NCBI GenBank assembly: GCA_041675685.1
Contig: JBAYTM010000001.1
Span: 1-29,238 of the forward strand
DNA from: Thiohalobacteraceae bacterium
Lineage (GTDB): Bacteria; Pseudomonadota; Gammaproteobacteria; Thiohalobacterales; Thiohalobacteraceae
Reading direction: 5' to 3'
Length of the DNA: 29,238 bases
Positions within the stretch are counted from its first letter, which is position 1. The number at the start of each line of letters is the position of its first letter. The notes beneath the pieces are model-generated. The model was not told where the DNA came from. It ran no database searches and saw only the letters and a program-made list of their open reading frames with translations. This document shows positions 1 to 29,238 of this stretch, in pieces. Position numbers and translations under genes: made by a program.

Positions 1-336
1 AAGCAGCCGCACCACTTCGATTCCTGGCCTTACGGAGTAACGCCCGACATCACCTTCTCTGCGGTGTTCGGGCGCGAGATTACCGTCAAGTCCGGCAAGA
101 CCATGACCACCGATCCGACACTGTTGCAGGCCCTGCAGGCGAACGGCGGGAGCGTCAACGCCGCCGCGCGCCATGCCGTGGCCGCCTATCTGAACGGGGC
201 CTCGACCGGCGTGGATTATGACCTCACCTCGGCCGACGTGGTGGCGATCTTCCAGGCGAACTACCCGGATGGCGAGTTGGAAGATATGAAAGACGGCTTC
301 GAAAAACTCAACGAGCAGGGCTGCCCGCTGAACTGA
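1..336 (+). CDS. 3' end of a gene truncated by the window edge; conserved-looking C-terminal domain of unknown function, probably from a secreted or surface protein
   Basis: Frame 1 is open from base 1 (KQPHHFDSWPYGVTPDITFSAVFG...TLLQALQANGGSVNAAARHAVAAYLN...NEQGCPLN) to TGA at 334-336 and is followed by a terminator. The pattern resembles WK..H..SW / AL.RHAVAALLN / NE.GCPL motifs that I recall from uncharacterised exported proteins. Confidence 0.65.
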   Translation, partial: KQPHHFDSWPYGVTPDITFSAVFGREITVKSGKTMTTDPTLLQALQANGGSVNAAARHAVAAYLNGASTGVDYDLTSADVVAIFQANYPDGELEDMKDGFEKLNEQGCPLN

Positions 337-387
337 CAGAACAATAAGAAATAACAAGGCCGGCGTCGCGTCGGCATGGCACTCACT

Positions 388-420
388 AAGGCCCGAGTCG
401 CAAGCTCGGGCCTTTGTTTA
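388..420 (+). terminator. Rho-independent terminator
   Basis: AAGGCCCGAG (388-397), 7-nt loop, CTCGGGCCTT (405-414), then TGTTTA; lies between convergent genes. Confidence 0.7.
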
Positions 421-456
421 TCCAGATGTACTCAGAGCTCGAACAAGGCGCGGCAG

Positions 457-1104
457 TCAGCGCTCGCCTGCAAGCAACCGGGGCACGGCCTTCAGATCCT
501 CGATCATCTGCTCCAACGCCCGCTGCCGCTGGTCCTTACCACGCTGGCGGAGCACGGCCGACGGATGGGCTGTCGCGAGCACATGCGGCGCAAAACTGCT
601 ACTCAGCACGCGCCCGTGCTCGCGGGTGACACTGAAGTCGCGGCCGAGGAGCGCCTGCGCCGCCGTGGCGCCCAGGCATACCAGCACATCTGGACGCACG
701 GTTTCGATCTCTTTCTCGAGCCAGGGCAGGCAGGCCGCGATCTCACGCGCGCCGGGCTTTTTATGCATCCGCCGCTTGCCCTTCATGGTGAATTTGAAAT
801 GCTTGACCACGTTGGTGACATAGGTCTCGTCGCGGACAATCCCCGCCGCCACCAGCGCTTCATCCAGCACGCGCCCCGCCGGACCGACGAACGGTCGCCC
901 CTGAAGGTCTTCGTCGTTGCCGGGTTGTTCGCCGACCAGGATGACGCGCGCGTGTCGTGAACCGGCCCCGAACACGGTCTGGGTCGCGTCCCGATACAGC
1001 GGACAACCGCGGCAATCGCGGGCCGCCTCGCGCAGCGAGGTCATCGTGGCATGCGCGGGAAGAAACTGGATCGCGCTTACTTCCGCCTCGCTCGTGCTGC
1101 CCAT
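457..1104 (-). CDS. udgX: UdgX-type uracil-DNA binding protein (family 4 UDG-like, Fe-S)
   Basis: CRGC, KHFKF and AACLPWL cluster-ligand motifs, GEQPG motif A, HPSAVL motif B, and an R-loop KRRMH matching the UdgX KRRIH signature. Confidence 0.9.
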   Translation of the reverse strand: MGSTSEAEVSAIQFLPAHATMTSLREAARDCRGCPLYRDATQTVFGAGSRHARVILVGEQPGNDEDLQGRPFVGPAGRVLDEALVAAGIVRDETYVTNVVKHFKFTMKGKRRMHKKPGAREIAACLPWLEKEIETVRPDVLVCLGATAAQALLGRDFSVTREHGRVLSSSFAPHVLATAHPSAVLRQRGKDQRQRALEQMIEDLKAVPRLLAGER

Positions 1105-1222
1105 GCAGACCAGTGTAGGCGAGGCTCCGGGGCGCGGTCCCTGCGCAGGCGTAGCCAGCGCCCAGCGGTCACGCGGGTACCGAGCCGACCGGGTCGGCCG
1201 GTGGGTCTGTCTCCGTATTCGC

Positions 1223-2419
1223 TCAGCGATCGTATTGCGGCGTCGATCTGATGCGGTGAATACTGAGATCCGCGCCCTGGAACTCCTCCTCCTGGGACAG
1301 CCGCAGGCCGGTGATTAATTTAAGCCCGCCATACACGGCGAACCCGCCGATCAGCGCGACGGCTATCGCCAGCAGGGTGCCGACAACCTGCGCACCCAGA
1401 CTGACGCCGCCCAGCCCTCCGAGCGCCTGCGTGCCGAAGATGCCGGCCGCGAGCGCGCCCCAGGCGCCACAAATACCATGCAACGGCCACACGCCGAGCA
1501 CGTCGTCGATGCGCCAGCGGTTTTGTGCCAGCGTGAAGGTCCAGACGAAAAGCCCCCCGGCAACGGCGCCTGTGACCAGTGCGCCCAGCGGGTGCATCAG
1601 ATCCGAGCCTGCACAAATGGCGACCAGGCCGGCCAGTGGCCCGTTGTGCACGAAACCCGGGTCGCTGCGCCCGGCGAACAGGGCAGCGAGGACGCCACCG
1701 ACCATCGCCATCAGGGAATTGATCGCGACCAGGCCACTGATGCCTTCGATCTCCTGCGCGGACATCACGTTGAAACCGAACCAGCCCACGGTCAGTATCC
1801 AGGCACCAAGCGCCAGAAACGGGATGTTGGACGGTGGGTGCGCAAAGACGGCGCCGTCCTGACCGTAGCGCCCGTGACGCGGCCCGAGCAGCAGGATGGC
1901 CGCGAGCGCGATCCAGCCGCCCATGGCGTGCACCACGGCGGAGCCGGCGAAATCGTGGAAGGCTACACCGAACTGGCCCTCGATCCAGTCCTGAACGCCG
2001 AACAGCCCGTTCCAAATCATGCCTTCATAACTGGGGTACACCAGCGCGACCAGGACGAAGGTTGCGACGAGCTGCGGATAAAACCGCGCACGCTCTGCGA
2101 TTCCACCGGAGATGATGGCCGGAATCGCCGCCGCGAAGGTCACCAGAAAGAAGAACTTGACCAGATCGTAGCCGTTGCGCGCGGTGAGGCCGTCGGCGCC
2201 TTGCAGGAAGTCGATGCCGTAGGCGATACCGTAGCCGATGAAGAAATACGCGATGGTGGACGTCGCAAAGTCGCAGATGATCTTGACCAGCGCATTCACT
2301 TGGTTCTTCTCGCGGACCGTCCCCAGCTCCAGAAAGGCAAAGCCCGCGTGCATTGCCAGCACCATAATGGCGCCGAGAAGGATGAAAAGTACGTCGGTAC
2401 CTGCCTGCACTGCTTCCAT
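1223..2419 (-). CDS. amt: Ammonium transporter (Amt family)
   Basis: 398-aa polytopic membrane protein with HAGFAFLE, DFAGSAVVH, WFGFN, WPLHG (twin His) and C-terminal LRLSQEEEFQGAD motifs. Confidence 0.95.
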   Translation of the reverse strand: MEAVQAGTDVLFILLGAIMVLAMHAGFAFLELGTVREKNQVNALVKIICDFATSTIAYFFIGYGIAYGIDFLQGADGLTARNGYDLVKFFFLVTFAAAIPAIISGGIAERARFYPQLVATFVLVALVYPSYEGMIWNGLFGVQDWIEGQFGVAFHDFAGSAVVHAMGGWIALAAILLLGPRHGRYGQDGAVFAHPPSNIPFLALGAWILTVGWFGFNVMSAQEIEGISGLVAINSLMAMVGGVLAALFAGRSDPGFVHNGPLAGLVAICAGSDLMHPLGALVTGAVAGGLFVWTFTLAQNRWRIDDVLGVWPLHGICGAWGALAAGIFGTQALGGLGGVSLGAQVVGTLLAIAVALIGGFAVYGGLKLITGLRLSQEEEFQGADLSIHRIRSTPQYDR

Positions 2420-2465
2420 AACGCCCCCCGATGAGCTTCGGATCGTTCAGTTTGGCGCGGAGCGA

Positions 2466-2481
2466 AGCAGGAAGCGTGCCT
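2466..2481 (-). promoter_or_regulatory. Candidate sigma54 (-24/-12) promoter of amt
   Basis: Minus strand reads AGGCACGCTTCCTGCT, i.e. GG-N10-GC, against consensus TGGCACG-N4-TTGCW; about 47 bp upstream of the amt ATG. Confidence 0.6.
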
Positions 2482-2499
2482 CGCAACTGTCTCCCGTGT

Positions 2500-2512
2500 A
2501 TTCAAGCGGTTG
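2500..2512. promoter_or_regulatory. Candidate IHF site
   Basis: ATTCAAGCGGTTG matches WATCAANNNNTTR at 8/9 defined positions and lies between the sigma54 box and the NtrC-like sites. Confidence 0.4.
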
Positions 2513-2544
2513 AGGAAAATCCCGCTGCCGGGCCAGGGGCTGCA

Positions 2545-2592
2545 TGCTCCGTATAAGTGCAGGTTGTCGACAAGGCGCGCCTTGTTGGTGCG
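2545..2592. promoter_or_regulatory. Pair of NtrC-like enhancer sites
   Basis: TGCTCC-N5-AGTGCA (2545-2561, 10/12) and CGCGCC-N5-GGTGCG (2576-2592, 9/12) against TGCACC-N5-GGTGCA; centres are 31 bp apart. Confidence 0.55.
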
Positions 2593-2647
2593 ATAGCAAC
2601 GAGCGTTCGAGCCCCATGAGCGGGACCGCGGGGTGCAGATACGGGGC

Positions 2648-2682
2648 AAAAAAATACCGGTGGACGGGGGGCGTCCACCGGT
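2648..2682 (-). terminator. Rho-independent terminator downstream of mazG
   Basis: 11-bp stem ACCGGTGGACG/CGTCCACCGGT (2656-2682) followed on the minus strand by A and T7. Confidence 0.75.
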
Positions 2683-2799
2683 CGAAGGGGACCTGATGCG
2701 GTCCCCGCCGGAGAAAATGAACAAGCGCGACTCACTATCCGGGTTTTCGTCGGCCCGGCTGTGAACTGCGACACAAAACCCCAGCCTGTCGGAAGTCGC

Positions 2800-3594
2800 C
2801 TACAGGCCGTTCCGTTTGGCCGCTTCCCAGAGCTTGTCCAGCGCTGCGCTGTCCGCAGGCTGGGCGGTCTCCTCGATGGACGCGGCGACCCGATTGGCCC
2901 GCGCAGCGAATCGGCTGTTCGCGCCGCGCAGCGCGGCTTCGGCGTCGACCCCCAGGTGGCGCGCCAGATTCACGCAGCTGAACAGCAGATCGCCGACCTC
3001 TGCAGCCTGGGCCTCCGGCGTCCCGGTGTCCCGGGCGGCGCGAAGTTCCGCGAGCTCCTCCCCGATCTTCGCCATGGGGCCTTCTGCATCGGGCCAGTCG
3101 AGGCCGATTTTTGCGGCGCGCCGCTGCAACTTGGCCGCGCGCACCAGCGCCGGCAAGGCGAGCGGGACGCCGTCCATGAGGCCGGAACGTCCCTGTTCGA
3201 CACGCTCGGCGTGCTTGTGCGCCTCCCAGGCGAGCGACTGCGCCTCGACATCGGCCACCTCGGCGTCACCGAACACGTGCGGATGCCGGCGTTCGAGTTT
3301 GTCGCCGATCGCCGTCGCGACCGCGGCGAAGTCGAACCAACCGCGCTCTTCGCCCATGCGCGCATGGAACACCACTTGGAACAACAGATCGCCCAACTCG
3401 TCGCGCAGTTCGTCAGGCCGGCCGCGTTCGATGGCGTCGGCGACTTCATAGGCCTCTTCCAGCGTGAAGGGCGCGATACTGCGGAAGTCCTGCGCCAGGT
3501 CCCAGGGACAACCGCCGTCGGGATTTCGCAAGCGGCGCATGATTTTCAGCAAACGCTCTAGCGCGTGCGCGGCGTTCTGATCGGTATCGGACAT
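2800..3594 (-). CDS. mazG: Nucleoside triphosphate pyrophosphohydrolase MazG (two-domain), 264 aa
   Basis: LR.PDGGCPWD, LEEAYEVADAI, ELGDLLFQVVFH, RRHPHVF and second-domain EELAEL/EVGDLLF. Start trimmed from the 400-aa ORF to ATG 3594 (MSDTDQ...). Confidence 0.93.
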   Translation of the reverse strand: MSDTDQNAAHALERLLKIMRRLRNPDGGCPWDLAQDFRSIAPFTLEEAYEVADAIERGRPDELRDELGDLLFQVVFHARMGEERGWFDFAAVATAIGDKLERRHPHVFGDAEVADVEAQSLAWEAHKHAERVEQGRSGLMDGVPLALPALVRAAKLQRRAAKIGLDWPDAEGPMAKIGEELAELRAARDTGTPEAQAAEVGDLLFSCVNLARHLGVDAEAALRGANSRFAARANRVAASIEETAQPADSAALDKLWEAAKRNGL

Positions 3595-3692
3595 GAGGAG
3601 ACACCCGAGGTTCGGTAAAGAATATTGACCGGGATGCAGTTTACCTCTTGCGGCCGAAGGCGCAGCCTTCGTGACTTTCTCGCGGCGAGAAA

Positions 3693-4895
3693 TTACGCGG
3701 CCTGGGATTGAGCTCCCGGGTGCAGGCTCAGTTGCATCCTCGCGAGGTCCAGGCGAAGCACGGCGCGCTTGAGAAACTCCAAGGCGAGCAGACCGCCGAT
3801 GCGAAAACCATAGCGGCGTTCCAACGGAAACGCCGGACTGATGACCGCGCGTGCCGAGGCCTTGTGCAGATCGCCAAGTTTCAGGGTATCGATATCCGCC
3901 GTCGCCAGCGCGACCTGGCCGGCCCCGCCATACCCGAGCGCCGCACCTTGCGGCGCTTGGACCAACTGCGCCACGGCGGCCGTCGAGCCGGGTACCAGAC
4001 AATCGAAACCCGTCATGCCGGTATCGAGAAACCAGAGGTTCGGCTGTTCGTTGATTTCACCCCAGGCCAGCAGTTGCCGGCCACCGCCCAGCCAGCAGGG
4101 CGTCGGCGCCGCCAGCGGTTCGGGGTCGCGGAACAGGCGCAGCCATCCGGCCGGCATGTCGAGTTCGACACCGAAGCGGCTCAGCACGCCGAGACCGAGG
4201 ATGCCGTCCAGACCGTGCGGCTCGAAGAAGCCGGCCAATGCGCCGCCGAGATCCATGACCTGCACCGGCAGGTCGGCGATTTCCATACCGCCGAGCGCCA
4301 AGCAATTCAGCCGGCTGTATTCGATCAGCGCATCGCGTCCGTCTGCGCAACTCACCTGCCCCGGCCAGCCGCGCGGCAGCCCGATGCGCTGCGCCAGGGC
4401 GGTATCCAGCACCGTGTCCCAGGCGCCGGTATCGAACGCGAACAACGCCTCTTCGACACCGTTGACCTGTACCCGCACCAGCGGCAGCGGGTCACGGGCG
4501 AGAAACTCCAATTCGGACTCCGCGGGCCCCGGAAGCAGTCGGTACGGCTCGCGGTCGCGGAATGCGGCGAGATGCTGCGCCAGCGCGGGATCGCCGAGAC
4601 CGGCATAGCAGGCCGCCGCCTCGGGATAGCGACGCGCTCGGTAGTAGGTCTCTGCCAACAGCGACTCCGCGTCTCCGCCCGCCGCCTGGGCGCGGTGAAA
4701 CCAATCGAGGGCGTCGTCCAGCCGACCCTCCAACAGACCGATCTGGCCGAGCCGCATAGGGATGCGGTAATCGCCCCGTGCAAGCTCTGCCATCTCTCCG
4801 TAATTTTTTCCGGCCTCGCTGAACCGGCCGGCGACGAACAAACCTTCCGCGTGCTGCAGACGTTCGCTGTTGGATCCACTCTGGAGATCAGGCAT
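3693..4895 (-). CDS. TPR-containing protein with two retropepsin-like aspartyl protease domains, 400 aa
   Basis: N-terminal helical TPR-like repeats, then FDTGA...GILG and LDTGM...GLLA. Start ATG 4895 is preceded by AAGGAG; no signal peptide seen. Confidence 0.8.
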   Translation of the reverse strand: MPDLQSGSNSERLQHAEGLFVAGRFSEAGKNYGEMAELARGDYRIPMRLGQIGLLEGRLDDALDWFHRAQAAGGDAESLLAETYYRARRYPEAAACYAGLGDPALAQHLAAFRDREPYRLLPGPAESELEFLARDPLPLVRVQVNGVEEALFAFDTGAWDTVLDTALAQRIGLPRGWPGQVSCADGRDALIEYSRLNCLALGGMEIADLPVQVMDLGGALAGFFEPHGLDGILGLGVLSRFGVELDMPAGWLRLFRDPEPLAAPTPCWLGGGRQLLAWGEINEQPNLWFLDTGMTGFDCLVPGSTAAVAQLVQAPQGAALGYGGAGQVALATADIDTLKLGDLHKASARAVISPAFPLERRYGFRIGGLLALEFLKRAVLRLDLARMQLSLHPGAQSQAA

Positions 4896-5106
4896 GCGCA
4901 CTCCTTGTTGGAAAGGATGTCGGTCATCCATGCAAATTATCAGCCACCTGCGTGAAAACGTGCCTCGGCTAGGCCCTTAGGACCGGATTCAAGCGCAGGG
5001 TATCAGGCGACGCAGCGAGGCATGGGTGGCAAATTTTCCGCATCGTGAATCGGATGCAATGGCTTTGGGTATCCGTCCGGCTGCGCCCGCATAGCGGCTC
5101 GATTCG

Positions 5107-5136
5107 AAAAAAAAGGCCCTGACTTGCGTCAGGGCC
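5107..5136 (-). terminator. Rho-independent terminator of fbp
   Basis: Minus strand GGCCCTGAC-GCAA-GTCAGGGCC followed by T8. Confidence 0.85.
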
Positions 5137-5164
5137 CTCCAGATCGAAGATGCACTGCAGAGAA

Positions 5165-6196
5165 TCAGGCGACGGCCTGTTTGCCGGCCTCCAAGTGATA
5201 CTGCACCACGCGTTCGACTTCGTTCTTCGAGCCCAGCACCACCGGTACGCGCTGGTGCAACCCCTCGGGCTGCAACGCCATAATGCGCTCGCTGCCGGTA
5301 CTGCTCGCGCCACCGGCCTGCTCGACGATAAAGCTCATCGGATTGGCCTCGTACATCAAACGCAATTTGCCGGTCTGGCCTTTGGCCGCGAGCTTGCTAT
5401 CCAGCGGATACATGAAAATGCCCCCGCGGGTCAGGATGCGATGCACCTCGGCGACCATCGATGCGACCCAGCGCATGTTGAAATCCTTATTGCGCGGACC
5501 TTCTTTGCCGGCGATACATTCGTCGACATAACGCTTGATCGGCTGGTCCCAGAAGCGCTGATTGGACATGTTGATGGCGAATTCCTGCGTCTCCGCCGGA
5601 ATCTTCATATCCGGATGGCTGAGGATGAATTCGCCGATGGACCGGTCCAGCGTAAAGCCGTTCACGCCGTGACCGGAGGTCAACACCAGCATGGTGGTCG
5701 GCCCGTAGATGGCATAGCCCGCGCAGACCTGGCGCGTTCCTTCCTGCAAAAAGTCTTCGATCTTCGGCTCGTGCACGCCGTCTGGGCAGCGCAGGATGGA
5801 GAAGATGGTGCCGACCGAAACGTTGACGTCGATGTTCGAGGAGCCGTCGAGCGGATCGAACAGGATGAGATATTTCCCTTTCGGGTACATCGCGGGAATC
5901 GGCAACGGATCGTCCATCTCCTCCGATGCCATACCCGCCAAGTGGCCGGTCCACTCCAGGGAATTGATCATCACGTCATTGGAGATGATGTCGAGTTTCT
6001 TCTGCGTCTCGCCCTGCACATTCTCGGTATCGGCGGAACCGAGAATACCGATCAGGCCGCCACGGTTTACCGCGCAGGCGATCTTTTTGCAGGCGGTCAG
6101 GACATCGTTGAGCAGGGAAGTGAAATCGCCGGTGGCGCCCGGAATGCGGCGCTGCTCTTCGATGATGAACTGCGTTAAGGTGATGCCGTGATCCAT
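5165..6196 (-). CDS. fbp: Class 1 fructose-1,6-bisphosphatase
   Basis: [37 protein letters not shown] motifs; GAGGA RBS. Confidence 0.97.
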
Positions 6197-6374
6197 TTCC
6201 GATCCTCGAGGTGGCTGGGTTTTGAATTGAGTCGATGGCGCGGTCGCGCCGTGCGGGCAAGCGAACCGCCGCTCCAGAATCTGAGTAAGCCCGAACCGCG
6301 CGAGCTATCCTTCTTGAGCGTCCCCGGCCGGCCGCCTACTGCGCGAGATAATCCGCCGGTTCAATGGGTTGCGG

Positions 6375-6398
6375 ATTATATCAGAATATTATGATATA
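6375..6398. promoter_or_regulatory. Overlapping divergent promoter elements with a 22-bp palindrome
   Basis: Minus strand TGA-TATAAT (extended -10, 6383-6375) faces fbp; plus strand TATGAT (6390-6395) faces the methyltransferase gene; inverted repeat TATATCA-N8-TGATATA at 6377-6398. Confidence 0.5.
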
Positions 6399-6444
6399 GC
6401 GAGAGCCTTGGGCCGCTGCCGAGCAGGGCGGAGGGCTTAGCCGA

Positions 6445-7110
6445 ATGATCGTGGAATTCCTTCGGGGAGAGTTGCTGCTGCTGGGTTTGGCCTGGACGGC
6501 CTATTTTGCGCTGCATTCCTGGCTCGCGTCGCTCGGGGTCAAGGCCTGGTTCGCGCGGCGCTGGCCACAGCAGCAGACCCGCTACCGACTGGGCTACAAC
6601 CTGCTCGCCATTCTGCTGTTGATACCCTTGCTCCTGGCCACCGAGCTCGCGTCGGAGCGTTGGTTGTGGCGTTGGGAGGGGGCTGGGGCCTGGGTCGCGC
6701 ATGCCGCTGCGCTGCTGGCGCTGATCGGTTTCGTCTGGAGCAGCCGCGCCTACGACATGCGGGAATTTCTAGGGGTGGCGCCTAAACGCCCGACGGCCAA
6801 GCCGCGGCTGGGGCTGTCCTTTCTGCACCGCTTCGTCCGTCATCCCTGGTATCTGCTGGGACTGCTGTGGCTGTGGACGCGCGATATGGACAGCGCCCGC
6901 CTGGTCGCAGCGCTAGTGGTCACCGGCTATCTATGGCTTGGCTCGCGCCTGGAAGAACGCAAACTGCTGGAAGAGCTTGGCCCCGCCTACCGCCACTATT
7001 GCGCACGCGTGCCGGGCCTGCTGCCGCGGCCCTGGCGTTATCTTTCGCGTGCGGAGTGGATTCGCATGAACGCGGATCAGAGTCCGCCGTCGAGCGCCTC
7101 GATGACCTGA
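6445..7110 (+). CDS. Isoprenylcysteine carboxylmethyltransferase (ICMT/NnrU/nurim/MddA-like) family membrane methyltransferase
   Basis: Several TM helices; HSWLAS, FVRHPWY and LEERKL...AYRHYCARVPGLLP motifs. Its 3' end overlaps the 3' end of rsd by 34 bp. Confidence 0.8.
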   Translation: MIVEFLRGELLLLGLAWTAYFALHSWLASLGVKAWFARRWPQQQTRYRLGYNLLAILLLIPLLLATELASERWLWRWEGAGAWVAHAAALLALIGFVWSSRAYDMREFLGVAPKRPTAKPRLGLSFLHRFVRHPWYLLGLLWLWTRDMDSARLVAALVVTGYLWLGSRLEERKLLEELGPAYRHYCARVPGLLPRPWRYLSRAEWIRMNADQSPPSSASMT

Positions 7111-7529
7111 TCTTCGAGCTGGATGCGGTCAGCCAACAGTTCCCCGAGTTGCGACAGATCGTCGGCAAGCTTTTCGATGCGGGTCGCCAGCGGCGCAACG
7201 TCGTACCGATCATTGAAATCGAGAATCGCGTCGGTGCTCGCCGAGATCTGCGGATACACCTGTTCGGCAAGGCTCAACACCGCTTGACGCCGTTCTTTGT
7301 TCTCGACGATATAGCGATAGAGCTGGAAGTGCGCACTGGCCGCATAGTCGACCAGGGCCTGGCAAAAGCGCCGCACCATCTCCTCGGTCTGTTCGCCGGC
7401 CTGATAGGGGCGGTTGCTGGCCAGGTCGGAATACAACGCGAGCGTCTCGTTGCGTGACGTTACGAGACTGGCCATGCGCTCTTTGGATCGGGCGCGGCGA
7501 TCGTTCTTGACGGGTTGTTGGAGTGCCAT
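7077..7529 (-). CDS. rsd: Rsd/AlgQ family anti-sigma70 factor
   Basis: 150 aa, helical, with FCQALVDYAASAHFQLY and LSQLGELLADRIQLEDQVI motifs. Confidence 0.85.
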   Translation of the reverse strand: MALQQPVKNDRRARSKERMASLVTSRNETLALYSDLASNRPYQAGEQTEEMVRRFCQALVDYAASAHFQLYRYIVENKERRQAVLSLAEQVYPQISASTDAILDFNDRYDVAPLATRIEKLADDLSQLGELLADRIQLEDQVIEALDGGL

Positions 7530-7795
7530 GCGCTGTTATTCCTCTCTGTCGTTATCTTGCGCGGTGACGGTCCGGACATGCGCCGCGAATCGCGATCGCC
7601 GCCTGGCCTTCGCCGCGGTATCCCCACGGTCGCCAGTATAGGATCAACGTCGTAAACCTGTCTCAGCCCGACGCGAGCCACTGGCGAGTCCGGATAGAAT
7701 ACGGGACAATTCGCTGAACCGTATAGCCTTTTTTTATGCGGGCCCGGAAATTGCTTGACCACAAAAATAATCAAGAAATCCCCTGGGAGGGATCC

Positions 7796-9180
7796 ATGCT
7801 AGCGATCACCATTCAACGGTTTCTCGCCGACCGGGACGCCAAAGTGCAGCGCCTGCCGCACCCGGTCACCGAGACCCTGTCGCAGGCGGCCCGCCTGTGC
7901 GCGATCGAGGAGACGCCCAGCTCGCGCGCGCCGTCGTGCTGATCGACGCCCAAGGGCCGTTGATGGCGATCCTCCCCAACGATCATCTGCTCGATTTCGC
8001 CGCGCTCTGCCGGCTGTTGAACCGTGAGCTGGAGCCGGTACCGGCCACACAGCTGCGCGGCATCTTCGACGATTGCGAGCCGAACTGCTGCCCGCCACTC
8101 GGCGCGGCCTACGGCTTGGAGACCATCGTCGATTCGGCCTTGCTGGAACATGAACGCCTGTATCTGGAACCGGGCTGTCATTCCCTGTTGCTGCAGCTGC
8201 AACCCGCGGAGTTCCAGCGTCTGCTTGGCAACCCGCGCTGCGAACGCTTTTCACAGCCGGTTTCCGCGCTGCACCGCGGCGACGCGACCGCCGCCACACT
8301 CGGTCAGACCATCGAGCAGTTCACCCCGGCGCGAATCAAACGCCAAGTCGAGGAATTCCACGACTTGCCGGCACTACCGAGTACCGCGCTCGACATTCTC
8401 GATCTCGCCAGCGACCCGCGCGCGGATGCAGAGGATCTGGCCCGGGTCATTCAGCAGGACGCGCCGCTGGCGGCCCGCATCATGCGTTATGCGAATTCGC
8501 CGCTCTACGGCTATCCGGGCAAGATCAAGGACGTCAAGAACGCCATCGCCCGGGTTCTGGGGTTCGATTTCGTGCTCAATCTCGCGCTCGGGATCACGGT
8601 CGGCAAATCGCTGCGTGTACCGGTCGACGGCCCCCTGGGCCTGACCGCGTTCTGGCGCCACTCGATCCACGCCGCCGTGCTGGTCGAACGCCTCTCCATG
8701 CAGATGCCGGCGGCCAAGCGTCCGCGCCGCGGCACCGCCTACCTGGCCGGACTGCTGCACAACATGGGCAGCCTCCTGCTGGGCCACGCCTTCCAGCCGG
8801 AATTTTTTTTGCTGAACCGCTACATGGCGGCCAATCCGGAGCTGCCCGTGGAAACGCTGGAGAAATATCTGCTCGGGGTAGGCCATGATCAGATCGGCGC
8901 CTGGCTCCTGTCGGCCTGGGGCCTGCCGGAGGAACTGGTCGTCGCCGCCCGCCACCACCACGACGAACACTATTGGGGCGACCATGCGGTCTATGCGCAA
9001 TTGGTGCTGATTTCCAACCGGTTACTCGCCCGCCTGGGGCTGGGTACCGGCCGGGAGACCGCGCTGCCGGACGCCAGCCTGGCCGCTCTCGGCCTGGATG
9101 CGGCCAACGCCATCGCGCTCTGCGCCTCGCTCTGCGAGGGCAACACTGAATTGGACGAACTCGCCCGCATGGTTGCCTGA
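7796..9180 (+). pseudogene. YbaK-like plus HDOD domain protein (SadB-like architecture), interrupted by a frameshift near 7905-7915; real lesion or sequencing error
   Basis: GGGAGG RBS then ATG 7796 (MLAITIQRFL...HPVTETLSQAARLCAIE) in frame 2. The domain continues in frame 1 (DAQLARAVVLID...PPLGAAYGL; HDOD with DAPLAARIMRYANS, GLLHNMG, HDQIGAWLLSAWGLP) to TGA 9178-9180. Confidence 0.75.
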
Positions 9181-9332
9181 CGGCAGCCGCTCTGCTCGCC
9201 GCCTCCCCGGGGTTGCCCCGGGTCTCCGGACGGTCCGCGTCGATTTCGAGAACCCTCAAGGCTCCCATTTAATCGGGAACTTCCGCTCTGCTACCCGCCT
9301 CCAATGAAAAACCCCATAGCAATTGTCACGCT

Positions 9333-9389
9333 AAACTTGACTAAAACACTCAACAATTGCTAGTATTTCTGACCATACCAGTCAGGTTT
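9333..9389 (+). promoter_or_regulatory. sigma70 promoter overlapped by two IscR type-1-like boxes
   Basis: TTGACT (9337-9342), 18 bp, TAGTAT (9361-9366) with a TGn extension. Box 1 AAACTTGACTAAAACACTCAACAAT (9333-9357) matches ATASYYGACTRWWWYAGTCRRSTAT at 22/25; box 2 ATTTCTGACCATACCAGTCAGGTTT (9365-9389) at 20/25. Confidence 0.7.
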
Positions 9390-9438
9390 CAACCTGAATT
9401 GACTGACCGTCCAGAAACGACTTGATGCGAGGTACGCC

Positions 9439-9891
9439 ATGAAACTTTCGACCAAAGGCCGCTATGCAATCACTGCAATGATGGAGTTGGCGTTGCGCCA
9501 CAAGCAGGGTCCAGTCACCTTGGCTGACATCTCCGTCGAGCAATCCATTTCCGTATCCTACTTGGAACAACTGTTCGCACAGCTGCGCAAACACGGGCTG
9601 GTAACTGGACTGCGTGGGCCGGGTGGAGGCTACTGCCTGCGCCGTCCGGCGAGCGAAATCAGCGTTGCGGACATCCTGCGCGCAGTGGACGAAAGCCTCG
9701 AGGCGGTATCACGGCCGCAGCGGGACGAGGAATCCACCGACGCGGACCACCGCGGCGAAAGCCTGGTGCTCTGGGATCAGCTGAGCCATCAGATCTACGA
9801 CTACCTCGACAGCATCAGCCTCGCGCAGGCCGTCACCCATAAGGGTCCCGGCAAGACCGAGGCGGGTACGCTGCAACGTAGCGCTGCCTGA
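9439..9891 (+). CDS. Rrf2-family regulator, IscR-like but lacking the Fe-S ligands
   Basis: MKLSTKGRYA, SYLEQLF and RGPGGGY as in IscR; the C-terminal ligand region contains no Cys. Confidence 0.9.
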   Translation: MKLSTKGRYAITAMMELALRHKQGPVTLADISVEQSISVSYLEQLFAQLRKHGLVTGLRGPGGGYCLRRPASEISVADILRAVDESLEAVSRPQRDEESTDADHRGESLVLWDQLSHQIYDYLDSISLAQAVTHKGPGKTEAGTLQRSAA

Positions 9892-9908
9892 ACCTATCGA
9901 CCAAGTCC

Positions 9909-9937
9909 ATGCCGGGTGAATCACCCGGCATTTTTTT
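9909..9937 (+). terminator. Rho-independent terminator
   Basis: ATGCCGGGTG-AAT-CACCCGGCAT followed by a T run, directly after the Rrf2 gene. Confidence 0.85.
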
Positions 9938-9961
9938 GCCCGTGTACTTTAGAATGCCGCG

Positions 9962-10765
9962 ATGTTGACCGACCGCGGTACCTTGGTTTTCGCCCAGCGC
10001 GACAGCGACGGATTGATCGAAGTGCTCGATAACGACGGCGTCCGGACGCTGTATTTCGGCACGCGCGCGGCGCAAAGCAGCATGCTGTTGTATGCACCCT
10101 CCGTGCTGGCACTGGAATATACCCGCTGCATGTTGGCGGCGCTGCTATTCCAACCCCGCCCACAAAACATATTGCTGATCGGGCTGGGCGGCGGCTCGCT
10201 GGTGCGTTACCTGCTTGATCACTTTCCACAGGCGAACATCGTCTGCGTCGAAAGCCGTCCGAGCATTCTCGATCTGGCACGGCGGTACTTTCTCCTTCCG
10301 GAACGGCCCCAGCTCCAGGTGCATGTCGGCGACGGTGCGGACTTCCTCCGGGATTGCGCGCCGGGCAGGTTCGATCTCGTCCTGGTCGACGCCTTCGATA
10401 GCGAGGGTGTCCATGAAAGTGTCTGCTCCGCGTCCTTCTTTGCCGATTGTCGACGAGTCCTGGCCCGTTCCGGGGTTCTGTCGATCAATCTATGGACGAC
10501 ACCGAGTGCGCCGATCAAGAGCATTCTCGCGCAGATGCAGCAAGGCTTCGGCGGCCAGATCCTGCGCCTGCCGGTGGAAAAGCGCGCCAACCTGATCGCG
10601 CTCGGTCTGGTCACTCCGCATTCGCGGCAGGATTTGAAACGGCTGCGCGCCTCGGCCCGCACATCGTCGGGACGCTTCGGTCTCGATTTTCCAAACCAGC
10701 TGCGTCGCATCGAACAGCACAGCGGCAATGTCTTCAGCCGCCTGCTGAGCTGGGGAAGACGGTGA
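9962..10765 (+). CDS. Spermidine synthase-like SAM-dependent methyltransferase fold protein
   Basis: QSSM, YTRCM, LLIGLGGGSL and DLVLVDAFD motifs. Confidence 0.85.
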   Translation: MLTDRGTLVFAQRDSDGLIEVLDNDGVRTLYFGTRAAQSSMLLYAPSVLALEYTRCMLAALLFQPRPQNILLIGLGGGSLVRYLLDHFPQANIVCVESRPSILDLARRYFLLPERPQLQVHVGDGADFLRDCAPGRFDLVLVDAFDSEGVHESVCSASFFADCRRVLARSGVLSINLWTTPSAPIKSILAQMQQGFGGQILRLPVEKRANLIALGLVTPHSRQDLKRLRASARTSSGRFGLDFPNQLRRIEQHSGNVFSRLLSWGRR

Positions 10766-10917
10766 TGGTCCAGTCTCTTTGCGGCCGGGCGTTTGATTGC
10801 AGTCGATCAAACGCGCCCAACGGCCTTGCCGGGCTTCAGCGCGCCTAGCGGCGGACGGATTCTGTATTTTCCGACACCGGCTCCGTACACTGCCCGCCAG
10901 TCTCGAGACCCTTCTCC

Positions 10918-11667
10918 ATGCCGTTACCAGAACTACTCGGTTTCGTCCTGATTGCCACGCTGGGGAGTTTCGTCCAGGCCTTGAGCGGCTTCGCGCTCGG
11001 GCTGATCGTGCTCGGCAGTGTCACCGTGCTGCAGCTCGCACCCATCCCCTTCACCGCCGCAGTGATCAGCATGATTTCGCTGGTGAACGGCGCCTGGGTA
11101 CTGGCGCGTCACCCGCGCGCCATCGAATGGCGCAGCGTCGGTTGGGCGGGCCTGGGCCTGTTGCCGGCGATCGGTCTGGGATTGGCGTTGCTGGCGCGTC
11201 TCGACAGCGAATGGCCACAGTTCTTGCGCCAGTTGCTCGGCGTGGTGATTCTGGTCGCGGGCGGTCTGTTGATGCTGCGGCCGCGCCCCAAGCCGCAACC
11301 GTCCGGACGCCTCGGCACCCTCGCGAGCGGTGTGGCCGGCGGCCTGCTCGGCGGACTGTTCAGCACCGCCGGACCGCCAGTGGTGTTTCATCTGTACCGC
11401 CAGCCCTGGTCGCTCGTAAGCATCCGCTCGACACTGCTTGCGACCTTCGCGATCAGCACGCTGGCGCGTATCCTCTGGCAGAGCGCGCGCGGCGAACTGG
11501 TCTGGCCCATGGTCGAGATGGCACTGTACTGCACGGTGCCGGTGTTGCTCGCCGCCTATGGAGGTGCGCGCCTGGCACCGCGTATCGGCTTGCAACGCAT
11601 GCGCCGGCTCGCCTTTGCCCTGCTCGCCCTGACCGGATTCGGTCTGTTACTGCCTGCGGGCACATAG
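10918..11667 (+). CDS. Sulfite exporter TauE/SafE family membrane protein
   Basis: 249 aa, about 8 TM helices, VQALSGFALG and GGLFSTAGPP motifs. Confidence 0.88.
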   Translation: MPLPELLGFVLIATLGSFVQALSGFALGLIVLGSVTVLQLAPIPFTAAVISMISLVNGAWVLARHPRAIEWRSVGWAGLGLLPAIGLGLALLARLDSEWPQFLRQLLGVVILVAGGLLMLRPRPKPQPSGRLGTLASGVAGGLLGGLFSTAGPPVVFHLYRQPWSLVSIRSTLLATFAISTLARILWQSARGELVWPMVEMALYCTVPVLLAAYGGARLAPRIGLQRMRRLAFALLALTGFGLLLPAGT

Positions 11668-11702
11668 CGCAGGCGCACGCGACATTTGGTTACACTGGGC
11701 GA

Positions 11703-12566
11703 ATGAATGATCCGGACCCCGCAATGAACGATGAAGTCCTGCAACTCTATCCGCCTCCGACGCAAGGCGTTCCGCTGAGCCGGCTCTATCTCGAGCATCC
11801 CCTGCATCGCATCAGCGGATCCGAATCGGGATTGGTCTATAGCAATTTCGTCAGCAGCCTGGACGGGCGGATCGCCTTGCCGCGACCGGGCAAAGTTTCA
11901 CACGGCGTCCCGCCGTCGATCGGTAATGCACGCGATTGGCGTCTCTATCAGGAGCTGGGCGCGCAGGCGGACGTGCTGATCACCAGCGCCCGCTATTACC
12001 GCCAATACGCCCGCGGCGAGGCGCAGGACCAATTGCCGGTCGGACCCGGTGACAAGTTCGCCGACCTGCGTCAGTGGCGCCTCGAACAGGGTCTCAGCGC
12101 GCAACCCGATATAGCGATCTTCAGCGCGAGCCTCGATATACCGGCCAGCGCCCTGCAGGCGTACGCCGAACGGCGCGTGCATGTATTGACCGGTGCCGAG
12201 GCCGACACCGGGCGGGTCGCGGCCGTGCGGGCGGCGGGCGCCGAGGTGCATTTCGCGGGGCGCGGCAGGTCGGTCGATGGCGCGGCCGCGGTCTCTGCAC
12301 TGCGCGCGCTGGGGTACCGGAACATGTACGTGATCGCCGGTTCTTCGGTACTGCATACGCTGCTACGGGATGGGGTGTTACAACGCCTGTACTTGAGTTT
12401 TGCGCACCGGCTGGTCGCTGGCGAATGTTTCGATACGCTGGCGTTCGGTCCGGAACTGGACCCGGCACCGGCACCGGTGCTGCGCTCGCTGTTCTACGAC
12501 GCCCATGCGACGCAGTCCCTGGGCCAGCTACTGACCTGCTATGACTTCGGGTCGCCGGCGCCATAG
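11703..12566 (+). CDS. RibD C-terminal (DHFR-like reductase) domain protein, about 287 aa
   Basis: VYSNFVSSLDGRIA and DWRLYQELGAQADV motifs. Start trimmed from the 589-aa ORF to ATG 11703 (alternative 11724). Confidence 0.8.
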   Translation: MNDPDPAMNDEVLQLYPPPTQGVPLSRLYLEHPLHRISGSESGLVYSNFVSSLDGRIALPRPGKVSHGVPPSIGNARDWRLYQELGAQADVLITSARYYRQYARGEAQDQLPVGPGDKFADLRQWRLEQGLSAQPDIAIFSASLDIPASALQAYAERRVHVLTGAEADTGRVAAVRAAGAEVHFAGRGRSVDGAAAVSALRALGYRNMYVIAGSSVLHTLLRDGVLQRLYLSFAHRLVAGECFDTLAFGPELDPAPAPVLRSLFYDAHATQSLGQLLTCYDFGSPAP

Positions 12567-12621
12567 CGGGAGAATCGGCGCCTCCAGGACAAACGGCGAC
12601 TCTCTACAGCCAACAGCCGGA

Positions 12622-13050
12622 CTAATCGATGTCGGCCTCGTAGGCTCGTTGCGCGAGCAGCGCCGCGCGGACCCGCGCCAGGGGCACTGCGGCGCCGCGC
12701 TCTATGCCCTCGCAGCGCGCGGCCTCGGCCCGCCAGGCGGCCTTGCTGCGCAGCAATTCCGGCCAGAAAGGATAAGTACGGCATTGCGTCGGCCGTGCGG
12801 CGTACACGCGACAACGCCCCGCGGCGCTCAGAAAGGTGCAACGGCCGTCCGCACGTAGCGCCAGAGTCAGCTCGCCACTATCGAGGCGCCGCAGATAACG
12901 ACGCCGAAACCAGGCCGGTGTCAGGCCCAACAGGACGCGAATACGGTCGGCCTCCGCCGCTTTGACAAAGACGTGGTAGGCGCCCCCACCCGTGCAACAG
13001 CGACCGCATTGGGTGCATTCGAAATGTAAGGGTTGGGTCGTATAAAACAT
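12622..13050 (-). CDS. YkgJ-family cysteine cluster protein (CxxCxxCC)
   Basis: FECTQCGRCC...CTFL...CRVY.ARPTQCRTYPFW...CEGI. Confidence 0.88.
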   Translation of the reverse strand: MFYTTQPLHFECTQCGRCCTGGGAYHVFVKAAEADRIRVLLGLTPAWFRRRYLRRLDSGELTLALRADGRCTFLSAAGRCRVYAARPTQCRTYPFWPELLRSKAAWRAEAARCEGIERGAAVPLARVRAALLAQRAYEADID

Positions 13051-13224
13051 GGCCGGACTTCGCGCGTCGACGGAAAGGACTGCGAGTTTATACCGCAGGG
13101 CATTACAATTGTACGGCGGTCATCTTTAGACCTGCGGCGCGCGCCGGACTTCGCCAACTAATTTTTTGCAATGGGAACGCGCCCGCCCTTTTCCCGGCAA
13201 CCGCTTTAACGAGTCCATTACCGC

Positions 13225-13740
13225 ATGCGCAAAGTTCTCTATCAGGGCGCTGTCGTCGATCTCGGCCTGGAGACGGTCGAGCTGCCCGACGGAAATCGCC
13301 TGGATCTCGAAGTAGTGCGTCATCCGGGTGGTGCTGCGGTGGTCGCGCTGGACGACCGGCATCGCGTCTGCCTGCTGCGTCAATACCGTCACGCCGCTGG
13401 AGGCTGGCTTTGGGAACTTCCGGCCGGAAAACTCGACCCGGGCGAGGCCGCGCTTACCACGGCACAGCGCGAGCTGGAGGAAGAGGCCGGGCTTCGTGCC
13501 GAGTCCTGGACCGACTTGGCGCGGGTGCTGACCACCCCGGGCTTCTGCGATGAAGTGATTCACCTCTTCCTCGCCACCGGCCTGCACGAGGTGCCGAGCC
13601 ACCACCAGGCGCACGAGTGCATCGAAGTACACTGGCGTCCGTTCGACGACGCCATGACCATGGCGCGGCGCGGCGACATTCAGGATGCCAAGACCCTGCT
13701 GGGGTTGTTCTATGCCGCCGATGACGCGCGCGATGGCTGA
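13225..13740 (+). CDS. NUDIX hydrolase (ADP-ribose pyrophosphatase-like)
   Basis: Nudix box GKLDPGEAALTTAQRELEEEAG, with HPGG, RQYR and IQDAKT motifs. Confidence 0.9.
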   Translation: MRKVLYQGAVVDLGLETVELPDGNRLDLEVVRHPGGAAVVALDDRHRVCLLRQYRHAAGGWLWELPAGKLDPGEAALTTAQRELEEEAGLRAESWTDLARVLTTPGFCDEVIHLFLATGLHEVPSHHQAHECIEVHWRPFDDAMTMARRGDIQDAKTLLGLFYAADDARDG

Positions 13741-13809
13741 TCGTCCGGCCGCTTCAAAAACGCGCAGACCGCCTGCTACACTGCAGCACCTTCCCGCCCG
13801 GGTTTCTAT

Positions 13810-14388
13810 ATGCGCGTTCTTGCCCTGCTGAGCCTTTGTCTGCTGATTGGATTGCCGGCGTTGCACGCGCAAGAGCTTGCCGGCGCCCGCGTCCCTGAAA
13901 CGGCCCGCTTGCATCAGGACAGCAGCACATTATCGCTGAACGGCGCGGGCGTCCGCCGCAAGCTGTTCGTCGGGATTTACGTCGGCGCCTTGTATCTGCC
14001 ACAGCCGTCCCGCGACCCCGCGACCATCCTCGACATGCCGGGCGCCAAGCGCTTCAGCATGCATTTCGTTCACCCGGAAATCCCACCCGAGAAATTGGTG
14101 CCGGTATGGAAGCAAGGTTTCCGCGACAACCTTTCGCCCGAAGCGTTCACGTCACTCCGTCCGCGTATCGCCAATTTCAACGGGTTGTTTCCGACGCTGC
14201 GCAGAGGCGATCGCGTCGACATCGATCTGATTCCGGGTAGCGGCACGCAGGTCTGGATCAACGACGAGCTGCGCGGCAAGGTCGCGGGCGATGACTTCGC
14301 ACACGCGCTGCTGCATATCTGGCTTGGCGAACGGCCGGCGGATACCGCGTTGAAGCAGGCACTGCTCGGTGGGAAGCCGCGGCCATGA
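13810..14388 (+). CDS. Exported chalcone isomerase-like family protein
   Basis: Signal peptide (ALHA), LNGAGVRRKLFVGIYVGALYL, and IWLGERPADTALKQALLG. Confidence 0.88.
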   Translation: MRVLALLSLCLLIGLPALHAQELAGARVPETARLHQDSSTLSLNGAGVRRKLFVGIYVGALYLPQPSRDPATILDMPGAKRFSMHFVHPEIPPEKLVPVWKQGFRDNLSPEAFTSLRPRIANFNGLFPTLRRGDRVDIDLIPGSGTQVWINDELRGKVAGDDFAHALLHIWLGERPADTALKQALLGGKPRP

Positions 14389-15350
14389 GTCTGGCCTTGC
14401 CGCGCGGTGTGGTGCTGGATCTGGCGACACTGCATCCTCAGGATCTCGACCTGAGCGGATTGCGCAAGACCTTGCCGCTTTGGGACACGTACAACCACAG
14501 CAGCGCCGCCGAGGCCGCGCTGCGCCTGCAGGACGCCACGGTCGCAGTCACCAACAAGTTCGTAATCGATGCGACGCTGCTTGCGCGTGCGCCGAAGTTG
14601 CGCCTGGTCTGTATTGCCGCGACCGGCACCAACAATATCGATCTGAGCGCCGCAAGCGAACGCGGCGTTGCCGTCGCGCATGTCACGGGCTACGCGACGC
14701 ATTCGGTCGTCGAACACGTTTTCGCGCTGATGCTCAGTCTGCGACGCCGGCTCAGTGAACAGCAGCACGGTGCAAGCAGCCTCTGGGCACGCCAACGCAA
14801 CTTCTGTATCACCGACTATCCCACCCAGGAACTGCATGGCACGAAGCTCGGCATCGTCGGCTATGGAGAACTCGGACAAGCGGTCGCGTCGGTCGGTCGC
14901 GCCTTCGGTATGCAGATCCTGATTGCCCAACGCCCCGGCGGCGACGACCGCAGCGGCCGGCTACCGCTCGAAGAGCTGCTCCGCGAGGCCGATGTCGTCA
15001 GTCTGCACTGTCCGCTCGCAAGCAATACCCAAGGGTTGATCACGGCGCGTGAACTGGCGCTGATGAAGCCGACTGCCCTGTTGATCAACACGGCACGCGG
15101 CGGGCTCGTCGACGAACACGCATTGATGGCGGCATTGCAGAATGACCGGCTCGGCGGGGCCGGCATCGATGTTTTGCGCGAAGAACCGCCCCGGCATGGG
15201 AGCCCGCTGCTGCTCGCGCGCCTGCCCAATCTGATCGTCACACCGCATGTCGCTTGGGCCAGCTGCGAGGCGCGGCAGCGGCTGGTGGACGAACTGACGG
15301 CGAACATCGAGGCATTTCTGGCCGGCGAAATCCGCAATCGCGTGTGCTGA
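14385..15350 (+). CDS. D-2-hydroxyacid dehydrogenase (glycerate dehydrogenase-like)
   Basis: ATGTNNID, GIVGYGELG, SLHCPL, INTARG, DVLREEP and TPHVAW motifs; ATGA overlap with the upstream gene. Confidence 0.9.
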   Translation: MSLALPRGVVLDLATLHPQDLDLSGLRKTLPLWDTYNHSSAAEAALRLQDATVAVTNKFVIDATLLARAPKLRLVCIAATGTNNIDLSAASERGVAVAHVTGYATHSVVEHVFALMLSLRRRLSEQQHGASSLWARQRNFCITDYPTQELHGTKLGIVGYGELGQAVASVGRAFGMQILIAQRPGGDDRSGRLPLEELLREADVVSLHCPLASNTQGLITARELALMKPTALLINTARGGLVDEHALMAALQNDRLGGAGIDVLREEPPRHGSPLLLARLPNLIVTPHVAWASCEARQRLVDELTANIEAFLAGEIRNRVC

Positions 15351-15424
15351 TCCCGCTCGTGCGCAAAGCGCGCCATCGGCCGCCGCGTCCTCGCGCCACG
15401 CCAACGGCTGCGCGGGATTCTCAT

Positions 15425-15541
15425 TTAAGGAAACTCTGATCAATCCCAGTTTCGTCATTCCCGCGAAAGCGGGAATCCAGAAATTCAAATGCATGGATTC
15501 CGGCCTGCGCCGGAATGACGGATTGTTCAGACCTTCCTTAA
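15425..15541. mobile_element. Non-autonomous MITE (109 bp, 15429-15537) with IS5-like terminal inverted repeats and a TTAA target duplication
   Basis: TTAA at 15425-15428 and 15538-15541. TIRs GGAAACTCTGATCAATCC and (rc) GGAAGGTCTGAACAATCC are 15/18 identical; the right TIR matches the IS5 end GGAAGGTGCGAACAAG (recalled) at 13/16. Confidence 0.75.
15453..15520. repeat. Inverted doublet of CGTC-tagged REP-like (dRS3-like) palindromes inside the MITE
   Basis: CGTCATTCCCGCGAAAGCGGGAATCCA (15453-15479) and rc CGTCATTCCGGCGCAGGCCGGAATCCA (15494-15520), 23/27 identical, 14-bp spacer. Confidence 0.75.
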
Positions 15542-15660
15542 AGTAGATGCGGCCACCACCCGGGTTGCGTAACGGCGCGCTGCTCCGCCAGCGCCCTGCC
15601 CAGCGCGCCGCGGCACCGGTATACTGGGCGCTCCACCACAAACCTCTATTTGGTGACCGC

Positions 15661-16206
15661 ATGGCTTGGAATTGGGGTATCGGCGTCATCGCCTTCGCGT
15701 TCGGTCTGGGAGTCGGCTTTTTGCTGGCGTACCTGCTGGCGCCGCGCAGCGGCCGCATTCAGGCCCTGGAGGGGGAATTGCGCGCGGCGCAGTCCGACCA
15801 CGCCGCCTACCGTGGCAAAGTCGATCAGCACTTCCGCAAGACCGCGGAGCTTTTCGAGGACATGACCGGCCGCTACCGCGCCGTGTATCAGCACATGGCA
15901 AGCGGCGCGCAGATGTTATGTGAGGAGCGACCTCCGTCTCTGCAACTGGAAATCACCGATCGCGGACAGCTTGCGAACGACCCCGCACCTCGGCCCCCGG
16001 AAGATGTGCCGGCGACGGATGTTCCGGCCGAGTCCGAGGCCGGGTACGGCATGCCGAAAACCGCGGCACCTCATTCCGCTACGCCAGATGACACGGCGGA
16101 CAGTGACGATTATCTGGGCGATGCGCCCCAGGTCCCGGAATTGACCGATGAGGTCGAGGCGCCGTCGAAGCAGGCATCCACGGGGGCACCGCGCCCACCG
16201 CATTGA
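15661..16206 (+). CDS. yhcB: YhcB/ZapG (DUF1043) family membrane-anchored protein, 181 aa
   Basis: N-terminal TM, coiled coil, VDQHFRKTAELFEDMTGRYRAVYQHMASGAQML, then an acidic Pro-rich tail. Start trimmed to ATG 15661. Confidence 0.85.
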   Translation: MAWNWGIGVIAFAFGLGVGFLLAYLLAPRSGRIQALEGELRAAQSDHAAYRGKVDQHFRKTAELFEDMTGRYRAVYQHMASGAQMLCEERPPSLQLEITDRGQLANDPAPRPPEDVPATDVPAESEAGYGMPKTAAPHSATPDDTADSDDYLGDAPQVPELTDEVEAPSKQASTGAPRPPH

Positions 16207-16338
16207 CCCGAATTACTTCGCTGATCGCCCGGCCACAGAAGCCGGCATTGAATTCCCGCAGCAGGCTGATCGCCGACTCCGGGCCGCACGGAGCCCAGCG
16301 AAGCCTCCTGCTGTCCGGTCGGCTCGGCAACGCAGGTG

Positions 16339-16755
16339 CTACTCGCCGTACAGGGTCAATGTCAGGCGCCGCCGGTGCGGCTGCGTCCGGTGTTCCCAAA
16401 CGAACAAGCCCTGCCAGGTTCCCAGGGCGCAACGGCCGGCGACGACCGGTACGGAGAGTGTCGAGCCGACCAGCAACGTCCGGACATGGGCCGCCATGTC
16501 GTCCGGGCCCTCGTCGCGATGCCGGAACAGCGGATCACCGTCCGGCACCAGCCGCGCCATGAAGCGTTCGAGGTCCGCCCGCACCTCCGGGTCGGCGTTC
16601 TCGCACAGCATCAACGACGCACTGGTGTGGTGCAGGAACAGGTGGGCGATCCCGGTAACAATGCCGGAATCCGCCACATGACCCTGAATCTCCTGCGTTA
16701 TCGCCTGACTGCCGCGTCCAGGGGTGGCGATCTCGAGGCTTCTCTGAAAGACCAT
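16339..16755 (-). CDS. yjbQ: YjbQ (UPF0047) secondary thiamine-phosphate synthase family protein
   Basis: HTSASL.L.ENADP.VR.DL, EGPDDMAAH and LGTWQG motifs; AGGAG RBS before ATG 16755. Confidence 0.9.
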   Translation of the reverse strand: MVFQRSLEIATPGRGSQAITQEIQGHVADSGIVTGIAHLFLHHTSASLMLCENADPEVRADLERFMARLVPDGDPLFRHRDEGPDDMAAHVRTLLVGSTLSVPVVAGRCALGTWQGLFVWEHRTQPHRRRLTLTLYGE

Positions 16756-16847
16756 TGACTGTGCTCCTGCGGTCGTCGACAAATTAGCGCTACGCCGGAT
16801 CCGCCGCTCCTGTATAATCCCGCGCTCTTTTCCCCAGGTGCGCCGCC

Positions 16848-18680
16848 GTGATTGAGAACCTTCGCAACATCGCCATTATCGCCCACGTTGACCACGGAAA
16901 AACCACCCTGGTCGACCAGCTGCTGAAACAGTCCAACACCCTCGACGCGCGCACCAAGCTCGAAGAGCGCGCCATGGACTCGAACGCGCTGGAGAAGGAA
17001 CGCGGCATCACCATCCTCGCGAAGAACACCGGCGTGCGTTGGAGTCACGGCGACACCGATTACCGCATCAACATTGTCGACACGCCCGGGCATGCCGACT
17101 TCGGCGGCGAAGTCGAGCGCGTGCTCTCGATGGTGGACTCCGTGCTGCTGCTGGTCGACGCGGTCGACGGCCCGATGCCGCAGACGCGCTTCGTGACCCA
17201 GAAGGCGCTGGCGCGCGGCCTGAAACCCATCGTCGTCATCAATAAGGTGGATCGTCACGGCGCGCGCGCCCATTGGGTGCTGGATCAGACCTTCGATCTG
17301 TTCGACCGCCTCGGCGCCACCGAAGAACAGCTCGACTTCCCGGTCGTCTATGCCTCCGGCCTGAACGGCTACGCCGGCCCGACCGAGGACGTGCGCGGCG
17401 GCGACATGACCTATCTGTTCGAGACCATCGTCGACAAAGTGCATCCGCCGCAGGTCGACATGGAAGGTCCGTTCCAGATGCAGATCTCGCAGCTCGACTA
17501 CAACAGCTACGTCGGGCTGATCGGCATCGGCCGCATCGTGCGCGGGCGCGTCAAGACCAACTCGCAGGTCGCCATCGTCGACCGCGAAGGTCACCGCCGC
17601 AACGGCCGCATCATGCAGATCTTCGGCTTTCTCGGGCTGCAACGTGTCGAGGTTCCCGAGGCCAATGCCGGCGACATCATCGCCTTCAATGGCATCAGCG
17701 AGCTGTACATCTCGGACACCCTGTGCGACCCGAACGCCGTCGAGGCATTGGCTCCGCTGTCGGTCGACGAACCTACCGTGAGCATGACCTTTCAGGTCAA
17801 CAATTCGCCGTTCGCCGGCAAGGACGGAAAATTCGTCACCTCGCGCCAGATCAAGGAACGCCTGGAACGCGAGTTGCTGCACAACGTGGCGCTGCGCGTG
17901 AAGGAGACCGACGACCCAGACAAGTTCCGCGTCTCCGGCCGCGGCGAGCGGCATCTCTCGGTGCTGATCGAGAACATGCGTCGTGAGGGGTACGAACTGG
18001 GCGTTTCGCGTCCGGAAGTCATCTACCGCGAAGTCGACGGCCAGAAACAGGAGCCTTTCGAGCAGTTGACGGTCGACGTCGAGGAACAGCACCAGGGCAC
18101 CGTGATGGAGCGCCTCGGCATGCGCGGCGGCGAGCTCAAGGACATGTTGCCGGACGGCAAGGGCCGCGTCCGCATCGATTACATCATCCCGTCACGCGGG
18201 CTGATCGGCTTCCGCACCGAGTTCCTGACCGCCACCCAGGGCACCGGCCTGATCTACAGCGTGTTCGAACATTACGGCCCGGTACGCAAGGGCGAGTTCG
18301 GCAACCGCAACAACGGGGTGCTGATCGCCAACGCTGCCGGCAAGGCGCTCGCCTATGCGCTGTTCAACCTGCAGGAACGCGGGCGGCTTTTCATCGGGCA
18401 CGCCGAAGAGGTCTACGAAGGGATGGTCATCGGCATCCATTCGCGCGACAACGATCTGGTGGTGAATCCGCTCAAGGCCAAGCAGCTGACCAACATCCGC
18501 GCCGCCGGGACCGACGAGGCGCTGATTCTGGTGCCGCCGATCCGCATGACGCTCGAGCAGGCACTCGAGTTCATCGACGACGATGAACTGGTGGAAGTGA
18601 CGCCGAACCACATCCGTATCCGCAAACGCTTCCTGCACGAGCACGATCGCAAGCGTTCGTCGCGCGCCGCGGAGGCTTGA
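16848..18680 (+). CDS. typA: Translational GTPase TypA/BipA
   Basis: [31 protein letters not shown] and the BipA C-terminal [11 protein letters not shown]; GTG start; TATAAT at 16813-16818. Confidence 0.98.
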
Positions 18681-18800
18681 GAGCGGCGCGGCAGGCGGCG
18701 CAGGGGGCTGCTTGGCGGCCAGACCGTAGGCTGCTTCGGTGCGAGTGGAGCGTTGCCGCGCGAGGCGAGAACCTTGTGCGCCGAGCACCGCGCATACCGG

Positions 18801-19040
18801 CTACAGTCGGCAGCGGCCCTCGTACACCGCCATGATGGTTTCGAGCTCGGTCTGCAGCCGCGCCCTTGCTGTCCTGTCCAGCCCTTGGAACTCGGGCAAA
18901 TCCCGCTCCGCACGCAGCGCCTCGATATAGCCGAGCACCGCGCGGCAGCCCTGTTCGCACAGATGCTCGACATACTGGTCTATGCGGGAATCGGTCCGGA
19001 TCTGAGGGTCGTAGCTGTGCTGAAAAGGGCTGCGGCTCAT
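18801..19040 (-). CDS. Small hypothetical protein with three Cys (CEQGC and a C-terminal C)
   Basis: 79-aa ORF co-oriented with and 26 bp downstream of the TlpA-like gene; helical, natural-looking composition. Confidence 0.65.
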   Translation of the reverse strand: MSRSPFQHSYDPQIRTDSRIDQYVEHLCEQGCRAVLGYIEALRAERDLPEFQGLDRTARARLQTELETIMAVYEGRCRL

Positions 19041-19066
19041 GGTGCTTCCATTGGGTCTGTACCGGC

Positions 19067-19582
19067 CTATCTAGCGGCCAACCAGAGCCGCAAGCGTAGC
19101 CCCGGACCGGTCGTGTAGCCAACCGTGGTGAAGCGGATCCGCCCGGTACCGTCGACAACGAACGAGGTCGGCACGCCGCGCACCCCAAATCGGCTCGCGA
19201 AACCGCCATCGACGTCGCGCAGTACCGGAAAGCTGAGGCCCTCGCGCGCCATAAAGGCCCGCAACTCTTCGGAACCCGTATCCTCCAGCGCCACGGAAAG
19301 CACCGGCCAGTCGGCGGCGATTGCTTCGATACTGTCCTGCTCGAGGGCGCAGATGGGACACCAGGTCGCCCAGAAGTGCACCAGCACCGGCTCGCCGCGC
19401 AGGCTCGCAAGGTCCTGCCGCTGGCCGTGGATGTCCGTGCCCGCAAGCGGCGGCGCCGGCCCGCCGACGGTGTCGCGGGTCTGATACAGGTGCACGCCGA
19501 ACACCACCAGCAGCACCAGACCGAGGTCGCGCAACCAACGCCAGTAACGCCTCGACCGCTTCGGCGCATCGTCCCGGGACAT
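19067..19582 (-). CDS. Membrane-anchored TlpA/redoxin-family thiol-disulfide oxidoreductase, 171 aa
   Basis: N-terminal TM, FWATWCPIC and GVPTSFVVD (cis-Pro loop). Start trimmed to ATG 19582. Confidence 0.88.
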   Translation of the reverse strand: MSRDDAPKRSRRYWRWLRDLGLVLLVVFGVHLYQTRDTVGGPAPPLAGTDIHGQRQDLASLRGEPVLVHFWATWCPICALEQDSIEAIAADWPVLSVALEDTGSEELRAFMAREGLSFPVLRDVDGGFASRFGVRGVPTSFVVDGTGRIRFTTVGYTTGPGLRLRLWLAAR

Positions 19583-19719
19583 CCTCGAACCCCTCCTGCA
19601 CTGTGACCTGGACCGCAGCTTCGACCGGACGTGCCGGGCGCGCATCAATATCGGATGCAGTTCCGTTCGGTGGCGGCCGAACCCTCTATGCTGCGCCCAT
19701 CACCTGTGGAACTCGTCAA

Positions 19720-20262
19720 ATGAACCAGGCGTCATCGCTCGCTCGCAGACATCTCGCCCCCTGGCTCGGCTTGGCCGCGCTAATGGGCTGCGGCTGCGCC
19801 CTGGCCGGCCATGACGGCGCAGAATCGACCGCCAGCCCGGCGTACCGGGTCGATGGCGGCAATCAGGTCGTCGCCTGGGTGCCGCAGAGCCAGGCCGCGA
19901 CCGCGACCGTCGCGCAGGCGGTCGCGCATATCGCATTGGCCGACGCCAAACGCGCCGCCGAGGCCGAGCTTTGCAACGGCGCCTGGATGCTGTCCGGTGA
20001 GTTACACCAGGAGCAGGCGCCGGAGCTGTCGCTCGCCCCCGAAACCCTCGGCGGCAACCGCGGTTGGCATGTCCAGATCAGCTGGGACCCGCAGCTCGCC
20101 GAGTGCGGCCTGAACGCGCACCGCTATGCGCAGGCCCTGAGCCGCCATCTCCCCGCCTGGATGATGACTCTCTCCGGCCAACCGCTGGCGCTGTACCACC
20201 AGGGCAACCAATTGCTGACTGGCGAATCGCTCTACCAGGTGGCGCTGGCGATCACGCCCTGA
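19720..20262 (+). CDS. Exported hypothetical protein, 180 aa
   Basis: ATG 19720, Sec-like signal peptide ending ALA, globular-looking mature part with two Cys; fills the gap between identified genes. Confidence 0.65.
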   Translation: MNQASSLARRHLAPWLGLAALMGCGCALAGHDGAESTASPAYRVDGGNQVVAWVPQSQAATATVAQAVAHIALADAKRAAEAELCNGAWMLSGELHQEQAPELSLAPETLGGNRGWHVQISWDPQLAECGLNAHRYAQALSRHLPAWMMTLSGQPLALYHQGNQLLTGESLYQVALAITP

Positions 20263-20282
20263 TCCCCTGATCGCCCCTGATC
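20257..20282 (+). repeat. Three copies of CCCTGATC spanning the stop codon
   Basis: Copies at 20257-20264, 20265-20272 and 20275-20282. Confidence 0.55.
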
Positions 20283-20326
20283 CCCGGGGGGAGCATACCG
20301 CCCGACGCCGCATCATCCGCCTCCGG

Positions 20327-21646
20327 CTATAGCAAGTCCCGCAAGGTCAGGCTTTTCAGGACCGCGGCCCGCGACTGATCGATACGCTCGACAACTTCAT
20401 CCACCGGCGCCGGAGCCGGCAGACGGTCCTCCTGTAGAAATCTGCTCTCGTCGGCCGCCCGCACGTCATCCAGCAGATCCGCTATCCCAACCGTCGAAAT
20501 GTCGCGCGCCGGCACCAAGTTCGGCGGCTCCATATTCGTTTCGGTCAGATAGCCCAATGTGATCAACGCGGTGATCAGGCGCTGCAGCGGGGCAACCGGG
20601 ACATCGAGACGCGCAGCGAGCCCATCGGCATTCCAGGCCGGCGCATGGCGATGGTGATGATCCGCAACCAGGTACATGAGCGCCAACGCGAGTCGCTCCT
20701 TGAGGCGGTTGCTCAGCGTGAGTCGCACCGGTGTTCTGGTCAGATACTGCGGATGCTGAATGAAGAACGCGATCTGCGCACCCAGCAGCAGCACGAGCCA
20801 GTTGATGTACAGCCAGATCAGCAGCATCAGCAGGATCGCAAAGCTCGAATAGATGGCCGCGTACTTCGACGAGGTCGCGATAAAGGCGGCGAAGGCCCAG
20901 CCGGTGCTCTGCCAGAGAAAGCCTGCCACCAGCCCACCGACGACCGCGGCGCGCAGCTTCACCCGGGTGTTCGGCACGAACATATAGAAGAAAGTAAAGG
21001 CCGCGACGACCAGTAGATAGGGAATGAATCGCGCCGTTTCGAGAACCAAGGTACCGAACGGCTCGATACCGATCAGCCACTGCACCAGGCGATTGCTGGA
21101 AACCGTTGCTGTGAGCCCCAATGCGCTGAACACCAGCAGCGGCCCCACCAGAATGACGCTCAAATAATTGCTGAACCGCTGCCCGAATCCGCGTGGCTGC
21201 TCGACTCGCCAGGCGTAATTGAAGGACGCCTCCATCTTCTGCAACAGGGAAAGTACGGTGTAGATCAGCAGCCCCAGACCAAGGCTCCCCAGCACGCCGA
21301 TCTTGATATTGGCGACGAAGCCGATGATGTATCCCGCCACTTCGGTGCCCTTGGGGCCGAGCGGCTCCAGAAACCTGTAGAGCACCGGCTCAAGCTGATT
21401 GGTCACGCCGAAGCCCTTCAGAAGCGCGAAGCTGAACGCCAGCAGCGGCACGACGGACAGCAACGTGGTGTACACCATGCTCATGGCGCGCAGGTTCAGC
21501 TCGCCGGTCGAGAACTCTCGCAACATGACATACGACAGCCGCAATACCCTGGTGACCTGCCGGCGCGGAGTCGACATGCTGCGCAGATCGCCGTCCCAGA
21601 TAAAGCCGACGACGGCTTCACGACTTTTTGCTAGGAAACCACTCAT
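20327..21646 (-). CDS. YihY/BrkB-family inner membrane protein with a C-terminal winged-HTH-like extension, 439 aa
   Basis: YTTLLSVVPLL, MEASFNYAW, YMFVPN and YSSFAILLMLLIWLYINWLVLLLGAQ, then a soluble tail LAARLDVP...LGYL...LVPARD. Start trimmed to ATG 21646. Confidence 0.9.
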   Translation of the reverse strand: MSGFLAKSREAVVGFIWDGDLRSMSTPRRQVTRVLRLSYVMLREFSTGELNLRAMSMVYTTLLSVVPLLAFSFALLKGFGVTNQLEPVLYRFLEPLGPKGTEVAGYIIGFVANIKIGVLGSLGLGLLIYTVLSLLQKMEASFNYAWRVEQPRGFGQRFSNYLSVILVGPLLVFSALGLTATVSSNRLVQWLIGIEPFGTLVLETARFIPYLLVVAAFTFFYMFVPNTRVKLRAAVVGGLVAGFLWQSTGWAFAAFIATSSKYAAIYSSFAILLMLLIWLYINWLVLLLGAQIAFFIQHPQYLTRTPVRLTLSNRLKERLALALMYLVADHHHRHAPAWNADGLAARLDVPVAPLQRLITALITLGYLTETNMEPPNLVPARDISTVGIADLLDDVRAADESRFLQEDRLPAPAPVDEVVERIDQSRAAVLKSLTLRDLL

Positions 21647-21664
21647 GCCATACTGCCTCGTGTC

Positions 21665-21693
21665 TTGCCATTGACGCTTGGGCCCACTATAAA
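21665..21693 (+). promoter_or_regulatory. Candidate sigma70 promoter of the kinase-phosphatase unit
   Basis: TTGCCA (21665-21670), 17 bp, TATAAA (21688-21693). Confidence 0.6.
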
Positions 21694-21859
21694 GCAAACG
21701 CAGCTGCTATTGGTCGGCGGCCGTCCATGTCAGCGCCACGCATTGCTTGGTAGTGTAATGGCCAGGCGGCGGTAACGCCGACGAGTGTCCGACGGCGGCG
21801 GGCAAGGGAATGGACTGCAATCCCGTATCGGCGAACGCGATACATCACGAGAGACATCC

Positions 21860-22600
21860 ATGTCCGCACGCGGCACCAAAGCCAAGCAGATCGACCGCTT
21901 CGAATTCCTGCCTGGGCGGATCCTGGCACGCAAATACGAAGTGATCTCGCACCTCGGCCGCGGCTGGGAGGGCGAAGTCTACATGGTCCGTGAACGGGTG
22001 ACCGGCATCGATCGGGCCGCCAAGTTCTTTTTCCCGCACCGCAATCTGCGCGACCGCACCGCAACCTTCTACGCGCGCAAGCTGCACAAGCTCCGGCATT
22101 GCCCGATCGTGATCCAGTACCACACGCAGGAAACCATTCAGTACCGCGGCGTCGCAGTCAGCTTCCTGGTATCGGACTTCGTCGAAGGCGATCTGCTCAG
22201 CGAATTTCTCCGCAAGCAACCCGGCAGGCGCCTGAGCGCATTCCAGGGTCTGCATCTGCTGCACGCCCTGGCCTCGGGGATCGAGTGCATCCATCAGATG
22301 CGCGAATATCACGGCGACCTGCACGCGGACAACATCATCGTGCAACGCTATGGCATCGGTTTCGATCTCAAACTCCTGGATCTGTTCCATTGGGGCGCGC
22401 CACGAAAGGAGAACATCCACGACGACGTGGTCGACCTGATACGCATCTTCTACGACGCCATCGGCGGTCGCCGCCACTATGCCAACCAACCGCAGCAGAT
22501 AAAGGCTATCTGCTGCGGTCTCAAACGCAGCCTGATCCTGAAGAAATTCCGCAGTGCCGGCGATCTCAAGGAATACCTGGAAAACATCGAATGGGATTGA
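21860..22600 (+). CDS. Compact cytoplasmic Hanks-type Ser/Thr protein kinase (non-RD), 246 aa
   Basis: GRGWEG Gly-rich loop, AAK lysine, HGDLHADN catalytic loop and DLF at the DFG position. Start probably ATG 21860 (alternative 21785). Confidence 0.88.
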   Translation: MSARGTKAKQIDRFEFLPGRILARKYEVISHLGRGWEGEVYMVRERVTGIDRAAKFFFPHRNLRDRTATFYARKLHKLRHCPIVIQYHTQETIQYRGVAVSFLVSDFVEGDLLSEFLRKQPGRRLSAFQGLHLLHALASGIECIHQMREYHGDLHADNIIVQRYGIGFDLKLLDLFHWGAPRKENIHDDVVDLIRIFYDAIGGRRHYANQPQQIKAICCGLKRSLILKKFRSAGDLKEYLENIEWD

Positions 22601-23421
22601 AATCGGCCGCGCCGGCCATCGAACGGGCGGAGTTGATCGGCACCTCGGACATGCAGGCGCCCGCGACACTGCGGTTCGCCGGCGGCGAAGTGGCCTATGT
22701 GACCCAACGCGCGCCCGACAAGGCCAGCGACAACGAGGACGCGATCGGCTTCATCCCCTGGGGTGCGGACAGTGGCGTGCTGGTGGTGTGCGACGGACTG
22801 GGCGGGCAACCCGCCGGTGAACAGGCCTCGATCCTGGCGCTGCGCTGCCTGGCGGAGCGCATTGCGGCGACGCCGCCTGGGGACAGCGGGCTGCGCGAGG
22901 CGATCCTCGACGGCATCGAGCGCGCCAATCTCGCCATCGGCGCACTCGGGGTTCGTGCGGCGACCACCCTGGCGTTGATCGAAATCCAGGGACGGGTGAT
23001 CCGCCCGTACCATGTCGGCGACTCGATGATCCTCATCTCAGGTCAACGTGGACGCATGAAGCTGCAGACCATCTCGCACTCGCCGGTCGGCTATGCCGTG
23101 GAGGCCGGATTCCTGGATGCGACCGAGGCGATGCACCACGAGGAGCGCCATCTGCTGTCCAACATGGTCGGCACCCCAGACATGCGCATCGAGATCGGGG
23201 CACCGGTCGGACTGGCGCGCAGAGACACCGTGTTGCTTGCGAGCGACGGACTGTTCGACAACCTGCATCTCGATGAGATCGTCGAGCGAATGCGTTGCGG
23301 GCCTATAAAAACAGGTGCAAAAGCATTGCAGCAGCAATGCCGCGCGCGCATGCAGGAAGAGCGGGAAGGCACGCCGTCGAAACCCGACGACCTGAGTTTC
23401 ATCCTCTATCGTCCACTATGA
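22591..23421 (+). CDS. PP2C/PPM-family Ser/Thr phosphatase, about 276 aa
   Basis: NED, VCDGLGG, HVGDS, LASDGLFD and PDDLS motifs; ATG 22591 overlaps the kinase 3' end by 10 bp. Confidence 0.9.
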   Translation: MGLKSAAPAIERAELIGTSDMQAPATLRFAGGEVAYVTQRAPDKASDNEDAIGFIPWGADSGVLVVCDGLGGQPAGEQASILALRCLAERIAATPPGDSGLREAILDGIERANLAIGALGVRAATTLALIEIQGRVIRPYHVGDSMILISGQRGRMKLQTISHSPVGYAVEAGFLDATEAMHHEERHLLSNMVGTPDMRIEIGAPVGLARRDTVLLASDGLFDNLHLDEIVERMRCGPIKTGAKALQQQCRARMQEEREGTPSKPDDLSFILYRPL

Positions 23422-23460
23422 ACTTACCCTCCGAAAGTCGCGCTGAGTATTATTTTACGG

Positions 23461-23532
23461 TTGTATCTTTTCTTTTTCGTTAAAGTTTCTATAATCGGGA
23501 GCCGTTAAGTTGCGCGAACCGTTAATAGGAGG
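23461..23532 (+). promoter_or_regulatory. AT-rich promoter region and RBS of the H1-like gene
   Basis: Perfect TATAAT at 23490-23495 after T tracts, with no convincing -35; AGGAGG at 23527-23532. Confidence 0.5.
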
Positions 23533-23540
23533 GTTACCTC

Positions 23541-23867
23541 ATGGCAGTGAAAAAGAAGACAGTGAAGAAGAAGACCGCGACCGGCAAAAAGGTCGCGACC
23601 AAGAAACGCGTTGCGAAGAAAAAGGTCGCAACGAAAAAGCGCGTAGCCAAGAAGGGCGTAGCCAAGAAGGGCGGCAAGAAAAAGGTCGCCAAGAAGAAGG
23701 CTGGCAAAAAGAAGGTTGCCAAAAAGCGCGTAGCCAAGAAGGGCGGGAAGAAGAAAGCCGCCAAGAAAAAGGTAGCGAAGAAAAAGGTCGCTAAGAAGAA
23801 GGTCGCCAAGAAGAAGGCCGGCAAGAAAAAGGCCGCCAAGAAAAAGGCCGCCAAGAAGCGCGCCTGA
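23541..23867 (+). CDS. Histone H1-like Lys/Ala-rich basic DNA-binding protein
   Basis: 108 aa with about 55 Lys, 4 Arg and no acidic residues; imperfect 5-aa repeats (e.g. [15 protein letters not shown]); strong RBS and its own terminator. Confidence 0.9.
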
Positions 23868-23931
23868 CCTGTGGACAGCTCGGCGATGATCGAGCATCTA
23901 CAGGCGGTATAAAGCCCCCTGTGACTATCTC

Positions 23932-23955
23932 GGCCCGCAAATGCGGGCCTTTTTT
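23932..23955 (+). terminator. Rho-independent terminator
   Basis: GGCCCGC-AAAT-GCGGGCC followed by T6; abuts the stop codon of the convergent lipoprotein gene. Confidence 0.8.
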
Positions 23956-24478
23956 ATTCAGGCGTTTTAATGGCTTGCGGCGCGAGAAAGGCCCATGAGC
24001 CGAGCACCTCGGCAAGCTCCCCCGCCGTCAGGTGATGCAGGTGGTTGTAACCGTCGTGCTGCGTCCAGAGTTCGCAATACAAGGCATACAGTGGCCAGGC
24101 ATCCGCGCTGAAGTAGAAGCTGCTCTCATAGGTGATGACGCCCTGCCCCCATTCGCCGACCGTACTGCGACGTTGTGTGCGTACAACAGTAATCGGGGCG
24201 GCGGGGACATCGATGTCGCTGTCCAACGCACGGTCGATGGCCAGTGCGCAGTGGTGATCCCATACCGACAACTGACGCTGGGTCACGGCGCGTCCCTTCT
24301 GGAAATACACGCGCGTCGTACCCGCCGGGAAATGTACCGGCTGTCGTAGAACCAGTTCGGTTTGCGGTTCCGCAAAGGGTACCGGGCGGGGTCGCCAGAA
24401 TGCGGCGCTGCATCCCGCCAGCAGCAGGAACAGGGGCGCCAGCGGCAGCGCACGGGCGGCGTTCGACAGGTTGATCAC
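23954..24478 (-). CDS. Hypothetical lipoprotein, 174 aa
   Basis: GGAGG RBS, GTG 24478 overlapping the upstream stop (GTGA), lipobox LLAGC, two further Cys. Confidence 0.75.
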   Translation of the reverse strand: MINLSNAARALPLAPLFLLLAGCSAAFWRPRPVPFAEPQTELVLRQPVHFPAGTTRVYFQKGRAVTQRQLSVWDHHCALAIDRALDSDIDVPAAPITVVRTQRRSTVGEWGQGVITYESSFYFSADAWPLYALYCELWTQHDGYNHLHHLTAGELAEVLGSWAFLAPQAIKTPE

Positions 24479-25656
24479 GCCCGATCCTCCCTCAACAGGC
24501 GCGCATAGTCGCGCCGGTTCTTCCCGAGCCGCGCCCGCGTCGTCGACCAGGGATCGCTCCAGCGTACCGGTTTCTCGAACAGGGCACGGCACAGGGTCAG
24601 TAGACCAGCGACGTCGTCGAGGTGTACGAACTCCGGCGCCGGTCCCGCGGGTCGCCTGCAGTCGGGCCCGCCTTCGAGTCCCTGATTGTGATAGTTGCCG
24701 AGCGGCACCGTCAGGGCAATGGTCGGGACACCGAACGCCGTCGTCGCCGTCGCTTCGCAGGCACCGCCGTCCATGATGCGGCGCTGGTGCGCCTTGGGCA
24801 GCACCCGCTCGGCGAGTTCGCTGAGCAGTTGCATGCCGTCGGCATCGAAGACCGTGCGCCGATCGCCCAGGCGCACCACCGGGCCCTGGCCGATGCGTGC
24901 GCCCGGCAAGGTGCGCGAGGCCTCCAGACTTACCGCGATCAGCGGCCGCGTGCGGGCGGTCGCCCACCCGAGCTCGAGATGCGCGATGGCGCCGACGAAG
25001 CCGACCTCCTCGGCGCGCGTGAGCAGACCGATGAACGGCGGGCGCTGCACACGCCGCCGACGATACAACGCGCGGGCGGTCTGCAATATCGCAAACACAC
25101 CGACCAGGTCATCAGCGGCCTTGGTATAAATACGGCGCCCACTGCGCCACACCGGTGCGCGAAAGCCGAGGCCGCCAAACAGGTTGCCCGCAATCGGCAC
25201 CGCCTCGTGCACCTGGTCATCGACAAACCGCACCTCTGCATGCTGGAGCGCGTAGCCTTGCGGGTGCAGTACGACCTTTCGCAGTTCGCCTGCGCCGATG
25301 TAGCCCGCCCCTGCCGACAACCAGACCTTCGCACCGGCCAGGTGTTTCACCGGAGAACCCCCATGCCAGCGGATCGCCAGACGCCGCGCATCGAGCCAGC
25401 GTTCGCCGTGGAAACCGGGGTGATCCATATGTGCGACGAACAACCGCACCGGGCTGTCGGAGCGCGCGCGCAGGAGGCGGCGATAGTCGGCAGCACTTTC
25501 GACGCCCACCAGAAGGTTGCCGTGCGGATCGCGACAATAGGGTATCGACCAGGCGTCGAGCGCGGCCTCGGCGAAGGCACGGACCTGTTGTTCGCGAAAC
25601 GGCGCCGTCGGTTGCCGTAGCAGTTCCAGCAGAAATTGCAATTGAGTCTGATTCAC
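24475..25656 (-). CDS. M42/M20/M28-clan binuclear metallohydrolase (peptidase-like), 393 aa
   Basis: AHMDH, ADDLVG, RAEEVG, SLEAS, GGACEAT and GNYHN candidate metal ligands; AGGAG RBS before GTG 25656. Confidence 0.85.
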   Translation of the reverse strand: MNQTQLQFLLELLRQPTAPFREQQVRAFAEAALDAWSIPYCRDPHGNLLVGVESAADYRRLLRARSDSPVRLFVAHMDHPGFHGERWLDARRLAIRWHGGSPVKHLAGAKVWLSAGAGYIGAGELRKVVLHPQGYALQHAEVRFVDDQVHEAVPIAGNLFGGLGFRAPVWRSGRRIYTKAADDLVGVFAILQTARALYRRRRVQRPPFIGLLTRAEEVGFVGAIAHLELGWATARTRPLIAVSLEASRTLPGARIGQGPVVRLGDRRTVFDADGMQLLSELAERVLPKAHQRRIMDGGACEATATTAFGVPTIALTVPLGNYHNQGLEGGPDCRRPAGPAPEFVHLDDVAGLLTLCRALFEKPVRWSDPWSTTRARLGKNRRDYARLLREDRA

Positions 25657-25970
25657 GAACGCTCCTGGTCGACGCGCGGCCTGCACCGGGTTCGCGCGGG
25701 CCTAGTCCACATGACGCAAGTCCCGTATCGCTACAGGGCTGCATCATGCCGCACGCGCTTGGCTGTCATGGTCGTGCAATGACGATGCGCGATTATAAGG
25801 GCGCCTCTCGGACGGCACACGCGCGGCGGCCGGTTTAGTGCGGCCCTTGCCGCGGTTGATTTGGCGCAATTCCTGCATCGGCCTTGACTGGGATACTGCG
25901 GCAAAGGTTGCCGCACAACGCCGGAACGCCGGACCATCGCCTGCCATAGACGAATTCAGGAGGATTCACC

Positions 25971-26231
25971 ATGGCTTCACCACCGAGCACGAATCAGATC
26001 TACGCCATCCTCGATCAGGTCATGGATCCTGAACTCAATCACAGCCTGGTCGAACTGGGGATGATCCGCGAGGTCGATTTCGATGCCGGTTGCGTGCAGA
26101 TCGAACTTCAACTTACTACACCGCACTGCCCCTTTGCCGGTGAAATCGAGCACCGCATCCGCTCTGCGCTACTGGAGATGGACAGCGTCGACGAGGTCTC
26201 CATAAACCGACCCTGCGCCGGCGATGCCTGA
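25971..26231 (+). CDS. Metal-sulfur cluster assembly factor (DUF59/SufT-like)
   Basis: VMDPELNHSLVELGMI and LTTPHCP motifs; AGGAGG RBS. Confidence 0.85.
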   Translation: MASPPSTNQIYAILDQVMDPELNHSLVELGMIREVDFDAGCVQIELQLTTPHCPFAGEIEHRIRSALLEMDSVDEVSINRPCAGDA

Positions 26232-26302
26232 CCCGGGCGCGCCCCGCACACTGATCTGAACCCAAGCTTGGTGACGGGATCGACGATTATTCAATGGCTT
26301 GC

Positions 26303-26329
26303 TAAAGATCGCGGGTCCCCGGCCGAACA
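26303..26329 (+). promoter_or_regulatory. Candidate sigma28 (FliA) promoter
   Basis: TAAA-N15-GCCGAACA against consensus TAAA-N15-GCCGATAA, 200 bp upstream of the REC-GGDEF gene. Confidence 0.4.
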
Positions 26330-26528
26330 GCTTCGAACGTCCCGGTATCACCGCGACAGCGAAATCGCGTTGCCGCTCCCTTCGGCGGCAGCGAGCGGAC
26401 GCACCCGCGTGGCGTCGCTGCGTGCACCGAAAGGTTGATACCCCGACGACCTGCAACGGCATCACCTGCAGCCGAGTTCAGAACACTCAGGTGCGACTGC
26501 CCGGCCACGACCGTTATAAGGAGTCTTT

Positions 26529-27938
26529 GTGTCGACGGAATCCGCTGCCGAAGCCAAACCGCGCGTACTGGTCGTGGACGATTCTCGCGTCATCCGTGTC
26601 GCTGCGCGCAAGATCCTCAAGGAGGAATTCGAGGCGCTGGAGGCCGGCGACGGCGAAGAGGCGTGGGAACTGCTGACCAAAGAGCCCGACATCGCCCTGG
26701 TGCTTTCCGATCTGTCCATGCCCTATCTCGACGGCATGGGCCTGCTGCAGCGGCTGCGCAATGCAGACGACGAGCGCCTCCGCAGTCTGCCGATGATCAT
26801 CGTCACCGGCGCCGAGGACGACGACGAGGCCAAGACCCGCGCCTTCGCCGCCGGCGCTACCGACTTCATCAGCAAGCCCTTCGACTCGGTGCAACTGCTG
26901 GCGCACACCCGCTCGCATCTACGCTTGCAGCAAACCACCCAGGAGCTCAAAGAGACCACCACGGTACTGCACGAGACGCCGGCCACCGACCCCTTCACCG
27001 GGCTCGGCAACCAGCGCGCCTTTCTCGAGCGCGGTCAACAGGCGCTGGCGCACGCGGTGCGTCACCGCAGCGCGATGGCCTTGCTCCTGTTCCAGGTGGA
27101 TGGCTTCGACAAGATCTTCGTCCAGCAGGGCAAACCGGTCGGTGGCGCGATCCTGAAGGCGGTCACGGCCGCACTCCAGGCGGAAATCCGTCGCGAGGAC
27201 GCGGCCGCGCGCATCAGTATGGCGCGCTTCGGCCTGATCACCTGTTGCGCCGATGCCGCCGGTGCGCGCCGTCTCGCGTCGCGCATCGGCCGGCGTATCG
27301 CCACGAGCTCCGTCAACGACAAGAATGGGGCGCCTTTGGCATTGAGCATCAGCGCCAGCCTGGTCGCGCTCGGCGCCGGCGAAACGCCGCGCTTCGAGGA
27401 ACTCCTGACGCTGCTTGCCAAGCGTCTGGAGCGCGCCATGGCACAGGGCGGTTGCGCGGTGGTGGACGACTCCGCAGACGTCCTGCGATTTGATATCGAA
27501 TCCGAGATGGAACCGGAAACACCGGCCGTCTCGAGCCATGCGGTTTTGCCGGAAGCGGTCGTGAGCGCACCGGTACCGGCCGCGAACGCGCCCGACTCCG
27601 TAGCGCCCCGACCCGATGTACCGGACGCGACAATCGCGTCCGAGCCCACACCGCCCACGGCGCCCGCGTCCAATACCGCAGAAGCGGACGCACCGGTGCC
27701 CGTGGTGGCGGCTATGATGGACGCGCCGGCCGCAGAAGCAGACCCCGGACAATCCACATGTTTGAGCGTAGATGAAGCGCTCGCGCTGCTTGCCCACGGC
27801 GAGGTACAGCCGCTGGCGGGACAGTGGGAGCAGTTGATACGGAAAGTTCTGCCGTTGCTGACGCACTGGAATCAGAACGGCTCACAGGGCCTCGACGACG
27901 CACTGGAACAGATCCGCACACGCCTGCCCGGCGATTGA
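26529..27938 (+). CDS. Response regulator with REC, degenerate GGDEF, Pro/Ala-rich linker and C-terminal helical domain
   Basis: REC (VVDD, SDLSMP, VTG, SKPF); GGDEF fold (TDPFTGLGNQRAF) with SMARF replacing GG(D/E)EF; AAGGAG RBS before GTG. Confidence 0.88.
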   Translation: MSTESAAEAKPRVLVVDDSRVIRVAARKILKEEFEALEAGDGEEAWELLTKEPDIALVLSDLSMPYLDGMGLLQRLRNADDERLRSLPMIIVTGAEDDDEAKTRAFAAGATDFISKPFDSVQLLAHTRSHLRLQQTTQELKETTTVLHETPATDPFTGLGNQRAFLERGQQALAHAVRHRSAMALLLFQVDGFDKIFVQQGKPVGGAILKAVTAALQAEIRREDAAARISMARFGLITCCADAAGARRLASRIGRRIATSSVNDKNGAPLALSISASLVALGAGETPRFEELLTLLAKRLERAMAQGGCAVVDDSADVLRFDIESEMEPETPAVSSHAVLPEAVVSAPVPAANAPDSVAPRPDVPDATIASEPTPPTAPASNTAEADAPVPVVAAMMDAPAAEADPGQSTCLSVDEALALLAHGEVQPLAGQWEQLIRKVLPLLTHWNQNGSQGLDDALEQIRTRLPGD

Positions 27939-28014
27939 CGTCGCGGCGCCGGCCCCTGCAGCGCCGCTGCCCGCTATGGTAGGATGCCCGCAGTTTTGCA
28001 GCGGAGCGTTCGCC

Positions 28015-28497
28015 ATGCCTTCCTTCGATGTCGTATCCGAAGTCGACCAGCACGAAGTCCACAACGCCGTAGACCAGGCCAATCGCGAAATCGGCACCCG
28101 CTTCGATTTCAAAGGCAGCGATGCGAAGGTCGAAATCACCGACGGCAACCTGCTGCTCGAGGCGCAGAGCGAATTTCAGATCGACCAGATGCGCGATATT
28201 CTCATCGGCAAGCTCGCCAAGCGTGGTGTGGACGTCGGCGCCCTGAAGATCGACAAGATCGAGACCACCGGCACGCGTGCCCGGCAGAAAATAGAAGTCC
28301 GCCAGGGGATAGATCAGGACACCGCGCGCAAACTGGTGAAGACGATCAAAGAAAGCAAACTGAAGGTCCAGGCGAGCATCCAGGGCGAACAACTGCGCAT
28401 CACCGGCAAAAAACGTGACGATCTGCAGGACGCGATCGCGCTGCTCAAAAAATCCGACGTCGGCCTGCCCTTGCAGTACCAGAATTTCCGCGACTAG
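28015..28497 (+). CDS. yajQ: YajQ-family nucleotide/c-di-GMP-binding protein, 160 aa
   Basis: MPSFDVVSEVD, TRFDFKG, KLKVQASIQG, RITGKKRDDLQ and LQYQNFRD. Confidence 0.95.
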   Translation: MPSFDVVSEVDQHEVHNAVDQANREIGTRFDFKGSDAKVEITDGNLLLEAQSEFQIDQMRDILIGKLAKRGVDVGALKIDKIETTGTRARQKIEVRQGIDQDTARKLVKTIKESKLKVQASIQGEQLRITGKKRDDLQDAIALLKKSDVGLPLQYQNFRD

Positions 28498-28511
28498 AAG
28501 GACCGGGCCGA

Positions 28512-28541
28512 CGGCGTTCGGCGTTCGGCGTTCGGCGTTCG
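28512..28541. repeat. Heptamer tandem repeat (CGGCGTT)x4 plus CG
   Basis: Four perfect copies at 28512-28539, between the convergent yajQ and cyaY. Confidence 0.85.
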
Positions 28542-28603
28542 CCAGAAGGGCGGCCTGATCAGAAGATGCTACAGACCGGTCTTTCGGTCCGGCCCCCAAT
28601 AGG

Positions 28604-28933
28604 TCAATCCTTCAGCGGCACCGGCTCGCCCAGTTTGAGCGTGAAGGCCTTGCTCAAAACGCCCATCAGAGTTTCACCGGTCTTGGTGTCCACCCAGAGT
28701 TCCCGCGTCGTGTCGTAGGCAAAATGTGCGGGGCCCAGCGGCGACGCCACCCATAATTGCTGCACCGGTTCCTGACGATTGACGATGATTTGGCTGCCGT
28801 CCTCGAACTCCACCCGGAGCACGGCATCGACGATCTCCAGATCCAGATCGTCGCACGCCGACAGCGCCTCGAGCTGTTCCCGGATACTGTCGAGCGTCTG
28901 CGCTGCGCGTAGCGGAAACGAGAGTCCGGCCAT
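28604..28933 (-). CDS. cyaY: Frataxin-like iron donor CyaY, 109 aa
   Basis: Acidic N-terminus, then EFEDGSQIIVNRQEPVQQLWVASPLGPAHF. Start trimmed to ATG 28933. Confidence 0.9.
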   Translation of the reverse strand: MAGLSFPLRAAQTLDSIREQLEALSACDDLDLEIVDAVLRVEFEDGSQIIVNRQEPVQQLWVASPLGPAHFAYDTTRELWVDTKTGETLMGVLSKAFTLKLGEPVPLKD

Positions 28934-29182
28934 ATCTTCAACCCCTATCTGCCGCGAAGAAAAGTCAACATCGCCGCCCTCGGCGATATGGGACGCAATG
29001 ATGGATGAGGCCGGGCGGACAGACAAGCGGCCACAGGGGCAACCTCGGGCTCCGGGTGGTCCTCGCTGGCCGCCGAATCGGACCACGGTTTCCTCTCCCG
29101 GCGCGCGCTGCGTTAGAATAGCCGCCTTCGATGCGCCACCCGGAAGCCCTGGCCCCCCCCATCATCACCAAGAGCGCCCTCG

Positions 29183-29238
29183 ATGCCCGAAGCCAGCCCC
29201 GATGTACGCCCCAGCCAGTTCTCCTTCGAAGAACTCCT
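29183..29238 (+). CDS. Possible 5' end of a gene truncated by the window edge, perhaps FabA-like
   Basis: MPEASPDVRPSQFSFEEL(L) loosely resembles FabA N-termini; TAGAAT at 29114-29119. Only 18 codons are visible. Confidence 0.3.
   Translation, partial: MPEASPDVRPSQFSFEEL

Follow-up and report, generated by a model that had tools for sequence, protein, structure and literature searches.

IscR is the model of a regulator in which a labile cofactor switches DNA specificity. On the iscR promoters of Escherichia coli and Pseudomonas aeruginosa, [2Fe-2S]-IscR represses its own gene through adjacent upstream sites that carry the type-1 motif. The dual type-1 sites on the P. aeruginosa iscR promoters are bound by holo-IscR only, and the footprinted sites match the type-1 consensus at 68% and 76% of positions, which corresponds to 17 and 19 of 25 (PMC6599224). 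A single E. coli protein switches between the holo and apo forms, the latter acting on type-2 sites such as those of suf and hya. On type-1 sites, apo-IscR is kept off by E43, which needs CC where the type-1 half-sites have T, and the E43A substitution is required for apo-IscR to bind them (PMC5411485).

Not every member of the Rrf2 family carries a cluster. CymR of Bacillus subtilis and Staphylococcus aureus has a cluster-less Rrf2 fold, depends on CysK as its partner, and regulates cysteine metabolism. The IscR of Rhodobacter sphaeroides is an IscR homolog without the canonical Cys3His set and binds its cluster with a single noncanonical, C-terminal Cys; it is the sole IscR of the organism and heads the isc-suf operon (PMC4618611). 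Our search of the literature on cluster-less or multiple IscR paralogs returned Rhodobacter IscR, RisR, SifR, and HypR, and no published description of the clade or the circuit considered here.

The locus described here is found in a stretch of 29,238 nucleotides from a metagenome-assembled genome (MAG) of a Thiohalobacteraceae bacterium (assembly GCA_041675685.1, contig JBAYTM010000001.1), which is referred to as the window. Genomes of this family typically carry three IscR-like genes, annotated for simplicity as types A, B, and C, and the window encodes type C. An initial annotation, made from the letters alone, had proposed that the promoter of this cluster-less paralog carries two type-1 boxes and that a canonical IscR encoded elsewhere represses it. 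The features on which the analysis relies are as follows.

9333 to 9357, no strand assigned: box 1, putative IscR type-1 operator, 22/25; near-palindrome TTGACT-N5-ACTCAA over the -35 hexamer and the spacer
9337 to 9342, + strand: -35 hexamer TTGACT (promoter scan); CTTGAC is invariant in the promoter alignment
9361 to 9366, + strand: -10 hexamer TAGTAT with an upstream TG (extended -10) and an 18-nt spacer (promoter scan); TAGAAT or TAGTAT is conserved in orthologs
9365 to 9389, no strand assigned: box 2, putative IscR type-1 operator, 20/25; palindrome CTGAC-N7-GTCAG, reaching from the -10 end across the expected transcription start
9429 to 9433, + strand: Shine-Dalgarno sequence GAGGT, 5 nt ahead of the ATG (read from the sequence); GAGGT is conserved in the promoter alignment
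9439 to 9891, + strand: type-C IscR paralog of 150 aa; IscR-like winged helix with S40, E43, Q44, and R59 kept, without C92/C98/C104/H107, with its only Cys in GGGYC, and with a tail modeled as disordered that ends in -SAA
9909 to 9931, + strand: intrinsic terminator with a 10-bp stem and a T-run (terminator scan)

The window promoter shares with the iscR promoters of E. coli and P. aeruginosa the 25-bp type-1 motif, its AT-rich ends, two sites on the core promoter, and the same consensus (PMC6599224). It differs in that the regulated paralog has no cluster ligands and heads no isc genes, in that the sites flank the -10 element (at -35 and +1, 32 bp apart) instead of lying adjacent and upstream, and in that the likely repressor of type C is encoded elsewhere. 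As judged from sequence and a structure model, type C resembles a permanent apo-IscR, with 4HF0 and 4HF1 as its closest structures, E43 kept, and the former ligand loop disordered. Whereas one E. coli protein provides both forms, the apo-like form would here be a separate gene product, and no type-2 sites were found in our scan. The likeness to Rhodobacter IscR is limited to the missing Cys3His set, as type C is one of three paralogs and has its sole Cys in the wing. CymR is a structural neighbor of type C, but the NCBIfam CymR model scores type C at 103 bits, far under its cut-off of 195, and no link to CysK or cysteine metabolism was seen for type C.

Results

Two putative type-1 operators on one core promoter

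The window was rescored against the consensus string of the literature, ATASYYGACTRWWWYAGTCRRSTAT, which has 25 positions. Box 1 (AAACTTGACTAAAACACTCAACAAT, outer ends AAA..AAT) matches at 22/25 and box 2 (ATTTCTGACCATACCAGTCAGGTTT, outer ends ATT..TTT) at 20/25; they are 32 bp apart from start to start, and their centers are separated by about three helical turns. Scores and spacing are identical to those of the initial annotation, which had also placed one box on the -35 element and the other just downstream of the -10. A promoter scan of the region returned one sigma-70 promoter and bears out this placement, with box 1 on the -35 hexamer and the spacer and box 2 taking in the final two bases of the -10 hexamer and crossing the expected start site. 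Both boxes match over 25 bp with the AT-rich outer triplets included, and both overlap the core promoter. Neither fits the type-2 consensus AWARCCCYTSNGTTTGMNGKKKTKWA.

Box 1 and box 2 are strong matches, since the footprinted P. aeruginosa sites reach only 17 and 19 of 25 and since sites of this quality are rare in shuffled sequence and in the genome. One hundred dinucleotide shuffles of the window gave zero sites with three or fewer mismatches to the type-1 consensus. The whole assembly (2.64 Mb, 472 contigs, a 76% complete MAG) contains nine sites that reach 20/25 and only two that reach 22/25, namely, box 1 and a site at contig C459:236-260. A control pattern, the consensus read backwards, had 0 matches in five genomes as compared to one to three true-pattern sites per genome. 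The motif is also present at established IscR targets of the same genome, with 22/25 at iscR (C459) and 20/25 at erpA (C36). An assembly-wide search for other twin-box modules found none that is comparable, and the type-C promoter alone qualifies. Two further pairs were set aside in this search, one on contig C59 that is weaker (20 + 16) and one on contig C151 that lies inside a coding region. Taken together, these sequence comparisons confirm the two boxes as a real, rare, and conserved predicted IscR type-1 double operator within one promoter.

The gene controlled by this promoter is monocistronic, as the intrinsic terminator at 9909-9931 follows it. It is flanked by an HDOD gene on one side and a spermidine-synthase-like gene on the other and is neither the first gene of, nor adjacent to, a set of Fe-S assembly genes. 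Metatranscriptome contigs from one RNA library cover 9408-9597 and 9706-9893 and leave the flanking genes uncovered. Contigs limited to the transcribed part in this way are weak evidence that the type-C gene is expressed, and such contigs cannot define its start site. Downstream of box 2, at 9390-9412, a further half-site-like element, CCTGAATTGACTGACC, is conserved in the genus as CTGAyTTGrCC. This element and the right arm of box 2 can pair as a small hairpin in the 5' leader.

The type-C protein keeps the DNA-reading residues and has no canonical cluster ligands

The window protein belongs to the Rrf2 family (PF02082, 121.8 bits) and aligns with E. coli IscR (4HF0/4HF1) at E = 4e-35, with a collinear winged helix that includes the SxSYLEQLF and RGPGGGY motifs. 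Its closest structures are 4HF0, 4HF1, and 4HF2. The recognition residues S40, E43, and Q44 and the wing residue R59 are invariant in the alignment, and E43 is present in 119/119 type-C homologs. The ligands Cys92, Cys98, Cys104, and His107 are a different matter, as the aligned type-C positions hold neither Cys nor His, and type C scores 163.8 bits with the IscR equivalog model TIGR02010, under the cut-off of 207.55. A single Cys, located in GGGYC (Cys66 in the window protein), is found in 117 of the 119 homologs. In public databases, type C is annotated as a generic Rrf2 regulator or, in JGI, as a regulator of Fe-S assembly.

Close orthologs do not agree in the length or the sequence of the former ligand loop, and the structure model gives this loop low confidence, with block means of 51-73 and values below 50 for residues 95-98. 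Because of this variability and low model confidence, the loop is unlikely to imitate the holo conformation. An invariant E43 together with a variable, low-confidence ligand loop would fit an apo-like protein.

The other constant feature of type C is its C-terminal end. Full-length homologs end in -[STPA]AA (-SAA, -TAA, -PAA, or -AAA) in 117 of 119 cases, whereas types A and B have no such end, and the last 15 residues are modeled as disordered. Positions 9847-9888 of the window encode this tail, and the window protein ends in -QRSAA. The -AA tail resembles C-terminal ClpX recognition signals and may be a ClpX-type degron. A sensor-less regulator can report Fe-S status only via its abundance, and rapid turnover would therefore be required. 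E. coli IscR is among the proteins with the fastest turnover (PMC11246515). The -AA tail, the modeled disorder of the end, and the analogy to E. coli IscR are no more than suggestive of a short-lived type C.

Cluster-bearing paralogs of the family

Type A starts with MKLTT, is ∼49% identical to the window protein, and has the Cys3His set. In a congener, it scores 208.2 bits with TIGR02010 (cut-off 207.55) and heads iscS-iscU-iscA-hscB. By sequence and gene context, type A is the bona fide IscR of the congeners, and every type-A iscR promoter of the family has a single box of 21-25/25 over the -35 element. Type B starts with MRLST, is ∼56% identical to the window protein, has the Cys3His set, and scores 205.9 bits with TIGR02010. 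It appears to be a stand-alone gene; at the one locus examined (genome G013), no clear co-directional gene follows it. In several family genomes, the type-B promoter has a twin-box layout like that of the type-C promoter. All three paralogs have the same recognition helix, SxSYLEQLF, and the same wing, RGPGGGY, and S40, E43, Q44, and R59 are kept in each, so that any of them may recognize the motif.

In the organism of the window, the canonical iscR is present as a fragment on contig C459. There, cysE precedes an ORF that starts with MKLTTKGRYAVTAML and runs for 59 assembled codons to the contig end; the fragment is 92-93% identical to the type A of congeners, and the 22/25 box at C459:236-260 lies 59-83 nt upstream of its ORF. 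The 76% complete assembly contains neither the type-A segment with the ligands nor any of type B, and complete copies of both are expected in this organism from its relatives. The canonical iscR that the initial annotation had postulated elsewhere in the genome is accordingly this fragment, whose counterparts in congeners carry Cys3His and score above the TIGR02010 cut-off. The idea of one such regulator has to be amended, however: a cluster-bearing paralog does exist, but the family has two, A and B.

In a maximum-likelihood tree, all type-C sequences form one clade (support 100/98) whose long stem measures 0.8 changes per site, and type A clusters with canonical IscRs from other Gammaproteobacteria and from Betaproteobacteria. 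The type-C clade is old. The third Rrf2 gene of the assembly, at contig C280:1150-1776, is NsrR-like, has Cys ligands, adjoins a TusE/DsrC-like ORF, and is unrelated to the boxes.

Conservation of the double operator and its form in a sister subclade

A type-C ortholog is found in all 21 other genomes of the family, among them that of Thiohalobacter thiocyanaticus. The orthologs are 65-88% identical to the window protein, and each has a single Cys. The proposal of the initial annotation depended on the boxes recurring in orthologous promoters and on their going together with the loss of Cys, and both hold. Box 1 scores at least 19/25 in 21 of the 22 family promoters, both boxes are present in 18 of the 22 (box 2 at 17/25 or better) with a spacing that is always 31-33 bp, and boxes and Cys loss coincide in every ortholog examined. 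The alignment of the 22 upstream sequences has a sole conserved block, CTTGACt...TCAa..AT.gcTAg.A.TT.C.gACCA....AGTCaGgttT, which corresponds to the -35 element, box 1, the -10 element, and box 2, and has flanks that are unalignable. Changes in both arms hold the palindrome of box 1 among orthologs, for example, TTGACTGTTTTGGTCAA and TTGACCAAATTAGTCAA.

A sister subclade within the same type-C clade consists of relatives with 59-68% identity, from Thiogranum and numerous uncultured members of the Gammaproteobacteria. A canonical iscU lies downstream of type C in almost every one of them, with a gap of 28-61 nt at most loci and 248 nt at one, and the genomes also carry type A, which is followed by iscS, and type B. 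In the window's family, iscU is part of the isc operon and type C is alone. The Cys-less two-gene operons of the sister subclade share with the window gene the protein clade, a type-1 box over the -35 element, and the -AA tail. They differ from it in that the family of the window has uncoupled type C from iscU, made it monocistronic, and acquired a further operator at the start site. Box 1 (19-24/25) is present in 25 of 25 evaluable promoters of the sister subclade, and box 2 is present in one of the 25. By this comparison, box 2 is a family-specific addition.

Discussion

The boxes place the type-C gene in the Fe-S stress regulon and suggest that it is controlled by cluster-bearing IscR paralogs. 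In the reading that we find best supported, and which we regard as moderately probable, the 57-bp segment would be the core promoter of a stand-alone type-C gene with two built-in type-1 operators, most likely occupied by the [2Fe-2S] form of type A (from the isc operon), of the stand-alone type B, or of both. With sufficient Fe-S supply, the type-C gene would be repressed; when clusters are scarce, it would be derepressed along with iscR, erpA, and the other box-bearing genes. Type C would thereby serve as an output regulator that reports Fe-S status by its concentration and not by a cofactor. In this cascade, we infer the binding protein, the sign of regulation, the instability of type C, and its downstream targets, as well as the inability of type C to read the boxes and their reading by holo-IscR. 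Operators on the -35 and on the -10/+1 region are typical of repression, and the same motif fronts the canonical iscR fragment, the paralogs' own promoters, and erpA. At the positions where E43 of E. coli apo-IscR requires CC, the half-sites of box 1 have CTT/GTT and those of box 2 have CT.

Several points stand against the cascade. The E43 rule was derived in E. coli and may not transfer elsewhere, and, given the shared recognition helix and wing, it is quite possible that type C itself binds these boxes and represses its own gene, as is usual for Rrf2 regulators. The second tier also has no target sites that stand out genome-wide. Of the two-tier cascade put forward in the initial annotation, the first tier gained from the canonical iscR, the conservation of the boxes, and their co-conservation with Cys loss, but the genome-wide scan gave no type-2-like targets for the second.

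The most serious competitor, which we consider clearly less probable, is that cofactor-free type C binds both boxes itself in a negative feedback, possibly in competition with holo-A/B or in addition to it, and that the boxes derive from the promoter of an ancestral, autoregulated iscR and were retained for this feedback. Autoregulation is common among Rrf2 regulators, and every base-contacting residue of IscR is retained in type C. In the sister subclade, moreover, the C-iscU operon begins with type C and has a 22-24/25 box at its -35 element, the classical position for an autoregulator, and the boxes of type-C promoters are more symmetric than those of type-A promoters. Set against this is the strict conservation of E43, although E43A offers a simple route to cluster-independent type-1 binding, and a ligand loop that is unconstrained and hence unlikely to mimic the holo form. 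An autorepressor without a sensor would also leave the gene blind to Fe-S status despite a motif that it has in common with iscR and erpA. In a further alternative, type C would acquire an Fe-S cluster or another signal noncanonically, for example, through the wing Cys66, bridging ligands, or a partner (e.g., IscU, cf. CymR-CysK), and would act as a conventional ligand-dependent IscR on its own boxes. The precedent is Rhodobacter IscR, whose cluster means that the absence of the canonical Cys residues is no strict proof of the absence of a cluster (PMC4618611). Cys66 is kept in 117 of 119 homologs, sister-clade type C is cotranscribed with iscU, and the structural neighbors include cluster-less Rrf2 proteins of the CymR type. 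However, Cys66 is part of the wing that binds DNA and is shared by canonical betaproteobacterial IscRs with a full Cys3His set, so that it is not an innovation of type C, and the C-terminal half has no other conserved Cys or His. We therefore consider this kind of sensing improbable.

It could also be argued that the matches merely reflect a strong sigma-70 promoter with a TTGACT hexamer and have no operator function, since TTGAC is common to the -35 consensus and the type-1 half-site, and a cspD-like promoter of the same genome reaches 20/25 with only one good half-site. In the type-C promoter, however, the distal half-site of box 1 and, apart from the two shared -10 bases, all of box 2 fall outside the hexamers; both are conserved, and the changes among orthologs preserve the palindrome. 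In addition, box 2, which overlaps the last two -10 bases, was counted as having no promoter element, and no comparable pair of boxes exists elsewhere in the genome, which together make this explanation very improbable.

The cascade in which cluster-bearing IscR reads the boxes can be extended, tentatively and with less confidence than the cascade itself, to a division of labor across the clade. Types A and B would serve solely as Fe-S-sensing repressors at type-1 boxes, and the permanently apo-type, short-lived type C would be their target and would signal by abundance. It would have been coexpressed with IscU first and, in the window's family, would have become an independent second tier under a reinforced double operator. 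If true, the two textbook activities of IscR would be split between separate proteins throughout a clade of sulfur-oxidizing Gammaproteobacteria. A ligand-less IscR that exists apart from cluster-bearing paralogs, with the same operator kept at the promoters, amounts to a natural experiment on the IscR switch. It could reveal whether discrimination of the E43 type extends beyond enterobacteria, how paralogous regulators that share a motif escape cross-talk or make use of it, and how Fe-S demand may be encoded as the abundance of a regulator. The question is directly testable, as T. thiocyanaticus and Thiogranum longum are cultured carriers of type C.

Other genes preceded by type-1 boxes

The erpA gene, a type-1 target in E. 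coli, is represented in the assembly by an A-type carrier gene of the ErpA/IscA family with a 20/25 box 35-60 nt upstream (C36:4139-4163), and the erpA box scores at least 19/25 in 15 of 20 family genomes. Neither the suf promoter nor the type-B gene was found in the 76% complete assembly of the organism, so that the box regulon recovered from its own genome is incomplete. In Thiohalobacter, the sufB promoter (L140:1205-1262 in G013 and the matching place in G019) is a twin-box module with a box over the -35 element, TAGAAT, and a box after the -10. In the genus of the window (genome G008), suf is preceded by its own suf_reg_Xantho-like Rrf2 gene, and no type-1 box was found at suf. Because suf in G008 has its own Rrf2 gene and no type-1 box, the twin-box suf promoter is specific to Thiohalobacter. 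The G013 genome, which is 100% complete, has no PF01592 (IscU/NifU_N) match despite a type-A iscR and a suf operon, unlike other family genomes, in which iscU is part of the isc operon.

A genome-wide scan with the type-2 consensus AWARCCCYTSNGTTTGMNGKKKTKWA gave a smooth tail without outliers (maximum 20 of 24 specified positions) and no candidates for second-tier targets.

Further boxes lie upstream of other genes. A cspD-like gene divergent from clpS-clpA has a 20/25 box at contig C7:11656-11680 (L137:3657-3681). The box of this type is stronger, at 22-24/25, in Thiohalobacter and a congener (G013:C1:2083370-2083394, G019:C2:78007-78031, and G008:C4:139861-139885); the cspD context was mapped in the organism's own genome and in G013, and for G019 and G008 the assignment is by sequence match alone. 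The cspD-like box is located ∼140-180 nt upstream of the gene, and a cold-shock-domain gene is unexpected in an IscR-type regulon. A protein of 148-150 aa without a Pfam family has a conserved upstream box in both genera (C59:7338-7395 [L135] and G013:C1:3125275-3125299 [L166:1476-1500]), accompanied in the C59 pair by a second, weaker box of 16/25. This protein has only a faint likeness to SOR/ABM-type folds and is a candidate for a new member of the Fe-S regulon. Lastly, a 20/25 box at contig C195:1304-1328 (L136) lies directly upstream of a DUF2249 gene located between ppk and ppx.
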